Assembly (NCBI GenBank): GCA_021817825.1
Contig: JAKAFS010000005.1
Location: forward strand, 2,679 to 66,678
Direction: 5' to 3'
DNA from: Deltaproteobacteria bacterium
Lineage (GTDB): Bacteria > Desulfobacterota > Syntrophia > Syntrophales > UBA5619
Length of the DNA stretch: 64,000 nt
Shown: positions 1 to 64,000 of the stretch, piece after piece
How positions within the stretch are numbered: position 1 is the first letter of the stretch
Layout of the letters: each line of letters starts with the position of its first letter
The notes under the pieces: generated by a model
What the model saw: the letters and a program-made list of their open reading frames with translations, nothing else
The model's database searches: none
Told to the model about the DNA's origin: nothing
Made by a program: the position numbers and the translations under genes

Positions 1-1
1 G

Positions 2-526
2 TTGACGGTCCCGGTGACCTACACATTTCCCCAGCGGATCGACGCGGTGGGGATCAACAACCGGGAGCGCTGGCAGCACAAGCAGCGGCAAGCCATCGTC
101 TCCAATTATCGCCATGCCCCCTGCTGGGACTTTGTCGCTCCCCTTCTCGAAGAGATTTTGTCCCGCCCCTGGGAGAAGCTGGCGCCCCTGAATATCTTTG
201 TGGTAAAAAAACTGGCGGAAAGGCTGGGCATCACGACCCCCCTTTACGTGGCCTCGGAGCTGCCCGCCTTTCCCGACGATCCGGACGAGCGGCTGATCGC
301 CATCGCCAAACACTTCGGGGCCGATACCTATCTGGCCGGTGCCGGCGGCCATGGTTACATGGATCTTGACCGCTATGAACGAAATGGCATAAAAGTGCTT
401 TTCCAGAAGTACGATCATCCTGTATATGAACAGAAGTTCGGCGGCTTTGAACCGTTTCTGTCGGTCCTGGACCTTCTTTTCAACCATGGACCCGCTAGCC
501 TGAGCATCCTGAGGGGGAAGAAATGA
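2..526 (+). CDS. WbqC-family protein (5' end truncated by window edge)
   Basis: The ORF runs to the window edge. The C-terminal region (GADTYLAGAGGHGYMDL...FEPFLSVLDLLFNHGP) resembles the WbqC family. Its stop overlaps the next start (ATGA at 523-526). Confidence 0.75.
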   Translation: MTVPVTYTFPQRIDAVGINNRERWQHKQRQAIVSNYRHAPCWDFVAPLLEEILSRPWEKLAPLNIFVVKKLAERLGITTPLYVASELPAFPDDPDERLIAIAKHFGADTYLAGAGGHGYMDLDRYERNGIKVLFQKYDHPVYEQKFGGFEPFLSVLDLLFNHGPASLSILRGKK

Positions 527-1152
527 AAATCCTGGCGATCGGCGCCCATCCGGACGACATTGAAGCGGGCTGCTCCGGTACTTTGGCCAAATACATGCAA
601 AACGGCCATGACATCTACCTGCTCATCATGACCGAAGGCCACATGGGCGGGGAGGGGGCCGTGAGAAAAAAAGAGCAGGCCAAATCGGCGAAGATCCTCA
701 AACCGCGGAAACTGATCTGGGGGGGGTATAAGGATACGCTCTTGGCGCCGCATATGAACCGGATGGTTCATGACATCGAAGTCGTGCTGAAGAAGATCTC
801 TCCCGATTTCATTTTCGTCCACTATGCCGACGACACCCACCAGGATCATCGGTCCCTGGCCGAGGCGACGATTTCCGCAACCCGCTACGTGCGAAACGTG
901 CTTTTTTACGAAGGGCCGACGACCCAGAATTTTTCCCCTACCACCTTCGTGGACATCAAGGAGTCCCTCGACGCCAAAATCAGCATGCTCCTGGCCCATC
1001 ACTCCCAGGTGCAGAAGACGAACATCGAGGGACTGACCATTACGGATATCGTCCGTTCCACCGCCGTTTTCCGCGGGATCCAGGGGCGGGTGCAATTCGC
1101 CGAGGCCTTTGTGCCTTTGCGGTTGTTCATCAACGTGACTGAACTCATGTAA
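523..1152 (+). CDS. PIG-L/LmbE-family deacetylase
   Basis: The N-terminus MKILAIGAHPDDIEAGCSGT carries the AHPDD motif typical of LmbE/PIG-L N-acetylglucosaminyl deacetylases. It is translationally coupled to the upstream gene. Confidence 0.85.
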   Translation: MKILAIGAHPDDIEAGCSGTLAKYMQNGHDIYLLIMTEGHMGGEGAVRKKEQAKSAKILKPRKLIWGGYKDTLLAPHMNRMVHDIEVVLKKISPDFIFVHYADDTHQDHRSLAEATISATRYVRNVLFYEGPTTQNFSPTTFVDIKESLDAKISMLLAHHSQVQKTNIEGLTITDIVRSTAVFRGIQGRVQFAEAFVPLRLFINVTELM

Positions 1153-1165
1153 AGGCTGCCGATCC

Positions 1166-2212
1166 ATGCCGGTCATTCCCCATTCCCGACCCACGATCGA
1201 TCACGCGGAAATCGACGCCGTGACGGCCGTCCTTAAGTCCGGGCAGCTTGCCCAGGGCGGGCAGGTCCTTCGTTTCGAGCAGGCGCTGGCGGCGCGGATC
1301 GGGGTCCGTGGGGCCCTAGCGGTCAGTTCCGGTACCGCCGCCCTGCATCTGGCCCTCCTGGCCCTGAAGATCGGCGAGGGGGACGAGGTCGCGCTGCCCA
1401 GCTTTGTCTGCCCGGCCCTGCTCAATGCGATCCGTTCCGTCCGCGCGGTGCCCCTCCTGGCCGATATCGATCCTATGACCTTCAATATCGATGTTCAGGA
1501 TCTTCGCCGTCGTCTGACGGCAAAGACGAAGGCGGTGATCGTTCCCCATATGTTTGGCCTGCCGGCGGACATCCGGGAAATCGTTGCCTTGGGAGTTCCC
1601 GTGATCGAGGATTGCGCCCAATCGTTGGGAAGCCGCTATGAAGGGGTGCCCACCGGCCGTTTCGGCACCCTGGCGATCTTCTCCTTCTATGCGACCAAGG
1701 TGATCTGCACCGGGGAAGGGGGCATGGTCGCCTCCAACGACCAGCGGTTATTGGACGCCGTCCGCGACCTTCGCGAATACGATGAAAAGGCGGATGACCG
1801 CCTCCGTTACAACTACAAGCTGACGGACCTTCAGGCGGCCCTAGGCATGGTGCAGCTCGAAAAACTTCCCGCCCTGATCGCCCGCCGCCGGGCGTTGGCC
1901 AAGCAATATGACGATTTTCTTTCCCGTTGCGCCGCTCCCGTGCCTGCCCGTCCAGCGGAGCGGGAGTCTATTTTTTACCGGTATATTATCCGAACCGAGC
2001 GTCTGGCGGAACTTCTGGCTGCCGGCGAAGGGGCCGGCATCGCCTATCGGCGACCCGTTTTCAAGCCCCTTCATCATTACCTCGGGACAACCGGCTATCC
2101 TGCGAGCGAGGCCGCTTTCCGGACGGGCGCCTCGCTCCCCATCTATCCTTCCCTACAGGACGACGAAGTCGCCGCGATCCTCAGTCATGTTCAACCCTTT
2201 TTGAGGAGGTGA
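1166..2212 (+). CDS. DegT/DnrJ/EryC1/StrS-family PLP-dependent sugar aminotransferase
   Basis: The length is 348 aa. It has the typical N-terminus (IPHSRPTIDHAEIDAV...) and the FSFYATK lysine motif region. Confidence 0.9.
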   Translation: MPVIPHSRPTIDHAEIDAVTAVLKSGQLAQGGQVLRFEQALAARIGVRGALAVSSGTAALHLALLALKIGEGDEVALPSFVCPALLNAIRSVRAVPLLADIDPMTFNIDVQDLRRRLTAKTKAVIVPHMFGLPADIREIVALGVPVIEDCAQSLGSRYEGVPTGRFGTLAIFSFYATKVICTGEGGMVASNDQRLLDAVRDLREYDEKADDRLRYNYKLTDLQAALGMVQLEKLPALIARRRALAKQYDDFLSRCAAPVPARPAERESIFYRYIIRTERLAELLAAGEGAGIAYRRPVFKPLHHYLGTTGYPASEAAFRTGASLPIYPSLQDDEVAAILSHVQPFLRR

Positions 2213-2217
2213 TCCGC

Positions 2218-3384
2218 ATGTTTTCCAGGGAAAGCAGGAAGAAGGTTTCTTTTCTCCGGGTCTTTTGGGGGGTGGCGTGCATCCTTTTCATCGCCCTGCT
2301 GATTCCCGCCGTCCGCCTGTTTTTCTTCGATCATTTCGGCCGCTGGCTTTATATCCTGATTTTTGCCTCTTCCACGTCCGCCCTGCTGACACCGCTCATG
2401 ATATCCACTGCCGTCCGGACGGGGATTGTCGATACCCCCGGCGGGCGAAAGATTCATTCCCGGGTCACCCCTCTGCTCGGCGGCGTCGCGATCATCATCT
2501 CTTTCATTGCCGCGCTGCTGGCCAACATGATCCTGGACGCCCGGGACATTATCCTGATTGCCGGGGGCACGGTGATGGCGGTGGTCGGTCTTCTGGATGA
2601 CTGGAAGAATGTTCCGGCCCGCTACAAACTCCTCATTCAGGTCGGTGTCGTACTCGTCCTGATCCGATCCGGGATCATCCTCGATCTTTTCCCGATCCAT
2701 ACGCAATGGGGGTATCTCCTCAACGCCTTTCTTTCCATTGTCTGGATCGTCGGTCTCACCAATGCCATGAATTTCATCGATGGCATGGACGGTTTGGCCA
2801 CCGGGGTGAGCGCCATTATTTCCCTGTTCCTGGGAATTGTGGCCTTTCAAACTTCGCAACCCTTCATGGGCTGGATCGCCATTGCCATGCTGGGAAGCTG
2901 TCTCGGCTTTCTGCCCTTCAATTTCAGTTTGGGAAAGCAGGGGCAGGCCTCGATTTTCCTGGGTGATGCGGGAAGCACCTTTTTCGGATTCATCCTTTCC
3001 GCACTGGCCATCAAAGCCTCCTGGGCAGACCACAATCCCATCGTTTCTTTCGCCACCCCGATCCTCATCTTTTGGGTCTTGATCTACGATATGGCGTACA
3101 TTACCTTCGAGCGGCTCATCAACGGGAAGGTGAAAAGCTTCAAGGAATGGATCGACTATGTGGGAACCGACCATATCCATCACCGGCTCTTTGCGATCCT
3201 TGGCGACCGCAGAAAGGCGGTCCTGTTCATCTTCTTTCTCTGCGCCACCCTCGGCATCAGCGCCATTACCCTCCGGGATGCCACGCCGAGCGATGGGATT
3301 CTGACGGTGATCCAGGCGTTCTTTGTTACAGTCCTGGTTTCCATTCTCGAATATACCGGGCGACACCGGATGGGAGAAAAGTAG
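2218..3384 (+). CDS. Glycosyltransferase family 4 (MraY/WecA/WbpL-like polyprenyl-phosphate sugar-1-phosphate transferase)
   Basis: I chose the ATG at 2218, preceded by GAGGAGG. The protein is polytopic with motifs DDWKN..., NAMNFIDGMDGLA and FLGDAGS. The longer track ORF from 1927 overlaps the DegT gene and is unlikely. Confidence 0.85.
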   Translation: MFSRESRKKVSFLRVFWGVACILFIALLIPAVRLFFFDHFGRWLYILIFASSTSALLTPLMISTAVRTGIVDTPGGRKIHSRVTPLLGGVAIIISFIAALLANMILDARDIILIAGGTVMAVVGLLDDWKNVPARYKLLIQVGVVLVLIRSGIILDLFPIHTQWGYLLNAFLSIVWIVGLTNAMNFIDGMDGLATGVSAIISLFLGIVAFQTSQPFMGWIAIAMLGSCLGFLPFNFSLGKQGQASIFLGDAGSTFFGFILSALAIKASWADHNPIVSFATPILIFWVLIYDMAYITFERLINGKVKSFKEWIDYVGTDHIHHRLFAILGDRRKAVLFIFFLCATLGISAITLRDATPSDGILTVIQAFFVTVLVSILEYTGRHRMGEK

Positions 3385-3406
3385 TGAAGGATAAGGAGTC
3401 TGCCCC

Positions 3407-4111
3407 ATGCTCCTGGTAAAACAGTTTCGTTATGGCGCCGATAATCTCGGCTATCTCCTCTACGGCAGAAAAAGCGCCCTGGCCGTCGATGGCGGGGCGG
3501 CCGAGGCGATTCTCGCATTTACGGAGGCGCATCGTCTTTGCCTCCAGTATGTGGTCAACACCCATCGGCACGCCGATCATACCAGCGGCAACGCCACCCT
3601 TCTGGGCCGGTCAAAAGCGCAATTTCTTTCGGGGCAGGATCTGCTCGATCCTGGGGCGGAACTCGTTTTTGCCGGAGAACCTATCCGGATCATCCCGACG
3701 CCGGGTCATACGGAAGACTCGCTTTGTTTTTACACCGGCCGGGCGCTGGTCACGGGGGACACCCTTTTCAACGGAACGATCGGAAATTGCTTTTCCGGCG
3801 ATCTGGAGGCCTATTACCGGTCCATCCGAATGTTGCTGACCCTTCCCGAGGAGACCGTGGTTTACGCCGGCCATGACTATGTCCGGGATTCCATGGCCTT
3901 TGCGAAGAGTATCGAACCGGAAAACGGGTTCATCAACGATTTCGTCAAGCGCTACGATCCCGAGCATGTCCGTTCCACACTGGCGGATGAGAAGAGGATA
4001 AACCCCTACTTCCGTTTCAACGAACCGGGGATCGTGAGGCTTTTGGCAAGACGGGGCCTTCCCCGGGAAACCGAATGGGAGCGCTGGCATTCGCTCATGA
4101 GCATCGAATAA
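3407..4111 (+). CDS. gloB: MBL-fold hydrolase, hydroxyacylglutathione hydrolase (glyoxalase II)-like
   Basis: It has the THRHADHTSGN metal motif and a length of about 234 aa. It sits next to a glyoxalase I-like gene, and an AAGGAG RBS precedes the start. Confidence 0.7.
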   Translation: MLLVKQFRYGADNLGYLLYGRKSALAVDGGAAEAILAFTEAHRLCLQYVVNTHRHADHTSGNATLLGRSKAQFLSGQDLLDPGAELVFAGEPIRIIPTPGHTEDSLCFYTGRALVTGDTLFNGTIGNCFSGDLEAYYRSIRMLLTLPEETVVYAGHDYVRDSMAFAKSIEPENGFINDFVKRYDPEHVRSTLADEKRINPYFRFNEPGIVRLLARRGLPRETEWERWHSLMSIE

Positions 4112-4147
4112 TCGCATATAAACGCATTCAATAGCTGGGGGATTGAA

Positions 4148-4519
4148 ATGAAATTCAGGTTTGCGCACAACAACTTCAACGTCTTGGATCTGGAAAAAAG
4201 CGTCCGCTTTTATCAAGAGGCCCTACAGTTGAAGGAGGCCCGGAGAGTCGCTGCTGCCGACGGAAGTTTCGTGCTTGTCTTTTTGACCGATGGGGAAACG
4301 GGACACAAACTCGAGCTCACCTGGCTGAAAGACCGGAAAGAGCCTTACCAACTGGGGGACAACGAGTTTCACCTGGCACTGACCGTGGATGATTTCGCCG
4401 CAGCCCATGCCCATCATGAGAAGATGGGTTGCATCTGCTACGAAAACGAGAAGATGGGAATCTACTTCATCCACGATCCCGACGATTATTGGATCGAGAT
4501 CATCCCGGCCAGAAGCTAA
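4148..4519 (+). CDS. gloA: VOC-family protein, lactoylglutathione lyase (glyoxalase I)-like
   Basis: This is a 123-aa VOC fold (FAHNNFNVLDLEKSVRFY...ELTW...FHLALTVDD...IEIIP). It is paired with the glyoxalase II-like gene. Confidence 0.7.
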   Translation: MKFRFAHNNFNVLDLEKSVRFYQEALQLKEARRVAAADGSFVLVFLTDGETGHKLELTWLKDRKEPYQLGDNEFHLALTVDDFAAAHAHHEKMGCICYENEKMGIYFIHDPDDYWIEIIPARS

Positions 4520-4554
4520 ACGTTCGCTTACGGCGTTTAGAAGGAGGGTTCTAA

Positions 4555-4581
4555 ACAGGGGGGCAGCCCCCTGTTTTTTTA
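4555..4581 (+). terminator. Rho-independent terminator after the glyoxalase genes
   Basis: ACAGGGGG-gcag-CCCCCTGT stem followed by a T7 tract. Confidence 0.75.
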
Positions 4582-4701
4582 TTTTAAGGGGACAGGGCAA
4601 CAGGGGTCGGAAAAGAGCCTTGCGCTCACCGGTGCGATTGTGTAGATTTTCAACGGAACGTGTCCGGAAATCAGGTCCGTAGTCAGCCGAAGGAGAAAAA
4701 C

Positions 4702-5754
4702 ATGAGACCACTGAAGGGCAACAATATCCCGTTCATCATCCTGCTCGGCGCGGTGACGCTCCTTTTCCTTTATCTGCTCAAGCCCTTTTTCTTCTCCATC
4801 TTCTGGGCCGTCGTGATCGCCGGGATCTTCCACCCCCTTTACCGGCGGGTCAACGGTTGGCTGAATCGTCCCAATCTGAGCACCGTGGTCGTTTTCTTCG
4901 TCATTGGCCTGTGCATTCTTCTGCCCTTGGGAGTGGTGGGGACCCTGGTTTTCAACGAATCCGTTCAGCTCTACGGAAGGTTGAGCCCCGATGCACAAAA
5001 CTTCGATCGGAATTTCCAGCAGATCATCGGTGCGCTGGCGGACAATCCCCTCGCCGGACGTCTCAAGATCGACGAGGCCGTACTCAGCGAAAAGATCGTG
5101 GAGATCGCGAGGAGCATCACGAACTACATCTTCGTTCATTTGACAGCGCTGACGCAGAACACTCTGGGGCTGCTCGTCAAGTTCGCCATCATGCTCTATA
5201 CCCTCTTTTTCATCATTCGCGACGGGGATATGCTGCTCCGGATGGGGATGCGGCTTTGCCCGCTGGGAATGGGGCGGGAGAAGCGGCTTTACGATAGTTT
5301 CCTGACGACGGCCCGTTCGACCTTGAAGGTCACCTTGATCATCGGCGGCATCCAGGGGATGATCGGCGGAATCGTTTTTCTGATCACCGGCATCGAAGGA
5401 TCGTTGATCTGGGGGCTTCTGATGATCCTGATGGCCGTCGTCCCCGTCGCCGGCTGTTCCATCATCTGGGGACCCGCCGGTCTCCTGATGCTGCTCACCG
5501 GCCATCTCTGGGAAGGGATCCTGATTCTTGCCGCCGGCTTTTTCCTGATCAGCACGGTCGACAACCTGCTGCGTCCCATCCTCATCGGAAAAGACGTGGA
5601 GATGCATCCGTTGCTGATTTTTCTCTCCACCCTGGGGGGGATCGCCTTGTTCGGTTTTTCCGGATTCGTCATCGGTCCGATCATTACGGCCCTGCTCCTG
5701 GCAATCTGGCAGATGTCCGAAGAATTCTTTCCGAAAGATTCTGACGCAAAATAA
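4702..5754 (+). CDS. AI-2E family transporter (PerM/YhhT-like)
   Basis: ATG at 4702 follows an AAGGAG RBS. The protein is polytopic and its C-terminal region (VDNLLRPILIGKDVEMHPLLIFLSTLGG) is typical of the family. Confidence 0.85.
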   Translation: MRPLKGNNIPFIILLGAVTLLFLYLLKPFFFSIFWAVVIAGIFHPLYRRVNGWLNRPNLSTVVVFFVIGLCILLPLGVVGTLVFNESVQLYGRLSPDAQNFDRNFQQIIGALADNPLAGRLKIDEAVLSEKIVEIARSITNYIFVHLTALTQNTLGLLVKFAIMLYTLFFIIRDGDMLLRMGMRLCPLGMGREKRLYDSFLTTARSTLKVTLIIGGIQGMIGGIVFLITGIEGSLIWGLLMILMAVVPVAGCSIIWGPAGLLMLLTGHLWEGILILAAGFFLISTVDNLLRPILIGKDVEMHPLLIFLSTLGGIALFGFSGFVIGPIITALLLAIWQMSEEFFPKDSDAK

Positions 5755-5816
5755 GGAGAGGAATCCCCAGGAAGGATAGCTTTTTAAGCCCGGCAAACGA
5801 GGTTGATCCCAGGTTT

Positions 5817-6809
5817 TTAAAACAGGATCAGCAGATGATAGATCAAGGCCGAGATCAGGGCCGACAAGGGAATCGTCAGCACCCAGGCCCAGACAATGGT
5901 TCCTGCCACTCCCCAATGCACCGCCGTCAGACGGTGGGTGGCGCCGACGCCGACGATCGCGCCGGTAATGGTATGGGTCGTGCTGACGGGAATGCCGCCG
6001 AGAGAAGCCCCGATGATGGCCAGGGCGGCGGCCGTCTCTGCAGAGAATCCTCCCATCGGCCGGAGCTTGGTGATCTTCGTCCCCATGGTCTTGACGATTC
6101 GCCAGCCGCCCGCCATCGTTCCCAGGCCGATGACCGTGTAGCAGGTGATTTCGGTCCAGGCCGGGATGTGAAAGACGGGACCCAGCATTCCCCGACTGTA
6201 GAGGACCAGCGCTATGATTCCCATGGTCTTCTGGGCATCGTTCATCCCGTGTCCCATGCTGAAGATGGCGGCGGAAAGCAGCTGGAGCTTCCGGAAGACG
6301 CGATCCGCCCGATAGACCGTCGAGTGGCGGCAGAGGTTCGTCACAAGGGTCATCAGGCCTAATCCCAAGGCCATCCCGATTGCCGGCGAAAGGACGATGA
6401 AGAGCACCGTCTTTTCGATTCCCGAAAGGACCAGCACGTCCAGTCCTCCCTTCACGATGCCGACACCGATCAGACCGCCGATCAACGCATGGGAGGAACT
6501 GCTCGGAAGACCCAGGTACCAGGTGATCAGATTCCAGGCGATCGCCCCCCCGAGGGCCGAGAAGATGACCGCATCGGTGATGATATCGATATGGATGATC
6601 CCCGTTCCGATCGTCTTGGCGACCGGAACGCCGACGAGGAAAAAGGCGACGAAATTGAAGAAAGCCGCCCAGAGGACTGCTTGGCCGGGGGTGAGGACGC
6701 GGGTGGAAACGATGGTCGAGATGGCGTTCGCGGCGTCGTGGAAGCCGTTGATAAAGTCGAATACCAGTGCCGTCAGGACGAGGAAGATGACCGGGGCGAG
6801 TTCAGCCAT
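5817..6809 (-). CDS. Inorganic phosphate transporter, PiT family
   Basis: The 330-aa membrane protein has duplicated GFHDAANAI and GMNDAQK motifs. Its start overlaps the end of the DUF47 gene. Confidence 0.9.
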   Translation of the reverse strand: MAELAPVIFLVLTALVFDFINGFHDAANAISTIVSTRVLTPGQAVLWAAFFNFVAFFLVGVPVAKTIGTGIIHIDIITDAVIFSALGGAIAWNLITWYLGLPSSSSHALIGGLIGVGIVKGGLDVLVLSGIEKTVLFIVLSPAIGMALGLGLMTLVTNLCRHSTVYRADRVFRKLQLLSAAIFSMGHGMNDAQKTMGIIALVLYSRGMLGPVFHIPAWTEITCYTVIGLGTMAGGWRIVKTMGTKITKLRPMGGFSAETAAALAIIGASLGGIPVSTTHTITGAIVGVGATHRLTAVHWGVAGTIVWAWVLTIPLSALISALIYHLLILF

Positions 6810-7422
6810 TTTTCAGGACGATCCCCTCCACGATGTTGGAGACGTCTTCACAGGTATCGATCGCCTCTTCGATCCGTTCGTGGATTTCTTTCCACTTGAT
6901 CAGTTCCTTGACGTCCGGCTCGTGTTCAAACAGCCGCGCCATCGTCGTCCGGAGGATCACATCGCCGGCGTTTTCCAGGGTGTGGATCTCGATGCAGGTT
7001 TGGAGCATCAGCGGGGCGTTTTTCATATCTCTCAGGGCGTGAATGAGCGTTTGGACCTTCCCGATGCTCTCGTTCAGGACCCGCGCCTGCTCGATGAGCG
7101 CCTCCGCCGGTTCCTTCACCCCGTAGAGGAGAAGGCGGGAGGCGGCCGCTTCGGTCATGTCGAGGATACTGTCCATCTTGTTGATAAGGCTGTAGATGTC
7201 TTCGCGGTCGAGAGGCGTGAGGAAAGTCGAGTGCATCTTTGCACAGGTCCGGTGAGTGATGATGTCCGCCTCGTGTTCTATCTCCTTGATGCGGTCGATC
7301 TTCGCGGCGTCGTAGGCGCCGCCTTCCACCAGCTCCAGGAAGAGCGCTCCCCCCGCCTTGATCCGGGCCGCCAGCTCTTCGAAGAAATCGAAGAACTTTT
7401 CTTCTTTCGGAAAGAATCTCAT
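6802..7422 (-). CDS. DUF47-family (PhoU-like) protein, partner of the PiT transporter
   Basis: The N-terminus MRFFPKEEKFFDFFEELA is typical of DUF47/YkaA. It forms the conserved gene pair with PiT. Confidence 0.85.
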   Translation of the reverse strand: MRFFPKEEKFFDFFEELAARIKAGGALFLELVEGGAYDAAKIDRIKEIEHEADIITHRTCAKMHSTFLTPLDREDIYSLINKMDSILDMTEAAASRLLLYGVKEPAEALIEQARVLNESIGKVQTLIHALRDMKNAPLMLQTCIEIHTLENAGDVILRTTMARLFEHEPDVKELIKWKEIHERIEEAIDTCEDVSNIVEGIVLKNG

Positions 7423-7646
7423 TGCGATGGTCCTTCTTTAGACTGTGATTGCACAATGCCTGAAGCGTTTGGGTGAAACCCCGTTCTTCCGGAATGCGGG
7501 TAAACCTGCCGAACCTGGGAATGCAGACGCTGCCCGGTCCCGTGAGGTACCGCGTGCTATTACCATTTTTCCCGGCAAGAGACAAGGAAAATAGAAAAGG
7601 TTATCATATTGGTTAGATGAAAATGGAACCCTTTTTTTCGAGGACA

Positions 7647-8171
7647 TTATTTCGGATCGTTGCCGGTGGTCTTTACGAAAATGACTTTCCCGTCGCCGGG
7701 GCCGTAAAAATCCCGGAGAAAGGCCTCCTCACGGTAGCCGCAGGAACGGTAGAAGGCGTGGGTGGGCTCATATTGGGGACGGGAAGAGGTGTCCGCATAG
7801 ATCCTCCGGGCGCCGCGCGCCGCCATGATCCGCTCCGATTCGATCAGGAGCCGCTTGCCGATTCCTTTGCCCTGCGCTTCCGGATCTACGGCGATCCAGT
7901 AAAGATCGTAACTGTGGGTGGAGCCGGGGATCGGGCCGAAACAGGAATAGCCCAGGAGCCGATCCTTTGCTTCGGCAAGGAGGAAGAAATAACCGCTGGA
8001 TTCGCCCTTCAGGAGCCGTTCGTCCACGAGTTCCACGGCGATCCCCGCCTCTTCTTCCGAAAAGAATCCCGTTGCCCGCACGAGACGGCCGACCGCTTCG
8101 CAGTCCGCCGATCTCACCTGCTGTCGATGAAGGATGGGTTCTTCCATATCTCCCTTTTGGCAATCACGCAT
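7647..8171 (-). CDS. GNAT-family N-acetyltransferase
   Basis: The acetyl-CoA binding region WIAVDPEAQGKGIGKRLL is present. It is the last gene of the KamA/ATP-grasp operon and overlaps the preceding gene by 8 nt. An alternative start is at 8147. Confidence 0.8.
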   Translation of the reverse strand: MRDCQKGDMEEPILHRQQVRSADCEAVGRLVRATGFFSEEEAGIAVELVDERLLKGESSGYFFLLAEAKDRLLGYSCFGPIPGSTHSYDLYWIAVDPEAQGKGIGKRLLIESERIMAARGARRIYADTSSRPQYEPTHAFYRSCGYREEAFLRDFYGPGDGKVIFVKTTGNDPK

Positions 8172-8511
8172 GGGGGATGCCTCCCCGGAACATGAAGTAC
8201 GCCGCGCCGACGAGGCAGCAGCCTGCCCAGAGGTAATCCAGCTTCAGCGGCTGCCGCATGTAGAAATAGGCAAAGGCCGCGAAAACGATCATCGTGATGA
8301 TTTCCTGGATCACCTTGAGTTGGGCCAGATTGAAGTAGTGGATGCCGATCCGGTTCGCCGGCACCTGCAAGAGGTATTCGAAAAAAGCGATCCCCCAACT
8401 CAGCAGGATAATGAGAATCAGCGGTTTCCCGTTCATGTTCTTGAGGTGGCCGTACCAGGCAAAAGTCATGAACAGATTTGATAGTACCAACAGTATCAAT
8501 GGTTTTAGCAC
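8164..8511 (-). CDS. DMT-superfamily small membrane protein (DUF486-like)
   Basis: 115 aa, with four predicted TM helices and the FMTFAWYGHLK motif characteristic of DUF486. Confidence 0.75.
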   Translation of the reverse strand: MLKPLILLVLSNLFMTFAWYGHLKNMNGKPLILIILLSWGIAFFEYLLQVPANRIGIHYFNLAQLKVIQEIITMIVFAAFAYFYMRQPLKLDYLWAGCCLVGAAYFMFRGGIPHA

Positions 8512-8538
8512 TTGTTTCGGTTTTAACTCCTTTGCTGT

Positions 8539-9534
8539 TTACTTCCGGCTCCCGGGACCGGGGATATCCTGCATGATCCGCCGCAGCGTTTCAGGGAACT
8601 CCAGGCCGGCTTCGCGGGCGGCCGCCTGAAAACCGGCATCCGGCGAGATGCAGGGGTTGGCGTTGACTTCCAGGATCCAGGGGTGTCCCTCTTTGTCGAT
8701 GCGGAAGTCGACGCGGGCGTAACCCCGCAAAGCGAAGATCTGCCAACACTGAAGGGCAAGCGTCTTTAGATGCGCGAGCAGTGGCGCGTCCGTCTCGGGA
8801 AAACGGAACGACCGCGGCGTGTGGTTGAACTCGAAGGAATTCTCGTCCCACTTGGAGCGGTAGCCGACGACGCGGACTTTACCCGGCGGATAGGCGTCGA
8901 AACGGATCTCGGCCGGGGGCAGGACCTCCGGCCCCCTTTCGCCGGCCAGAACCGAAAGGTTGAATTCCCGGCCGTCGATGAAGGCTTCGGCCAGACATGT
9001 GCCGCCCAGAGAGGCGCGCCGGCTCTCCATTTCCGCGAGGAGCCTTTCTCCGTCCGCTGCCGGAAGCACCGAGTCCTCGTCGAGACCGACCGAGGCGTGT
9101 TCCCAGGCCGACTTGACCAGCCAGGGGCCGGAAATCGGCACATCTTCAGGCCTGTCTGCCGGGGTGAACCAGGGAGGGGTGGGAAGTCCGGCCGCGGCAA
9201 GCCACTTCTTGGCGAGGATCTTGTTGGAGGTGAGCACCATGGCCTCCGTGCCTGCCCCCGTGTAGGGGATTCCCAGGGCGTCCAGCAGGGCCGGGGCGAC
9301 ATGAATGAGGCTGCCCTTCCCGGAGAGGGTTTCCACCAGGTTGAATGCGCAATCGGGATGAAGCGTCGCGAGCGTTCGCGCCGCTTTTTCCAGGTTCAGG
9401 GGAAGAGGGAGGATGAATGTTTCGTGACCCAGGATCTCAAGGCCGCGGGAGACCGCTTCCGCCTGCACCAGGGCGTCCTGTTCGTCCTTGCTGGCATTGA
9501 CGGGCACTTCCCCGTGGATGACGACGACTTTCAT
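8539..9534 (-). CDS. ATP-grasp ligase, D-alanine--D-alanine ligase family (paralogue B)
   Basis: 331 aa. ATP-grasp signatures are present (GIPYTG, REFNLSVL, ARVDFRIDKEGHPWILEVNANP). Confidence 0.8.
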   Translation of the reverse strand: MKVVVIHGEVPVNASKDEQDALVQAEAVSRGLEILGHETFILPLPLNLEKAARTLATLHPDCAFNLVETLSGKGSLIHVAPALLDALGIPYTGAGTEAMVLTSNKILAKKWLAAAGLPTPPWFTPADRPEDVPISGPWLVKSAWEHASVGLDEDSVLPAADGERLLAEMESRRASLGGTCLAEAFIDGREFNLSVLAGERGPEVLPPAEIRFDAYPPGKVRVVGYRSKWDENSFEFNHTPRSFRFPETDAPLLAHLKTLALQCWQIFALRGYARVDFRIDKEGHPWILEVNANPCISPDAGFQAAAREAGLEFPETLRRIMQDIPGPGSRK

Positions 9535-9556
9535 GATCGGTTGCCCTGGATGCCCT

Positions 9557-10540
9557 TCATGAGAGGCCCTGGACGCGTTGGAGTGCGGAACGCATGATCC
9601 TGTCGATCAGTTCCCGGTAGGGCATCCCGGCGAGAGCGCAGAGGATCGGCAAATCGGAATGGTCCGGCCGGATGCCGGCCAGGGGATTGACTTCGATAAA
9701 ATTCGGTATCCCTGCGGCATCGGCGCGCAGGTCGATCCGGCCGCCGTCGCGACAGCCGAGGCCCCGCCAGGCGGCAAGCGCGATTGCTTCCGCCTCTTTC
9801 GCCATGGCGTCCGTGGCGAGGCGGTACTCGATGCGCCCGTGCCAGTCTTCCTTGTTGAGGTAGGAGTACCCCCCTTTTTCGGCCTTCTCGGTCAGATGCA
9901 CCTCCAGCACCCCCGGGGCGAATGCCGTATCGCCGGTCCCGATGATCCCGACGGTGAATTCGCGTCCCGGCAGGTAGGTCTCGACCAGAACGGGCTGGCG
10001 GAAGGTTTCGAGGAGCAAAAGGCAGACGCGCTCCAGTTCCGCCCGGTCGGCGATTTGCGAAGCGGCGGTGACCCCCTTCCCCGTCCCTTCGGCCACCGGC
10101 TTGGCAAAGAGCGGATAGGGAAGATCGACGGCGGCGATCTGGTCTGCGGACTCGATAACGGCAAAGGCGGGCGTCGGAATGCCGAGGTCGCGGATCACCC
10201 GTTTGGTCAGCCCTTTATGGAGGGTGAGCGCCAGGAGCAGCGGATCGGAAAAGGTATAGGGGATATCGTAGGCTTCCAGAAGCGCCGGCACCTGCGCCTC
10301 GCGGCCGAACCCCTTTAGCCCTTCGGCGATGTTGAAGACCAGGTCCCAGCGGTCGCCTTTGACGAGCCGGGCGGTAAGCGCGCGGATGTGACCGACCCGG
10401 TCCGTCTCGTAACCGAGCTCACGCAGGGCGCTCTCGATCGCCTCGATCGTCACCGGATGATCGAATTCCGCCGTTTCCTCTTCACCGTACCCTTCGGCGA
10501 GGTAATCGTCCCGAAGATCGTAGGTCATGCCGATTTTCAC
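9557..10540 (-). CDS. ATP-grasp ligase, D-alanine--D-alanine ligase family (paralogue A)
   Basis: 327 aa. ATP-grasp signatures are present (DIPYTFSD, LPGREFTVGIIG, GRIDLRADAAGIPNFIEVNPLAG). Confidence 0.8.
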   Translation of the reverse strand: MKIGMTYDLRDDYLAEGYGEEETAEFDHPVTIEAIESALRELGYETDRVGHIRALTARLVKGDRWDLVFNIAEGLKGFGREAQVPALLEAYDIPYTFSDPLLLALTLHKGLTKRVIRDLGIPTPAFAVIESADQIAAVDLPYPLFAKPVAEGTGKGVTAASQIADRAELERVCLLLLETFRQPVLVETYLPGREFTVGIIGTGDTAFAPGVLEVHLTEKAEKGGYSYLNKEDWHGRIEYRLATDAMAKEAEAIALAAWRGLGCRDGGRIDLRADAAGIPNFIEVNPLAGIRPDHSDLPILCALAGMPYRELIDRIMRSALQRVQGLS

Positions 10541-10613
10541 AGGAATCCTTTAAAAAGCGGGGACAACGCCCGACTCGCCGAGGTCAAGAAATCGGGCGCC
10601 ATCCCTTGGGCAA

Positions 10614-11921
10614 TCAATGAATGACGCTTTCCCTGGCGGGAGCGTCGGGATAACGAAAAACCCGTCCCTCGTAATTCCGGAGCAACAGGTCGCCGTCTTC
10701 CCGTCCTTCGGCGTATTCGGGCAACAGCGGGATTTTCCCGCCGCCGCCCGGCGCGTCGATGACGTAGGTTGGGACCGCATAGCCCGTGGTGAATCCTCTC
10801 AACCCGCGGATGATTTCCAGTCCCTTGGCGACGGGGGTCCGAAAATGGGAAGAGCCGGGGATCGGATCGCACTGGTAGAGATAGTAAGGCTTGACGCGGA
10901 TCATGAGCAGGCCCTGGACGAGACGGCGCATGGTTTCCACATCGTCGTTGATGCCGGCCAGGAGGACCGTCTGGCTTCCCAGGGGAATTCCGGCGTCGGC
11001 CAGCCGCGTGCAAGCCCGGGCCGTTTCCGCCGTCAACTCGTCCGGATGGGCCGCATGGATGCTGATCCAAAGCGGATGGTAGCGCTTGAGCATCTTCACC
11101 AGGGCCGGGGTGATCCGCTGGGGAAGAACGATCGGCACTTTCGTCCCGATCCGGATCAGCTGTACATGGGGAATCTGCCTCAGACGCAGCAGCAGCCATT
11201 CGAGCTGTTCGTCGGCCAGGGTGAGCGGATCTCCGCCGGAAAGGAGGACATCCCTCACCTCGGGATGCGCTGCGATGTAGGCAAGGCCCCGTTCCCACTG
11301 ATCGGTGTTCAGGCAATGGTTTCCCTGATGGCCGACCATCCGCGAGCGGGTGCAGTACCGGCAATAGGTCGAACAGTTCCCCGTCACCAGAAACAAGAGA
11401 CGATCGGGATAACGGTGGACGATTCCCGGAACCGGGCTGTCCTGTTCCTCATGGAGAGGGTCGTCCGCCTCGCCGCTGCTGCGGAATTGCTCGTGGACCG
11501 TCGGCACGACGGTCCGGCGCAACGCCTGCTTGGGATTCCAAGGGTCGAGGAGACTGGCATAGTAGGGGGTGATGGCCAAAGGAAGAGAGCTGGCCTGACC
11601 GCTCATGGCGTGGCGCTCATCTTCCGAAAGACGGAGCATCGCTCCCAGCGTCTCCACATCGCGGATGCGGTTGCGAAGCTGCCAGTGCCAATCCTGCCAT
11701 TCCTTGGGTGTGGCGTTCGGAAAGAAACGTTTCCGGAAGGCCCGTGACCGGCTGTCATTCAAGGGGACAGGCTTGAATACCGACCGGGTGGTCGGAACCG
11801 CGACGGGTGTGCAAAGGGTACTCAGGGACGTATTGAAATCATGGTGTTGGGTTGGACCGACAATGCCGGTCAATCTACCTGGAGGCTCCGCCTCCTCCAC
11901 AAAAAGCGTTTCGCTTTCCAT
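10614..11921 (-). CDS. kamA: KamA-family radical SAM enzyme, lysine 2,3-aminomutase-like
   Basis: It has the CSTYCRYCTRS radical-SAM cluster motif, the W.DWHWQLRNRI N-terminal motif, and the YQCD and DAPGGGGK motifs. The start was moved to MESETLF (11921), which follows a GGAGGA RBS. Confidence 0.9.
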   Translation of the reverse strand: MESETLFVEEAEPPGRLTGIVGPTQHHDFNTSLSTLCTPVAVPTTRSVFKPVPLNDSRSRAFRKRFFPNATPKEWQDWHWQLRNRIRDVETLGAMLRLSEDERHAMSGQASSLPLAITPYYASLLDPWNPKQALRRTVVPTVHEQFRSSGEADDPLHEEQDSPVPGIVHRYPDRLLFLVTGNCSTYCRYCTRSRMVGHQGNHCLNTDQWERGLAYIAAHPEVRDVLLSGGDPLTLADEQLEWLLLRLRQIPHVQLIRIGTKVPIVLPQRITPALVKMLKRYHPLWISIHAAHPDELTAETARACTRLADAGIPLGSQTVLLAGINDDVETMRRLVQGLLMIRVKPYYLYQCDPIPGSSHFRTPVAKGLEIIRGLRGFTTGYAVPTYVIDAPGGGGKIPLLPEYAEGREDGDLLLRNYEGRVFRYPDAPARESVIH

Positions 11922-12133
11922 CCTTATCCTTCCTCCTTTATCCATAAACGTCAAAAAGAGAGGACGACGCCTCTCTTTTCATAGGAACCCTGCTTTTGTT
12001 GTGACCCCTGTATTTTGTATGCGAATGTCACGCTATCCTCAATTTGCATGGATTTGTCCGTCGCTTTACTCTTTTTGAAATAGGCTGTCAACCAATAATT
12101 TCGCATATCCGTCCTAAGCCGTAACCTTGAAAT

Positions 12134-12379
12134 TTACTTTACAATATAGCGCGTAATGGTGATGCTCATCCGGCCTTTTTCGTCATTGTCCAAAGTGCCC
12201 GTCGCCTCCACCTGTCGCTGAAGACAAGCGAGCAGTTCCTTTCCTTTCCGATTCTTCGCGATTCGGTATTCCTTTTCATCGGCCGTCGCCAGGGCCGCGG
12301 CGACCACTTCCTGGTCCTGCCAGTCCGTCGGGATGACGATTCCCGTCAGTGTGGCGGTCCGTGATTTCTTGAGAGCCAT
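12134..12379 (-). CDS. Hypothetical small protein (81 aa)
   Basis: The ORF has coding-like GC3 and no competing ORF. I recognise no family. Confidence 0.5.
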   Translation of the reverse strand: MALKKSRTATLTGIVIPTDWQDQEVVAAALATADEKEYRIAKNRKGKELLACLQRQVEATGTLDNDEKGRMSITITRYIVK

Positions 12380-12781
12380 AACTCACCTTCCTTGGGGAAG
12401 AAGATAAGGAAGAACCGTGCCAAGGTCCAGAACGCAGAGGACTTCAGTTTGGGGAGCCTGCGCAGACAGGCTTTGGGGAGGCATCTCCCTCTGGACCGAA
12501 AGCGGTCTGTAATAGGATATTTCAATTCCTGTACCGAGAAAAATTGCCCTCCGATGGACTTGAAAATGACGATTACTGATTTTATATTATTGATAATAAT
12601 CATAAAATATTTATTAGGAAGCAATGATTCCGATCTTTTAAAAACAGGAATTAATGGTTCCTGATTGAGGGCGAACCGTGAGGATCGGTGGTCAAAAAGG
12701 TCTGGACACCCAATACGCTGATTCCCATTGACAAGGCCGGTCTTGCATGCCAAAGAAGTCTTAAATTCGAAAGGATAAGAA

Positions 12782-13618
12782 ATGCCGGAACTTCCCGAAG
12801 TCGAGACCCTCTGCCGACAATTGAACACCCTTCTGCCCGGCCAACAGATCCTTGCTATCGAGATCCTCGATCCTCGCCTGGGGACTGCGGCTGGTTTGGC
12901 GGGCAGGACAATAGAGGCGGTGTCCCGGCAGGGGAAATATATCAAGATCGGAGCAGGGGCAACCACTCCTGGTTGCAAGCCCGGCCGCGAAAAACGCCGC
13001 CGTACCGAAGCGGGTGGCCCTTTGAACCTGTTGCTTCACCTGCGGATGACCGGCCGCCTTTTCTGGCAGCGGGATGAAGCTCCCCTTCCCCCTTACACGC
13101 GGATGATCTTTTCTTTTTCCGGCGGCCGGCTGCTGTTGATCGATCCGCGCCGGTTCGCCACCTTTTCCCCGGGGACGGCAGAGGCTGCCCCGGCGCCTCT
13201 GGCCAACCCCTTGGAGGAGTTTCCGGCGCGCCGCCTTCGGGAGATCGCCGGCGACAGGCGACTGCCCGTGAAGGCCTTCCTTATGGACCAGCGTTTTATC
13301 GCCGGCATCGGGAACATCTATGCCTGCGAGATCCTGCACAAGGCCGGGATCGATCCCCGGCGGCCGGCGGGCAGCCTGAAGCTGGCCGAATGGCGAAAGG
13401 TGGAGAAGTCTGCCGGCGTCGTTCTTCCCAGGGCAGTGGCCTGCCGGGGAACGTCGATTTCGGACTGGCGGGATCTTTTCGGCATGAGCGGGACAAACCA
13501 GGACCACCTCGAGGTTTACGGACGGGAGGGCGAGCCCTGCTCGCACTGCGGCGCTCCGATCGAACGGATGAAGATGAGCGGCCGCGGGACCTGGTTTTGC
13601 CCTTCCTGCCAGGAATAA
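12782..13618 (+). CDS. mutM: Formamidopyrimidine-DNA glycosylase (Fpg/MutM)
   Basis: It has the MPELPEVE catalytic N-terminus, the H2TH region (GIGNIYACEILHKAGI) and a C-terminal zinc finger (CSHCGAPI...FCPSCQ). Confidence 0.88.
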   Translation: MPELPEVETLCRQLNTLLPGQQILAIEILDPRLGTAAGLAGRTIEAVSRQGKYIKIGAGATTPGCKPGREKRRRTEAGGPLNLLLHLRMTGRLFWQRDEAPLPPYTRMIFSFSGGRLLLIDPRRFATFSPGTAEAAPAPLANPLEEFPARRLREIAGDRRLPVKAFLMDQRFIAGIGNIYACEILHKAGIDPRRPAGSLKLAEWRKVEKSAGVVLPRAVACRGTSISDWRDLFGMSGTNQDHLEVYGREGEPCSHCGAPIERMKMSGRGTWFCPSCQE

Positions 13619-13881
13619 CCGGTCGCTGTCGGTGACGGGAAGGCGAACAGGGTTACTTGCCGCAAACGCGCGTAAACGCCGCTGGAAGTGAAGATCTGTT
13701 TGACAAAGGGCGAGAATTGCGGTATCCCTCAACCAGCTTTTGGTGAAATAAATCGGGTGTTTTCAGCGGGGTAGCATGATTTTTCCGAAGATCGCGAGTT
13801 GCAATTAAGGGAAGGGTTTTGCATGCCTGCTTTTGAGGCGCATTGTCAAAGAACTTGCGAAGGCCACATGGAAAGGACGCC

Positions 13882-14982
13882 ATGAAGAAAGCACTGATTA
13901 CCGGGATCACCGGCCAGGATGGGTCATACCTTGCTGAATTTCTTCTCTGCAAAGGCTACGAAGTCCACGGAATCAAGCGTCGCACCTCGCTTTTCAACAC
14001 CGACCGGATCGACCATCTCTACCAAGACCCGCATGTGGGGAATCGCCGTTTCATCCTCCACCATGGCGACCTGACGGATTCGTCGAGCCTGATCAGGATC
14101 ATCCAGCAGGTCCGGCCGATGGAAATCTACAATCTCGCCGCTCAATCCCATGTGGCCGTTTCTTTCGAGGAACCGGAATACACGGCCAATTCCGATGCCA
14201 TCGGGACGTTGCGCATTCTCGAAGCCATCCGCATTCTCGGTATGGAAAAAGAGACCCGCTTTTATCAGGCGTCCACTTCCGAACTCTTCGGCAAGGTGCA
14301 GGAGATACCCCAGAAGGAAACCACGCCCTTTTATCCCCGGAGCCCCTATGCGGTGGCCAAGCTCTATGCCTACTGGATCACGGTGAATTACCGGGAAGCC
14401 TACGGGATGTACGCCTGCAACGGCATTCTTTTCAACCATGAATCCCCGGTGCGGGGAGAGACCTTTGTCACCCGCAAGATTACCCGGGCCCTGGCTCGAA
14501 TCAAGCTCGGTCTGCAGGAGGCGCTCTATCTGGGGAATCTCGATGCCAAGCGGGACTGGGGCCATGCCCGGGATTATGTGGAAATGCAGTGGCTCATGCT
14601 CCAGCAGGACCAACCGGAAGACTTCGTGATTGCCACGGGCGTGCAGTACAGCGTTCGTGATTTCATCAACGCGGCGGCAGACGAGTTGGGGATGAAGATT
14701 GGCTGGAAAGGCCAGGGGATTGAAGAGATCGGAATTTGGGAAAACACACCTCACCAAGGATCAGGGCAAAGCATCGTCCGCGTCGATCCCCGGTATTTTC
14801 GTCCCACAGAAGTGGAAACGCTGTTGGGCGATCCGACCAAAGCCCGCGAAAAGCTCGGCTGGGTTCCCAAGATCTCGTTCCCGGAGCTGGTGGCCGAGAT
14901 GGTGCGCGAAGACCTCAAGATCGCCGAACGGGATGAACTGGTCAAGAAAAGCGGCTATACGGTCTATTGCCATAATGAATGA
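13882..14982 (+). CDS. gmd: GDP-mannose 4,6-dehydratase
   Basis: [22 protein letters not shown], the [10 protein letters not shown] catalytic motif and full-length similarity to Gmd. The internal ATG at 13882 is preferred over the TTG at 13843. Confidence 0.92.
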
Positions 14983-15072
14983 AAAAGAGATGCGGACTTC
15001 CTTAGCAGGGAGTTGGATTATCGCGTCCAATTACGAACCCAAGACGACCAACGGCGGTCGGTGCGCTCTTAG

Positions 15073-16029
<957 letters not shown>

Positions 16030-16102
16030 TCGGCTTGTTTTTTTCAGCGGATGAACCCATGCGGGGGTAGAAAGCGCCCTTCAGGGCGGGAGAAAATAGA
16101 CC

Positions 16103-16876
16103 ATGATGGCGATGTTCGTTCTGAAAAAAATGGTCAGCCGGCTCCTCTTCCCCCTCTCCTTGATCATGGAACTGCTGCTTCTGGGGATTTTTCTTAAGAA
16201 AAGAAGAACCCTGGTCTGCGTGATGGCCGTTGCGCTCCTCTATCTCTTTTCTTTTTCGCCTTTTGCCCATTTGATTTTACGGCCCCTGGAAAGCCGGTAC
16301 GTGCCGGTGACCGCGGCGGATCTGAATAGGGAGGTGAAATGGATCGTCGTTTTGAGTGGCGGTTCCCGGGCTGACAAAGGTCTGACTCCCGAAGACCGTT
16401 TGGGCGCGGCGACTTTGAAGCGTCTGCTGGAAGGGGTGCGGTTGAGCCGTCTGCTTCCCCAGGCACGGCTCATTCTTTCCGGCGGGGATTACCGGGGAAT
16501 GGCTCCGGATGCCCTTTTTATGCGGCAGGTGGCTCTCGATCTGGGCGTGCCGCGGGAGAGGATTCTGGTGGAAAGCGCTTCCTGGGATACGGCGGATCAA
16601 GCCGCCTTCCTGAAAGGTCGTCTGGGGCGGAATGCTTTCTACCTGGTCACCTCCGCCAGCCATATGCCGCGGTCGATGCGGATCTTTACCCGCTCGGGCG
16701 TCCGACCGATTGCGGCCCCGACGGATTATCAGGCAGTTTCCGCCGGGTCCTTGGCGGCCATGGACTTTGTTCCCGCTGCCGATGCCCTCGCCAATACGGA
16801 GACGGCCTTTTACGAATACCTGGGGATTGCCTGGGAGTCCCTCAAAGCTATTTCAACTTTTCTTCCACCGATTTGA
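16103..16876 (+). CDS. YdcF/ElyC-family (DUF218) envelope protein
   Basis: N-terminal TM segments are followed by a DUF218 core (IVVLSGG...LILSGG...TSASHMPRS). Confidence 0.8.
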   Translation: MMAMFVLKKMVSRLLFPLSLIMELLLLGIFLKKRRTLVCVMAVALLYLFSFSPFAHLILRPLESRYVPVTAADLNREVKWIVVLSGGSRADKGLTPEDRLGAATLKRLLEGVRLSRLLPQARLILSGGDYRGMAPDALFMRQVALDLGVPRERILVESASWDTADQAAFLKGRLGRNAFYLVTSASHMPRSMRIFTRSGVRPIAAPTDYQAVSAGSLAAMDFVPAADALANTETAFYEYLGIAWESLKAISTFLPPI

Positions 16877-17144
16877 TTTTCCCCTCGATGCGGTTCTCCG
16901 CCCCTTTCCGGTAGTCCATCTGGAGCGTCATGTAGATCCGGTCGCAATCCTTCTGTAGTTCCCCAAAGCACCGCTCCACCACCGCCATGACCGCTGCCCA
17001 TTCCCCTTCGACGGCCGTGCTCATGGGGCCCAACTGGTAGGGGAGCCCGCTTTTCCGGATGATCCGGAGTGCCCGGGCCACATAGGGGCTGACGCTCGTT
17101 CCCTTGTCGGTGGGGAAGATGGAAAAGTGAATCAGTACACTCAT
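16848..17144 (-). CDS. MTH1187/YkoF-family (DUF77) thiamine-binding-like protein
   Basis: 98 aa. The MSVLIHFSIFPTDKG...YQLGPMSTAVEGEW pattern is typical of the family. Its 3' end overlaps the convergent ydcF-like gene by 29 nt. Confidence 0.8.
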   Translation of the reverse strand: MSVLIHFSIFPTDKGTSVSPYVARALRIIRKSGLPYQLGPMSTAVEGEWAAVMAVVERCFGELQKDCDRIYMTLQMDYRKGAENRIEGKIKSVEEKLK

Positions 17145-17236
17145 GGTTCCTCCGTTTTCCTTTCCATAATCCGGTCGCTGTTTCCGTCCTTATCGGGACT
17201 TTCGATCTAAACGTGATAGGTCGATATTCCGGCCGC

Positions 17237-17821
17237 TCACTTTTTCAGCGCCGCGTCGATCAGCCCCTCCACGTTGCGGCATTCGCTACAGACGATCATG
17301 CCGTTTTTATCGACCAGGACCAGCGATGGGACCCCCCGGACCTCGTAGATGCCGGCTGCGATGCCCTCTTCGTCGAGCAAGACCCGGTAGGGAAGGCGGT
17401 TGTCGGCGGCGAATTTGGCGACCTTGGCTTTGGACTCCTGGATGTCGATATTGACGATCTCCAGTCCCTGCTTCGCATAAGTGGAATGGAAGGCCTTGAA
17501 GTGGGGAATCTCGGACTTGCAGAAGGCGCACCAGGTCGTACTGAAGATGATCAGGACCGGTTGTTTTCCCCGATAGTCGCTGAGGCGAAATTTTTGGCCT
17601 TTAAGATCCCTGAGGACAAAATCGGGGGCCTTTTCCTGAGGGGCTGCCGGCGCCGACGGTGCGACTTGCTGGGTTTTGACCGACTGGGCGGGTTTGGCGC
17701 CCGAGGCGGGAACGCCGGCAGGCAGCAAGAGCAGACAGACGGTCAGTGCCGCCGTAATGAGGGCGCTTCCTCTGGTGCAAAAAGAAGGCAGCGGGCTTTT
17801 GCGATTCAGCGGATAAAACAT
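17237..17821 (-). CDS. TlpA/ResA-like periplasmic thiol:disulfide oxidoreductase
   Basis: Signal peptide plus a thioredoxin fold with a WCAFC active site. Confidence 0.85.
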   Translation of the reverse strand: MFYPLNRKSPLPSFCTRGSALITAALTVCLLLLPAGVPASGAKPAQSVKTQQVAPSAPAAPQEKAPDFVLRDLKGQKFRLSDYRGKQPVLIIFSTTWCAFCKSEIPHFKAFHSTYAKQGLEIVNIDIQESKAKVAKFAADNRLPYRVLLDEEGIAAGIYEVRGVPSLVLVDKNGMIVCSECRNVEGLIDAALKK

Positions 17822-17831
17822 TTTTTCTCCT

Positions 17832-18566
17832 TTAAAACCAGAGCATTCCTGCGTTGATCAGAAAATACTCCCCCGTTCCGAGGAGTATCCAGCCGAACAG
17901 CCGGCTGATCCGGACCATCCAGGGGCCGGATCGGGGGATGCCGGCCAGCAGGCCGGCGAAGGTGCCCAGGAGGATGAGGAGGGTTCCCATCCCCAGGGCA
18001 AAAACGAACATCAGACTGGAGGCGAACAAGACGTTGTCCCTGGTCGCTGCATAACCGAGAACCACCGCCAGGGCCGGCGCCGTGCAGGGTCCCATCACAA
18101 ATCCCGAGGCTGCCCCGACGAGGAAGCTGCCGAGCATCCCTTTGGCCCTGCTTTCCCGCTGGGTCCTGGCCACGCAGGAGGGGGTGCGGATGGAGAGCGT
18201 GAAGACCCCCAGCATGGAAAGCCCCATGAGCAGGCAAAGATTTCCGATCAGGAAATAGGTCCAGGGGTTGGTCTGGATCTGACCGAAGAGCTTTCCGGAC
18301 AAGGCGGCGACGGCCCCGAGCACCGTGTAGGTCACGGCCATGCCCAGAACGTAGATCAGCGAAAGGAGAAAGGCGCGGCGACGGGAGACGCTGCCGTGGG
18401 CGCCGATGAAGGAGACGGTGATCGGAATCGCCGGGTAGATGCAGGGGGTGAAGCTGATCAGGATCCCGCCGAGATAGACGGCCAGATAGGCGAGGAAAAA
18501 GGATCCCTGTAGGTAGGCGGACAGACCGTTGACGAAATTCTCGATCAATGCAATACCAGCTGTCAA
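17832..18566 (-). CDS. ccdA: Cytochrome c biogenesis protein CcdA (DsbD-like transmembrane electron conduit)
   Basis: Polytopic membrane protein with FTPCIYP and GPCTAP conserved Cys motifs. It lies upstream of the TlpA-like gene. Confidence 0.85.
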   Translation of the reverse strand: MTAGIALIENFVNGLSAYLQGSFFLAYLAVYLGGILISFTPCIYPAIPITVSFIGAHGSVSRRRAFLLSLIYVLGMAVTYTVLGAVAALSGKLFGQIQTNPWTYFLIGNLCLLMGLSMLGVFTLSIRTPSCVARTQRESRAKGMLGSFLVGAASGFVMGPCTAPALAVVLGYAATRDNVLFASSLMFVFALGMGTLLILLGTFAGLLAGIPRSGPWMVRISRLFGWILLGTGEYFLINAGMLWF

Positions 18567-19004
18567 TTATCAATTACCAGTGATCATGAGCCATGGCCGA
18601 CGCGTCGCTGGCGAAGCGGAGTCCGGCCGTCCATCCTTTTTCGGTCGCGGTGCACAGCACGGCAACCGTTCATCCATTAACATAAAGACTCGGAAAGGTA
18701 AAATCTTTCTCCCCTTTTCTGCCGACAGGAAGGTCCTGTCGATCACCCTGCGAAGCGGGAATGTCATCAGGAAGGCTGCGAAGGTCTCTCTGTCGTTTTC
18801 GGTCCTTTTCTGCTATAAGCACGCTCGCGGCTGCCTGCCGGGCGCCCTGAGAATCGGATGCCGGCGCCAGCGCGATCCTGTCAATCCTTTCTTTGTATCC
18901 AGCTTAAATCACAGGAAAAGGGTTGCAGGATTTCGAGAAGTGATCCAAGATAGCCCTCTTTCTGTGGCAAGAGAAGGATGGGCCGTTAGGGCCGGGAAGC
19001 GAAG

Positions 19005-19742
19005 ATGAAAAAAGATGCGAATCTGATGCCCGTTCAGGTTTCGGGCGCAAAAGAACCGAACCGCTGCCTTTCCTGCGGGACCACGGAGCATATCGGCCGG
19101 AGGCGGTACTGCTCCATCGACTGCCGCCAGAAGCTCAAGCAACGGCTCGATATGCGCTGCGGCCTCCTCCAGGCGCTGAACACCCGCTACGCCACCTTTT
19201 ACTTCTCCGACCTGCTGATCGTCATGGACATCCTGCCTTCGGGATACAAGGAGATCCACAGCTTCTATTATCCCCGGACGCCGGGCAGCTCTCCGGGCGA
19301 GGATTTCAGCCGCATGGCCGACATCCTGGGCGAGACCTGGTGGGCCGAACAGCGGCGGACGAAAAAACGGTACTTTGCCTCCCTCCATGTCCTGAATCTC
19401 GCAGTCCGCAACCACGTGCCGGCGCAACTGGTCAAACCGCCGATCATCCACACGCCGACCGTCGCGCCCGCTTCGTTGATCTATCTGAATCTGGAGAGGT
19501 CCAACCTGGATTCGCCCGAGCTGGGGAAGATCATCAAGAACGCCTACCGGCGGCAGGTCAAGATCCACCATCCCGACCTCGGCGGCGATGCGCGGATGTT
19601 CCGGAAGATCCACCAGGCCTACGAAGACCTGATCCGCTGGGCCGAGAATCCGAACTTCATCCGTCATCGCGGCTTTCCGGACAAGTGGTTCTATCAAGGG
19701 GACAAGGACCGCTGGATCCAGCCGACGCCGCTCTATAAATAG
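19005..19742 (+). CDS. J-domain (DnaJ-like) protein with N-terminal Cys4 motif
   Basis: C-terminal J-domain with an HPD motif (YRRQVKIHHPDLGGDARMFRKIHQAYEDL). N-terminal CLSCG...CSIDC motif. Confidence 0.7.
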   Translation: MKKDANLMPVQVSGAKEPNRCLSCGTTEHIGRRRYCSIDCRQKLKQRLDMRCGLLQALNTRYATFYFSDLLIVMDILPSGYKEIHSFYYPRTPGSSPGEDFSRMADILGETWWAEQRRTKKRYFASLHVLNLAVRNHVPAQLVKPPIIHTPTVAPASLIYLNLERSNLDSPELGKIIKNAYRRQVKIHHPDLGGDARMFRKIHQAYEDLIRWAENPNFIRHRGFPDKWFYQGDKDRWIQPTPLYK

Positions 19743-19847
19743 GACGCGCGCACCTATTTATCCTTTGACGCCCCGCCGATCCCCCGTTATAATCGCAAAA
19801 AAGCATCAAGATCCTTTCGAAATTTCTGTAAACCCAGGGAGGTGGTC

Positions 19848-20945
19848 ATGAACGATCGGTTGAAGATCGCGATCAACACCGGCGGCGGCGATGCCCCCGG
19901 ACTCAACGCCGTCATCTATGCCGTGACGATGGCGGCCGAGCGTCGCGGCTGGGAAGTCTATGGGATCCACACCGGCTACAAGGGGTTGCTGGACACCGAT
20001 CTGATCACCCGTCTCACCCCCGAGAAAGTCTGCGGGATCGTCTCCCTCGGCGGCACGATTCTCGGCACGACGAACAAGGGCGATCCCTTCAACATGCCCG
20101 TCAAGAACGCCGTGGGCGATGTGGAATGCCGCGATGTCTCGGGGAAGATCCTCTCCAATTTCAAACGGCTGGGACTCGATGTCCTGATCGCCGTCGGCGG
20201 TGACGGCTCTCTGCGGCTGGCCCACCGTTTCGCCCAATTGGGGATGCCGATCATCGGCGTCCCCAAGACGATCGACAACGATCTGGCGAGCACATTGGTC
20301 ACCTTCGGCTTCGATACGGCGGTGACCACCTCGACCGAAGCGATCGATAAGCTCCACTCCACGGCCAGCGCCCATCAGCGGGTGATGGTCGTCGAGGTGA
20401 TGGGCCGCTACGCCGGCTGGATCGCGCTCAACAGCGGCATCTCCGGGTCGGCCGATGTGATCCTGGTCCCCGAGATCCCCTTCACCATGGAAAGCGTTTG
20501 CGAGAAGATCATGGACAACGAGCTGCACGGGAAGGACTACGGCATCGTCGTTGTCGCCGAAGGGGCCAAGGCCCTGGGCGGCCAGATGATCACCAAGGGG
20601 GCCGGGGAAGAGGGGCGCCAGGAGGTGCTTTTGGGCGGCATCGGCGAATGGGTGGCCAAGGAGATCCATAAACGGACGGGTAAAGATACCCGCTCTTTGG
20701 TCCTGGGACACCTACAGCGCGGCGGTTCGCCTACGACCTTCGACCGGTTGATCGCGTTGCGTTTCGGCGCCGCGGCAGTCCGCTTCATCGCCGAGGGGCA
20801 GCGCAACGTGATGGTGGCCAATCAGCCGCCGACCATGGTGCCCGTTCCCCTGGCCGAGGCCGCGGAAAAGATGAAATCGGTGCCCCTCGATTCCGATTCG
20901 ATCCTCACGGCCCGCGATCTGGGGATCAGCTTCGGCGACGAGTGA
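19848..20945 (+). CDS. pfkA: 6-phosphofructokinase (PfkA family; phosphoryl donor ATP or PPi unresolved)
   Basis: GGGDAPGLNA, GGDGS and PKTIDNDL motifs. GGDG is ATP-like and the Lys in PKTIDND is PPi-like, so the donor is ambiguous. Confidence 0.9.
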   Translation: MNDRLKIAINTGGGDAPGLNAVIYAVTMAAERRGWEVYGIHTGYKGLLDTDLITRLTPEKVCGIVSLGGTILGTTNKGDPFNMPVKNAVGDVECRDVSGKILSNFKRLGLDVLIAVGGDGSLRLAHRFAQLGMPIIGVPKTIDNDLASTLVTFGFDTAVTTSTEAIDKLHSTASAHQRVMVVEVMGRYAGWIALNSGISGSADVILVPEIPFTMESVCEKIMDNELHGKDYGIVVVAEGAKALGGQMITKGAGEEGRQEVLLGGIGEWVAKEIHKRTGKDTRSLVLGHLQRGGSPTTFDRLIALRFGAAAVRFIAEGQRNVMVANQPPTMVPVPLAEAAEKMKSVPLDSDSILTARDLGISFGDE

Positions 20946-20972
20946 AGCGGCTGTTCCGACAGGGAGGATAGA

Positions 20973-21737
20973 ATGAGCGGCAGCACGTACGGTCTGGAAG
21001 ACAAGGTCGTTATCGTGACGGGCGGAAGCCGGGGGATCGGCCGGGAGTTGGCCCGCAGTTTCCTCGGGCAGGGGGCGCGGGTCGTCATCTGCGGCCGCAA
21101 AAAGGAGAACCTGGATGCGGCCCTGGCGGATCTGGGCGGCGGCGAGCGGCTCCTGGCCGTAACCGCCCATGTGGCCCGCGAAACCGATGTGGAAGCCCTC
21201 TTCGCGGCGGTCGTTCAGCGATTCGGCGGCCTCGATGTCCTGATCAACAACGTGGGGATGAACCTGCCGACGGTCTCCGTCGCCGATACGGATCTGGCCG
21301 TCTGGAACAAGATCATCGAAGGCAACCTGACTAGCGCCTTTCTCTGCGCCCGCCAGGCCGCCCGGATCATGAAGGAGAAGAAACGGGGTAAGATCGTCAG
21401 CCTCTCGTCGATCGCCGGTACACGGGCCGCCCCCGGCATGGGGATCTACGGCGTCGCCAAGGCGGGTCTCGAAATGCTCACGAAAGTCCTGGCCGCGGAA
21501 CTTGCCGCCTGCCACATCCAGGTCAACGCCGTCGCCCCGGGGATGGTGCGGACCGACTTCAGTAAGCCCTTCTGGTCGGAGCCTTCGATCTGCGAACAGA
21601 TCGTCAAGATGATTCCCGAAGGACGGATCGCCGAAGCGGCCGATCTGATCCCCCTTGTCCTGATGCTGGCCTCCAGTCAGGCGGACTACATCACCGGGCA
21701 GACGATCGCCGTAGACGGCGGGGCCACGGCCATATGA
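20973..21737 (+). CDS. SDR-family oxidoreductase (FabG-like)
   Basis: TGGSRGIG cofactor motif and YGVAKAG catalytic motif. Confidence 0.85.
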   Translation: MSGSTYGLEDKVVIVTGGSRGIGRELARSFLGQGARVVICGRKKENLDAALADLGGGERLLAVTAHVARETDVEALFAAVVQRFGGLDVLINNVGMNLPTVSVADTDLAVWNKIIEGNLTSAFLCARQAARIMKEKKRGKIVSLSSIAGTRAAPGMGIYGVAKAGLEMLTKVLAAELAACHIQVNAVAPGMVRTDFSKPFWSEPSICEQIVKMIPEGRIAEAADLIPLVLMLASSQADYITGQTIAVDGGATAI

Positions 21738-22501
21738 GCCTGACCGCCGGGATCGATATCGGCTCGATCACCGCCAAGGCCGCCGTCATGAGCGGCAAGG
21801 AGATCCTGGGGACGCGGGTGAGCTTCACGGGCTACCATTCCGAGACGGCGGGCCGCCGCGTTTTCGAGGAACTTCTCGGGGAACTGGGGCTCTCCCGAGA
21901 CAGGATCGGTCGGATCGTGGCCACGGGCTACGGCCGCAAGAATGTGAGCTTTGCCGACAAGGCGGTGACGGAAATCATGTGCCACGCCGCCGGGGCGCGC
22001 TGTCTCGAACCTGCCGTCCGATCGCTCATCGATATCGGCGGGCAGGACAGCAAGGCCGTCCTCATGGATGAAGCCGGACGGGTCGTGAATTTCACGATGA
22101 ACGACAAGTGTGCCGCCGGGACCGGCCGTTTTCTCGAGGTGATGGCGCGCGCCCTGGAGGCGGACCTGGACGGATTCGGCGCCCTTTCGCTCAAGGCGGA
22201 TCGGCCGGCCCAGATCAGCAGCCTCTGCACGGTCTTTGCCGAGTCGGAGGTGATTTCGCTCATCGCCCGGGGGGAGATGCGGGAAAACATTGCGGCGGGG
22301 ATTCACGAGGCGATCGCCTCCCGGATCTCCGCCATGGCCGGCCGGATCGGCCTGGTTGCCCCGGTCATGATGACGGGAGGGGTCGCCCGGAACAACGGTG
22401 TCGTTCGGGCCCTGGAAAAGGCGCTCGGGATGCCGATCATCGTCTCGCCCCAGGCCCAGCTCACGGGCGCCATCGGCGCGGCGTGCCTTGCTCAGATTTA
22501 A
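21734..22501 (+). CDS. Acyl-CoA dehydratase/benzoyl-CoA reductase-type activase (BcrA/BadF/HgdC ATPase)
   Basis: GIDIGSITAKAAV, DIGGQDSK and NDKCAAGTGRFLE motifs. The start overlaps the SDR stop (ATGA). Confidence 0.85.
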   Translation: MSLTAGIDIGSITAKAAVMSGKEILGTRVSFTGYHSETAGRRVFEELLGELGLSRDRIGRIVATGYGRKNVSFADKAVTEIMCHAAGARCLEPAVRSLIDIGGQDSKAVLMDEAGRVVNFTMNDKCAAGTGRFLEVMARALEADLDGFGALSLKADRPAQISSLCTVFAESEVISLIARGEMRENIAAGIHEAIASRISAMAGRIGLVAPVMMTGGVARNNGVVRALEKALGMPIIVSPQAQLTGAIGAACLAQI

Positions 22502-22555
22502 TAGGGGGACAGCTCCCCTATTTCCAAGGGGAGCTGTCCCCCTATTTATTTTGTT
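22501..22555 (+). terminator. Strong intrinsic terminator (perfect 18-bp stem)
   Basis: ATAGGGGGACAGCTCCCC-tatttccaa-GGGGAGCTGTCCCCCTAT followed by TTATTTTGTT. Confidence 0.8.
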
Positions 22556-22564
22556 ATAAGGGGT

Positions 22565-23548
22565 GTGGCTGTGAAGACAAGAATCAGGGAGATGGCGGAG
22601 GGGCTCTACATGGTCACCCTGCCCATGCCCTTTCGGCTGAAGTATGTGAACATCTTTGTGGCGATCGAAAAAGAGGGAATCACCCTCATCGACACGGGGC
22701 CCCAGATGGAAGGGGTCCTGCCCGCCCTGGAGGACTCTCTCGGTTCGCTCGGCCGGCGGGTGGAAGACTGCCGCCGGATCCTGATCACCCATTTCCATGC
22801 CGACCACTGCGGTCTGGCGGGTCTCATCGCCGAGCGGTCCGGTGCCGGCATCTTCCTTTCCGAGATCGACGCGCTGGCGATTCGGACCTTCATGGACCAG
22901 GATCTGCGCATGGATCATCGCCGCCGCTTCGGTCGGGAAAACGGTCTCGATGCCGAGACGCTCGCCGTCATCGAGAAGGCCGTTTCCGCCTTCCGGACGG
23001 CCACCGCCCCCTTCAATGCGACGGGGATTCTCTCCGGCGGCGACTCTCTGACCGTCGGAGGAAGGACCATGGAGGTCTTAGCGACACCGGGCCACAGCCG
23101 CGGCCACCTCTCCTTCTACCTACCCGCAGAGCGTCTCTTCATCGCCGGGGACCATGTCCTGCCGCACATTACCCCCAACTTGAGTCCGGACCTGCTCGAT
23201 CCTGCCTTCCGTCCCCTACAGAGTTTCCTGGCATCCCTGGAGCAGGTCGCCTCCCTTCCCGTGGAGATGGTCTATCCGGCCCACGGCCAGCCGTTCCCCG
23301 ACCTGAAGGATCGGGTCGCGGAGATGGAAAAGCACCATCATGAAAGAAAGGGAATTGCGCTGGAGGCGCTTGCCGAGCGGCCCAAAACGGCGACGGAGGT
23401 CTCCCGGTTCATCTTCGGCTCCGATCTTCCCCCCTTCGACCGGTATCTGGCGGTCAGCGAGAGCTACGTCCACCTGATCGAACTGGCCGCGGAGGGGGCG
23501 ATCCGGCAGGAGCAGGGCAACGGCCTGCGCATTTTCCACCGGGCGTGA
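22565..23548 (+). CDS. MBL-fold metallo-hydrolase
   Basis: ITHFHADHCG metal motif. 327 aa with a C-terminal helical extension. Confidence 0.8.
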   Translation: MAVKTRIREMAEGLYMVTLPMPFRLKYVNIFVAIEKEGITLIDTGPQMEGVLPALEDSLGSLGRRVEDCRRILITHFHADHCGLAGLIAERSGAGIFLSEIDALAIRTFMDQDLRMDHRRRFGRENGLDAETLAVIEKAVSAFRTATAPFNATGILSGGDSLTVGGRTMEVLATPGHSRGHLSFYLPAERLFIAGDHVLPHITPNLSPDLLDPAFRPLQSFLASLEQVASLPVEMVYPAHGQPFPDLKDRVAEMEKHHHERKGIALEALAERPKTATEVSRFIFGSDLPPFDRYLAVSESYVHLIELAAEGAIRQEQGNGLRIFHRA

Positions 23549-23568
23549 TTTAAGGAGAAGATTTTGTC

Positions 23569-24027
23569 CTATTCCGTACCCGCGTCGACGGGACGACGAT
23601 TCATGGCCAGCTGTTTGCGGCCTTCCTTGAAGAGGACCTCCATGCGGTCGGCCGTAACCTGTTCGACGAATCCTCGTCCGAAATGGGCGTGGGCGATGAT
23701 GTCCCCTTTTTCGTAAGACTCCGAAAGGCGGTAATCCCAGATGGCGGCATCGGGCGGCTGTTCGGCGCTGCGCAATTCCCACTGCCGCGCATCCGCCGGC
23801 CGGACCGGATTCGGTTTGGCCGCCGATCCTAATCTTCCGCCCGGACGGCGTTCCGCCGGGACCTCCCTTTTCTTTGCCGGTTTCGGTCCCCGGTAGCGGT
23901 GCTCGGCCCCGCAGGTCTTGCATTTTACGCTATGGACAGCCCCTGCCACCTCGTAGAGGACAATGTGCGCCAGCGTGAGCTGACAACGCAGGCAAAAGGC
24001 GTCGATGTTCTTTCCAACCAATGACAC
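23569..24027 (-). CDS. Hypothetical zinc-ribbon protein
   Basis: CLRC...CKTCG Cys4 pattern, a basic linker and a conserved-looking C-terminal domain. I recognise no family. Confidence 0.5.
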   Translation of the reverse strand: MSLVGKNIDAFCLRCQLTLAHIVLYEVAGAVHSVKCKTCGAEHRYRGPKPAKKREVPAERRPGGRLGSAAKPNPVRPADARQWELRSAEQPPDAAIWDYRLSESYEKGDIIAHAHFGRGFVEQVTADRMEVLFKEGRKQLAMNRRPVDAGTE

Positions 24028-24182
24028 GTGATGAACCCCCTAGTGGTGATATTGAAGGGCTTCATTAGCACGGCAGGGGGATTTTGGAAACCGCTTTATG
24101 GTTGCTTTCCCTCGTGTTGTGCCGGAGTCTCCGATAAGCAGCTGATCAGGGGGCGCCTTTTTTCTTCGAATGAATCTGCCTG

Positions 24183-26939
24183 TTATTGTCTCGCGCCCAC
24201 GAATCCTCCGGTGGCATGCTGTCCCCCCTGGCCGGCCTTCCAGACACCGCCAATGGCCTGGGCCGTGGTTCCATACAGGGAGCCGGCGGCGGCCTTTTCC
24301 GTCGCTGTGACACCTCCCACCGTCCAGGTTCCTGTCCCGGAGGTGATGGTGAAGTCGCTGCCCGTGATGGAACCCGAGGCACCGGAGACGGAAACGTATT
24401 TGCTGCTGTCTCCTCCGACGTCGGAGGCGTTAAGGTTGAAGTTGGTGACCGACGTGGAAGCGAAGTTCACTGAGGCGCTGAAGGTCCCCCGCAGAGAGGA
24501 CGAACTGCCCCCCCCGGCAAAGAGAGTTCCCCAGGAATCGCCCTGGTAGGTGCCCGTCATGCCGACGTTCGGGGTCGTCATGTCGGTTGTCTTGTCGCCC
24601 CAGACGTAGGCCCCCCGGTTCTTGAAGTCGTAATTCGTTCCGATGACGTCCATCGCGACGGTCTGGGTCCAGGTTCCCCACTCCATGTAGGCGTTTGAGG
24701 CGATCTTCTCGAACGAAATAGATTTGTTAGGCGATCCGCTGCCGGGGTATACAGCGAGAATGGCGATTTGCTTCGGTGAGGCGGCCCCGTTGATCTGGAG
24801 AAGATTCGTTCCGTTGTAGGCCTCGGCGGTGGAGGTGAAATCCTGCCAGGCGGTGGACATGTAGGTCCCCACGTAGAGGTTGCTGGCGCTGTTTTCGAGC
24901 ATTCCCGTAATGAAGCCTTGTTGGGCCGTCGGCGCGGCAACCCCGGTGAAGCTGTTGGAACTGATCCCCTGGTAGGTGCCCACGGCGCCCGTGCCGGTGG
25001 CGCTGTCGTACATCGCCCAGGGGCCACCGATGTAGTTGCCGTTTGTCCCGTAGAGAGAGCCCACAGCGCTTTTCCGGTCGGGAAAGACATCGCCGCTGCC
25101 GCCGTTCAATTTCCAAACGCCCGTTGTGGTATCGATCTTGAAATGGGCGTCGCTGCCGATCGTTCCCGAGGCGCCGGAGATGAGGGCCGAGGCGCCGCTA
25201 CCGGAGACGGTCACATAGAAGTTGTTCACCGCTCCGGTCGTAAGGTTGACGGTGCTGCTGAAGCTCCCCGTCATGTTCTTGCCGCCTGCGGCTGTCCAGT
25301 AGGTGCCATAGGCCCCGCCGCTGAAGCTCGCCGACCCTGAGAACTTCGAAATATCGGGCGTACTGTAGCCGAGGACATAGTAGGCCCGGTTATCCACCCC
25401 GTAGCTGGTGCTATCGGTCGTGAATGGGGCAATCGTTGCCCAGCCCCACTCCATGAAAAAATTGGTGCCCAGTATCCCGTGGGTGATGGGGGTGCTCAGT
25501 TCCCCGGGCGACTTGGTCCCGGAGCTGAAATCAACCCACTTCAGAGTGGGATCACCGAACTTCCCGCCGCCGTAAATCCGCATGAAGTCCTTTGCAGGGT
25601 CATTCATCCCCCTGGCCCAAGAACTATCATCCATATTCTGCCGGTTCAGGCTCATGAAGACCTCTTCGAGGGCCCCGGTCGAGGCGTTTGACAGGAGGCC
25701 CGTGAAGTAACCGGCGCTCTTCCCTGATGCGTTTGGCTGCTGCAATCCGGGGTCCGTTACGCTGTCGGTCGGCTTGGTCGTCTGTTCGACCTGGGTGGTG
25801 TTCTGGTTCTGGATGACGTTTGAGGTATCGATCACCGGAAGGGTTGGCCCCGCGGGCTGCCCGCCGCCCGCGGTATTGTCGGGCGCATTGCCCCCGGTCT
25901 GTCCCTGGCTGCTTCCCGCTTCGCCGCCACCTGAACCGTTGCCCGTACTGCCGGAACTCCCACCGGAGCCGCTGGAGCCTCCACTTGATCCGCCGGCATT
26001 TCCGCCGTTGCCCGCCGGGGGTGGGACATTCGTTATGGACTGGAACCGCTGGGAGATTTGGGGGGGAGTCGGCATGAGAGCGCCCATCCCCTGGGGGGTG
26101 GTCGTGAGGCTCTGGCCCGCCCCGACCAGGGTCGTTGCTCCCGTCGTGTTCGAAGTGACCGCCACGGTGCCGTCGAACCCGTGGACCGTGGTGTTAATTA
26201 CCGCTGTTCCCGATCCTCCTCTAGCTCCAGCCCCAGCCCCTGCCCCAGCTCCTCCACCTCCCCCCAACCCTCCCGGAATATTCGCCTGGGCCAGCCACAG
26301 ATAGCGTCGCCAGTCGGGGGAGTTATCGGCGATAAGAAGTGGAAGGGTGTCCAGAGCCGCCGTGCCGTTGGTCTCGCCTTTTTCCTCGCTGATCTCCATG
26401 CCGAATTTCGTTCCCCGGACGCCGGCCGTCGCCGTCGGGCCCTCGACGGTCATCTCCAGGCTCTTGTGGTTGAGCAGGCGGATGGCGTAGAACATCGCCT
26501 TGCCCTTGACGAGGGAGAGGACGGACTTTTTCTCGGCGGTGCCGCGGTTTCCCGCCACCTCCTTGACTGCCAGGCGGCTGTCGTCCCCGATGGTGACGAT
26601 GTCGTCGTTGAGGAGCTTGAGGCGGCACTTGGCATCCTTGAGCGTGAAGACCACGTCCTGCTCGTAGAGCTTGTCCCCGTTTGCGGCAAAGTAGGCCTGG
26701 CTCAGATCGCCCCGGGCCACGATCACATGGGCCAGGACGGTCTGAATCACGCCGGCCTCCTGCGTTGCGGCTGGGATGAAGTAGTCTTTCACCGAGACAT
26801 CCTTCAGCTCCTTGGGGAGCTGGCTTGCCGCTACGGCGCGGCCCCGGTTTTCGGCGGCGAGGACGTTGCGGACCTGCCATCCGCAGAGGAGCAGCAGGAA
26901 CAGGATGGCAATCAGGGAAAGGGGTATGCGACGGTTCAT
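24183..26939 (-). CDS. Secreted FecR-domain protein with Gly/Ser-rich linkers and two TbpB-like (handle + beta-barrel) lobes; candidate Slam/T11SS cargo
   Basis: Signal peptide (MNRRIPLSLIAILFLLLLCGW...LAAE). A FecR-like region follows (VIVARGDLSQAYFAANGDKLYEQDVVF...VEGPTATAGVRGTKFG). Poly-Gly/Ala and Gly/Ser tracts come next. Two homologous C-terminal modules end in ...AAGSLYGTTAQAIGGVWK...ATGGFVGARQ, which resembles TbpB/HpuA barrel domains. A GGGAGG RBS lies 17 nt after the upstream gene. Confidence 0.8.
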   Translation of the reverse strand: MNRRIPLSLIAILFLLLLCGWQVRNVLAAENRGRAVAASQLPKELKDVSVKDYFIPAATQEAGVIQTVLAHVIVARGDLSQAYFAANGDKLYEQDVVFTLKDAKCRLKLLNDDIVTIGDDSRLAVKEVAGNRGTAEKKSVLSLVKGKAMFYAIRLLNHKSLEMTVEGPTATAGVRGTKFGMEISEEKGETNGTAALDTLPLLIADNSPDWRRYLWLAQANIPGGLGGGGGAGAGAGAGARGGSGTAVINTTVHGFDGTVAVTSNTTGATTLVGAGQSLTTTPQGMGALMPTPPQISQRFQSITNVPPPAGNGGNAGGSSGGSSGSGGSSGSTGNGSGGGEAGSSQGQTGGNAPDNTAGGGQPAGPTLPVIDTSNVIQNQNTTQVEQTTKPTDSVTDPGLQQPNASGKSAGYFTGLLSNASTGALEEVFMSLNRQNMDDSSWARGMNDPAKDFMRIYGGGKFGDPTLKWVDFSSGTKSPGELSTPITHGILGTNFFMEWGWATIAPFTTDSTSYGVDNRAYYVLGYSTPDISKFSGSASFSGGAYGTYWTAAGGKNMTGSFSSTVNLTTGAVNNFYVTVSGSGASALISGASGTIGSDAHFKIDTTTGVWKLNGGSGDVFPDRKSAVGSLYGTNGNYIGGPWAMYDSATGTGAVGTYQGISSNSFTGVAAPTAQQGFITGMLENSASNLYVGTYMSTAWQDFTSTAEAYNGTNLLQINGAASPKQIAILAVYPGSGSPNKSISFEKIASNAYMEWGTWTQTVAMDVIGTNYDFKNRGAYVWGDKTTDMTTPNVGMTGTYQGDSWGTLFAGGGSSSSLRGTFSASVNFASTSVTNFNLNASDVGGDSSKYVSVSGASGSITGSDFTITSGTGTWTVGGVTATEKAAAGSLYGTTAQAIGGVWKAGQGGQHATGGFVGARQ

Positions 26940-26956
26940 ATAACCTCCCGGAAAAA

Positions 26957-28408
26957 TCAGAAATAGAAACCCATGCTGAGGGTGTAGGTCTGCTTCCTGA
27001 ACGTGAAGAGTTCAAGATTCGACAGGTTTTCGATGTAGTTGTAGGAGAGCGAGGCGAACAGGTGGTTCAGCAACTCCTGGCTCACGACGGCGGAGAAGCT
27101 GTGCCGCCGATCCACCCGCTCCTCGTTGTAGAGAATGGGCGCCGCCTTGTAGTCCCTCATTCCGAATTGGTAGCGGAAGAAAAGATCGGTCTTGGTGGAA
27201 AAACGGGTGTAGTAGGAAATGGCTCCGTAGGGGGCGGTGTAGGAGAAACGGCGGGCCTCCGCCGCGACGTATTCCTTCCCGAGGCTAAGGGAGACGATAT
27301 GCCGGCGATCCAGAAAATAAAAGTTCGGCGTAAGTTCGTAGCGGTTCGTGACGTTGTTCTGATCCTGGTTGGTCAGCTCCATGAACCGCTCTTTGCTGTT
27401 AGAGTAAAGGGCTTTGAGGCTGAAGGAGGAGGTGAAGTAATGTTCCCAGCTCGGCCGGAAGTGGTAGATGGTCGAAAGAGGATCGCTGCCGAGTTCCTGT
27501 TTGGAGATCCCCAGGGGGAGCTTCACGATATCGTTCGGCCCCACCCACCAGAGGCCGGTTGAAAAATCTCCGAGGAGATAATTGTATTTGCCGTTCCGGA
27601 AATAGAACTGGTTGTATACATCGGCCGTCGTGTTCCAGAGGAAGCCTTTCTTTTCTCCGAAGTCGTAGAGGACGTTTCCCGAGAAGTTCTCGATCGAGGC
27701 CCAGTCGCTGATTTTCGTGGCGCTGTCGTCCAGGGTCAGGGTTCCCCCCGTTACGCTGAGGACCTTTTGGTCCGGGCCGCTGGAGACATTGCTGTCCCAC
27801 TGGAGCCCCTGGGAGAAACGGACATTCCAGAAAAGGGTCTTCGTGCTCTCCTCGATGGCGGCCAGGAGGCGGTCGATATTCTGAACCACCGCTTCGGGCG
27901 GCCGGGCCTGCTTGACGAGTTCCGCCTCGCGGCGGGCCTCCTCGTACTGCTTCAACTGGAAATGGGCGGCGGCCAATTCGAGGCGGACCCGATGCAGTTG
28001 GGGATCGATGGTCAGCATCCGTTGGAACTTTTCGATCGCCAGCTTGGTTTCGCCGACGTTCATGGCGCTTGTCCCTAGCCACCACATGATATCCATGGTT
28101 TCCACATCGGCGGCGATCAGGTTGAAGATGGGCAGGGCCTGGGCGAATTTCCCGTCGTAATAGAGCGTCAGGGCCTCGGTGAGCTTGTCGTCGAGGCCGG
28201 CGATCTTGTCCGCCGGCATCTGGCGGAGCTTATCGACCGCTTCCTGATGGGCGGTTCGATAGTCCGGCTCCCCGCTCGGCTGGGCGGATTCGAGGGCGGG
28301 TGGCGTGGTGGCCGAGAGCTGGCCATGGGCCGGCGTGGTGCTGAAGACCAGGACGGTAAAGGGGATCAGGCACAGGCCGGACAGAGAAGAAACGTATTTT
28401 TTGCTCAT
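26957..28408 (-). CDS. Outer-membrane protein with N-terminal TPR region and C-terminal beta-barrel, Slam/DUF560-like (type 11 secretion translocon candidate)
   Basis: 483 aa with a signal peptide. TPR-like helices are present (YYDGKFAQALPIFNLI..., KLAIEKFQRMLTIDPQLHRVRLELAAAHFQLKQYEEARREAE). A region of about 300 aa with alternating beta-strand pattern follows and ends in the aromatic terminus LSMGFYF. The gene is adjacent to a TbpB-like cargo gene. Confidence 0.65.
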   Translation of the reverse strand: MSKKYVSSLSGLCLIPFTVLVFSTTPAHGQLSATTPPALESAQPSGEPDYRTAHQEAVDKLRQMPADKIAGLDDKLTEALTLYYDGKFAQALPIFNLIAADVETMDIMWWLGTSAMNVGETKLAIEKFQRMLTIDPQLHRVRLELAAAHFQLKQYEEARREAELVKQARPPEAVVQNIDRLLAAIEESTKTLFWNVRFSQGLQWDSNVSSGPDQKVLSVTGGTLTLDDSATKISDWASIENFSGNVLYDFGEKKGFLWNTTADVYNQFYFRNGKYNYLLGDFSTGLWWVGPNDIVKLPLGISKQELGSDPLSTIYHFRPSWEHYFTSSFSLKALYSNSKERFMELTNQDQNNVTNRYELTPNFYFLDRRHIVSLSLGKEYVAAEARRFSYTAPYGAISYYTRFSTKTDLFFRYQFGMRDYKAAPILYNEERVDRRHSFSAVVSQELLNHLFASLSYNYIENLSNLELFTFRKQTYTLSMGFYF

Positions 28409-28512
28409 GATGAAAATCCTCGGAAGAGTGATAGTCGAAACCGTTCCGCATCCGGATAGTCTGAGTGATTGACGCCTCGGGCCTGGCGTTCGTCATTCGA
28501 GTCATTCAAAGA

Positions 28513-28526
28513 AACGAATATTCGTT
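28513..28526. promoter_or_regulatory. Perfect 14-bp palindrome AACGAATATTCGTT upstream of the Slam-like gene
   Basis: Seen directly in the sequence. It is flanked by repeated (T)CATTC(G/A) motifs at about 28486-28555, roughly 100-150 nt upstream of the 28408 start. Confidence 0.35.
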
Positions 28527-28642
28527 CGATCTACAGACGATAAGGTTCACATTCGTATTATAAATACTAGAAAGGAACGCACTTTTTGTCAAGGTGAGAA
28601 TCTTGACGGTATTTGATAATCGCAGGACATCATGCTTATGCG

Positions 28643-28665
28643 AATGGTAGGCATAATCTAACAGC
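28643..28665. promoter_or_regulatory. AATGGTAG-N7-CTAACAGC, degenerate copy of the recurring palindrome (site 4)
   Basis: The left arm is exact and the right arm matches 5/8. It lies in the divergent intergenic region between the Slam-like gene and the thioredoxin operon. Confidence 0.35.
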
Positions 28666-28694
28666 AGCCGTCGAACGATCTTTCCGGCCTGATA

Positions 28695-28723
28695 TTGACA
28701 TTTACCGACGGCGTGAGTATCTA
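28695..28723 (+). promoter_or_regulatory. Candidate sigma-70 promoter for the thioredoxin/peroxiredoxin operon
   Basis: TTGACA-N17-TATCTA, about 215 nt upstream of the ATG at 28939. Confidence 0.35.
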
Positions 28724-28938
28724 AAATGAAAAAAGAAATGATTTTAATTTGTTGAAGCGGCTTCTGGGTGAGGGTGCGTTGCGATATCGAGTTCAGCGGG
28801 GGCTATTTCGTAGCTTTTTCCTCTCATAGACAAAGACATCGACTGCCAATATATTAATAAAAATTGTCGAAGAGTTACCTGTTTTTCTGACTGAAGGGTC
28901 CTGGGCTGGACAAGGTTTTTAAAAAAGGAGAATTCAAT

Positions 28939-29565
28939 ATGGAAACACTACACAAATGGCGGCTTTCCATTCGGCTGGTTTTAATCGTCGCGATCTTGTC
29001 GGCGCTTTTGGTAAGCGCCGCTTTTGGCGCGCAAGGGAATACCTCGGCTATCGCGACTCCCGGGAAACAGGCCGCCGTGCCGGCCAAGGCGTTTCCCTCG
29101 CTGGAGCTTCCGATCCCGCAGAGCGAGCAGGAAAAGGGTTATCTGGGTCTTTCCGGATCGGGAACGTTCCGGATCGGGCAAATCAAGGCCCCGGTGCTGC
29201 TCATCGAGGTCTACAGCTTCTATTGTCCCCATTGTCAGGTGAGCGCCGCCCGGGTAAACGATCTCTATCGGAAGATCCAAGAGAATCCTGAACTCAGGGA
29301 TAAGATCAAGATGATCGGAATCGCGGTCGGCAACAGTTCCTTTGAGGTCGATTCCTACCGGGAGAGATATGAGGTGCCCTTTCCCCTCTTTTCCGACTTG
29401 AACATGGAAATGACCGAAAAACTCGGCGTCAGGGGGACGCCTACCTTTATCGGCGTCAGAACCGACCGGGGGGAGGGGCAGCCGTCGTTCTATTTCGGCG
29501 AAGGCGGTTTCGAGGACGCCCAGCAGTTTTTGGAAAAGATGATCCAAATGTCCGGGTTGAAATAG
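28939..29565 (+). CDS. Secreted thioredoxin-fold protein (CPHC active site)
   Basis: Signal peptide, and a YSFYCPHCQ motif in a thioredoxin/DsbA-like fold. AAGGAG RBS. Confidence 0.75.
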   Translation: METLHKWRLSIRLVLIVAILSALLVSAAFGAQGNTSAIATPGKQAAVPAKAFPSLELPIPQSEQEKGYLGLSGSGTFRIGQIKAPVLLIEVYSFYCPHCQVSAARVNDLYRKIQENPELRDKIKMIGIAVGNSSFEVDSYRERYEVPFPLFSDLNMEMTEKLGVRGTPTFIGVRTDRGEGQPSFYFGEGGFEDAQQFLEKMIQMSGLK

Positions 29566-29575
29566 GAGGAAGAAG

Positions 29576-30199
29576 ATGAACGGACAAACAGGCAAGTTGA
29601 AAAGTTTGCTGTTGATCGGCCTGTTCTGGCTCGCGGGAGGCCTTTCGGAGGCCTGTGCCCAAGCTGTCGGCTTCACGGAATTCATTTATCCCATGGGACT
29701 TCTCAAGCCTACGGACAGCGTTCCCGCATTGAAGGTCGGAGAGGCAGCCCCCGATTTCAGCCTTCCGGCGGTCGCCGGGGGAAAAGTCTCCCTTAGCCAA
29801 TTCAGAGGGCAAAAGAATGTCGTCATTTCCTTTGTCCCCGCGGCATGGACGCCCGTGTGTTCCGGCCAGTGGCCCGGCTATAACATCTCCAAAGACCTTT
29901 TCGAAAAGCATGACGCGATTCTTCTGGGCATTACGGTGGACAACGTCCCCACCCTCTATGCCTGGACGAAACAGATGGTGAATCAGAACGAAAAACTATG
30001 GTTCCCCGTTCTGTCCGATTTTTATCCCCACGGCGCCGTGGCTTCCCGGTATGGCGTGCTCCGTTCGGACGGGACGTCGGAGCGGGCGCTGTTCGTGATC
30101 GACAAAAAGGGGATCATCACCTATATCGATGTCCATGACATCAACCAGCGGCCGCTGCTCGACGAACTTGCCAAAGCCCTTGCGCGTTTGAACCGGTGA
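29576..30199 (+). CDS. Periplasmic peroxiredoxin (AhpC/TSA/Prx family)
   Basis: Signal peptide (LLLIGLFWLAGGLSEACA) plus an FVPAAWTPVC peroxidatic Cys motif. Confidence 0.85.
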   Translation: MNGQTGKLKSLLLIGLFWLAGGLSEACAQAVGFTEFIYPMGLLKPTDSVPALKVGEAAPDFSLPAVAGGKVSLSQFRGQKNVVISFVPAAWTPVCSGQWPGYNISKDLFEKHDAILLGITVDNVPTLYAWTKQMVNQNEKLWFPVLSDFYPHGAVASRYGVLRSDGTSERALFVIDKKGIITYIDVHDINQRPLLDELAKALARLNR

Positions 30200-30333
30200 A
30201 GGGTTGGTCTGGACTGGGGGCCTCAACGCCCGGTCCTGAAATGCGCTTTTGCCGGGGGATTTACCTGTACGCGTTCGGCCTGAGATGCTGCCTGCCGAAG
30301 CGTGTATGAAACACACTGGGAGACATATCGCTT

Positions 30334-31605
30334 ATGATCGAGTATATCCGTCTTCTCCTCGAAGAAGCTTTCCGTTTGGGTTCTTTTCTGCCTTTCTTCC
30401 TCATGTTCGGCGGGGGAGTGCTGGCGTCCCTGACGCCTTGCACCTATCCGGTCCTTCCCTTGACGGTTGGTTACATCGGCAATCAGGCGGCGGGCGATCG
30501 GTTGAGGGCTTTTCTGCTGAGTCTTTCCATGGTGACCGGTCTGGCCGCGGTTTATGCGCTTCTGGGTTGCGCCGTGGCGGCGCTGGGGGGAACCTTCGGG
30601 GCGCTCATGGGCAACGGCTGGGTGCTTTTTGCGATTTCCGCCTATTTCCTCGTCATGGGGCTCTATCTCCTGGATGTGTTTCAGTTCCCCATTCCCCGGT
30701 TTTTATACGCCCTCCAGGCGAAACCGGGAAACCGCAGGGGACTTCTGGGGGCCTTCGTCGTCGGAGGGGTCAGCGGCCTGATTGTCGGACCCTGTACGGG
30801 CCCCATCCTGGCCGTTGCCTTAGGGGCGATTGCCCTGACCCTGAAAAACGTGCAGGGCGCCGAGTACGCCCTACAGATCTTCAAGGGCGGGGTGCTCCTC
30901 TTTCTCTTCGGCTTTGGCCAGGGGGCGCTGATCCTCCTGGCGGGGACCTTTACCGGCTTCCTCTCCAGGCTTCCCAAATCGGGCGGATGGATGGTGGCGG
31001 TCAAAAAAGGTTCCGCCCTGCTGATCATCGCCATGGCAAGTTTCATGTTTGTCTTCGTGGGGCAAAACACCGATTTCCCGAGCCTGACCCGGTTTCTGGC
31101 CGGTACGCCGGCCACGACGGAGATTTCGCGGCTCGACAAAATAAATGAGGAGACAGCGAAACCCCGCGCCATCGAACAGCGCTCGACCGGTCCGGCCCCC
31201 GACTTCACCCTGCCTTCGCTGGGAGGCATCGACGTCAGTCTGAACCGCTTGAAAGGAAAAAAAGGGGTCGTTCTGGTATTCTTCGCGACCTGGTGCGTCA
31301 ACTGCATGAAAGAGGTCCCGGAGATCAAACACTTCGCGGATGAGGTGCGCAAAGACAACATCGTCGTCCTCGGCATCAATTTCAAGCAGTCCGATGAGAT
31401 CGTGATGCGCTTCAAGCAGTCCCATAACATCAATTACGGATTGGTCCTGGATAAAGACGGCAAGGTCACCACCGATCTGTACGGCATCACGGGGATCCCT
31501 CATGTGGTCGGCATCGATGGCAACGGGGAGATCGTCTACAGAGGATCGAACCTGCCGCACAACAAGACCGAATTCGTCGATCAGTTGAAAAGGGGGCTGC
31601 AATAG
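30334..31605 (+). CDS. CcdA/DsbD-like transmembrane domain fused to a C-terminal TlpA-like thioredoxin domain
   Basis: The N-terminal polytopic part carries LTPCTYP and GPCTGP motifs. The C-terminal part carries FFATWCVNC in a thioredoxin fold. Confidence 0.85.
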   Translation: MIEYIRLLLEEAFRLGSFLPFFLMFGGGVLASLTPCTYPVLPLTVGYIGNQAAGDRLRAFLLSLSMVTGLAAVYALLGCAVAALGGTFGALMGNGWVLFAISAYFLVMGLYLLDVFQFPIPRFLYALQAKPGNRRGLLGAFVVGGVSGLIVGPCTGPILAVALGAIALTLKNVQGAEYALQIFKGGVLLFLFGFGQGALILLAGTFTGFLSRLPKSGGWMVAVKKGSALLIIAMASFMFVFVGQNTDFPSLTRFLAGTPATTEISRLDKINEETAKPRAIEQRSTGPAPDFTLPSLGGIDVSLNRLKGKKGVVLVFFATWCVNCMKEVPEIKHFADEVRKDNIVVLGINFKQSDEIVMRFKQSHNINYGLVLDKDGKVTTDLYGITGIPHVVGIDGNGEIVYRGSNLPHNKTEFVDQLKRGLQ

Positions 31606-31696
31606 GAAGTAGGCCCTGTGCCGACCGTGGTCCCCTAACTTTCTTCCGGGAGCCTTCGGCCACCCACCGGCAGGACAGGGATGAAGCTGCGTTCAT

Positions 31697-31735
31697 AAAA
31701 AAACCCCCCGGTCCGCTGGACCGGGGGGTTTTATG
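31697..31735. terminator. Bidirectional intrinsic terminator between convergent genes
   Basis: AAAAAAA-CCCCCCGG-tccgctgga-CCGGGGGG-TTTT. The A and T tracts flank the stem on both sides. Confidence 0.8.
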
Positions 31736-31753
31736 CTTGCTTACAATGAGGAA

Positions 31754-32167
31754 TTAGTTTCTTCCCTTCGGGGAGAGGGGCAGTTCACCGAAAATATCCT
31801 TATAGATATCGTCTTCCATGTTGACGGACCAGACCTTCTTCGAACCGACGAAAATGTCTGTCGCCTTGATGGACTTCAGTTTCGCATTGACGGTCCCATC
31901 GACTTTGACCGTCTGGTTGATGTGGCGTGCCATCACGGCCCGGTCGACATTGGTCACGAAATAATAATCGCCCTTTGCGGCGTCCACGAGGACGACAAAC
32001 ACGTTCTCAACGGCGGCAACGGGATCTTCCATTCCCACGGGGCATACCTTCCCCTGGGTCACGCACTGGAAGCCCTGCACAGAACCGGAGATGCTCGCTG
32101 CCATCACCATAGCCGGCGCCATCATCAACACCAAACCGATAATCATCAATCCAAAAAATTTCTTCAT
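31754..32167 (-). CDS. Hypothetical secreted protein (137 aa)
   Basis: Clear signal peptide (MKKFFGLMIIGLVLMMAPAMVMA) and a GGAGGAGAAAAG RBS region. I recognise no family. Confidence 0.6.
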   Translation of the reverse strand: MKKFFGLMIIGLVLMMAPAMVMAASISGSVQGFQCVTQGKVCPVGMEDPVAAVENVFVVLVDAAKGDYYFVTNVDRAVMARHINQTVKVDGTVNAKLKSIKATDIFVGSKKVWSVNMEDDIYKDIFGELPLSPKGRN

Positions 32168-32442
32168 TTTCTTTTCTCCTCCATTTTAGTTTATGTTTTC
32201 ATTAAAAGCTTCTGTTCCACGTTCCCACATGCCTATGAACTAACCCTCGCCCACCTCCTTTCTTACGATCGAACAGAAATTGACGTTTCCGAATTCCAAA
32301 AATCCTTTGAAAATAAGGCGGCCCTTTTTTTCTTTGCCGCTGGCATCCAGTCCTGTTGGGAGATGCAGCCCAACGAGGTCAATTGTTGATAGTAAAATAA
32401 TGGTACCGAGGGACAAAATCAATGAGGGTTGTTTGAAGGCCT

Positions 32443-32465
32443 AATGGTAGTTAAATACTACCAAT
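32443..32465. promoter_or_regulatory. AATGGTAG-TTAAATA-CTACCAAT palindrome (site 1)
   Basis: Near-perfect 8-7-8 inverted repeat in the divergent intergenic region between 31754-32167 (-) and 32846 (+). It matches the site at 35980 at 21 of 23 positions. Confidence 0.45.
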
Positions 32466-32845
32466 AAGGCGAACTTTTTGAGAGGTCTGCGGTCTGCGGA
32501 TGTCCGGAATAACGGAGCAATTCCCATGCTCTTCATCGTAAAACGCCGGAGCCGGCGAGACCTGGCGTGCCTGCCCGCCAGGGGCAGGGAAACTCTCTCA
32601 CCCGATCTTGACTTCCCTGAACCGCGCATCAATCGCCTGCTGGTAGCTATCGCATACCGAAAACCATACCATGGATTCGCATTGTCTTTGGCAGTGACGA
32701 CCGCTAGTCTTCAAAAAGCAGGCGTTAAAAAGAAACAAGCCGGATGCGTTCCCCGTCCGGCGATTGAGGGATGGTCGGCAACGCGGCCCGCCATTCCTGG
32801 GAACCGCGCCGTCGCGATTCAAACAGGAAAGAGGAGGACGAACCC

Positions 32846-33517
32846 ATGTTCCGGTTCAAGGATCGACGTCAGGCAGGCCAACTTCTTGCCGAGCGATTGT
32901 TCAAGTATGCAGGGGCGCCCGAGACAATCGTTCTCGGGCTTCCCCGGGGCGGGGTGGCGGTTGCATACGAGGTGGCCGTTAAACTCGAACTTCCCCTCGA
33001 TGTCTTCCTGGTCAGGAAATTGGGCGTGCCCGGTTATGAGGAGCTGGCCATGGGAGCCATTGCCTCGGGCGGCGTGCGGGTTCTGAACCAGGACGTGCTG
33101 CGCCAGATCCGCATCTCCGAAAGCGCCGTCGAGGCGGTGACGCGGAAGGAAGAACGGGAACTCCTCCGGCGGGAGGAGGCTTATCGGGGGAACCGCGCCC
33201 GTCTTGATGTCAAGGCGCTCACGGCGATCCTGATCGATGACGGTCTGGCAACCGGTGCGACGATGCGCGCCGCCGTGACCGCTTTGCGCAAGCAGGAGGC
33301 CAAGCGCATTGTCGTTGCCGTTCCTGCCGCGGCTCCGGAAACCTGCGACGAATTCCGCGCCGAGGTGGACGAGATTGTCTGCGCCATAACGCCCACGCCA
33401 TTCCATGCCGTCGGCATCTGGTATGAAGATTTTTCCCAGACCACCGATGAGGAGGTGCAGCAGTTATTGAAAGCGGCCCGGCAGGTGAAAAAGGGGGGGA
33501 GGAAAGGCGATGCATGA
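32846..33517 (+). CDS. Phosphoribosyltransferase-family protein
   Basis: ATG at 32846 follows GAGGAGG. It has MFRFKDRRQAGQLLA..., LGLPRGGV and the PRPP-binding motif ILIDDGLATGATM. Confidence 0.8.
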   Translation: MFRFKDRRQAGQLLAERLFKYAGAPETIVLGLPRGGVAVAYEVAVKLELPLDVFLVRKLGVPGYEELAMGAIASGGVRVLNQDVLRQIRISESAVEAVTRKEERELLRREEAYRGNRARLDVKALTAILIDDGLATGATMRAAVTALRKQEAKRIVVAVPAAAPETCDEFRAEVDEIVCAITPTPFHAVGIWYEDFSQTTDEEVQQLLKAARQVKKGGRKGDA

Positions 33518-34196
33518 CGGGACGGGGAAGAAGATGGCAGAACGGCCCATCCGCATTGCCGTGGACCGCGCGGTCCTGGACGGCGACCTGGCGATTCCGG
33601 CGGGGGCAAGGGGGTTGGTCGTCTTTGTCCACGGCAGCGGCAGCAGCCGTTTCAGTTCCCGCAATCGCTTCGTCGCGCAGCATCTACAGCGCGAGGGGAT
33701 GGCGACGCTGCTGTTCGATCTGCTGACAAGACAGGAGGAGGAGAGCGACAATTTTACAGGGCGGCTCCGTTTCGATATCGAGCTGCTGGCCGGACGCCTC
33801 GCCGGCGTCACGCAATGGGCTCTTGCCCAGGAGGAGATCGGGGAGTTGCCAATGGGATACTTCGGCGCCAGCACGGGCGCCGCCGCCGCCCTGATTGCCG
33901 AAACCCGGAATCCCGCGGCCGTCCGGGCCATCGTCTCCCGGGGCGGCAGGCCCGATCTGGCGGGACAGGCGCTGAGTCGGGTTCAGGCGCCGACGCTGCT
34001 GATCGTCGGAGGAAACGACGATCAGGTTGTTCTGCTCAATGAACAGGCGTTCCATCAACTACAGGCAAAAAAGCGGATGGTCATCGTTCCCGGGGCGACG
34101 CATCTTTTCGAAGAACCGGGCACCCTGGAAGCGGCGGCGCAACTGGCCGCGAAGTGGTTTCGGCAGTATCTTGCGAGCGAAGGAGGCGTTGTTTGA
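33510..34196 (+). CDS. Alpha/beta hydrolase, dienelactone hydrolase-like
   Basis: VVFVHGSGSSRFS, nucleophile elbow YFGASTGAA, and LIVGGNDD. It overlaps the PRTase gene by 8 nt. Confidence 0.8.
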   Translation: MHDGTGKKMAERPIRIAVDRAVLDGDLAIPAGARGLVVFVHGSGSSRFSSRNRFVAQHLQREGMATLLFDLLTRQEEESDNFTGRLRFDIELLAGRLAGVTQWALAQEEIGELPMGYFGASTGAAAALIAETRNPAAVRAIVSRGGRPDLAGQALSRVQAPTLLIVGGNDDQVVLLNEQAFHQLQAKKRMVIVPGATHLFEEPGTLEAAAQLAAKWFRQYLASEGGVV

Positions 34197-34609
34197 CGAA
34201 CGTTCTGAAAGCGTTTTTGGCGGGATTTGCCTCGACCTGGATCTTTCACCAGGGGCTCCTCTGGCTGCTCCATGCCCTGGGAATCATCCCGCGGGTTCCC
34301 TATTCCTTTGCGCCGACGGCGCCCTTCCAAATTCCGCAGGTGGTTTCGCTCGCCTTCTGGGGCGGCCTCTGGGGGATTCCGCTGTGGCTCGCCATCCGGC
34401 GGAAGAAGGCTTCGCGGTACTGGCTTGCGGCGCTGGCTTTCGGAGCCCTTCTCCCGAGCCTGGCGGCTTGGTTCGTGGTGTTTCCCCTGAAGGGGCAGCC
34501 GGTTGCCGGCGGGTGGAAACCGGTCAACCTGGCAATGGCGCTGCTGCTGAACGGCGCCTGGGGGATCGGCGCCGCCCTGCTGATGAAGGGGATGCGGAAG
34601 GGCCGCTGA
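34193..34609 (+). CDS. Hypothetical membrane protein (about 138 aa, 4 TM)
   Basis: TTG start 6 nt after AGGAGG. The sequence has hydrophobic helices throughout. Its start overlaps the stop of the hydrolase gene. Confidence 0.55.
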   Translation: MTNVLKAFLAGFASTWIFHQGLLWLLHALGIIPRVPYSFAPTAPFQIPQVVSLAFWGGLWGIPLWLAIRRKKASRYWLAALAFGALLPSLAAWFVVFPLKGQPVAGGWKPVNLAMALLLNGAWGIGAALLMKGMRKGR

Positions 34610-34701
34610 TTTGGTAAGACGGTCTGCGGCAGCGCCGGGATCGAGAGGGCGCCTTGCCAGCCTCTCTAAGTCCGGCGGCTGGTCGCAGTTTCACAGGGCC
34701 G

Positions 34702-34917
34702 TCAGTCCGGCAGCTTCCTGCCTCCCGGCCACTTCCGGAAGGCGTCGGCCACCTGGTCCAGTTCGGCGGCCAGGGGAGCACCGTGGGACTCGGCCAGCAG
34801 CTGGTACATCCGGGTCGCCTTCTCGGCCAGCCGATCCTGGGCCCGGAGAATAAAAACCGGTTCCCCTTCCGCGATCTTGGGAATATTCAATTTTCCGTAT
34901 TTTCCTGCCAAGGCCAT
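34702..34917 (-). CDS. Hypothetical small protein (about 71 aa)
   Basis: Strong AAGGAGG RBS and coding-like codon usage. I recognise no family. Confidence 0.55.
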   Translation of the reverse strand: MALAGKYGKLNIPKIAEGEPVFILRAQDRLAEKATRMYQLLAESHGAPLAAELDQVADAFRKWPGGRKLPD

Positions 34918-35010
34918 CATTTACCTCCTTACCCCGAGCCGATCCGCCGGGGCGAACGCGCCATCGTTACACCTTGAAAAGAGCCGGGGGCATCAGAATC
35001 GGCGGCGCCG

Positions 35011-35283
35011 TTACGCCTGCTTGAAGGCTTCTCTCCCCGCCTCCAGGGCCTTCTTGAGCCGCTCTTTCTTGCCGACGTACAGTTCTTTTTCCCGTTCCGC
35101 CAGTTGCTCGATCTTCCGGGAAACATCATCGTACTGCTGCTTGGCCCTTTCCATCAGCTCCTCCGCCGAATGGCGGATCTCCTCCCGGGTCTCCTTTCCG
35201 CTTTTGGGGGCGTACAGAATCCCCGCCGCCGCCCCGATCAGCCCGCCGATCAGAAACCCCTTTATGCAATCATCCATTGCCAT
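35011..35283 (-). CDS. YtxH-domain protein
   Basis: GFLIGGLIGAAAGILYAPKSGKETREEI is the YtxH signature. It is followed by a coiled-coil region. Confidence 0.8.
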   Translation of the reverse strand: MAMDDCIKGFLIGGLIGAAAGILYAPKSGKETREEIRHSAEELMERAKQQYDDVSRKIEQLAEREKELYVGKKERLKKALEAGREAFKQA

Positions 35284-35612
35284 CGCTTTTCTCCTTTCTC
35301 TGTGGCTTTTTCAAAATTGAAACGATTCAATACATTCTATGTGCCGTTGGAATGGGAAACAACGCTGATTAATCGTTAGGGAATCGATAGGCGATCGCTA
35401 CCAGGCAGAGTGGCGCACCATGCGTTGCGGCCTTTCCGGTTATCGAAAAAGCGCCCGCTTTTTATTGCCCAAACGGCATCTGGGCCCCTTGCCAGGGGCT
35501 CAAATGCAAAAAAGTTCGGCGGGACCATGGGAACCGGGCAAGCTTTCGCATCGGGCGGTCGGCATTCCGGTTGCAGAAAATCTCTCGGAAGGACGGTCGG
35601 CGATCGCGATCA

Positions 35613-35828
35613 CTAGGGATGGAATTTCTGTTCGGACATGGTCCCCCTGGGCAGGCTGACCCCCAGGCCGAGTCTCATGAGTTCCCGGTTCTCCAGGATG
35701 ACCGGATCGATGATCTCCCCGCAGATCAGGCATTTCAACCCCCAAAAGTCCTCATGATGGCCATAGAATTTGTCAAAGATCATGGCGCCACCGCAACGCG
35801 AGCATGTGGAAAATAGCGACTTCTCCAT
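35613..35828 (-). CDS. Hypothetical small zinc-ribbon protein (71 aa)
   Basis: CSRCGG...CLICG pattern and an AAAGGAG RBS. Confidence 0.5.
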   Translation of the reverse strand: MEKSLFSTCSRCGGAMIFDKFYGHHEDFWGLKCLICGEIIDPVILENRELMRLGLGVSLPRGTMSEQKFHP

Positions 35829-35979
35829 TGAAAATAACTCCTTTCGGCTTGTTGAAATGGGATGTGGTTCCCTTGGCCCGTTAGTGACCGCTGCGTGCAG
35901 AGCATCCGCAGCCCTTTCCGATTTTTGATCAAATTAACGGGCGCAATGAGATTAGACAATAGGAATTCACTAGATGCGT

Positions 35980-36002
35980 AATGGTAGCTAAATACTACCA
36001 TT
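35980..36002. promoter_or_regulatory. AATGGTAG-CTAAATA-CTACCATT palindrome (site 2, perfect arms)
   Basis: Perfect 8-bp inverted arms with a 7-nt AT-rich spacer. It lies in the divergent region between 35828 (-) and 36233 (+). Confidence 0.45.
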
Positions 36003-36106
36003 GCGTTCGAGGGCAGGTTCCCTGCGGCGCCGAAAGGACGGAAGGGAGGGACTCGGAAGTGCGACCGGTAGAAGTTTACAGCCAATAAGCTATATAAGGT
36101 CGACGG

Positions 36107-36135
36107 TTGCCCTGTCCTGCCCGATCCAGTATCTT
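36107..36135 (+). promoter_or_regulatory. Candidate sigma-70 promoter for the outer-membrane factor gene
   Basis: TTGCCC-N17-TATCTT, about 100 nt upstream of the ATG at 36233. Confidence 0.3.
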
Positions 36136-36232
36136 TTTTCAATAAACGATTCCTCTTGCCGGCACCGTGCGGGACCGTGATGCAGAAGACCTCCCGGTTG
36201 CCCAGGCGTCTGGAGGAGTAACGATTCGAACG

Positions 36233-37753
36233 ATGGGATGGCTGACGATGAGGTGGTTTTTACGAGCAGTCCTTGCGGCGTTGGCGGTTTGCCCGTTCCT
36301 GACGGGATGTGCCGTCGGTCCCGATTTTCGACCGCCGGCCCCTCCTGACGCCGGCGCCTATACCGCCACGGAACTGCCGACAACGACGGCGGGCTCTCCG
36401 GCTGCCGGGGGGGCGCCGCAACGGTTCGTCCCCGGCCAGGACATCCCGGAAGCCTGGTGGCGCTTGTTCCGTTCCGAGCCGCTGGACGCGCTCATCCGCC
36501 GGGCCATGGCCGACAGCCCGACCGTGGCTTTGGCGCAGGCGAGAATCCGCGAGGCCCGGGAAAACCGCCGCGCCCAGTTCGGGACGCTCTATCCCCGCCT
36601 GGATGCCGGCCTGGGGGCCTCCCGCCAAAGGATCTCCGGCGCTTCGCTCGGGCAGCCCGATACAGGCGGCCAAAGCCTTACCCTCCTGAACGCCTCGCTG
36701 GATGTCTCTTACTCGCCCGATCTGTTCGGCGGGACAAGGCATCAGCTGGAGGCCCTCGACATGCAGATCGCCTACCAGCGATTCCAGCTTGAAGGGGCCT
36801 ATCTCACCCTTACGGCCAGCATCGTGACCACGGCGGTGAAAGAGGCTTCGCTGGTCTCGCAGATTCGTGCGGTTCGCGAGATCGTGGCCGTGCAGGCCAA
36901 GGAACTGGAGATGCTGGAGCGTCGCCTACAGATCGGAGGCGTTGCCCGGACCGATGTCCTGTCCCAGCGGACCCAGCTGGCCCAGGCGGAAGCCACGCTG
37001 CCGCCGCTGGAGCTGGAACTCGAACAGACCCGCCACCAACTGGCGGTGCTCGTCGGCCAGCTGCCGAGCGAGGCGGCTCTGCTGGAATTCGAACTGGACC
37101 AGATGAGCCTGCCGGAGGAGATCCCGGTCAGCGTGCCTTCCTCGCTGGTCCGTCAGCGTCCCGACATCGGGGCGGCCGAGGCGTTGCTCCATTTTGCCAG
37201 CGCCCGCGTGGGCGTGGCGACGGCCAACCTCTACCCACAGGTGACCCTGACGGGTTCTCTCGGTGTGTTGGCGACGACGCCGGGCGATCTCTTCAGCGAT
37301 GCTTCGACGGTTTGGCGGCTTGGCGCCGGGCTGCTGCAACCCCTCTTTCGGGGGGGAACCCTGAAGGCGCAGCAGAGCGCCGCCGTCGCTCTGTACGATC
37401 AGTCCCTGGCGCAGTACCGGCAAACGGTCTTGGAATCCTTCCGGAACGTAGCCGACGTGCTGCGCGCCCTGGAGTCCGATGCCCGGAGCCTCAAGGCGTC
37501 GGCCCAGGCCGAGGCGATTGCCCGGGACACCCTCGAAGTTGTCCGGAGGCAGCATGAGGTGGGGGCCGTCAGCTATCTTTTCCTGCTCAATGCCGAGCGC
37601 GGGTACCGGGAGGCGCGGATCGGCACGATCCGGGCGCGGGCCGCGCGGCTGGCCGATACGGCGGCGCTTTTTCAGGCTCTGGGAGGCGGGTGGTGGAACC
37701 GTCCCGGCCAGGATTTGCTGCCGTCCCGGCAAGCGGAGGCGTCCGGCGGCTGA
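36233..37753 (+). CDS. Efflux transporter outer-membrane factor lipoprotein, NodT/OprM family
   Basis: Lipobox FLTGC followed by AVGPDFRPP. Duplicated OEP repeats and a conserved C-terminus ...ALFQALGGGW. An alternative start is at 36248. Confidence 0.88.
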   Translation: MGWLTMRWFLRAVLAALAVCPFLTGCAVGPDFRPPAPPDAGAYTATELPTTTAGSPAAGGAPQRFVPGQDIPEAWWRLFRSEPLDALIRRAMADSPTVALAQARIREARENRRAQFGTLYPRLDAGLGASRQRISGASLGQPDTGGQSLTLLNASLDVSYSPDLFGGTRHQLEALDMQIAYQRFQLEGAYLTLTASIVTTAVKEASLVSQIRAVREIVAVQAKELEMLERRLQIGGVARTDVLSQRTQLAQAEATLPPLELELEQTRHQLAVLVGQLPSEAALLEFELDQMSLPEEIPVSVPSSLVRQRPDIGAAEALLHFASARVGVATANLYPQVTLTGSLGVLATTPGDLFSDASTVWRLGAGLLQPLFRGGTLKAQQSAAVALYDQSLAQYRQTVLESFRNVADVLRALESDARSLKASAQAEAIARDTLEVVRRQHEVGAVSYLFLLNAERGYREARIGTIRARAARLADTAALFQALGGGWWNRPGQDLLPSRQAEASGG

Positions 37754-37823
37754 AGGGCTTGAAAAGAATAAATTCCGGGGCTGGATCAGGCGCGTTGCCC
37801 TGGGGGCCTCCCGGCAGGCGCTT

Positions 37824-38180
37824 TTAATGGTGGAGCGGATGGAGCCGATTTTCGACGGCGTCCCGCAGTTGATCGATGCTGAAGGGTTTCGAGAGGCAAA
37901 AGTCGGCGCCGGCATCCTTGAACTCCGCAAGGGCCAAGGAGCCGCTCATGCCGATGATCTTGACGGCCGGGGAATGGGTCTTGATGAACCGGCAGAGTTC
38001 GATGCCGTCCAGCCGGGGCATGTCGGCGTCGGTGATGACGATATCGTAGTGCTGATTCGTCTGCAAATCCATCGCATCGATCCCATCCTTGGCCGTGTCC
38101 ACCTCATGGCCGAAAAGCGCCATGGCATCGGACAGGACTTCCAATAGCTCCGGATTGTCGTCTACTACCAGCAGTCGCAC
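37824..38180 (-). CDS. Single-domain response regulator (CheY-like receiver)
   Basis: LLVVDDN..., phospho-acceptor region DIVITDADMPRLDG, and KPF. GTG start after GGAGG. Confidence 0.85.
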   Translation of the reverse strand: MRLLVVDDNPELLEVLSDAMALFGHEVDTAKDGIDAMDLQTNQHYDIVITDADMPRLDGIELCRFIKTHSPAVKIIGMSGSLALAEFKDAGADFCLSKPFSIDQLRDAVENRLHPLHH

Positions 38181-38400
38181 GCGAAACCTCCTTATGGCCG
38201 ATTCAATTTTTCCGTCGTCTTATCCCTTTGACCGGTTGCCCGGCGAATTGAGCCGCTGCAAACCGGCGCGGATAAAGGCGGTCAGCTCGACGGGGCTAAC
38301 GCTCCTTCCGTTCATTGCAAATATAACCGTGGTGACGGACGGTTGCCATAAGAACCCATTGGTGGTCTTTCGGTAAGCGATACCTATGACTCCGGTGCAC

Positions 38401-39009
38401 TCAAATTCGGGGAGGCCAGGCCGCGGAAGGATAAAGGGTGCGGAGCGCCGAGAGGAACATCTCCACGGCCACCGTGGTCAGGATCATGCCCATCAGCCGC
38501 TCGGTGGCGACCAGCACCCGCTCGCCCAGGAGCTGGATCAGGCGACTCGAATAGAGAAGAATGAGCCCCGCAAGGAGGCAGGCGGCGGCGAGGGCGGCAA
38601 GCCATTCCGGCCAGCGCGTCGGTTCCCGGGCCATGAGCAGCAGGACGGTGGCCATCGCCGACGGCCCCGCGATGGATGGAATCGCCAAAGGAACGATGAA
38701 CGGCTCTCCTCCCAGGATGTCCTCAAAGACCTTTTCCGAGCCGAGAAAGATCATCCGGAGGGCGATAATGAACAGGATGATCCCCCCGGCGATGCTGAGC
38801 GAAGGTTCGGAGACCTGGAGAACCAGGAGGAGGTACTGACCGCCGAAGAGGAACAGGACGAGCATCCCGAAGGCAATCCCCAGTTCCCGCAGCAGGACCG
38901 CCTTGCGGCGGCGCTCCTCCACCTTCTTCAGGACGCAAAGAAAAAAAGGGACGTTCCCCAGAGGATCGATGACGAGAAACAAAAGGATGGTGGCGGACAG
39001 GATTTCCAT
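38401..39009 (-). CDS. MarC-family (UPF0056) integral membrane protein
   Basis: MEILSATILLFLVIDPLGNVPFF is the typical MarC N-terminus. The protein has six TM helices. I used the internal start at 39009. Confidence 0.85.
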   Translation of the reverse strand: MEILSATILLFLVIDPLGNVPFFLCVLKKVEERRRKAVLLRELGIAFGMLVLFLFGGQYLLLVLQVSEPSLSIAGGIILFIIALRMIFLGSEKVFEDILGGEPFIVPLAIPSIAGPSAMATVLLLMAREPTRWPEWLAALAAACLLAGLILLYSSRLIQLLGERVLVATERLMGMILTTVAVEMFLSALRTLYPSAAWPPRI

Positions 39010-39393
39010 CGAGCTTTTCCTCCACGGCGGCCGGTCTGCGACGATCGACCTGAGGCTTCTCCGCCCGAATGCGGAGGGACGCGGCAAGAAGACCTGCTGT
39101 CATCATGGGACCATCGTTTCCGGGACGCAACGGGCGGCGATGGTCTGATTGTTGATAGCCCTTTCCTATCAGTTCCAGGGGAAGCCGTTTTTAAATCTTG
39201 ACTCCTCGGCCTTTCTTGCAGGATACTTCGCCCCGCGTTTCGCTATTTGCCCCGGAGGACGCGGACGGCTGTCCGCCGCCGACGGGGCCGGGGACTTCGC
39301 CTTTAAGGCAAGTTGCCGGCAGACTCCCGCAGGAGCGCGGTGATGATCAGGATTTTTAATAACCGGACTGATCCGGAAGACAAAGGAGAACCT

Positions 39394-40263
39394 ATGAAAC
39401 CTCAAGGCTTAAAGACAAAGATATTCCTCGATGGGGGCAATCCCGAGGAGACCCGGGAGATTATCGGCAGCCTCGGCTTTCTCGACGGCCAGACGACGAA
39501 CCCGACCCTGATCGCCAAAAGTCCCGGCGCCAAAAAGCGGCTCGACAGCGGCCGGAAGTTCAGCGAAGGGGAAATCTGGGACTACTATCGGTCCGTGGTG
39601 GGGACCCTGTCGTCCCTGCTGCCCGGAGGATCCGTTTCCGTGGAGGTCTACTGCGACTCGGCCTCGCCTGCCGATCGCATGCTCAAGCAGGCGCGGGAGA
39701 TGTCTTCCTGGATCCCCAATGCCCACATCAAGTTTCCCATTTCCCCCGAGGGGCTCAAAGCCGCGGAACTTGCCGTGCGGGAAGGAATCAGGGTGAACAT
39801 GACCCTCTGCTTTACCCAGGGACAGGGGGCGGCGGTGTACGCCGCGACCGCGGGAGCCGCCAAGGGCGATGTCTTCCTGTCGCCCTTCGTCGGCCGACTG
39901 GACGACAGGGGCCAAAACGGCATGGACCTGATCGCGAACATCCTCCAGATGTACAAAAAGGGCGACGGCCATGTGGAGGTCCTGTCCGCCAGCGTCAGGA
40001 CCTTGGATCATTTCCTCTGCGCCCTGAAACTCGGTTCGGACATTATCACCGCCCCCTATGCGATCCTCAAGGAATGGGGCGAGAAGGGACTGATGCTGCC
40101 CGGAGCGGATTATAAGTACGATGCCGCCGCCCTGGGGTTCAAGCCCATTCCCTATGAGAACCTCGATCTGGCGAAAAGCTGGCGGGATTTCGATATTGCC
40201 CATGATCTCACCACCAAAGGGATGGAACGGTTTTCGGAGGACTGGAATTCCCTGATCGGCTAA
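39394..40263 (+). CDS. tal: Transaldolase-family protein
   Basis: KIFLDGGNPEE, QTTNPTLI, and Schiff-base Lys region NAHIKFPIS. ATG at 39394 follows AAAGGAG. Confidence 0.85.
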   Translation: MKPQGLKTKIFLDGGNPEETREIIGSLGFLDGQTTNPTLIAKSPGAKKRLDSGRKFSEGEIWDYYRSVVGTLSSLLPGGSVSVEVYCDSASPADRMLKQAREMSSWIPNAHIKFPISPEGLKAAELAVREGIRVNMTLCFTQGQGAAVYAATAGAAKGDVFLSPFVGRLDDRGQNGMDLIANILQMYKKGDGHVEVLSASVRTLDHFLCALKLGSDIITAPYAILKEWGEKGLMLPGADYKYDAAALGFKPIPYENLDLAKSWRDFDIAHDLTTKGMERFSEDWNSLIG

Positions 40264-40278
40264 ATGATTTCCCTATCT

Positions 40279-40303
40279 GGGGGCCCTGCTGGGCAGGGCC
40301 CCC
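40279..40303 (+). terminator. GC-rich hairpin after transaldolase (no U-tract)
   Basis: GGGGGCCCTG-ctggg-CAGGGCCCCC, a perfect 10-bp stem. There is no downstream T-tract, so terminator function is uncertain. Confidence 0.4.
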
Positions 40304-40307
40304 ACCC

Positions 40308-40330
40308 AATGGTAGGGATTGCTTACCAAT
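40308..40330. promoter_or_regulatory. AATGGTAG-GGATTGC-TTACCAAT, degenerate copy of the recurring palindrome (site 3)
   Basis: The left arm is exact and the right arm matches 6/8. It lies about 150 nt upstream of ccoN. Confidence 0.35.
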
Positions 40331-40480
40331 GGGCATACCATCAACCCGCATTGCGCACCCGCCGCCCGGCCCATAATATTGCACCGGAAACAGTTCCATC
40401 GGCAGTCCCGTCGGTCTTCCGGCTGATCCGGGATATTTTTTCGCTGCCCCGCGGCCCCTCTCCGGGGCGGAGAAAGCAGC

Positions 40481-41860
40481 ATGACGATGTGGGTGCAAAA
40501 AATGGCGGAGTCGACTTCCGATAGCGATCTTGTCAACAAGGGCATCGTCCGGGCCTGGTTGGTCTGGGGATTCTTCTGGGCGCTCTTCGCCCCCGTGGTC
40601 GGGATCCTCCTCTCTTTGGTCTTCAACTTTCCCACCTTCCTGGATACGGAGTTCAGCCATTTCGGCAGGCTCCGGCCCCTCCACGTCAACGGCGTCATTC
40701 TCGGCGTCTTTTCGAACCTCTTCATCGGCATGGCCCACTACATGGTGCCCAAGCTTACCGGGACCCGTCTCTATCGCGAGGCTTGGTCGCGCTCCTCCCT
40801 GATCCTCTGGAACGGCACCCTCGTGATCGCCTTTACCCTTTTGCTTCTGGGATACAACAAGGGGCTGGAGGTGGCCGAGCTTCCCAATCCGCTCCCCCTC
40901 TTTTTGACCGCCGCCCTGGGCCTCTTCGCCTATCAGGTCTTCATGACCATCGCCCGCCGCAGGGAGGAGAAGATCTTCGTCTCCCTCTGGTACATCATCG
41001 CGGCCCTGGTCTGGACGATGATGACGCTCCTCTTCGGCAATTTCGTGGTTCCCTACGCGGGGCCGGGGATCAACAACGTGGCCCTCCACGGGCTCTACAT
41101 CCACTATGTGGTCGGCCTCTGGATCACCCCGGCGGGGCTCTCGGTGATCTACTTCTTTCTCCCCGCCGCCGCCCGGAGCCCCCTCTACAGCCACAAACTC
41201 TCGCTCATCGGCTTCTGGTCCCTCTCCTTTTTCTACCCCTTCGTCGGAATCCACCATTATCTCTATAGTCCGATCCCGGGCTGGACCCAGACCGTCGCCA
41301 TCGTGGCCAGCATGATGCTGATCATCCCGGTTTTGACCGTCGTCGTGAATTTCTTCGGCACCCTGAAGGGAAAATGGGGCGCCTTCCAGACCGATTTTAC
41401 GGTCAAACTGATGATCTTCGGGGCGGCCATGTACTTCATCGGCAGCGTCCAGGGCTCCTTCGAGGCGCTCCTGGCCCTTCAGCAGCCGACCCATTTCACC
41501 GATTTCGTGATCGCCCACTCCCATGCCACGGTCTTCGGGGGCTATGTCATCTTCGTCCTGGCGGCCTGCTACTACGTCTGGCCCCGGGTCGCCGGGGGGA
41601 GGTTCCATGAAGCCACGGCCCAGTGGAGCACCTGGATGATCATGGGCGGGATCGTTTCGATGATCGCGATCCTGGTCCTTCAGGGACTGATCCAGGGGAC
41701 GTCGCTCATGGCCGGGGCCGAATTCGTCGACAGCCTGGTGGCCATGAAGCCCTACTGGTTTCTCAGGACCCTGGTGGGCACGACCATGGACGTCGGGATC
41801 GCCCTGATCGGGATCAACCTCTATTGGGCCAGCCGACGCCAGCCGGAGGTGCAGCGATGA
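40481..41860 (+). CDS. ccoN: cbb3-type cytochrome c oxidase subunit I (CcoN)
   Basis: 459-aa polytopic haem-copper oxidase. Motifs: HFGRLRPLHVNGVILGVFSN, YIHYVVGLWITP, HSHATVFGGY. Confidence 0.92.
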   Translation: MTMWVQKMAESTSDSDLVNKGIVRAWLVWGFFWALFAPVVGILLSLVFNFPTFLDTEFSHFGRLRPLHVNGVILGVFSNLFIGMAHYMVPKLTGTRLYREAWSRSSLILWNGTLVIAFTLLLLGYNKGLEVAELPNPLPLFLTAALGLFAYQVFMTIARRREEKIFVSLWYIIAALVWTMMTLLFGNFVVPYAGPGINNVALHGLYIHYVVGLWITPAGLSVIYFFLPAAARSPLYSHKLSLIGFWSLSFFYPFVGIHHYLYSPIPGWTQTVAIVASMMLIIPVLTVVVNFFGTLKGKWGAFQTDFTVKLMIFGAAMYFIGSVQGSFEALLALQQPTHFTDFVIAHSHATVFGGYVIFVLAACYYVWPRVAGGRFHEATAQWSTWMIMGGIVSMIAILVLQGLIQGTSLMAGAEFVDSLVAMKPYWFLRTLVGTTMDVGIALIGINLYWASRRQPEVQR

Positions 41861-43140
41861 AGCGGGCCAAATTCATCGCCCTGATCGCCGGCTTCGGTTT
41901 CTTTTTCCTGGCCCTGGCCCTACAGGGGATCGTCCCCTACCTGCTCCCGGAAAACCGGGAACTGAAAGTCGCCAGGACCGTCCGCACCCCCCTGGGCGAG
42001 CTTGCGGAGATCAAGGCCGAGGCGGCCGCCTATCCGGAAGAGCAGCTCCGCGGCCGCCGGGTCTTTATCCGCGAAGGGTGCTGGTACTGCCATTCCCAGT
42101 ATCTGCGGCCCACTGCCGGGGAGAGCCGGCGCTGGGGGCCGGTTTCGGAGTTCGGCGAATACGCCCATGACCTGCCCCACCTCCTGGGCACCCGCCGGAT
42201 CGGCCCCGACCTGATCCGGGTGGGCGGCAAATACGGGGATGACTGGCATACGGCCCACTTCCTCGATCCCCGGATGGTGGTGCCCGATTCCGTCATGCCG
42301 AGGCTGGACTGGCTTTTGGCCAAGGATGCGGCCACGGGCAAGCAGACGCTGAACGCCGAAGGCCGCGCGGTCACGGCCTTCGTTCAGGGATTGGGGATGG
42401 GCAAGGGAAAATGGCGCGACGCCTTTCCCTACCAGCTGGCCGAAAGCGGCTCCTCGTCCCTCGAATCCGTCGCCGCCATCGCCCACGGCCGGGCCGTCTA
42501 TCTGCGCCGCTGCATCGGCTGCCACGGCGAAAAGGGAGACGGCCAGGGGACGGCGCCCACCACGGTGCTCTTTGCCGTCGCCCTGCCGCGCGATTTCACG
42601 GCCGGCGTCTACAAGTTCCGGACCACCCCCAGCGGCTCGGTCCCCCTCGATGCGGATCTCTACCGGACGATCACCGCCGGCATCCGGGGAACCGCCATGC
42701 CCCCCTGGTTCAACCTTGCGGAAGACCAAAGGTGGGATCTGGTCCACTACCTCAAGACTTTTTCCAAGGACTTCAAGGAGTACCCGCCGGAGCCCCCGAT
42801 CCAGATCGGCCGGCCGCCGAAGCCCTCGGCCGAGATGATTGCCCAGGGGAAAAAGGTCTTTGTGGAGATGAAATGCTGGGAATGCCACGGTCCGGAAGGG
42901 CGGGGGGACGGCCCGGCGTCGCAGACCCAGGAGGACGATTTCGGCCACAAGATCCCGCCGGCCAATTTCACCCGCGGGATCTTCAAGAGCGGCCCCCAGG
43001 CGCGGGATATCTTCCGGACCTTCATGACGGGCCTGAGCGGCACCCCCATGCCCTCGTTCGGCGATTCTTTTGCTTCTCCTGAGGACGGCTGGGCCCTGAC
43101 CTATTTCGTGTTGAGCCTTTCGGCGGATGGGAAGCCATGA
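41857..43140 (+). CDS. ccoO: Fused cbb3 oxidase subunit II (CcoO, monohaem) and dihaem CcoP-like cytochrome c domain
   Basis: ATGA overlap with ccoN. N-terminal TM anchor, then the CcoO haem site CWYCHSQYLRP. Two further CxxCH sites follow (CIGCHGEKGDG, CWECHGPEGRG). Confidence 0.85.
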   Translation: MKRAKFIALIAGFGFFFLALALQGIVPYLLPENRELKVARTVRTPLGELAEIKAEAAAYPEEQLRGRRVFIREGCWYCHSQYLRPTAGESRRWGPVSEFGEYAHDLPHLLGTRRIGPDLIRVGGKYGDDWHTAHFLDPRMVVPDSVMPRLDWLLAKDAATGKQTLNAEGRAVTAFVQGLGMGKGKWRDAFPYQLAESGSSSLESVAAIAHGRAVYLRRCIGCHGEKGDGQGTAPTTVLFAVALPRDFTAGVYKFRTTPSGSVPLDADLYRTITAGIRGTAMPPWFNLAEDQRWDLVHYLKTFSKDFKEYPPEPPIQIGRPPKPSAEMIAQGKKVFVEMKCWECHGPEGRGDGPASQTQEDDFGHKIPPANFTRGIFKSGPQARDIFRTFMTGLSGTPMPSFGDSFASPEDGWALTYFVLSLSADGKP

Positions 43141-43298
43141 TCGAAAAGACGGTCCTTTACGGATTTCTGGTGGCCCTGACCATGGGGTTGAGCGCCCTGG
43201 CCTTCTTTGTCTGGGCGGTGCTCGCCAACCAGTGGGATGATACGGAGGATGTGAAGTACCGCATCCTTGAACGGGAATGGGAAGAGGTGCGGAAATGA
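43137..43298 (+). CDS. ccoS: CcoS/FixS-like cbb3 oxidase maturation protein (53 aa, below ORF-track cutoff)
   Basis: Hand translation gives MIEKTVLYGFLVALTMGLSALAFFVWAVLANQWDDTEDVKYRILEREWEEVRK. It has one TM helix plus the W..(Q)WDD.ED...RIL pattern. ATGA overlap with the upstream gene. Confidence 0.6.
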   Translation: MIEKTVLYGFLVALTMGLSALAFFVWAVLANQWDDTEDVKYRILEREWEEVRK

Positions 43299-43321
43299 CC
43301 AATGAATCGAGGAGTGCAATC

Positions 43322-44047
43322 ATGAGAAGATCCGGTTTATGGCTGGCGGTGGCGACCCTGTGGGCGGTTTGTATTTTTCTCCCCCCTGCGGCGAACGCGG
43401 CCTACGAAGAAGGAACGGTCGCGGGCGGCGGCAAGATCACGGGGACGGTGACCTACAACGGGACGGTCCCGATGCGAAAGATCATCCCCACCAAGGACCA
43501 GGAGGTCTGCGGCGGCGTCCGGGACGAGCCGCAGGTCATTCTCGGCGACGGGAAAAAGGTCGTGGACGCGGTGGTCTACCTGAAGGACTTGACGAAGGGG
43601 AAAAAGTGGGAGAAGCCCAAGAAGACCCCGGAACTGGTCAACCACGGCTGCCAGTTCGTTCCGCACGTGCAGGTCGTCCCCCTGGGGATGAAGCTGGCCA
43701 TCGTCAACTCCGACCCCGTGCTTCACAACACCCACGGCTTTCTGATCAAGACCACCCTCTTCAACGTGGCCATGCCCACGCAGGGACAGCGGGTGGAAAA
43801 ACCCCTGAGCCGGCCCGGGGTCGTCCGGGTGGAATGCGACGCCCATGGCTGGATGCTGGCCTGGATCTATGTGGCGGACAGCCCCTATGTCATGCAGACC
43901 GGCAAGGACGGCGCCTTCACCTTGAGCGACGTTCCGCCGGGCAACTACACCCTGGTGGTGTGGCAGGAAAAAACCGGCGCCAAGGAGATCCCGGTCGCCG
44001 TGAAAGCCGGCGAAACGGTCGCCCTGGGCAGCGTCGAAATCAAATAA
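43322..44047 (+). CDS. Secreted cupredoxin-like / carboxypeptidase-regulatory-like domain protein
   Basis: Signal peptide. Possible type-1 Cu ligand pattern (HNTHG ... CDAHGWM). The C-terminal GAFTLSDVPPGNYTLVVW resembles a CarboxypepD_reg fold. Confidence 0.55.
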   Translation: MRRSGLWLAVATLWAVCIFLPPAANAAYEEGTVAGGGKITGTVTYNGTVPMRKIIPTKDQEVCGGVRDEPQVILGDGKKVVDAVVYLKDLTKGKKWEKPKKTPELVNHGCQFVPHVQVVPLGMKLAIVNSDPVLHNTHGFLIKTTLFNVAMPTQGQRVEKPLSRPGVVRVECDAHGWMLAWIYVADSPYVMQTGKDGAFTLSDVPPGNYTLVVWQEKTGAKEIPVAVKAGETVALGSVEIK

Positions 44048-44095
44048 CCTTCCCGGTTGCGGTTCGCCGGGGTTCCCACGCCAAAGGAGGACAAC

Positions 44096-45223
44096 ATGAA
44101 AAAGAAGGAGAGGACCCACAGCCGGATCGACCGCGGCAGCGTGCAGACCGATGAGGACAGGAACGCCGGCGTGCGGATCACCCGGCGCACCTTCCTGCAT
44201 CGCTCGGTCCTGGCCGGCGCCGCGTTCGGCGCCGTCTCCCAGGGGGCATTCCCCCTGATCAACCTGCTGGAGGTGGCCCACGGCGCCGAGACCGGATTCA
44301 GCTTTTCCTGGATCTCGGACACCCACCTCTACCCCAAGACGCTCAACACCCGCTTCGTCGAAAAGGCGGAACGGGCCGTCAACGACGTCAAGGCGATGAA
44401 GCCGGCGGCCGATTTTCTCATCTTCGGCGGCGACCTGGCCCAGCTCGGCGATCCCGTGGAGCTTCAGCTCGGCGAGGAGATCTTAAAGACGCTGGCCATC
44501 AAGAAGTACTATATTCCCGGCGAACACGACTGGTATCTGGACATGGGCGAGGACTGGGTCAAGCGGTTCGGAAAACCGAACTGGACCTTCGACCACAAGG
44601 GGGTGCGCTTCATCGGCCTCGACACGATCAGCCGGGGCCCCGATTACTGGACGGCCAAGAAGATGACCCCGGCGGAGCGGATGGGCCATATGGCGACCCT
44701 CGACGGCTCCGTAGCCGGGGCCTGGGCGGGCCTCGGCAAGGACCAGTTGCAGTGGCTCTCCGAGACGCTCTCGAACTGGCCGAAGGACAAGCCGGTGATC
44801 CTCTTCAGCCACAACCCGCTTTACGAATACTATCCCCCCTGGAATTTCTGGGTCCGGGACTGGCGGGAGGTCCAGGAGATCCTCCGCCCCTACGTCAAGG
44901 CGACGAACATCCACGGCCACACCCACCAGGTGCTCTACAATGAGGTGGGGACGATGCGTTGCATCGGCATGCTCGCCACCTCCTGGCCCTGGCCCTATGC
45001 CCCCCAGGGTGTCCCGGCCCTGACCGTGCCCATGGTGCGCGCCGATCCGGGGGACCATTTCGACGGCGTGGGCTGGGCGAAGCTGACGACGACGCCGGCC
45101 GGCAAGGTGGACAACCAGTACATGATGTGGCGCAAGGATATCTTCAGCCAGTCGCAGGTCGATTCGGGAACGAGCGACAATGTCAACCAGATCCTGAGCC
45201 CCCGCTTTGCCGACCGGCCTTAG
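44096..45223 (+). CDS. Tat-exported metallophosphoesterase
   Basis: Twin-arginine signal (TRRTFLHRSVLAGAAFGA). Calcineurin-like motifs SDTH, GGDLAQ, GEHD and IHGHTH. Confidence 0.8.
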   Translation: MKKKERTHSRIDRGSVQTDEDRNAGVRITRRTFLHRSVLAGAAFGAVSQGAFPLINLLEVAHGAETGFSFSWISDTHLYPKTLNTRFVEKAERAVNDVKAMKPAADFLIFGGDLAQLGDPVELQLGEEILKTLAIKKYYIPGEHDWYLDMGEDWVKRFGKPNWTFDHKGVRFIGLDTISRGPDYWTAKKMTPAERMGHMATLDGSVAGAWAGLGKDQLQWLSETLSNWPKDKPVILFSHNPLYEYYPPWNFWVRDWREVQEILRPYVKATNIHGHTHQVLYNEVGTMRCIGMLATSWPWPYAPQGVPALTVPMVRADPGDHFDGVGWAKLTTTPAGKVDNQYMMWRKDIFSQSQVDSGTSDNVNQILSPRFADRP

Positions 45224-45290
45224 CGGATCTCATTCACGGCGCGTTTTGAGCGCCTGCACGTGATCGACGTGCCATAAGGAGGAAGCGGCT

Positions 45291-45743
45291 ATGAAAAAAA
45301 ATGGGACCACCCTGGCGATCGTGATTTCTCTTTCTTTGGGTATCGGCCTGTTCGCGGCCGGGGGCGCCTCGGCCCACAAGGCCAAGCACACGCCGGAGCA
45401 ACTCAAGGCCTTCGAGGACGTCTTCATGGAGCAGGTCATGATCGGCGATCTGCTCTTCCACGGCGACGCGGCCACGGAAAAGCAGCTGGGGACCAAGCTT
45501 TCCAAGACGGGGATGGCCTGCGCCATGTGCCACCCCTTCGCCTCCGATACGCACCCCTATGAGTTCCCCAAGTTTCAGGAGCAGATCAACAAATTCTCCA
45601 CCCTGCGGGACATGATCAACTGGTGCATCGAAAAACCCAACGAAGGGGAGATCCTCGAGGCCGATTCGGATGCCATGAAGGCCCTGGAGGCCTATATCCT
45701 CTGGTCCAACCGGGGCAGCAAGCTCGATCCCGGACGCCACTAA
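45291..45743 (+). CDS. Periplasmic monohaem c-type cytochrome
   Basis: Signal peptide and a single CAMCH haem-binding site. Confidence 0.7.
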   Translation: MKKNGTTLAIVISLSLGIGLFAAGGASAHKAKHTPEQLKAFEDVFMEQVMIGDLLFHGDAATEKQLGTKLSKTGMACAMCHPFASDTHPYEFPKFQEQINKFSTLRDMINWCIEKPNEGEILEADSDAMKALEAYILWSNRGSKLDPGRH

Positions 45744-45833
45744 CCGTCGGACGGCAGGCGGGCAAAAAAGGGGAGGCGATCGCGCCTCCGCTCTTGCCTG
45801 CCTGTGCGGTCCAAAGCGCAAAGGCCATTCGCC

Positions 45834-45986
45834 ATGGAAAAAGAGGAACGCGAACATTTTGCCCCCGACGTCGAATCCTTTTCGGGAAGGGTTCCGGTAT
45901 GGCTCATCTGCGTCTATGCCGGGCTGTTCCTCTGGGGAATCTATTATCTGGCAACGTACTGGAAAGGCCCGGCAGCGATCGGTTGA
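45834..45986 (+). CDS. Small membrane protein resembling the N-terminal (FixP_N) domain of CcoP
   Basis: MEKEEREHFAPDVESFSGRVPVWLICVYAGLFLWGIYYLATYWKG. The pattern H..D..E....P.W followed by a TM helix resembles the CcoP N-terminus. Confidence 0.5.
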   Translation: MEKEEREHFAPDVESFSGRVPVWLICVYAGLFLWGIYYLATYWKGPAAIG

Positions 45987-45997
45987 GGAGCATTCCC

Positions 45998-46510
45998 ATG
46001 AAAAACAAACCCTGCCTCCTGTGGCTTTTCCTCGGCCTCTTCCTTTGGGGAAGCGTCGGCGCCGCGTCGGCCATGGACGAGGCGAGCCCTTGAGAATTCA
46101 AAGTGTTCGGCCTGGACGGGCCGAAGTTCTTTCTCTATCTCACGAAGGACACCCCCTACACCCGCTGGCCCCTCTGGCCCGGGGAGGGACGGGACCGGCC
46201 GGCGGGGGAACCGCACGGACCCTATCGCACGCTTTACGTCAACCCTGCGGCCTCGGCGGCGCTCACCAGAGGAGAACCGCTGCCCTTCGGATCGCTGCTG
46301 GTCATGGAAAATCGCGCTGCCGATAAAAGCCTCCGGAACCTGGCCGTCCGGATCAAGCTCAAGGGATACCATCCCGAGGCGGGAGACTGGTACTGGTTCC
46401 TGTTTTCCCCGGACGGATCTCTCCAGGCGGAGGGGAAGCCCGGGACCTGCATCGCCTGCCACAGTGGCGCGAAGGACCGCGATTTTGTTATGCACGGATC
46501 GGTCAGGTGA
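45998..46510 (+). pseudogene. Cytochrome P460-family gene interrupted by an in-frame TGA (46091-46093) between signal peptide and haem domain; pseudogene or recoded (Sec/readthrough) gene
   Basis: The ATG at 45998 encodes the signal peptide MKNKPCLLWLFLGLFLWGSVGAASA. A TGA follows in the same frame as the 46103-46510 ORF. That ORF carries the P460-like domain with a CIACH haem site but has no export signal of its own. Confidence 0.55.
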
Positions 46511-46585
46511 CGGATTTGCCGGCCTGCCGAAGGTCGGGGCGGTCCTGAATGCGGTGGCGGACCATTCTTAAAAGGGGGTGCAGGC

Positions 46586-47074
46586 ATGCCGAAACCGGGT
46601 AAACTTCCCCTGACCGCAGCCATCGCTGGCGCCCTTTTGGCGGTGGGGATCGCCACGGGGACCCTGCTGCCCACCTTCTTTCCCCTTGCTTCCGAGCGGG
46701 ACGGATCGATCGACTGCGACTTTGAAAAAAGTCCCTGTACGAGGGTCCTCGCCGAGGCCGGCATGACCGCCACGCTCGCGATCACGCCCCAACCCGTGGA
46801 GACGATGAAGGACCTCTCCCTGCGTATCGTTCTTAGCGCCGCCGCCGCTCCGATCACCGATGCCGAAGTGACCCTCGGCTTTTCGATGCCGGGGATGACC
46901 ATGGCCCCGAATGTCGTGCCGCTCGTTCACCAGGGAGGGGGCGTGTATCGCGGGAAGGGCGTCCTCGTGAAGTGTCGCGGCGGGAAGCGCTGGCAGGCGG
47001 ATCTCCGGGTGAGGCGCGCTTCGGTGCTGGAAAAGCCGCCGGCCCGGGCCTCTTTTACCTTCAAGGTGCAGTAG
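46586..47074 (+). CDS. FixH/CcoH-like protein
   Basis: N-terminal TM anchor plus a beta-rich domain of about 120 aa. The gene lies between oxidase genes and ccoI. Confidence 0.65.
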   Translation: MPKPGKLPLTAAIAGALLAVGIATGTLLPTFFPLASERDGSIDCDFEKSPCTRVLAEAGMTATLAITPQPVETMKDLSLRIVLSAAAAPITDAEVTLGFSMPGMTMAPNVVPLVHQGGGVYRGKGVLVKCRGGKRWQADLRVRRASVLEKPPARASFTFKVQ

Positions 47075-47742
47075 TGGATACGGTGCTTTTTTTGGCCTTC
47101 ACGACGGGGCTCCTCGGCGGTTTCGGTCACTGCGTCGGCATGTGCGGCCCCATCGCCGCCGCCTATGTCCTTCCCGCCGGACAGGCGGGGCGACGATTCG
47201 GCGTCCTGGCGCCACAGCTCATCTACAGCGCCGGACGGCTTACGACTTACGTCCTGATCGGCGCCCTCATGGGCTGGACGGGGACCTTCGTCGCCACGGC
47301 GGGCCGGTTGGCGGGGATTCAAAACCTGGTGGCCCTCCTGGCCGGTCTGTTCATGATCGCCTCCGGGCTCGGCATCGCGGGCCTGCTGAAAATGCCGAAC
47401 CTCGCGGGAAACGGGATGGGCGGTCTCTGGCGAATGGCCCGGCGCCTCATCGTTGCGGAGTCGGTCTGGAAGTACTACCCTCTCGGACTCCTGCTGGGGT
47501 TCATGCCCTGCGGCCTCTCCTACAGCCTCTATCTTGCCGCCGCCGGATCGGGAAGCCCCCTTGCGGGGATGGCCACGATGGTCAGCTTCGGCCTCGGGAC
47601 TCTGCCGGCGCTGCTGCTCTTCGCTTCGCTGGTCGCTTTTCTCGGCAACCGCAGTAAAGAGCGCCTCTACAGGGCGGGCGGCATCGCCGTCGCCCTGCTG
47701 GGGGTTCTTTTTCTCCTCCGGGGGCTGGGACTCTATGGCTAA
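47074..47742 (+). CDS. DsbD_2 / TauE-like membrane protein commonly linked to ccoI
   Basis: GTG start overlaps the FixH stop. It has the GGFGHCVGMCGP motif and about six TM helices. Confidence 0.7.
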   Translation: MDTVLFLAFTTGLLGGFGHCVGMCGPIAAAYVLPAGQAGRRFGVLAPQLIYSAGRLTTYVLIGALMGWTGTFVATAGRLAGIQNLVALLAGLFMIASGLGIAGLLKMPNLAGNGMGGLWRMARRLIVAESVWKYYPLGLLLGFMPCGLSYSLYLAAAGSGSPLAGMATMVSFGLGTLPALLLFASLVAFLGNRSKERLYRAGGIAVALLGVLFLLRGLGLYG

Positions 47743-50266
47743 TTGCGACCATTGTCTCCGCGTCTTTCCCGACCGGGAGGCGGTTTACGACGAATTGGCG
47801 GGCCGGACGCGGGTCTTCTGCTGCACCGGCTGCCGGGGCATCTACCGGTTGATTCATGGGGAAGGCCTCACCCGGTTCTATGAACGCCGGAACTGGCGGG
47901 AGGCCGGCCCGGCTTTCGATAACGGCGGTGCGGTCGATCCGGCCCTCTTTACCGAACGAATCCGGCAAGAAGACGGCAAAAAGGAAATCGATCTGATGAT
48001 CGAAGGCATCCGCTGCGCCTCCTGCGTCTGGCTCAACGAAAAGTTTCTGGAAAGACTGGCGGGGGTCGACCGGGTCCGGGTCAATTACATTACCCGCCGG
48101 GCCTATATCCGGTGGGATCCCGACCGGGTGGACCTCGCGGGGATCCTCGCCCGGATCGCCTCCCTCGGTTATCGTCCCCAGCCCTGGTCGGAGTCGGATC
48201 AGTTCCGCCGCCGACGCCGGGAAACACGGGAGCTGCTCTTTCGGTTCGGGACGGCGGGATTCTTTTCCGCCCAGCTGATGATGATCAGCCTCGCCCTGTA
48301 CGCCGGTTATTTCCAGGGAATCGAGGGGGAGACCAAATGGCTCCTCGAAACGTTTTCCCTGCTTCTGACCCTGCCGATCTTCTTCTATGCGGGCCGTCCC
48401 CTGCTGGCAGGCGCCGTCGCCGGCCTGCGGCAATGGCGGTTCACGATGGACTCCCTGGTCGTCATCGGCGCCGGATCGGCCTTCGTCTACAGCGTCTATT
48501 CGCTCTTCCGGGGCGGAGAGGTCTATTTCGACACGGCGGCCATGATCGTTACCCTCGTTCTCCTCGGTCGGCTCATCGAAGCGTCGGCCCGAAGCAAGGC
48601 CTCCGATACGGTCGAGCGGCTGGCGGGCCTCTGTCCCCGGGAGGCACGACTCGTCGATGACGAGGGAAAAAGACGGAAAGTGGCTGTGGAAGCGCTCCAG
48701 CCGGGCGATCTCGTGGAGGTGGTTCCCGGGGAGCGGATTCCCCTGGACGGCATCGTCCGGAGCGGCGCTTCCGAGGCCGACGAATCCCTCGTTACCGGGG
48801 AGGCCCGGCCCGTTCCCAAACGGGCCGGTGCGACCGTGATCGGGGGCAGCATGAACCTCTACGGCGCCTTTGTCTTTGAAGTGACCCGGACGGGCGCAGA
48901 GACGCTGCTGTCGGGCATCATCCGGGCCGTCGAAGAGGCCCAGGCGAGCCGCCCGCGCATCCAGACGACGGCCAACCGGGTCGCCGGGATCTTCGTTCCG
49001 GCCATGGTGGCTTCGGCCGGCGCGGCCCTGCTTTTTCATCTCTTCCGAGGCTTGCCGGTCGGCCAGGCCCTGATGAGCGGGATCTCCGTCCTGGTGATCG
49101 CCTGCCCCTGCAGCCTGGGTCTCGCAACCCCGCTGGCGCTGCTGATGTTCACCTCCCGGGCCTCGGCCAGGGGACTCCTGATCCTACAGGGGGACCTCGT
49201 GGAGAGGGCCGGCAAAACCGACCATGTCGTCTTCGACAAGACGGGGACCCTCACCCTCGGCCGGCCTTGCCTGCGCGAGGTGATCGTGCTGGATCCCCGG
49301 CTTGGCCGGGAGGAGGCGATTGTCTGGGCCGGCGCCCTGGAAGGGCTTTCGGAGCACAGCATCGGCCGGGCCTTGGCCGCGGCCGCCAAAGAACTCCCGG
49401 CCCCCGGCGCTCCCCTCGCCGTCTCCGGATTCCAGGCGTCTCCGGGCCGCGGCGTCGCGGGGTGGGTTGCCGGAAAGCGGGTCGTGATCGGCAATCCCGA
49501 TTGGCTTTCCGAAAACGGCATCCCCGCCTGGGAGGATCGCGCCGTTTCGGTCCAGGCGGAAACCTATGCCCGGGAAGGCGACACGGTCGTCTATCTGGCC
49601 CGGGAAGGGCGGTTGCGGGCGCTCCTGGCGATTTCCGACCCGCTCCGGCCGGAAGCGGCCGCCGTTGTCGGCGAACTACAGGCGCTGAGCTGTACCGTCT
49701 CGCTCGTGAGCGGGGACCAGCGAACCACCACCGACGCCATTGCCCGGCGGGCCGGAATCGCCGATGCCGTTTCCGGGGCTCTGCCCTCGGAGAAACGGGC
49801 GCGGCTCGCAAGAATGCAGGCCGCCGGCGCCAGGGTCATGATGGTCGGCGACGGGATCAACGATGCGCCTTCCCTGGTCCAGGCGGAGACGGGGGTGGCC
49901 ATGGGCCGCGGGAGCGATATTGCCCTTTCGAGCGCCGATGCGGTCCTCGTGCGCAATGATCTTTCGCTCGTTCCCTACGCCATCCGGCTGTCCCGGGAAA
50001 CCTTTGCCATCATCCGGCAGAACATCTTCTGGGCTTTTTTTTACAATGTCATTGCGATCCCTCTCGCCTTTGCCGGGATCCTGCATCCCATCGTCGCCGC
50101 CGGGGCGATGGCCGCCAGTTCCCTTTTTGTCGTAGTCAATTCGCTGCGGATCGGCCGCAGAGAAGCGCCGGGGCCATCGGGCGACCGCCCGCTTGAGCGC
50201 GGAGATGTAGGGAATTGCCAACTACGTGGGCAGCAAACTGTAGGGAAAAATCATCCAGTATTTTGA
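47735..50266 (+). CDS. ccoI: Copper-translocating P1B-type ATPase, CcoI/FixI-like
   Basis: N-terminal Cys-rich ATPase metal-binding domain (CDHC...CCTGC). HMA-like CASC, TM CPC motif (ACPCSLGLATP), DKTGTLT, and GDGINDAP. ATG at 47735 overlaps the upstream stop. Confidence 0.9.
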   Translation: MANCDHCLRVFPDREAVYDELAGRTRVFCCTGCRGIYRLIHGEGLTRFYERRNWREAGPAFDNGGAVDPALFTERIRQEDGKKEIDLMIEGIRCASCVWLNEKFLERLAGVDRVRVNYITRRAYIRWDPDRVDLAGILARIASLGYRPQPWSESDQFRRRRRETRELLFRFGTAGFFSAQLMMISLALYAGYFQGIEGETKWLLETFSLLLTLPIFFYAGRPLLAGAVAGLRQWRFTMDSLVVIGAGSAFVYSVYSLFRGGEVYFDTAAMIVTLVLLGRLIEASARSKASDTVERLAGLCPREARLVDDEGKRRKVAVEALQPGDLVEVVPGERIPLDGIVRSGASEADESLVTGEARPVPKRAGATVIGGSMNLYGAFVFEVTRTGAETLLSGIIRAVEEAQASRPRIQTTANRVAGIFVPAMVASAGAALLFHLFRGLPVGQALMSGISVLVIACPCSLGLATPLALLMFTSRASARGLLILQGDLVERAGKTDHVVFDKTGTLTLGRPCLREVIVLDPRLGREEAIVWAGALEGLSEHSIGRALAAAAKELPAPGAPLAVSGFQASPGRGVAGWVAGKRVVIGNPDWLSENGIPAWEDRAVSVQAETYAREGDTVVYLAREGRLRALLAISDPLRPEAAAVVGELQALSCTVSLVSGDQRTTTDAIARRAGIADAVSGALPSEKRARLARMQAAGARVMMVGDGINDAPSLVQAETGVAMGRGSDIALSSADAVLVRNDLSLVPYAIRLSRETFAIIRQNIFWAFFYNVIAIPLAFAGILHPIVAAGAMAASSLFVVVNSLRIGRREAPGPSGDRPLERGDVGNCQLRGQQTVGKNHPVF

Positions 50267-50329
50267 TGCAAAAAAATGATTTTTAAAAATAGTGATGGAA
50301 TATCAAGTCATTGACGCGTTGATCCCCGC

Positions 50330-50345
50330 TGGCATGGCCTGTGCT
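50330..50345 (+). promoter_or_regulatory. Candidate sigma-54 promoter (TGGCATG-N4-GTGCT)
   Basis: GG and GC are separated by the canonical 10 nt. The site is 55 nt upstream of the response-regulator ATG at 50400. A sigma-54 activator gene lies in the same cluster. Confidence 0.4.
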
Positions 50346-50399
50346 ATGTAAAAAGCCAAAGCAACGCCACAGTCGTGATAGATGATAAAGGAGCACACT

Positions 50400-50795
50400 A
50401 TGATGAAAGTATTGGTAGTAGACGACAATCGGTTATTGGCCTCTACCATCCAGGAAATATTGGAAGACGATGGACTTGAGGTCCGGTCCGCAAAAGACGG
50501 GGTCGATGGATATTCCGCCTATCTCCTCTTCAAACCGGATATCGTCATTACCGATATCCAGATGCCGAGGGAAAACGGCCTGGAGATGATGGGGCATATC
50601 CGCGCCCATGATCCGATGATCAAGACCATCTATATGAGCGGCGATATCGATCCCTACCGCCCCCTCCTCAAGGAGGAGAAACGGAAATATCCGGTCAGCT
50701 TTTTTGAAAAGCCTTTTCCCCTGGAGTCACTGAAACAGGTGGTGTTGGAGCCGGCCACGGGTTCGGCGTCGACCGGCGCCGCCCTCATGCAATGA
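50400..50795 (+). CDS. Single-domain response regulator (receiver)
   Basis: KVLVVDDN, DIVITDIQMPRENG, KPF. AAGGAG RBS 6 nt upstream. Confidence 0.85.
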   Translation: MMKVLVVDDNRLLASTIQEILEDDGLEVRSAKDGVDGYSAYLLFKPDIVITDIQMPRENGLEMMGHIRAHDPMIKTIYMSGDIDPYRPLLKEEKRKYPVSFFEKPFPLESLKQVVLEPATGSASTGAALMQ

Positions 50796-50807
50796 AAGAA
50801 AGCCTAT

Positions 50808-51038
50808 ATGCCGACCGAGGCGACGTTTTGCCGGCACGGGGGCGGGCAGGACGCAGAGGATCAAACCTGCGCCAGGGCGCATTTACTGGGGCGATTCCGC
50901 TACTTCATTGAGCATTCCGACTGGGACGAAGTGATCCTCGCCCGCAAGAAGCCGGTAGACGTTCTGTGCAGTGCGGTGCTCCTCGCGGCGGCCCTTTATT
51001 TCCTTCCCCTTGCCTCGGCCATCCTCTGGCTGCGCTAG
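50808..51038 (+). CDS. Hypothetical small protein with C-terminal TM helix (uncertain)
   Basis: Support is only ORF length and moderately coding-like codon usage. I see no clear RBS. Confidence 0.3.
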   Translation: MPTEATFCRHGGGQDAEDQTCARAHLLGRFRYFIEHSDWDEVILARKKPVDVLCSAVLLAAALYFLPLASAILWLR

Positions 51039-51356
51039 ACAAGGGATGCTTTGGGGCGCCGGTCTTTGTCCGGACCTCCGCAGGGGCCGGCAGCGCCTTT
51101 TCGTCGATGGCTCCGCTGATCGTCCTTTCCTGACGGAGAGTCTCCTGCCTCGAATCCGTCTCCCTACCTCCTTCCATTTTGCAACCCATCACCCTGAACG
51201 GGCAATGAAACGGCAGCTGAGCCCTTTCGCGACATGACGACTTTCCCCGCCGCGGTGGCAAAAGGACTCCGGACCGGGCAGGCGACGGACAAAAATCCCG
51301 TTGCACTTCCCTGAGATGTGATACTATTGGCCCTGTCGTAACCCAATTTATCAAGG

Positions 51357-52796
51357 ATGATCATGAAATTCGGAATCTTTTCCCGATCGACCGCCGGATA
51401 TTTAATGGTCCTGTTTCTCCTGGGCGGCTCGAACGTTTACGCGATATTGAAACTGGCCCAGTTCAACACGGTCATCCTCAAAAGCCATATCGAAGACAAC
51501 CGCCTCATCGATACGGAAAAAAAGCTGGTCGATTCCCTTTTTTCCCAGCGGCGGTACGAGCAAAAGTATCTGCTCACCGCCGATGCGGCGCTCTTTGGCC
51601 AGTACCTTGCCGCAAAAGAGGACTTTGAACGGCTGTTGGCCGGCATAAGCGCCTTTTCGGATTTGCCCGCCTATAGGGACTCTCTCCAAAGGCTCAGGAC
51701 CGGTCATCAGCGGTATCGATCCCTGGTGGATGCCGAGGTGAAGCTGCTGAAGGAAAACCAGCGCTACGACAGGGGATGGTATAATAAGGAAAAGGAGCAG
51801 GCGTCGGATGCCATTCTGGCGGAGTTGAAAAGGCTGGAAGAGGCCTCCCGTGAGGATTTTTACCGCAAAACGGAAGCGGTCAGCGAAGCCGGGGCGGCCG
51901 CCCGGAGAATGGCCGTCATTTCCTTTCTGATGACCGGCCTGCTGGCGATCCTGCTTTCCCTGCTCATTACCCGGAGCATTACGAAACCGCTGGTGGCGTT
52001 GGTGAAGAAGACCCGGGAAATTTCGACCGGCGTCTTCCAGTGCGATCTCAAAGTTTCCGCTCCTCCCGAAATCGTCGAACTTTCGGAGGCCTTCACGATG
52101 ATGTGCGATCGGCTGAAGGCGGTGGACCGGCTGAAGGCGGATTTTTTTGCCATGATCTCCCATGAACTGAAAACGCCGTTGACCACGATCAAGGAAGGAA
52201 CGAGCCTCCTGCTGGAGGGCGTTGGCGGAACGATTACCGAAAAGCAGGATAAACTGTTGACCATCATCGCGACCGAGAGCGAACGGTTGACCAAGCTGGT
52301 CAATTCGATCTTGAATCTGTCGAGGATGGAAGCGGGGATGATGAACTATACCTTCGAGGAAAAAGCAATCGGGCCCCTTATCGAACAGGTGGTCAGAGAG
52401 ATCGCTCCTTATGCGGAGGCCAAAGGGATTCAGATCGTCAGGCAAGCGGGCGCGGAGATCCCTTTCTTTCGGATGGACGGCGAACGGATTCTCGATGTGT
52501 TGCGCAACCTGGTGGGAAATGCGATCAAATTCACTCCCGAAGGCGGTCGGGTGACGATTGCCGAAAAGCGGCAGGAAGACGGCGGGCTGAACGTTTCCGT
52601 CAGCGATTCCGGTCCCGGCATTGCTCCGGAAAGGCGAAAGACCATCTTCGAGAAGTACGAAAGCTCGGATCAAAAGAAAGGGACGGGGTTGGGATTGGCG
52701 ATTGTCCAACATATCGTGACGGCGCATGGAGGAAAGATATGGGTGGAAAGCAAACCGGGAGAGGGAAGCCGCTTCATCTTTGTCTTGCCCTCTTGA
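51357..52796 (+). CDS. Sensor histidine kinase (TM-sensor-HAMP-HisKA-HATPase)
   Basis: H-box FFAMISHELKTPLT, N box NLVGNAIKFT, and G boxes DSGPGI / GTGLGLAI. Confidence 0.9.
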   Translation: MIMKFGIFSRSTAGYLMVLFLLGGSNVYAILKLAQFNTVILKSHIEDNRLIDTEKKLVDSLFSQRRYEQKYLLTADAALFGQYLAAKEDFERLLAGISAFSDLPAYRDSLQRLRTGHQRYRSLVDAEVKLLKENQRYDRGWYNKEKEQASDAILAELKRLEEASREDFYRKTEAVSEAGAAARRMAVISFLMTGLLAILLSLLITRSITKPLVALVKKTREISTGVFQCDLKVSAPPEIVELSEAFTMMCDRLKAVDRLKADFFAMISHELKTPLTTIKEGTSLLLEGVGGTITEKQDKLLTIIATESERLTKLVNSILNLSRMEAGMMNYTFEEKAIGPLIEQVVREIAPYAEAKGIQIVRQAGAEIPFFRMDGERILDVLRNLVGNAIKFTPEGGRVTIAEKRQEDGGLNVSVSDSGPGIAPERRKTIFEKYESSDQKKGTGLGLAIVQHIVTAHGGKIWVESKPGEGSRFIFVLPS

Positions 52797-53242
52797 TTTT
52801 TCTCGGCCTCTCGGCTTGTGCGCTCAACCGCATGGGGCCGACCATGGTGGATGCCACCGGGGACGAGGCGCGGGCGCATCTGGCAAAGGGCCGGGAACTC
52901 CTTGCCCGAGGGGACTACGGGAATGCCCTGAAGGAAAACGAAAAGGCGTTGTCGCTGGCCGGCCGGAACGTTCCGGTCGATGAAGCCCTCTTCTATATGG
53001 CATTGATTCACAGCCTGCCGATGAATCCGGCGAAAAACCAGGGGAAGGCCCTTGTGACTTTCCGGCGCTTGATCAAGGAATATCCGAAAAGTCCCCTGCT
53101 CGAACCGGCGAAGGCCATGGTGGAGCTGCTCCAGGAAAATGACAGCCTCGGCCAGAAGGTGGACAGATTGAACAATATCATCGACGAGCTGAAAAAGGTG
53201 GACCTCGACGTCGACCGGAAAAAGCGCGAACAGATCAAATAG
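52739..53242 (+). CDS. Lipoprotein with TPR-like helical domain
   Basis: Lipobox LGLSAC. Helical repeats (HLAKGRELLARGDYGNALKENEKAL) and a C-terminal coiled coil. It overlaps the kinase 3' end by 58 nt. Confidence 0.55.
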   Translation: MGGKQTGRGKPLHLCLALLIFLGLSACALNRMGPTMVDATGDEARAHLAKGRELLARGDYGNALKENEKALSLAGRNVPVDEALFYMALIHSLPMNPAKNQGKALVTFRRLIKEYPKSPLLEPAKAMVELLQENDSLGQKVDRLNNIIDELKKVDLDVDRKKREQIK

Positions 53243-53251
53243 GAGGATGGC

Positions 53252-54619
53252 ATGGCTTCTGGAAGGATATTGATCGTCGATGACGATCGCAGCCTCATCG
53301 AGGTGCTGAAGGTGCGGGTCGAATCGGCGGGTTATGAGGTGACGACGGCGCTGAAGGAGGAAACGGCCCTGGCGGCAGCCAAGGAGCAGGTCTTTGATCT
53401 GGCGATCATCGACCTGCAACTGGATGGGACCAACGGGATCGAACTCATGCAAAAAATCCATCTCCTCATTCCCGAACTGCCCGTCATCATCCTGACCGCC
53501 CATGGTTCCATTGAAAGCGCCGTGGAGGCCATGAAACAGGGGGCCTACAGCTATGTCACGAAACCCTTCAATGCCCGGGACCTGCTTCTCCAGGTCGAGA
53601 AGGCCCTGGAGAACCGGGTGCTCAAGAACGAAATTCGGCGGCTGAAGACCTTTCTGGAAGAGGAATACGATTTCGGAAACATGGTCGCCCGGAGCGAGAA
53701 GATGAAATCGGTGCTGGAGATCGTCACCCGCATCGCCGACAACGACTCGACGGTCTACATTCAGGGGGAGAGCGGCACCGGCAAGGAACTGATCGCCAAG
53801 GCGATTCATATGGCGAGCCAGCGGAAGGACAAGCCCTTTATCGCCCTGAATTGCGCCGCCATTCCCGAGACCCTGCTGGAAAGCAAACTCTTTGGTCACG
53901 AGCGAGGCGCCTTTACGGGAGCGACGCAAAGCACGCGGGGGTCCTTTACCCAGGCCCATATGGGCACCATTTTTCTCGATGAAATCGGCGACATGTCCCT
54001 GACCATCCAGGCCAAGGTGCTCAGGGTGCTCCAGGAACGCCAGTTTTATCCCGTAGGAAGCGAAAAGTTGGTCGAAGTCGATGTCCGGGTGATCGTGGCG
54101 ACCAACAAGGATCTGGAAGAAGAGGTGAAGAAGGGACTCTTCCGGACTGACCTTTATTACCGGATCCACGTGATTCCGATCCATCTTCCCCCTCTGCGCG
54201 AAAGAAAGGAGGATATCCAGCCCCTTGTCGAGCATTTTTTGAAGAGGTTCAACCAGCATATGAAAAAGGAGGTCAAGGGGGTCACGGCCGAGGCCATGAA
54301 GAAGCTCCTGTTATACGATTGGCCGGGAAATGTACGGGAATTGGAAAATACGATCGAGTTTGCCATGGCGATGACCCAGCTGGATTACATCACCGAAGAC
54401 TATGTCCTTCAGTCCAAGACGCTCCCTGCCGATGAGACGTTAAAACCGCTAAAGGACGCCAAAAACGCCTTCGAAAGAAGTTATCTGATCGGTCTGCTGC
54501 AGATCTGCAAGGGGAACGTCAGCGAGGCCGCGGAGCTGGCGGGAAAATATCGGGCCGATTTTTACAGCCTGCTGAACAAGCACAATCTCAATGCCGCGGA
54601 TTTCCGGGGGGCCGAATAG
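53252..54619 (+). CDS. Sigma-54-dependent response regulator (NtrC family: receiver-AAA+-Fis HTH)
   Basis: Receiver domain (ILIVDDD...DLQLDG), Walker A GESGTGKE, GAFTGA loop, and a C-terminal HTH (GNVSEAAELAG). Confidence 0.92.
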   Translation: MASGRILIVDDDRSLIEVLKVRVESAGYEVTTALKEETALAAAKEQVFDLAIIDLQLDGTNGIELMQKIHLLIPELPVIILTAHGSIESAVEAMKQGAYSYVTKPFNARDLLLQVEKALENRVLKNEIRRLKTFLEEEYDFGNMVARSEKMKSVLEIVTRIADNDSTVYIQGESGTGKELIAKAIHMASQRKDKPFIALNCAAIPETLLESKLFGHERGAFTGATQSTRGSFTQAHMGTIFLDEIGDMSLTIQAKVLRVLQERQFYPVGSEKLVEVDVRVIVATNKDLEEEVKKGLFRTDLYYRIHVIPIHLPPLRERKEDIQPLVEHFLKRFNQHMKKEVKGVTAEAMKKLLLYDWPGNVRELENTIEFAMAMTQLDYITEDYVLQSKTLPADETLKPLKDAKNAFERSYLIGLLQICKGNVSEAAELAGKYRADFYSLLNKHNLNAADFRGAE

Positions 54620-54731
54620 CCCTGGTTCCTCTTCGCAAAGCGCCTTGCCCGTCGTTGCGTCTCCGCGGCGCGCCTTTTCCCGCCGTCGGGGGGAGGTCGC
54701 TTTGCCGATTCGAAGCGCCGCTAAAATCCCC

Positions 54732-54760
54732 TTGACCCCTGGGACCCCTTTTCGTATCCT
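54732..54760 (+). promoter_or_regulatory. Candidate sigma-70 promoter upstream of the Cys-rich protein gene
   Basis: TTGACC-N17-TATCCT, about 70 nt upstream of the ATG at 54829. Confidence 0.3.
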
Positions 54761-54828
54761 CAATGCAGGCGAGGGCGACTTCTTATCCATTCAACCGTTT
54801 CTTGATTGCCTCGGCAAGGAGGTGAGCA

Positions 54829-55296
54829 ATGGAAAGGTTCGATCAAAAGGGGATGATCCTCATTCCGAACCCCGTAGCGAGAACTGCGGCCGCGGCAAAG
54901 GTGCTGGTCATAAGGGAACTCTTCTGCCCGGCCGGTCATAGCCTGATCAGTCGCCGCGCCCTGTTCAACGGCTCTCCGGGGATTCTCGTCGGCGTCGGAT
55001 TCGCCGGGGAGAAGGGACTGGTCGCGCTGAGCCCGGTTTACGGGGACAAGACAAGGATCGCGCTCGATATCGATCTGCCGGCGAAGCAGATCGCCAACCT
55101 CTTCTGCCCGACCTGCGGCATCGATCTGCCCCGTTATGCCACGTGCCATTGCGGCGCCGATCTGGCGGCCCTTTTTCTGGACCGCCGCGCCAGTTTCAGC
55201 GACTGCATCGGCATCTGCAATCGGGTCGATTGCGTCAATGCCCACTTCGTCGCCCAAGGCGAACTGATTTCCGAAGCGATGCTGGCCGCGCTGTAA
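54829..55296 (+). CDS. Hypothetical Cys-rich protein (155 aa)
   Basis: AAGGAGG RBS. Multiple Cys motifs (CPAGH, CPTCG, CHCG, CIGICNRVDC). I recognise no family. Confidence 0.55.
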   Translation: MERFDQKGMILIPNPVARTAAAAKVLVIRELFCPAGHSLISRRALFNGSPGILVGVGFAGEKGLVALSPVYGDKTRIALDIDLPAKQIANLFCPTCGIDLPRYATCHCGADLAALFLDRRASFSDCIGICNRVDCVNAHFVAQGELISEAMLAAL

Positions 55297-55314
55297 CCGC
55301 CTGGGGCCAAATCC

Positions 55315-56988
55315 TCAGTTGTGCTCCCGGGTCTTGCGGAATTCGACATCGGGCCACTCTTCCTTGACAAAGCCCAGACGCCATTCGTTGGCGGCCAGGT
55401 AAGTCAGATGGCCGTCGGCATCGAGGGCGAGATTCATCTGGCACTTCTTCTCGAATTCGGAAAGCCGCTTCTTGTCTTCGCAGACGACCCAGCGGGCCGT
55501 GGCGTATTCGACCTGCTCGTAGGAGGCATCGACGCCGTACTCGGTCTTGAGCCGGGCCATGGTCACGTCGAATTGCAGGACGCCGACCGCCCCCAGGATG
55601 TAGTCGTTGCCGAAAAGGGGCCTAAAGACCTGGACCGCCCCCTCTTCGGAAAGCTGGGTCAGCCCCTTCTGGAGCTGCTTGATCTTGAGCGAATTCTTCA
55701 CCCGGACGCGGCGGAAATGCTCGGGGGCGAAGTTGGGAATCCCGGTGAACTGGAGGGGCTCCCCGCCGGTGGTGAAGGTATCGCCGATCTGGATCGTCCC
55801 GTGGTTGTGGATCCCGATGATGTCGCCCGGCCAGGCCTCTTCGACGTTGGTCCGGTCCTGGGCCATGAAGATCGTGGCATTCGATAGGACGATCTCCCGG
55901 CCGATCCGGTGGTGGAAGACCTTCATGCCCCGGGTGAATTTTCCCGAGCAGATCCGGAAAAAAGCGATCCGGTCGCGGTGGGCCAGATCCATGTTCGCCT
56001 GGATCTTGAAGACGAAACCGGAGAAGTTCTCTTCCTGCGGAGAGACCATCCGGGTCGTCGTCGGCCGGGGACCCGGGGCGGGGGCCATCTCGATGAACGC
56101 GTCGAGTAGTTCGCGAACGCCGAAGTTGTTGATGGCGCTTCCGAAAAAGACCGGCGTCTGATTTCCTTTGAGATACTCGGCCAGCGAAAAGGGGCTCGCC
56201 GCCCCGTCGATGAGGGCAATCTCTTCGCGGAGCTGCGCTGCCTGGCTCCCCAGAAGCTCGTCGAGCTTGGGGTCGGCAAGGTCGGTGATGGTGATCCCCT
56301 TTTCCTTGCGGCTGTCCTTGCCGGGGGTGAAGAGGTGAATGGATTTGGTGTAGAGGTTGTAGACCCCTTTAAAATCCTTGCCCATCCCGATGGGCCAGGA
56401 AAGCGGCGTGCACTCGATCTGGAGCTTGTCCTCGATGTTGGAGAGGATCTCCATGGGCGGCAGTCCGTCGCGGTCCAGTTTGTTGATGAAGGTCATGATG
56501 GGCGTGTTGCGCATCCGGCAGACCTCCATGAGCTTCTCGGTCTGGGGCTCGACCCCCTTGCCGCTGTCGATGACCATGAGGGCGCTGTCCACGGCGGTGA
56601 GGACCCGGTAGGTGTCTTCCGAAAAGTCCTGGTGACCGGGGGTGTCCAGGAGGTTGATCTCGAAGGCCCCGTAGTGGAACTTCATCACCGACGTGGTGAC
56701 CGAAATCCCGCGCTCCTTTTCGATCGCCATCCAGTCGCTCGTGGCGTGACGGCCGGCCTTGCGGGCCTTGACGGCGCCGGCGAGCTGGATCGCCCCGCCG
56801 AAGAGGAGGAGCTTTTCGGTCAGCGTCGTCTTGCCGGCATCGGGATGGCTGATGATGCCGAAGGTGCGGCGCTGGGCGATCTCCTGCTGCTGCCGGCGGT
56901 CCGTTCTGCCCGCAAGAGCGGCTTCCGGACTCTTATCTCCTCCGGTGAGGAGGGTCGATTCGTTCAATTTTTCCGTGGCGGTATCCAT
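55315..56988 (-). CDS. prfC: Peptide chain release factor 3
   Basis: GTPase motifs [19 protein letters not shown]. Full-length RF3-like sequence. Start chosen at MDTATEK (56988). Confidence 0.92.
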
Positions 56989-57098
56989 AAATGTTCCTAT
57001 CCCTGCCCAAGGGCCCTCGGCCCCGGCATGCACTGAAAAAAAATCCCCAACAGCCTTCGGGCTCTGGGGACTCCGTACTCTGTAAGATGGGCGGCTTC

Positions 57099-58055
57099 TT
57101 ATCCCACTTGTCGATTTTTGTCAAGAAAAATCACGCCCATGCAGGAACCGCCCGGCGCAGAACCTGCCCGTGGAGGATGCGGATCCCGTGATTTTACGGC
57201 AAAGTGACACCCCACCCGCCAGCAGATCTCGCAGTCGAGCAGGTTGAGCTCCGGAAGCCGGGTCCCCTTGACTGAACGACAGATCTCAAAGGCCTTTTCA
57301 ACTTGTTCGTCGGCTCCATTGATCGCCAGGACAATGGAGCCTTCGGCGCCTCCCAGTCCTCCGGCGGCAACCGGCGTGACCTCGGCCCCGCTGAGGAGGG
57401 TGAGCGCATCCACCTCGTCGATTTTCCGCCCCGGAACCGGGATCAGACCGCAGGGCAGCCCCATGGCCCGGTCGATCTTTCCGAAGGAGACCTTCTGCGC
57501 CGCCGTGGCGACCGGCACGGGGATCAGTTTCTCCAGGCCGATGGGCAAGAGCAGCTGGAAACCGATCCGCCGCTGTGCGACGATCACCTTGCCGATCGTG
57601 CCTCCGCCGCCGGCGGGATTGCCGAAAAGGACCGCCACGTTCCCGGCCGGGTCCACCGCATTGGCCCCTTTGATGTAGAAGTCCCTTTCCGTCATCTGAT
57701 CGATGATCTCGCCGAGGGCGGTGCTTTCCTGAAGGCATCCCTTCTTGAAGAACCAGTTGGTGCGGAGCGAAAGCGGGTCACGGGGCCCCGAACCCGGGGC
57801 TGCGTGCCTTATCCGTCCCTCCAGGGACTCCTTCGATACGCAAAGCCCTCGCGGCGTCACCACCCCTGAAACCCAGGTCCCTTCTACCCGCTGGCCGGTC
57901 AGCGCCTCGTAGAGGAAATAGGTGTTGCTGGAGGGGTGGATCGCAACGATCCCGTCCCGCCAAGCCTCCTGAAACCCCGGGAAGGCAAGAATGGCTTGGG
58001 AAATCAATTTCTTGGACTCTGTCGGCGTAAGGGTGGCCAAGGCCTTCATAAACAC
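57099..58055 (-). CDS. Conserved-looking hypothetical protein (318 aa)
   Basis: Long ORF with coding-like composition and a Gly-rich segment ([12 protein letters not shown]). I recognise no family. Confidence 0.55.
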
Positions 58056-58069
58056 TTCCTTTCAAAAAA

Positions 58070-58483
58070 TTACAACATCCTGACTTCACAGGAGATAGGG
58101 GCCACGCGGTGGATCAGGGCGGCGATGCTGCAGGTCTTGTGCAGCGCCACGTCGATGGCCTCCCGGACATCCCGTTCGGTCACGCCGCGTCCCTTGACGG
58201 AGAACTGGAGCGTGATTTGGGTGAACCACTTGGGGTCTTCGCCGGCGCGCTCGCCGTCGGTCTCCACGGTGAGGTCCTCGATCTGCTTGCCGGCCTTGAG
58301 AAGCGCTTCCCGGCTGTGGATGCCCATGCAGCCGGCAATGGAGTACATGAGGAGTTCCGGCGGCCTGAACCCCCGCCCCTTCCCTCCGACATGGGCCGCG
58401 GCATCGATGGGCAGCTCGCCCGGGTACTCAGCCCCGCTGCCGATGAAGTGGAAACCGTCTTTTTGGGTGACTTTGACCTTCAT
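58070..58483 (-). CDS. OsmC/Ohr-family protein
   Basis: About 137 aa with conserved Cys residues (IAGCMG ... HKTCS). ATG at 58483 follows AGGAGG. Confidence 0.85.
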   Translation of the reverse strand: MKVKVTQKDGFHFIGSGAEYPGELPIDAAAHVGGKGRGFRPPELLMYSIAGCMGIHSREALLKAGKQIEDLTVETDGERAGEDPKWFTQITLQFSVKGRGVTERDVREAIDVALHKTCSIAALIHRVAPISCEVRML

Positions 58484-58550
58484 GAAACCGACCTCCTGTG
58501 AATAAGATGGCCCGGCGTTCGCGGTTCCTTCCCGTGCGCTGCCGGCTCGC

Positions 58551-59462
58551 CTAGTTGGCAAACGAGACTCCCGGCTTGACCGTGCGGAGAAAGGCCTGGA
58601 CGGCCGGTGAAAGGTACTTTCTCTTTCTTAACAGCAGGCCGACCTTGCGCTTGGGAAAGTACCGGTCGAGCGAAAGGACCTCCATGGTCTTTTCATCCTC
58701 GGGAGTGATGGAATAGTCGCTCGCCAGGGCGACCCCCAGCCCCATCGCCACATACTTCTTTACGGAGATGAAATTGTTCTGAGTCATGACGACATTGGGC
58801 GAGAGCCCCTCCTTGGCGAAGCTCTTTTCGATGAACGGCTCGATACGCCCGGTCTGGGAAAAGAGGATGAGGGGGGCCGCCGCGATCTGCGCGAGGGTGG
58901 GTTTTTTCCCTGAAAAGAAATGATGGCCCTTGGGGGCGATGAGTTTCTGGCCGGTCTCGAACAGGTCGTGGCAGATCACCGACCCGGGCGCCAGGTTCGT
59001 GAAGGCGATGCCGAAGTCCGCCTCACCCGACTCGATTCGGGCGAGGGCCCGCTCGAACACGCCGCCCAGCATGGAAAAGCTCACATGGGGATGGGTCTGC
59101 ATGAAATTGACGACATAGGGGGGCAAAAAGGAGTCGATGATCGCGTGGCTCGTGGCCACGACGATGTTGCCTCGGTATTCGAGGAAATCCTTCTTGAACT
59201 CCGAGCGGATGCCCTGGACGTCCTCGAAGAGCGCCACCGCTTTTTCGAAGAGGATTTTCCCCTCCGGCGTCAGCTTCATCCCCCCGGAGAAGCGATCGAA
59301 CAGGGTTACCCCCAATTCTTTTTCCAGACTTTTGATCTGCCGGGTGATGGTCGGCTGTTCACGCCCCATGGCGCCCGTGGCCTGGGTCACCCCCCCTTTT
59401 TCGGCCACGGCATAGAAGCCCCTCAGCCACTGTAGCAAATCCCCGGGTATCTCTTCAATCAT
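58551..59462 (-). CDS. LysR-family transcriptional regulator
   Basis: N-terminal wHTH (FYAVAEKGGVTQATGAMGREQPTITRQIKSLEKELGVTLF) plus a LysR substrate-binding domain. Confidence 0.9.
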   Translation of the reverse strand: MIEEIPGDLLQWLRGFYAVAEKGGVTQATGAMGREQPTITRQIKSLEKELGVTLFDRFSGGMKLTPEGKILFEKAVALFEDVQGIRSEFKKDFLEYRGNIVVATSHAIIDSFLPPYVVNFMQTHPHVSFSMLGGVFERALARIESGEADFGIAFTNLAPGSVICHDLFETGQKLIAPKGHHFFSGKKPTLAQIAAAPLILFSQTGRIEPFIEKSFAKEGLSPNVVMTQNNFISVKKYVAMGLGVALASDYSITPEDEKTMEVLSLDRYFPKRKVGLLLRKRKYLSPAVQAFLRTVKPGVSFAN

Positions 59463-59510
59463 CGTCGCTTCCTCGGACCGACGGGGCAAGCGGTCCCCAT
59501 CACTATCACT

Positions 59511-59537
59511 GCTCCCATACGCTCAGCGTATGGGAGC
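59511..59537. promoter_or_regulatory. Palindrome GCTCCCATACGC-tca-GCGTATGGGAGC containing a T-N11-A LTTR-box; candidate LysR operator
   Basis: Perfect 12-bp arms in the divergent region between the LysR gene and the deacetylase/Tct genes. Confidence 0.45.
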
Positions 59538-59651
59538 ATTAAAACGACTCATTGGACGCCCCATCCCCAATGGTGTTTATGATTCTCCCACAAGGACGGA
59601 TGTACGATTTTCGATTGGCAGCGAATCACTATTTACATAGGGGGAACGAAA

Positions 59652-60605
59652 ATGACAACTGTAAAAATGGCATCGACGATCGAAGATTATGACTATGTAT
59701 TTCCCTATAAAAAGATTAAGATCCCCTTCCGGGAGCGGAAAGAGCGGGTCCGATGGCCCGACAACAAGCTCATCGCCGTCAAGTTGTGCATCCCGCAGGA
59801 ATGGTGGGGCAGGATCTATCAGCCCAAGGTCTACCATGCCTCGGGGGCCGCGGAGGCCGAGCACGTCATGGACGTTTCCTACCTCTCCGAGGGGCAGGAC
59901 TACTATTTCGACATCAGCGTCTGGCGGATCCTGGACCTCCTGGACCGCCACGGCCTCAAGGGGTCCTTCATGTGCAGCGGCGGCGGCGCCCAGCATAGGC
60001 CCGAGGTGATCCGCGCGATCTACGAAAAGGGCCACGAGATCGCCGGCCACAGCTACTACCAGAGTCGCGGCGCCGCCCGGATGACCGAGGCGGAGGAAAT
60101 CGAAGACATCGTCAAGACCACGGACATCCTGACCAAGGTTTGCGGCGAGCGGCCCCTGGGCTGGGACTGCACCGGGGTCGGAGCCCACGAGCGATCCTTT
60201 AGGCTCCTGGCCGAGCACGGCTACACCTGGAACGGCGACCTGCGCGACGACGATTTGCCCTACGGGATCGTCGTCGGCGACAAGGTCCTGGTGGAGATTC
60301 CGCATCGCAGCCGGACCACCGGGGACTACAGCTGGTTCAACCATGGGCTCATGGGCGAGATGCGGGCGCAGCGGAGCGACAAGGAAGCGTACAGCTTCTT
60401 TCGGGATACCTTCGACGCCTTTTACGAGACGGCGCTCAGGGAAGGCCCCCAACTGATTACCCTGGTGATCCATTCCTACACCTCCTGCACGCCGGAGCGG
60501 GTCGGGATGGTGGACCGGGCCCTGGCCTACATGAAGGGCTGTCCCGAGGTCTGGTTTCCGACCTATATCGAACTGGCCCGTTACTGGAAGGAGAACTATC
60601 TATAA
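59652..60605 (+). CDS. Polysaccharide deacetylase-family (carbohydrate esterase 4 / PuuE-like) protein
   Basis: 317 aa with a NodB-like core (EIAGHSYYQ..., WNGDLRDDDLPY). The specific substrate is unknown. Confidence 0.75.
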   Translation: MTTVKMASTIEDYDYVFPYKKIKIPFRERKERVRWPDNKLIAVKLCIPQEWWGRIYQPKVYHASGAAEAEHVMDVSYLSEGQDYYFDISVWRILDLLDRHGLKGSFMCSGGGAQHRPEVIRAIYEKGHEIAGHSYYQSRGAARMTEAEEIEDIVKTTDILTKVCGERPLGWDCTGVGAHERSFRLLAEHGYTWNGDLRDDDLPYGIVVGDKVLVEIPHRSRTTGDYSWFNHGLMGEMRAQRSDKEAYSFFRDTFDAFYETALREGPQLITLVIHSYTSCTPERVGMVDRALAYMKGCPEVWFPTYIELARYWKENYL

Positions 60606-60758
60606 TCGACATATAAGGAGGGCATCGATCCTGCGCCGGTCCAGGGGGGCCGGCGCGGGATTCGCACCGCGAAAGGGGCAGCCGCCCCCGGAGAGTGGGG
60701 AATAAGTCACAACCCCCGGCGAGATGAAACCACAAAGAACCAAAAGGAGGGTAATCGT

Positions 60759-61739
60759 ATGCGTAAGCGGATAACCATTCTGGTCCTGGCGTTGTTCATC
60801 ATGGGTGCTTGTCTGGTTCAGCCCCTATCGGCAGCGGCCGTCTATCCCACCAAGCCGATCGAGGTGATCGTTCCCTTTACCGCCGGCGGCACCAACGATC
60901 TGATGGCCCGGCTCGTCGCGGAAGTCTCGAAGAAGTATCTCGGCCAGCCCATGGTCATCATCAACAAACCCGGGGCCGGCGGCACCATCGGCGTCGCCGA
61001 GACGGTCAAGGCGCCCGCCGACGGTTACAAACTGGTCTCCGTCCCCAGCAACTACTTCTCCACCACCGTCTACACCCAGAAGATCCCCTTCGAACCCACC
61101 GATCTGGTTCCCATCGCCAACTTCATGGCCTACCGCAACGGCCTGATCGTCAAGGGGAACGCCCCCTACAAGACCCTGAACGATCTGCTCGACTATGGAA
61201 AGAAAAATCCCGGGAAGATCCGCTGGGCCCACATGAACCGCGGCAGCGCCCTCTTCATGCAGACCTATCTGGTCTTCAAGAAGGCCGGGGTCCAGGCCGT
61301 CGATGTCCCCTATCCGGGTCTTCCCGACTGTCTCAACGCGGTCCTGGGCGGCCATGTCGATGCGGCGCCGATCTCCTTCGGGGGGTCCCGGGAGCACACC
61401 AAGGCCGGCAATGTTCGCTATCTGGCCGTCTACAGGGACCAGCGGTTCCCAGAGTTTCCCAATGTCCCGACGGCCAAGGAACTCGGCTTTGTCGAGGCAA
61501 CGAAGTTCACGACCCTGCTCGGCTTCTACGCCCACAAGAACGTTCCTGAGGACGTGAAGAAGACCCTCTTTGAGGCTTTCAAGAAGACTTTCGATGATCC
61601 CGCCTTCAAGAAGGCCTTCGATGCCTTTGGGGAGGACGATGTATTCACGGGGCCCGAGAAGGTCACGGCCCATATCAAGGAAGAAGCCAGCTTTACGGTC
61701 CCGCTGCTCAAGGAGTGGGGCCTCTACCAGGGCAAGTAA
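60759..61739 (+). CDS. tctC: Tripartite tricarboxylate transporter substrate-binding protein (TctC/Bug family)
   Basis: Signal peptide, then YPTKPIEVIVPFTAGGTNDLMAR, which is typical of Bug/TctC. Confidence 0.9.
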   Translation: MRKRITILVLALFIMGACLVQPLSAAAVYPTKPIEVIVPFTAGGTNDLMARLVAEVSKKYLGQPMVIINKPGAGGTIGVAETVKAPADGYKLVSVPSNYFSTTVYTQKIPFEPTDLVPIANFMAYRNGLIVKGNAPYKTLNDLLDYGKKNPGKIRWAHMNRGSALFMQTYLVFKKAGVQAVDVPYPGLPDCLNAVLGGHVDAAPISFGGSREHTKAGNVRYLAVYRDQRFPEFPNVPTAKELGFVEATKFTTLLGFYAHKNVPEDVKKTLFEAFKKTFDDPAFKKAFDAFGEDDVFTGPEKVTAHIKEEASFTVPLLKEWGLYQGK

Positions 61740-61751
61740 GGACGGTTTGTC

Positions 61752-62210
61752 ATGAACCTGCGTGACCAATGGAGCGGTCTGTTCTGGCTGATCTTTGCCG
61801 GCCTGGTCGGCACGGCCTCCTATCGCATGGGTATCGGGACGTTTCAGGTGCCGGGTCCGGGACTGCTTCCCTTGCTGGCGGCGGGAGCGGTGGGGTTGCT
61901 GGCCCTTCTCCTGGCGGTCAAGGGAACGTTGAGGAAGGAAGAGGGCGGGAAGATCGGTGAACTCTGGACGGGGGCGACCTGGACAAAGGTCGCCCTCGTC
62001 TCCGCCGCCCTGCTGGTCTATGCCCTGGTCCTGACCCGTCTGGGATTCCTCATGGCGACCTTCGGGTTGATGACCCTTCTGTTCAGCATCCTGGGACGCG
62101 CGCGATGGTGGATCCGGGTGAGCGTCGCTCTCGTCACGGTCCTGGTCGCCTACGCCGTTTTCCGGGTATGGCTGGATGTTGCACTGCCGAAGGGACTGCT
62201 GGGTTTGTAG
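61752..62210 (+). CDS. tctB: Tripartite tricarboxylate transporter small membrane subunit (TctB family)
   Basis: 152 aa with four TM helices. It is positioned between tctC and tctA. Confidence 0.8.
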   Translation: MNLRDQWSGLFWLIFAGLVGTASYRMGIGTFQVPGPGLLPLLAAGAVGLLALLLAVKGTLRKEEGGKIGELWTGATWTKVALVSAALLVYALVLTRLGFLMATFGLMTLLFSILGRARWWIRVSVALVTVLVAYAVFRVWLDVALPKGLLGL

Positions 62211-62234
62211 GTTTTACACGCGAGGGGGCGGGCC

Positions 62235-63725
62235 ATGGATGTCATTCACAACCTCTTCTACGGATTCTCGATCGGGCTCCAGCCGGTCAATCTCCTGTTC
62301 TGCTTTCTCGGGGTGCTCATGGGAACCCTGGTGGGGGTCCTCCCCGGCCTGGGACCCATGGGGGCGATCGCCATCCTTCTGCCCGCCACGTTCCATATGT
62401 CCCCCGTGACCGCCATGATCATGCTGGCAGGCATCTATTACGGTTCGATGTACGGGGGCTCCACCACCTCGATCCTGGTCAACATTCCGGGAGAGGCCGC
62501 CTCGGTCGTGACCTGTCTCGACGGCCACGAGATGGCCAAGCAAGGCCGGGCGGGGGCGGCGCTGGGGATGGCGGCTTTCGGCTCCTTCATCGCCGGGACG
62601 ATGGGGCTCATCGGACTCATGCTCTTTGCCGCGCCTTTATCCCGCTTCGGGCTGAAATTCGGACCTCCCGAGTATTTCGGGGTGATCCTCCTGGGGCTGA
62701 TCCTCGTCGTTTACCTCTCCCATGCTTCGATTCTCCGCTCCCTGATCATGGCGGGGGTCGGCCTCATTCTCAGCTGCGTCGGGATGGACAAGATTTCCGG
62801 ATCGCCCCGGATGACCTTCGATATGCTCGAGTTGTGGAACGGGATCGACATGGTTTCCCTGGGGATGGGCCTCTTCGGGATTTCGGAGATTCTGATCACC
62901 CTGGAGGAGTCCGCCAATCCCGAGATCCTCAAGGCCAAGATCAAGAACCTGCTGCCGACGTTCGCCGATTGGCGGCAAGCCAGAGGGCCGATCTTCAGGG
63001 GCTCCCTGCTTGGCTTTTTCCTGGGCATCCTGCCGGGCGGCGGGGCGGTGATCGCCTCCTTTCTCTCTTACGGGGTCGAAAAGCGGCTCTCCCAGACCCC
63101 GGAGCGGTTCGGAAAGGGGGCGATCGAGGGGCTGGCGGGGCCCGAGGCGGCCAACAATGCGGCCACCTCCGGGGCCTTTGTTCCCTTTTTGACCCTGGGC
63201 ATTCCCCCCAATGTGGTCATGGCGCTCTTCTTCGGAGCTCTGGTCATTCACGGGATCCGGCCCGGCCCTTTTCTGATCAACAGCCATCCCGATCTGTTCT
63301 GGGGATTGATCAGCAGCATGTACATCGGCAACGTCATGCTCCTGGTCCTGAACCTGCCCCTGATCCCCCTCTGGGTGCAGGTGCTCAAGATCCCCTACCG
63401 GATCCTCTTTCCGCTGATCCTGCTTTTGTGCATCATCGGCGCCTACAGCGTCAACAACAGCGCCTTCGATGTCCTGGTCATGGTGATCTTCGGGATCGTC
63501 GGTTATCTGTTCAGGAAATTCGGGTACGAATGCGCGCCTCTGATCCTGGCCTTCGTCCTGGGGCCTTTGCTGGAACTGAATTTCCGTCAATCGCTCCTCA
63601 GCTCCCAGGGGAGCTTTGCGATCTTCTTCACCCGGCCCATTGCCGCGACGGCGATCCTGTTGGCCGGTCTGCTCTTTACGACCTCCTTCATCCCTCACTT
63701 CAGAAAGGGAAAGGACAAAGCATAG
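62235..63725 (+). CDS. tctA: Tripartite tricarboxylate transporter large permease (TctA family)
   Basis: 496-aa polytopic protein. Motifs GVLPGLGP, IPGEAASVVT, LPGGGAVIASF. Confidence 0.92.
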   Translation: MDVIHNLFYGFSIGLQPVNLLFCFLGVLMGTLVGVLPGLGPMGAIAILLPATFHMSPVTAMIMLAGIYYGSMYGGSTTSILVNIPGEAASVVTCLDGHEMAKQGRAGAALGMAAFGSFIAGTMGLIGLMLFAAPLSRFGLKFGPPEYFGVILLGLILVVYLSHASILRSLIMAGVGLILSCVGMDKISGSPRMTFDMLELWNGIDMVSLGMGLFGISEILITLEESANPEILKAKIKNLLPTFADWRQARGPIFRGSLLGFFLGILPGGGAVIASFLSYGVEKRLSQTPERFGKGAIEGLAGPEAANNAATSGAFVPFLTLGIPPNVVMALFFGALVIHGIRPGPFLINSHPDLFWGLISSMYIGNVMLLVLNLPLIPLWVQVLKIPYRILFPLILLLCIIGAYSVNNSAFDVLVMVIFGIVGYLFRKFGYECAPLILAFVLGPLLELNFRQSLLSSQGSFAIFFTRPIAATAILLAGLLFTTSFIPHFRKGKDKA

Positions 63726-63796
63726 ACCCATCCCTTTGCGGATCGCAAGGGGCGTAAAGAAATGAAATAAACCCTATCGGAGGTGCAAGTCCAATC

Positions 63797-64000
63797 ATGT
63801 CGATCCTGGTTATCGGAGGGATGGGGAGCATCGGGTCGTTCGTCACCCGGCGGCTCATCGAAAAGGGGCTGGAGCCGGTGGTCTATGCCCGCCACAAGAA
63901 CCTGCTCTTCTTGAGCGACATCGCCGACAAGGTGGCCTTCGTCGAAGGCGATATCATGAATGTCGACCACCTGGCGAAGACGATCAAGGAATACAAGGTG
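63797..64000 (+). CDS. NAD-dependent epimerase/dehydratase-family protein (3' end truncated by window edge)
   Basis: MSILVIGGMGSIGSFVTRRL is a Rossmann GxxGxxG motif. The ORF runs off the window. Confidence 0.7.
   Translation, partial: MSILVIGGMGSIGSFVTRRLIEKGLEPVVYARHKNLLFLSDIADKVAFVEGDIMNVDHLAKTIKEYKV

Follow-up and report, generated by a model that had tools for sequence, protein, structure and literature searches.

A widely recurring gene cassette with a lysine 2,3-aminomutase homologue, two Ddl-derived ATP-grasp ligases and a GNAT protein that probably makes a beta-lysine-containing small molecule

A set of four genes, encoding a KamA-family lysine 2,3-aminomutase homologue, two Ddl-derived ATP-grasp ligases (AG1 and AG2) and a GNAT protein, recurs in hundreds of bacterial species, most of them anaerobic, that belong to more than a dozen phyla. 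Since the same four genes recur together across species and phyla, they probably make a beta-lysine-containing small molecule. The reading that we favour, with a probability of roughly 55%, is a self-contained four-enzyme pathway to a small N-acetylated, beta-lysine-containing peptide-like amide, with a DMT_6 membrane protein added in the present lineage. The window, that is, the whole stretch of DNA analysed, comprises 64,000 nucleotides from Deltaproteobacteria bacterium (GCA_021817825.1 JAKAFS010000005.1:2679-66678). No paper describing the cassette was found in the literature.

The five tight co-directional genes that the original prediction placed at 7647-11954 were borne out by the ORF list, all on the minus strand (Table 1). 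Their arrangement is far beyond chance, and the gene order is common to dozens of distantly related genomes. The listed ORFs are separated by 73, 22 and 27 nt, followed by an 8-nt overlap. These values agree with the predicted gaps of 22-73 nt; however, the predicted overlap becomes a 16-nt gap when the GNAT start is corrected. The start of the GNAT gene is most likely the ATG at 8147, which gives the product of the public record and has AAGGGAG, as Shine-Dalgarno evidence, 5 nt upstream. For KamA, the ATG at 11921 is most likely the start, which also gives the public-record product (P0001). AAAGGAGG was found upstream of this ATG, and the alternative start, TTG 11954, falls within a terminator-like hairpin.

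Table 1. Features of the operon in the window
Feature	Coordinates	Strand	Listed ORF	Basis
KamA-family radical SAM/PLP lysine 2,3-aminomutase homologue, 435 aa	10614..11921	-	10614-11954	Pfam, PDB 2A5H match, NCBIfam generic KamA
AG1, Ddl-derived ATP-grasp ligase, 327 aa, signature gene of the cassette	9557..10540	-	9557-10540	PF07478, Ddl structures, AF2 model
AG2, second Ddl-derived ATP-grasp ligase, 331 aa	8539..9534	-	8539-9534	PF07478, comparison with AG1
DMT_6/DUF486 small membrane protein, 115 aa, lineage-specific insert between AG2 and GNAT	8164..8511	-	8164-8511	PF04342
GNAT N-acetyltransferase, 166 aa (174 aa from ATG 8171)	7647..8147	-	7647-8171	PF00583
5' leader of the operon, TTGACA box and hairpin	11922..12091	-		Sequence, conservation in Syntrophales relatives

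The KamA homologue contains the Pfam domains Radical_SAM and LAM_C and matched PDB 2A5H with an E-value of 1.9e-135 and 51% identity. The CxxxCxxC, QCD and DAPGGGGK motifs that had previously been noticed are present and align to C125/C129/C132, D293, D330 and K337 of 2A5H. The homologue therefore has the radical-SAM cluster motif of lysine 2,3-aminomutase (EC 5.4.3.2), and DAPGGGGK corresponds to residues 330-337, with the PLP Schiff-base K337 in the PGGGGK loop. In 2A5H, Arg134 is reported to bind the lysine carboxylate and Asp293 and Asp330 the epsilon-ammonium group. Equivalents of C125/C129/C132, R134, D293, D330 and K337 were invariant in all 68 of the 68 cassette KamA orthologues, and the homologue retains all lysine-specific and cofactor residues of the solved enzyme. 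It is a short form in which the C-terminal Zn/oligomerisation domain of the clostridial enzyme is absent. Position 268, which in the clostridial enzyme is Cys268 and forms the Zn site together with C-terminal cysteines, is D/N/S/E in the orthologues, where a tail of only 9 aa (median) follows residue 367. The window protein also has a lineage-specific N-terminal extension of ~70 aa.

Among the NCBIfam models, the homologue passed the generic KamA model only. Its best specific model was AblA (TIGR03820) with 485.2 bits, below the cut-off of 525.4, and it also stayed below the cut-offs for EpmB (TIGR03821, 258.6 vs 369.3 bits), glutamate 2,3-aminomutase (TIGR04368, 431 vs 650 bits) and arginine aminomutase. 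The glutamate 2,3-aminomutase identity was ruled out by this score and by the retention of both lysine-binding Asp residues, and the EpmB identity by its score and the lack of any neighbour family recurring more than twice among 73 neighbours. These results indicate that, judged from its sequence, the KamA homologue is a lysine-type aminomutase and not an EpmB or glutamate enzyme, as had been proposed.

Both ligases contain the Dala_Dala_lig_C domain (PF07478; E-values of 2e-22 for AG1 and 1e-17 for AG2) and are 30% identical to each other. AG1 matched Ddl structures with an E-value of ~1e-21, and its AF2 model (pLDDT 74) superposed on Ddl with a TM of 0.72-0.78 and 24-27% identity. Residue conservation was counted over 81 AG1 and 63 AG2 sequences in the numbering of E. 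coli DdlB, a reference that was verified against 1IOV. The ATP/Mg and acyl-phosphate residues K97, K144, E180, E187, K215, R255, D257, E270 and N272 were invariant in both AG1 and AG2, which have the ATP-grasp fold and this residue set of Ddl (EC 6.3.2.4). In contrast, neither ligase preserves the D-Ala pocket formed by the Glu15/Ser150/Tyr216 triad and Ser281/Leu282. In AG1, S150T and L282D were fixed in 81/81 sequences and Tyr216 was absent. Position 216 is variable (E 69, K 7, A 4, Q 1), so the argument for an acidic pocket holds only in part. AG1 keeps the equivalents of Glu15 and Ser281, which in Ddl hold the amino-acid ammonium and carboxylate. In AG2, Y216W, L282G and G276C were fixed in 63/63 sequences, position 150 was A in 55 and G in 8, E68 was replaced by Leu in 47 of the 63, and position 281 was A/S/G. 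The best Ddl model was PRK01372, on which AG1 reached 139 and AG2 112 of the 243 bits required by the cut-off. Since the D-Ala-pocket residues are swapped in family-specific fixed ways, AG1 and AG2 are not cell-wall Ddl; the low Ddl scores and the replaced pocket ruled out an ordinary D-Ala-D-Ala ligase identity. From their intact catalytic residues, AG1 and AG2 are predicted to be active ligases other than Ddl, in agreement with the original prediction of two Ddl-like ATP-grasp ligases that are not ordinary Ddl paralogues.

The GNAT protein belongs to the GNAT superfamily by its match to PF00583 (Acetyltransf_1, E-value of 7e-17). Its best solved relative was 2R7H, an uncharacterised 'putative D-alanine N-acetyltransferase' (E-value of 1e-39), and its best named model was RimI, with 45 bits vs a cut-off of 86. 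On the AblB model (TIGR03827) it scored 17.8 bits vs a cut-off of 205.1, which rules out an AblB orthologue. The earlier analogy to AblA/AblB needs changing on this point. In the JGI annotation, many stand-alone orthologues of this GNAT are labelled 'D-alanine-D-alanine ligase'. The membrane protein matched PF04342 (DMT_6/DUF486, E-value of 1.3e-45) and no NCBIfam model, and is possibly a transporter. DMT_6 was in the cluster in only 5 of 80 other species loci (L006, L037, L042, L044 and L053), all of the Syntrophales/Smithella type. The domain was correctly predicted, but the idea of an exporter can hold for this lineage at most and not for the cassette as a whole.

Conservation was examined by scanning species-representative genomes with AG1 as the anchor and evaluable loci as denominators. 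KamA was adjacent in 68/71 loci, AG2 in 61/66 and GNAT in 45/54. All four genes were together in 41 of the 50 fully evaluable loci, one or more members being absent in the other 9, and the median gaps between cassette genes were 41-68 nt. The loci carried labels from ~13 phyla, including Desulfobacterota, Bacteroidota, Planctomycetota, Acidobacteriota, Myxococcota, Fibrobacterota and Spirochaetota, as well as Ignavibacteria, KSB1, WOR-3, Sumerlaeota, Bacillota and others. Most loci came from metagenome-assembled genomes, in which taxonomic labels and single fusion ORFs (P0374, L040) could contain errors. The predicted cluster is thus widely conserved, but as a unit of four genes, not five. Two-gene KamA-AG1 versions also occur, and the product may therefore vary from one lineage to another. 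Fusion proteins follow the gene order, with KamA-AG1 (P0374), AG1-AG2 (13 or more cluster representatives at 50% identity) and AG2-GNAT (L040) forms, and these fusions add support to the interpretation in the original prediction.

Among 73 same-strand neighbours, no Pfam family recurred more than twice, and the cassette was not consistently accompanied by a target protein, precursor peptide, regulator or exporter. A graspetide/microviridin-type RiPP cluster was rejected because no conserved precursor-peptide gene lay beside the ligases in a search that was systematic for ORFs of at least 70 aa. The sole small upstream ORF, orf81, was limited to ~10 loci, and nothing recurred elsewhere. An acetylpolyamine-amidohydrolase-like (APAH-like) protein was found within the cassette in five loci (L019, L029, L045, L062 and L072), which were confirmed by Pfam/PDB or ORF mapping; a sixth member of its cluster was not identified. 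MFS and efflux genes flank some two-gene KamA-AG1 versions. The accessory genes (APAH-like, MFS and DMT) are small-molecule enzymes and transporters.

In the four-enzyme pathway that we favour, KamA would use SAM, [4Fe-4S] and PLP to turn free L-lysine into beta-lysine (3,6-diaminohexanoate), a step that is well supported. AG1 is probably the first ligase acting on beta-lysine; it would form an acyl-phosphate and couple beta-lysine through an amide linkage to another small molecule. This partner might be an amino acid, a further beta-lysine, or some other amine or acid. In the AG1 acceptor pocket, the Asp that invariably replaces Leu282 suits a cationic acceptor such as beta-lysine. AG2 would add a second amide bond to the AG1 product, and its pocket is predicted to be wider and more hydrophobic (Trp216, Gly282, Ala150 and a non-acidic residue 68). 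GNAT would then acetylate a remaining free amine, possibly the epsilon-amine, and, more speculatively, in Syntrophales DMT_6 might serve as the membrane transporter of the product or of a precursor. The acetylated beta-lysyl product of the original prediction is supported in part, by the aminomutase type, the cluster conservation and the non-Ddl ligases; which partners are ligated and at which positions, in what order the steps run and which amine is acetylated are inferred here. With a dedicated exporter missing from most loci, the product seems more likely to stay inside the cell, and a cytoplasmic solute or protectant role would be our default guess.

N-acetylglutaminylglutamine amide (NAGGN) is made by Ngg and AsnO, and Ngg is a GNAT/ATP-grasp fusion. 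There, as proposed for the cassette, a GNAT and an ATP-grasp ligase turn free amino acids into a small N-acetylated peptide, with neither ribosome nor NRPS involved, and the AG2-GNAT fusion parallels the Ngg fusion. However, the cassette differs in its ATP-grasp subfamily, has the opposite domain order and no amidotransferase, and contains two ligases and a radical-SAM aminomutase that would supply a beta-amino acid. ATP-grasp L-amino-acid ligases and carnosine synthase make di- or oligopeptides in an ATP-dependent manner and can include a beta-amino acid, as in beta-alanyl-histidine. The cassette would likewise join free amino acids, including a beta-amino acid, by ATP-dependent ligation. However, the ATP-grasp subfamilies of those enzymes are unrelated to AG1 and AG2, and none is known to have a coupled aminomutase or GNAT or the phylogenetic spread of the cassette.

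It is unlikely that beta-lysine is instead linked to itself or to a polyamine, giving an oligomer, polymer or conjugate whose polycationic charge is tuned by acetylation and deacetylation. The streptothricin side chain is an example of oligo-beta-lysine, Ddl itself couples two identical substrates, and two sister ligases could add successive units. The AG1 acceptor pocket with its invariant Asp would fit, as would the recurrent accessory enzyme, which is closest to acetylpolyamine amidohydrolases (E-values of 1e-65 to 1e-68 against APAH structures). However, no polyamine-synthesis gene recurred in the cassette in the Pfam survey of neighbours, and the AG2 pocket, being more hydrophobic than that of AG1, argues against a simple repeat of the same cationic addition.

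We consider it quite unlikely that the ligases attach KamA-made beta-lysine in a RimK/EpmA-like manner to a translation factor, ribosomal protein or other protein, with acetylation by the RimI-like GNAT. EF-P is modified with beta-lysine from the KamA paralogue EpmB, RimK and similar ATP-grasp enzymes modify proteins, and RimI is the best named GNAT model, under its cut-off. AG1 conservation is unusual, with 57-83% identity across phyla, as expected if AG1 recognised a conserved macromolecule. In the EpmB/EpmA system a KamA-family enzyme also feeds beta-lysine to a dedicated ligase, and EpmB, like the window KamA, is without the long C-terminal domain of clostridial LAM. However, the cassette ligases are Ddl-type ATP-grasp enzymes, neither RimK-type (only 20-23 bits on rimK models) nor aminoacyl-tRNA-synthetase paralogues, and to our knowledge characterised Ddl-type enzymes act on small molecules. 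The EpmB score is too low (259 vs 369 bits), no efp, epmA or ribosomal gene recurred next to the cassette among the 73 neighbours, and the accessory genes are of small-molecule type. A macromolecular substrate is compatible with the absence of an adjacent target gene.

Cell-envelope chemistry, in which the ligases would extend a peptidoglycan precursor or other envelope component with beta-lysine or a different residue, is very unlikely. Some peptidoglycan cross-bridges are built by ATP-grasp ligases (PMC2922099). AG1 and AG2 are homologous to Ddl and share with Ddl/Van-type ligases the fold and the full ATP/Mg and acyl-phosphate residue set, and a Mur-ligase gene was the immediate neighbour in 2/73 cases. 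However, AG1 and AG2 have lost the D-Ala pocket residues (the Ser150/Tyr216 pair and Leu282), their identity to Ddl is 24-27%, both score far under the Ddl cut-offs, and their context is KamA/GNAT, with no mur/dcw context in the window or most loci. The carriers belong to diderm phyla, whose peptidoglycan is normally without cross-bridges, and a soluble metabolic line is suggested by the fusions of KamA with AG1 and of AG2 with GNAT.

There is hardly any likelihood that KamA and GNAT make N-epsilon-acetyl-beta-lysine in the manner of AblA/AblB in methanogens and some bacteria. Both systems have an aminomutase and a GNAT in one operon, and AblA is the best KamA model, with all lysine-binding residues kept. 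AblAB pairs have also been described for relatives within the Desulfobacterota, Pelobacter carbinolicus among them, and for a syntrophic propionate oxidiser (PMC3543383, PMC11201294). However, the score of the GNAT rules out orthology to AblB, KamA stays under the AblA cut-off and has no C-terminal domain, and two ligases other than Ddl lie between KamA and GNAT. These ligases accompany KamA in >90% of loci and in some cases form fusions with KamA or GNAT. No support was found for the osmolyte role implied by this analogy. According to record titles, the mostly non-halophilic carriers came largely from freshwater, groundwater, soil, peat or digester samples, and these non-saline habitats weaken the analogy.

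The 5' leader of the operon had no Rfam match, and its overall fold showed no unusual stability (z 0.2). It contains a conserved TTGACA box at 12091-12086 and further conserved blocks; a terminator-like hairpin of 10 bp with a T-run (11979-11953) directly precedes the ribosome-binding site of KamA. Syntrophales relatives retain the box, the blocks and the hairpin, whose stem shows some compensatory changes; the hairpin may be an attenuator.

The KamA homologue, the two Ddl-like ATP-grasp ligases (AG1 and AG2) and the GNAT form a cassette that is widespread and uncharacterised. AG1 was strongly conserved, as its 120 best database matches were all at least 79% identical. We scanned GTDB with a single genome for each species and found at least 374 loci carrying an AG1 relative, with 57-83% identity in the best 80. 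Linkage was determined by mapping the window proteins onto these best 80 of at least 374 loci, and only loci with enough flank were counted in the denominators. KamA lay beside AG1 in 68/71 loci, AG2 in 61/66 and the GNAT in 45/54, and all four genes were together in 41/50. Nearly all loci had the genes in the order KamA-AG1-AG2-GNAT, separated by median gaps of 41-68 nt. Most loci came from MAGs, and the record titles included Syntrophales, Smithella, Desulfobacterales, Desulfocapsaceae, Bacteroidales, Rikenellaceae, Cytophagia, Chitinophaga, Melioribacter, Planctomycetaceae, Thermoguttaceae, Kuenenia, Thermoanaerobaculia, Acidobacteria, Myxococcota, Polyangiaceae, Fibrobacterota, Spirochaetaceae, KSB1, WOR-3, Sumerlaeota, UBP1 and Bacillota. 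Two of these loci, L010 and L076, lie on MAG contigs that carry the labels Syntrophus aciditrophicus and Melioribacter roseus, respectively. The original prediction had described a five-gene unit. Its KamA-AG1-AG2-GNAT part is conserved elsewhere, whereas the small membrane protein DMT_6 (DUF486) was in the cluster in five species among the best 80 loci, all of the Syntrophales/Smithella type and always between AG2 and the GNAT. DMT_6 is therefore an addition specific to this lineage, and the conserved unit consists of four genes. Two-gene KamA-AG1 versions without AG2 or GNAT were also observed, one flanked by MFS transporters (a spirochaete) and the other with MarR and HlyD-type efflux genes downstream (a Bacillota MAG). 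These hint at an exported, dipeptide-like product in such lineages.

AG1 was next searched against 1.84 billion cluster representatives. The search yielded 797 proteins at E ≤ 1e-30, and domains were mapped for the top 150. Among these 150, AG1 was fused to AG2 in at least 13 proteins (640-730 aa), to KamA in one (P0374, which shares 63% and 56% identity with its window counterparts) and to a CxxCxxCC domain in one more. The C-terminal half of P0361, an AG1-AG2 fusion, was 47% identical to window AG2. An AG2-GNAT fusion of 531 aa was present at one of the loci (L040), and many stand-alone GNAT orthologues carry the JGI name 'D-alanine-D-alanine ligase'. The fusions run in the same order as the genes, which argues for four enzymes acting consecutively on one metabolite.

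Window KamA matched 2A5H, the solved lysine 2,3-aminomutase of Clostridium subterminale, with an E-value of 1.9e-135 and 51% identity. Residues (2A5H numbering) were compared across the window protein and 67 orthologues taken from related loci, and 68/68 sequences kept the three cluster cysteines, Arg134, Asp293 (QCD motif), Asp330 and Lys337 (DAPGGGGK motif). The motifs had thus been read correctly, and retention of the lysine-type residues suggests that the substrate is most likely free L-lysine. The clade was placed by model scores together with residues. The generic KamA model was the sole NCBIfam model whose cut-off window KamA passed; the AblA model ranked first below its cut-off (485 bits against 525), followed by those for the glutamate enzyme (431 against 650), the arginine enzyme (389 against 600) and EpmB (259 against 369). 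These scores and the invariant Asp293 and Asp330 indicate that KamA is neither an EpmB nor a glutamate 2,3-aminomutase. The clade lacks Cys268 and has almost nothing beyond residue 367 of 2A5H, and it therefore represents a short KamA form without the clostridial C-terminal domain.

AG1 and AG2 share 30% identity, and each matched Ddl structures at E-values of about 1e-19 to 1e-21. An AlphaFold model of AG1 (pLDDT 74) superposed on Ddl structures with TM scores of 0.72-0.78 and 24-27% identity; Foldseek with this model returned Ddl structures only and added no functional clue. We aligned 81 AG1 and 63 AG2 sequences with E. coli DdlB, using a reference identical to 1IOV. The residues for ATP/Mg and the acyl-phosphate (K97, K144, E180, E187, K215, R255, D257, E270 and N272) were invariant in both families, which suggests that both are probably active ligases. 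The D-alanine pocket was remodelled differently in the two, with changes fixed per family. AG1 kept Glu15 and Ser281 and had Thr150 and Asp282 in 81/81 sequences. In AG2, Trp216, Gly282 and Cys276 were present in 63/63, position 150 was Ala (55) or Gly (8), position 281 was Ala, Ser or Gly, and Glu68 was lost (Leu in 47/63). Together with scores of 139 bits (AG1) and 112 bits (AG2) against the Ddl family cut-off of 243, these replacements show that AG1 and AG2 are not cell-wall Ddl paralogues. With Glu15 kept, the donor of AG1 may resemble an amino acid. With Ser281 kept and Asp282 gained, its acceptor may be cationic and carry a carboxylate, which would fit beta-lysine. The AG2 pocket appears roomier and more hydrophobic and would suit a larger intermediate. 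A Tyr216-to-Glu change was dropped as a specificity determinant of AG1, as the position has no Tyr and is variable (E 69, K 7, A 4, Q 1). Domain mapping of the top 150 cluster representatives also revealed a distinct paralogous family, whose members are tandem double ATP-grasp proteins with lengths of about 600-720 aa (P0385, P0392, P0396, P0410, P0413 and others). Its C-terminal module is 33-44% identical to AG1, and its motif ECNPLPGL-P-(W/F)SDL, read by eye, suggests that the Ser-Asp pocket motif is retained.

The GNAT scored 45 bits against RimI (cut-off 86) and 17.8 bits against AblB (cut-off 205). Its sole close solved relative was 2R7H (E 1e-39), an uncharacterised structural-genomics entry from a Desulfovibrio strain, cited in the literature searched solely among the structural neighbours of the TacT toxin. 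NCBIfam gave no specific model for AG1, AG2, GNAT or DMT_6, and 0/6 proteins matched a PADLOC defence-system model. From these comparisons of sequences, we propose, at a probability of roughly 55%, that the cassette makes a small N-acetylated beta-lysine-containing amide. Homology and residues support a scheme in which KamA would convert free L-lysine to beta-lysine, AG1 and AG2 would be ATP-dependent carboxylate-amine ligases with non-Ddl specificities, and the GNAT would move an acyl group, presumably acetyl, onto an amine. The fusions and gene order point to beta-lysine being passed from AG1 to AG2 and then to the GNAT. Two ligations and one acetylation could between them cap the two amines and the single carboxylate of beta-lysine. 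The product may serve as a solute, a protectant, a polycation or something else.

Inside the cassette, several phyla carry an accessory protein of 580-590 aa in which (by Pfam on two of them) a weakly GNAT-like N-terminus is joined to a histone-deacetylase-family (HDAC) domain. Five loci were confirmed by Pfam/PDB or ORF mapping, and a sixth cluster member was not identified. Its nearest solved relatives were acetylpolyamine amidohydrolases (APAH; E 1e-65 to 1e-68), which suggests a built-in deacetylation or recycling step and might tentatively place the acetyl on a long-chain amine, for instance the epsilon-amine. An oligo-beta-lysine or polyamine conjugate as the product is unlikely. A Pfam scan of 73 same-strand neighbours and ORF clustering of all loci, which covered ORFs of at least 70 aa, gave no family more than two times. 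No conserved target protein, precursor peptide (ORFs of at least 70 aa), regulator or exporter was found around the cassette across loci, and the sigma-54 activators near nine loci look coincidental. Beta-lysylation of a protein or other macromolecule is an unlikely reading. In a more specific form of it, the many phyla without EpmA would use an ATP-grasp route to beta-lysylate a conserved macromolecule, for instance a translation factor or a part of the ribosome; AG1 would ligate the beta-lysine, and the modification would be extended and capped by AG2 and the GNAT. This form is improbable. A dedicated exporter was absent from most loci, and an intracellular product is therefore favoured. A role in envelope chemistry seems improbable. 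Plain AblAB with bystander Ddl genes is contradicted by linkage, fusions and model scores and is very improbable.

The cassette resembles AblAB in that it would supply and acetylate beta-lysine, but it falls below the AblA and AblB equivalog cut-offs, just as its ligases score below that of Ddl. In its working it is like GNAT/ATP-grasp peptide-solute pathways, NAGGN for example, from which it differs in having no amidotransferase. It belongs to neither kind. The literature searched contained no description of a KamA, ATP-grasp and GNAT gene set. It covered canonical AblAB (PMC3543383, PMC11201294), and the other matches dealt with the fermentation of lysine or with unrelated clusters, that for negamycin among them. 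The Desulfovibrio LysX regulon was considered and had no link to the cassette. If the acetylated beta-lysine amide is indeed the product, hundreds of mostly anaerobic species would make an undescribed beta-lysine-derived metabolite, among them syntrophs, sulfate reducers, Bacteroidota, Planctomycetota including an anammox genus, and Acidobacteriota. It would also add two new substrate specificities to the Ddl branch of the ATP-grasp superfamily and fix a systematic misannotation, since AG1, AG2 and some GNAT orthologues are now named D-alanine-D-alanine ligase. KamA-family enzymes otherwise serve osmolyte synthesis or lysine fermentation, and EF-P modification; this would be a third physiological use. 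As the four-gene cassette is self-contained, heterologous expression is feasible.

Features of the window and of related loci (L numbers, AG1-anchored loci of the species scan)
Feature	Coordinates	Strand	Remarks
KamA	10614-11954 as ORF, start likely ATG 11921	minus	Pfam Radical_SAM and LAM_C
AG1	9557-10540	minus	Pfam Dala_Dala_lig_C, E 2e-22
AG2	8539-9534	minus	Pfam Dala_Dala_lig_C, E 1e-17
Membrane protein	8164-8511	minus	Pfam DMT_6/DUF486, E 1e-45
Acetyltransferase	7647-8171 as ORF, start likely ATG 8147	minus	Pfam GNAT, E 7e-17
Leader between orf81 and KamA	11922-12091	minus	conserved TTGACA box and two conserved sequence blocks
orf81	12134-12379	minus	~80-aa conserved protein, motif TLTGIVIPxDW...ATADEKEY, faint DUF5818 match
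DUF47 (PhoU-like) and PitA/PHO4 phosphate-transporter pair	5817-7422	minus	224 nt downstream of GNAT
Hydroxyacylglutathione-hydrolase-like metallo-beta-lactamase and glyoxalase-family genes	3407-4519	plus	adjacent genes
HDAC-domain accessory, L019	8999-10774		after AG2
HDAC-domain accessory, L029	8956-10779		after AG2
HDAC-domain accessory, L045	8768-10774		after AG2
HDAC-domain accessory, L072	9364-11247		after AG2
HDAC-domain accessory, L062	5259-7001		between KamA and AG1
Two-gene KamA-AG1 version, L071	4248-10227		
Two-gene KamA-AG1 version, L018	5790-14626		

All five minus-strand genes of the original prediction were recovered as ORFs at its coordinates. The spacings of 73, 22 and 27 nt also stood, and the 8-nt overlap became a 16-nt gap once the GNAT start was corrected. 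The starts of the KamA and GNAT ORF calls need correcting. KamA has 435 aa (P0001) in the public entry for this contig, which belongs to a Deltaproteobacteria/Syntrophales MAG. This length matches ATG 11921, and AAAGGAGG lies upstream of this ATG; the alternative start TTG 11954 falls within a hairpin. The GNAT was annotated at 166 aa, which matches ATG 8147 with AAGGGAG upstream. The leader hairpin consists of 10 bp followed by a T-run (11979-11953) and ends ~30 nt ahead of the KamA start codon. Even with differing sequence, relatives in Syntrophales have a hairpin at this position, whose role may be transcription attenuation or some other form of cis-regulation. Rfam gave no lysine riboswitch and no other family in the window or leader, and terminator-like matches within the operon block were no more frequent than in shuffled sequence. 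A 51-aa ORF in the leader of locus L001 was rejected as coding because its start codon is not conserved among relatives. In ~10 loci (listed: L002-L008, L011, L012, L016 and L025), some of them outside Syntrophales, KamA was immediately preceded by an orf81 homologue on its own strand. As a precursor or carrier belonging to the core, orf81 was rejected, since it occurs in ~10 loci only and a promoter-like box and hairpin separate it from KamA.

The metallo-beta-lactamase and glyoxalase-family neighbours resemble a methylglyoxal detoxification pair and appear unrelated to the cassette. The DUF47-PitA pair is probably a separate operon. It is syntenic in Syntrophales/Smithella (L004, L022, L034, L038, L042, L046 and L053), and this downstream pair and the upstream Fpg and GDP-fucose genes of the window reflect Syntrophales synteny only.

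Follow-up and report, generated by a model that had tools for sequence, protein, structure and literature searches.

A candidate two-gene Slam operon from a deltaproteobacterial genome, with a predicted cargo that joins a FecR-like domain to TbpB-like lobes

The window, that is, the whole 64,000-nucleotide stretch of DNA analyzed here, carries on its minus strand a gene for a 483-aa protein (26957..28408) followed by a gene for a 918-aa protein (24183..26939), with stop codons included in both sets of coordinates and the second product termed the cargo herein. The open reading frame coordinates gave the same 17-nt, same-strand spacing that had been reported in an initial annotation made from the sequence alone. 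The spacer (26940..26956, minus strand) contains a Shine-Dalgarno sequence, GGGAGG, 6 nt ahead of the cargo ATG. A promoter-like site (TTGACA, 17 nt, TAGTAT; 10 of 12 matches) lies at 28564..28592 on the minus strand, ~155 nt 5' of the start codon of the 483-aa gene. It is a candidate only, because the count of such sites across the region was not above the shuffled expectation.

Pfam searches, with gathering scores as cut-offs, identified the 483-aa protein as a Slam/DUF560 (T11SS outer-membrane protein) homolog, the assignment proposed in the initial annotation, with matches to TPR_Slam (36.7 bits versus a cut-off of 35.2) and SlipAM (33.3 bits versus 22, spanning all 288 positions of the model). 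The modest SlipAM score (33 bits) indicates that the protein belongs to a divergent Slam clade. A deposited protein of a "Deltaproteobacteria bacterium" MAG matches it at 100% identity, and 199 homologs were found, some of which carry the names DUF560 or surface lipoprotein assembly modifier. The AlphaFold2 model (mean pLDDT 86.8) has TPR helices and then 14 long strands, which fits the helical N-terminus, C-terminal beta region, and terminal residues noted from the sequence. Eight helices form the periplasmic TPR domain (aa 51-189; 27842..28258, minus strand), which matched TPR_Slam, TPR_16, TPR_2, and TPR_19. The beta region (aa 192-482), in which DSSP assigned the 14 long strands at pLDDT 90-98, constitutes a predicted 14-stranded outer-membrane barrel (aa 192-483; 26960..27835, minus strand) that terminates in a beta-signal with an aromatic last residue, ...LSMGFYF. 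The PDB set searched contains no solved Slam structure, so the barrel was not directly comparable with Slam; within that set, the best TM-scores were to 14-strand OmpG (0.65-0.77) and CymA (0.52-0.57) and not to 16-strand BcsC, in line with the anticipated strand number, while Foldseek gave its lowest E-values to BcsC and PelB, exopolysaccharide porins that likewise combine TPRs with a barrel.

Sequence, Pfam, AlphaFold2, Foldseek, and lobe-profile comparisons divided the cargo into five parts, running from a type I signal peptide through a conserved motif at the mature N-terminus, a FecR-like domain, and a disordered linker rich in Gly and Ser to a pair of lobes. The Sec (type I) signal peptide (aa 1-28; 26856..26939, minus strand) has a predicted cleavage site after VLA and no lipobox. 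Among 78 cargo homologs, Cys is not conserved and signal peptides terminate in AxA-type sites, next to which ENRG..AP..LPKELK forms a conserved mature N-terminus; the poor lipobox and non-lipidated state suggested for this cargo are thus predicted family-wide. In the window's cargo the motif reads ENRG..A..LPKELK.VSVKDYF (aa 29-59; 26763..26855, minus strand), and it is conserved (60% mean identity) yet predicted to be disordered, with low pLDDT. The FecR-like beta domain (aa 60-303; 26031..26762, minus strand), also recognized in the initial annotation, matched PF04773 above its cut-off (29.3 bits versus 24, aa 96-189) and, in Foldseek, the PupR C-terminal signalling domain (6ovk_R, E 4e-5, TM 0.53); NCBIfam gave weak matches to Lsa33 and LipL45, two FecR-domain proteins of Leptospira. 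A disordered Gly/Ala-rich insertion (aa 187-245; 26205-26381, minus strand) splits the domain. It is the most conserved part of the cargo, with 63-66% identity compared with 40-53% for the lobes. A Gly/Ser/Thr/Pro/Asn-rich linker (aa 304-404; 25728..26030, minus strand) follows, with pLDDT of 26-45 and no secondary structure.

The remainder of the cargo is duplicated (aa ~410-657 versus ~675-918, 31% identity over 260 aa, E 2e-28), and the motif string first read as a sign of two homologous modules (G.Y.G...G.F.A.VNF...SGASG...GSLYG...IGG.W...GGFVGARQ) is present in both. The N-lobe (24954..25727, minus strand) has a predicted handle at aa ~405-530 and an 8-stranded barrel at aa ~531-662, and the C-lobe (24186..24932, minus strand) a handle at aa ~670-790 and a barrel at aa ~791-918, all modeled at pLDDT 80-96. 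The best 31 Foldseek matches of the cargo were full-length TbpB and LbpB (E ~1e-12), consistent with the TbpB-like bilobed body that had been postulated; next came the TbpB C-lobe, NHBA, HphA, haemophilin, and fHbp, which make up the TbpB-like/T11SS cargo group. A lobe profile matched the TbpB C-lobe (E 1.4e-8), with G.vYGp.A.e.GG and ..G.F.G motifs common to both, and only TbpB, NHBA, and LbpB fell below E 0.01 among PDB sequences. The Pfam match foreseen for TbpB_B_D (PF01298) stayed below the cut-off in the window's cargo (16.6 bits versus 26, aa 809-915), but homology is established by the lobe profile and by the Slam-adjacent relatives, 12 of 50 of which matched PF01298 (best 1.5e-10) and 3 of 50 FHBP_C. 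The C-lobe is likely the Slam targeting domain.

Across species-level genomes of Thermodesulfobacteriota, a cargo gene lies directly downstream of Slam at 56 of 59 Slam loci, mostly 10-40 nt away, a recurrence that makes the arrangement more than chance. Conversely, Slam is upstream on the same strand at 39 of 47 cargo loci (37 directly, 2 slightly further off), so that the expected co-localization of homologs held in both directions. No further widely conserved neighbor gene was found around the pair. The FecR-lobe design is kept across sulfate-reducing and syntrophic bacteria (Syntrophales, Desulfobacterales) within a modular family in which Slam and the lobe are conserved, lobe number ranges from 1 to 6, and N-domains are interchangeable: mostly FecR, otherwise TPR plus CsgG-like, or CHAP. 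Paralogous pairs whose N-domains differ occur together in one genome (L012 with L013, and L060 with L061). In 7 Syntrophales loci the gene right after the cargo gene is skp, and in about 20 loci a CHASE2 adenylate/guanylate cyclase gene is convergent with and immediately after the cargo gene; the cyclase gene also neighbors a FecR-less cargo (L066) and is absent from the window. FecR, CHAP, CsgG-like, and TPR domains are normally periplasmic, which fits poorly with complete export of the cargo.

Collectively, Pfam matches, predicted structures, and gene linkage support the overall reading first put forward, a Slam translocon with a FecR/TbpB-like cargo, and we consider the pair to be quite probably a Slam operon of two genes for type 11 secretion, in which the Slam protein would recognize the cargo C-lobe and export the cargo. 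Judging from their signal peptides, both products would be exported by Sec. The Pfam matches and the predicted structure suggest that the 483-aa protein would then form a 14-stranded DUF560 barrel in the outer membrane, its TPR domain facing the periplasm. A periplasmic holdase, for example Skp, would probably keep the non-lipidated cargo from folding, a step suggested by the Neisseria mechanism, in which Skp is required for Slam1-dependent TbpB translocation (PMC9090332), and by skp following the cargo gene in the closest relatives. The adjacent Slam would then recognize the C-terminal TbpB-type 8-stranded barrel lobe and pass the cargo across the outer membrane, as homology and the very tight two-way gene linkage suggest. 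Sec-dependent cargo that is soluble forms a recognized T11SS class (PMC12282271). A point against the reading is that, according to the same source, every T11SS verified by experiment falls in animal-associated cluster 1. Once outside, both handle-barrel lobes may serve as ligand-binding modules, for a putative ligand that would not be a host protein because the hosts are free-living anaerobes. The strongly conserved FecR-like domain occupies the position of the lipid anchor and anchor peptide of TbpB-type lipoproteins and may act as a protein-protein docking or effector module. With the lobe as secretion tag and scaffold and the N-domain as payload, the observed modular pattern would be expected.

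It is unlikely, although worth weighing, that the cargo is threaded through the outer membrane, with its lobes outside, the Gly/Ser linker in the channel, and the folded N-domain (FecR-like, CHAP, or TPR plus CsgG-like) in the periplasm. All three N-domain types are classically periplasmic, and the higher identity of the N-terminal motif and FecR-like domain (60-66%) than of the lobes (40-53%) would be expected if the internal partner stays fixed and the external lobes vary. The proposed Slam model has a motif at the cargo C-terminus being recognized (PMC9090332), and if, as we infer, threading starts at that end, a folded N-domain could stall export. The roughly 20 loci with the CHASE2 cyclase gene fit as well, and in Burkholderia a CHASE2 sensor is known to be paired with a secreted protein that has a FecR domain (PMC5192318); the CHASE2 link to the cargo, however, extends to the FecR-less cargo and is missing from the window. 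Moreover, characterized T11SS cargo are all wholly exported, and the annotation of the FecR-domain proteins of Leptospira is that of surface adhesins. If threaded, the cargo would be a lipid-free outer-membrane tether or outside-in signalling device, which in Desulfobacterales might feed the adjacent CHASE2 cyclase.

Gene linkage alone would fit a binding partner as well as a substrate, and the N-domains are of periplasmic types, so the 918-aa protein could in principle remain periplasmic and dock on the TPR domain of a Slam-like protein with another role, such as that of a porin or structural protein, in which case linkage would reflect complex formation rather than secretion. We regard this as improbable: the only solved structures that the lobes match are those of TbpB-like/T11SS cargo proteins, lobe number varies (1 to 6) and the lobes diverge more quickly than the other parts, as is typical of exposed domains, and skp is linked to the pair in relatives. 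The FecR Pfam match of the cargo, and BcsC and PelB as the matches of the outer-membrane protein with the lowest Foldseek E-values, might point to anti-sigma cell-surface signalling or to a BcsC/PelB/PgaA-type exopolysaccharide porin; either way, the neighboring gene would have nothing to do with the function of the pore. Domain content, neighborhood, and strand number disfavor both to the point that we give them hardly any weight, as the cargo has a cleavable signal peptide and neither a cytoplasmic anti-sigma domain nor a transmembrane helix, no ECF sigma factor, TonB-dependent transducer, or polysaccharide synthase occurs within about 10 kb, and the barrel has 14 strands, not 16, with SlipAM and TPR_Slam above cut-off.

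As a candidate Slam operon, the pair resembles the Neisseria Slam1/TbpB and Slam2/HpuA systems in its TPR plus DUF560 14-strand barrel translocon, in a cargo of handle-plus-8-strand-barrel lobes encoded beside it, in a bilobed body that superposes on TbpB and LbpB, and in the Skp connection. Unlike the Neisseria cargo, the one here has no lipobox or lipid anchor and carries a FecR-like domain in the N-terminal place; the pair occurs in free-living anaerobes (Syntrophales, Desulfobacterales) without a nearby TonB-dependent receptor, and a host iron protein cannot be the putative ligand. Deltaproteobacterial homologs of Slam, among them some from Syntrophus, had already been catalogued in 2017. 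In the literature searched we found no description of a cargo class joining a FecR-like domain to TbpB-like lobes, nor of FecR combined with DUF560 or with TbpB-like domains, and a T11SS cargo survey of about ten architectures has FecR in none, in keeping with the original impression that the combination had not been described.

Haemophilin (Hpl/HrpC) and the HphA haemophores, both among the Foldseek matches, are likewise Sec-dependent, non-lipidated, and encoded beside a Slam/T11SS secretor, their N-terminal functional part preceding a C-terminal 8-strand barrel, whereas they have a single lobe and a haem-binding handle in place of two lobes (1-6 in the family), a FecR-like domain, and a ~100-aa disordered linker. 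Multi-TbpB_B_D surface proteins of 'Sphingomonas' and 'Psychrobacter', for which export by an adjacent T11SS is predicted (Grossman et al. 2025, PMC12282271), share the handle-barrel repeats (two to three) after a long disordered region. They differ in being mostly lipoproteins with Pro/Thr-repeat N-termini and no folded FecR, CHAP, or CsgG-like N-domain, and in belonging to another phylum-level group and another Slam cluster. FecR/PupR anti-sigma regulators have in common with the cargo the FecR (PF04773) beta domain, and the C-terminal signalling domain of PupR is a structural match. The cargo does not belong to that regulatory system: it lacks an anti-sigma domain, a transmembrane segment, and a FecI or FecA partner. 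Leptospira LipL45/Lsa33 and a Burkholderia LysM-FecR protein (PMC5192318) lack TbpB-like lobes and are not beside a Slam gene, but they, too, have a signal peptide followed by FecR without anti-sigma parts, and the Burkholderia protein is encoded in a CHASE2 histidine-kinase operon, a CHASE2 sensor linkage also seen in a subclade of the cargo.

Two adjacent minus-strand genes in the window probably encode a translocon and its substrate, by analogy with known Slam/type 11 secretion system (T11SS) pairs. The ORF of the 483-amino-acid putative Slam (26957..28408) is followed after a 17-nt gap by that of a 918-aa protein (24183..26939), the candidate cargo, with GGGAGG 6 nt ahead of its ATG. The G+C content of the pair region (~0.60) is the same as that of the remainder of the window. 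The 483-aa protein matches one deposited from a 'Deltaproteobacteria bacterium' metagenome-assembled genome (MAG) at 100% identity, two other public contigs carry the same three gene calls (483, 918, and 152 aa), and the nearest relatives came from Syntrophales and Syntrophaceae MAGs. All sequence features that the initial annotation had listed for both proteins were present, including the internal duplication of the cargo (aa ~410-657 versus ~675-918; 31% identity over 260 aa, E 2e-28). That observation is confirmed, and its interpretation as a Slam-type pair is supported.

The 483-aa protein belongs to the DUF560/Slam family, as had been proposed, with TPR_Slam (PF24575) at 36.7 bits against a gathering score of 35.2 and SlipAM/DUF560 (PF04575) at 33.3 bits against 22, the latter spanning aa 194-483 and model positions 1-288 of 288. 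The AlphaFold2 model computed from a 62-sequence alignment (mean pLDDT 86.8) comprised, after the signal peptide and a disordered stretch, eight TPR-type helices (aa 51-189) leading into a barrel of 14 long strands (aa 192-482, pLDDT 90-98), the strand number anticipated for a Slam. The C-terminus (...GFYF) is aromatic, typical of outer-membrane proteins. At least 199 homologs were found, whose NCBI names include 'DUF560 domain-containing protein' and 'surface lipoprotein assembly modifier'.

Modeling of the cargo from 24 sequences gave a signal peptide (aa 1-28), a conserved segment of low confidence (aa 29-59), a beta domain in two segments (aa 60-186 and 247-303) with a disordered Gly/Ala insertion between them, a disordered Gly/Ser/Thr/Pro linker (aa 304-404), and two lobes. 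The first lobe (aa 405-662, pLDDT 80-96) has about seven handle strands followed by eight barrel strands, the second (aa 670-918) repeats the design, and DSSP counted eight strands per barrel in both. The FecR domain noted earlier at the N-terminus was recovered by Pfam at aa 96-189 (PF04773, 29.3 bits versus a cut-off of 24), with weak NCBIfam matches to the Leptospira FecR-domain proteins Lsa33 and LipL45. The suggested bilobed, TbpB-like body was borne out by Foldseek, in which full-length TbpB and LbpB made up the whole of the top 31 PDB matches (E ~1e-12 over ~600 aligned columns); because lobe orientation differs, whole-chain TM-scores to these were low (0.24-0.28). The matches that followed were the TbpB C-lobe, the NHBA C-domain (TM 0.73-0.76), HphA, haemophilin, fHbp, and the LbpB N-lobe, all belonging to the TbpB-like group of Slam/T11SS cargo. 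Verified T11SS cargo include TbpB, LbpB, Hpl, and fHbp (PMC12282271).

At the level of Pfam, the TbpB-like assignment stood for the family and not for the window cargo alone, whose TbpB_B_D (PF01298) match at aa 809-915 scored 16.6 bits, under the cut-off of 26. When a profile built from 52 lobes was run against all PDB sequences, only TbpB, NHBA, and LbpB scored below E 0.01; the best match was the TbpB C-lobe (E 1.4e-8), with which the profile aligned at both the G.vYGp.A.e.GG motif and the G.F.G motif of the C-terminus. Among 50 Slam-adjacent relatives, 12 matched TbpB_B_D themselves (best 1.5e-10) and three matched FHBP_C. Taken together, the profile, the structure, and the relatives' matches identify the cargo lobes as true homologs of the TbpB-type handle-barrel lobe.

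Two other readings of these proteins were weighed. The lowest Foldseek E-values for the Slam model belonged to the TPR-plus-barrel porins BcsC and PelB, which would fit an exopolysaccharide exporter. Porins of the BcsC/PelB/PgaA type have barrels of at least 16 strands and long TPR arrays, and are encoded within a polysaccharide synthase operon. TM-scores to BcsC were only 0.29-0.35, and the best superpositions were with two 14-stranded barrels, OmpG (TM 0.65-0.77) and CymA (TM 0.52-0.57), comparisons that speak to strand number and barrel class only, the PDB structures searched including no Slam. With 14 predicted strands, a short TPR domain, and no polysaccharide synthase genes found near the window pair, the export-porin reading was rejected. 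The FecR part of the cargo, in turn, matched the C-terminal signaling domain of PupR in Foldseek (6ovk_R, E 4e-5), which would suit FecIR-type cell-surface signaling. A FecR-type anti-sigma factor has a cytoplasmic anti-sigma domain and a single transmembrane helix, and its gene lies beside those of an ECF sigma factor and a TonB-dependent transducer. The cargo has a cleavable signal peptide only, with neither a cytoplasmic anti-sigma domain nor a transmembrane helix, and genes for an ECF sigma factor or a TonB-dependent receptor were absent within ~10 kb of the pair; the anti-sigma reading was rejected on architecture and gene context.

Nor is the cargo a Slam-dependent surface lipoprotein (SLP) by the strict definition of an N-terminal lipobox plus lipid anchor. 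The lipobox had been judged poor from the window sequence, and none was present among 78 cargo homologs: their N-termini are ordinary Sec signal peptides with AxA-type sites followed by a conserved ENRG..AP..LPKELK, and the Cys of the window's LLLLCGW is unconserved and lies outside any lipobox. The cargo is therefore grouped with soluble T11SS cargo rather than SLPs. Across the same 78 homologs, the mature N-terminus (ENRG..A..LPKELK.VSVKDYF; window 26763-26855, minus strand), ~30 residues predicted to be disordered, is strongly conserved and looks from its sequence like a linear binding motif for some partner.

Homologs of the two genes proved to be co-localized, as had been expected of such a pair, when searched from either side. 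A scan with the Slam alignment, in which each GTDB species was represented by a single genome, yielded 79 loci, every one in a Thermodesulfobacteriota-type MAG or isolate, with hosts including Syntrophales, Desulfobacterales, Desulfatiglandales, Desulfonema, Desulfosudis, and Desulfobacterium N47. Homologs also occur in the named species Syntrophus aciditrophicus and Desulfosudis oleivorans. For the 59 loci with at least 1.5 kb of downstream DNA, a lobe-containing gene lay directly downstream of Slam on the same strand in 56, usually after a gap of 10-40 nt, and 48 of these 56 genes had a FecR N-domain. In the reverse search, two peptide patterns from the FecR domain in the cargo alignment served to locate metagenome loci; Slam was directly upstream at 37 of the 47 loci with enough upstream DNA and slightly further away at two more (39/47), and was present at 25 of the 29 that were lobe-bearing. 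Clustering of all neighboring ORFs revealed no other broadly conserved neighbor gene.

The cargo family is sizeable and modular and, as far as sampled, restricted to Thermodesulfobacteriota. An exhaustive HMMER search of 1.84 billion representatives returned 813 clusters (at 50% identity) at E <= 1e-3, of which 267 reached E <= 1e-10 and at least 150 reached E <= 1e-30; a word-index search with the lobe profile gave five fragments only, its candidates being swamped by low-complexity words. One lobe per protein is commonest (~590-620 aa), two-lobed forms (~850-920 aa) are mostly from Syntrophales, and larger forms have three lobes (1183 aa) or, at the homologous locus L017 (9369-15248), a single FecR domain ahead of about six TbpB-like lobes in tandem (1959 aa). 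Further giant relatives of 1421, 1663, and 1973 aa came from the HMMER search. In the N-domain census, drawn from Slam-anchored loci, cargo without FecR carried TPR plus a CsgG-like domain at four loci and CHAP with or without DUF4214 at two, the rest having no assigned domain. CHAP is a peptidoglycan amidase/peptidase domain, and the two CHAP-type genes adjoining Slam (L025:9409-11178 and L080:783-2462, the latter also with DUF4214) could encode a cell-wall hydrolase that is either exported or periplasmic and tethered to the outer membrane. On the Slam tree, N-domain swaps and lobe-number changes were scattered among FecR-type pairs, and some individual MAGs held two pairs whose N-domains differ (L012 with L013, L060 with L061). 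In the two-lobed subfamily, identity to the query was highest for the N-terminal motif and FecR domain (60-66%) and lowest for the lobes (40-53%).

Third genes were specific to clades. At the seven Syntrophales loci nearest to the window, an OmpH/Skp gene lay directly 3' of the cargo gene on the same strand (L004:15188-15733; also L006, L008, L017, L083, L084, and L091); the Skp holdase is needed for Slam1-dependent TbpB translocation (PMC9090332). The cargo gene of ~20 Desulfobacterales loci had, convergent and immediately 3' of it, a gene for a CHASE2 adenylate/guanylate cyclase, as at L046 (from Desulfobacterium N47; 9419-11683, 750 aa) and at L041, L042, L045, L048, L049, L058, L066, L072, L097, L098, L100, L101, L122, and L130, with 60-83% identity between loci; the cargo at L066 is of the TPR-CsgG type, not the FecR type. 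In Burkholderia, a secreted LysM-FecR protein is encoded adjoining a CHASE2 histidine kinase (PMC5192318). Inside the window we found no CHASE2 cyclase, skp, or further Slam/cargo copy. The 152-aa ORF located 155 nt downstream of the cargo gene (23569-24027, minus strand), which gene callers also called on the other contigs, was rejected as a third operon member or Skp: its product is apparently cytoplasmic and zinc-ribbon-like, with two Cys-x2-Cys pairs, a basic middle, and no Pfam match, and the ORF is unconserved at other loci.

To the computed features of the family (membership, absent lipobox, operon structure, two-way linkage, modular architecture, and predicted folds), the Neisseria, Xenorhabdus, and Haemophilus systems add a plausible export route. 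Sec would export both proteins, BAM would insert the Slam barrel, a Skp-type holdase would act on the cargo, and Slam would recognize the C-terminal barrel lobe, upon which the cargo would pass across the outer membrane. Lying N-terminal to the long disordered linker and lobes, the FecR domain takes the position that the lipid anchor and anchor peptide hold in TbpB-type lipoproteins, which suggests a docking or anchoring role. Slam might alternatively keep hold of its substrate without release, leaving the lobes on the surface, the ~100-aa Gly/Ser linker across the outer membrane, and the FecR-like domain, or the CHAP or TPR plus CsgG-like domain of sister proteins, in the periplasm. We consider this threaded arrangement unlikely, and keep it as a live minority hypothesis since every alternative N-domain is of a periplasmic type and conservation in the cargo is highest toward its N-terminus. 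If true, it would provide lipid-free anchoring of periplasmic domains to the outer membrane, the FecR forms would serve as an outside-in signaling device as well, and surface binding could couple to envelope partners such as the Desulfobacterales CHASE2 cyclase. For the Slam/T11SS pair favored here, the periplasmic-type N-domains together with the CHASE2 linkage in one clade raise the question of whether the whole substrate is always exported by Slam.

Slam homologs are known from all proteobacterial classes, and the supplementary list of Hooda et al. (2017) includes Syntrophus aciditrophicus, Desulfobacter, uncultured Desulfobacterium, and Geobacter. The neighbor screen in that study sought lipobox proteins; because earlier screens looked for lipoproteins beside Slam genes, such deltaproteobacterial Slams were scored as cargo-less. 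Grossman et al. (2025; PMC12282271) assigned some ten cargo architectures to the T11SS of cluster 1, gave DUF1194 as cargo for cluster 3, listed FecR only among regulatory neighborhood domains, and did not discuss Deltaproteobacteria; by their account, the experimentally verified T11SS all come from animal-associated Proteobacteria. The suspicion that a FecR plus TbpB-like combination was undescribed agrees with our searches for FecR with DUF560, FecR with 'TbpB-like', and relevant T11SS with Desulfo*, which found nothing in the literature covered (most subscription journals lie outside it). The system itself is not of a new kind, being a Slam/T11SS pair; its cargo, which is not lipidated, represents a new variant in architecture, a FecR-like N-domain joined through a disordered linker to TbpB-like lobes. 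From this pair a conserved class of non-lipidated cargo can be defined among free-living syntrophs and sulfate reducers; the pair also carries the TbpB fold over to putative non-host ligands and opens T11SS biology in free-living anaerobes with a concrete topology question. Swappable N-domains (FecR, CHAP, TPR plus CsgG-like) and variable lobe number also offer natural chimeras for questions about targeting signals.

Within the window, a promoter scan picked out a single good -35/-10 candidate ahead of the Slam gene, without enrichment over shuffles, and a terminator scan downstream of the cargo gene gave nothing convincing. The only tandem repeat detected was one short tract, (GGGGCT)4.5, read as (AGCCCC)4.5 on the plus strand (26223-26253). 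It codes for a portion of the disordered, Gly/Ala-rich insertion in the FecR-like domain and could allow its length to vary. The genes flanking the pair encode a phosphofructokinase (PFK), an SDR, a BcrAD_BadFG activator, a metallo-beta-lactamase-fold protein, and a divergent AhpC/thioredoxin/DsbD cluster. This last, a thiol-redox cluster of two AhpC/TSA-type thioredoxin-fold proteins and a DsbD_TM-thioredoxin fusion (28939-31605, plus strand, divergent from the Slam gene), was ruled out as a system component because it is common to near-identical contigs only and other Slam loci do not share it. The BcrAD_BadFG-type ATPase adjoins the SDR and phosphofructokinase (21734-22501 and 19842-21737, both plus strand). 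ATPases of this type activate CoA-ester reductases/dehydratases, and the neighborhood fits a Syntrophus-like anaerobic metabolism.
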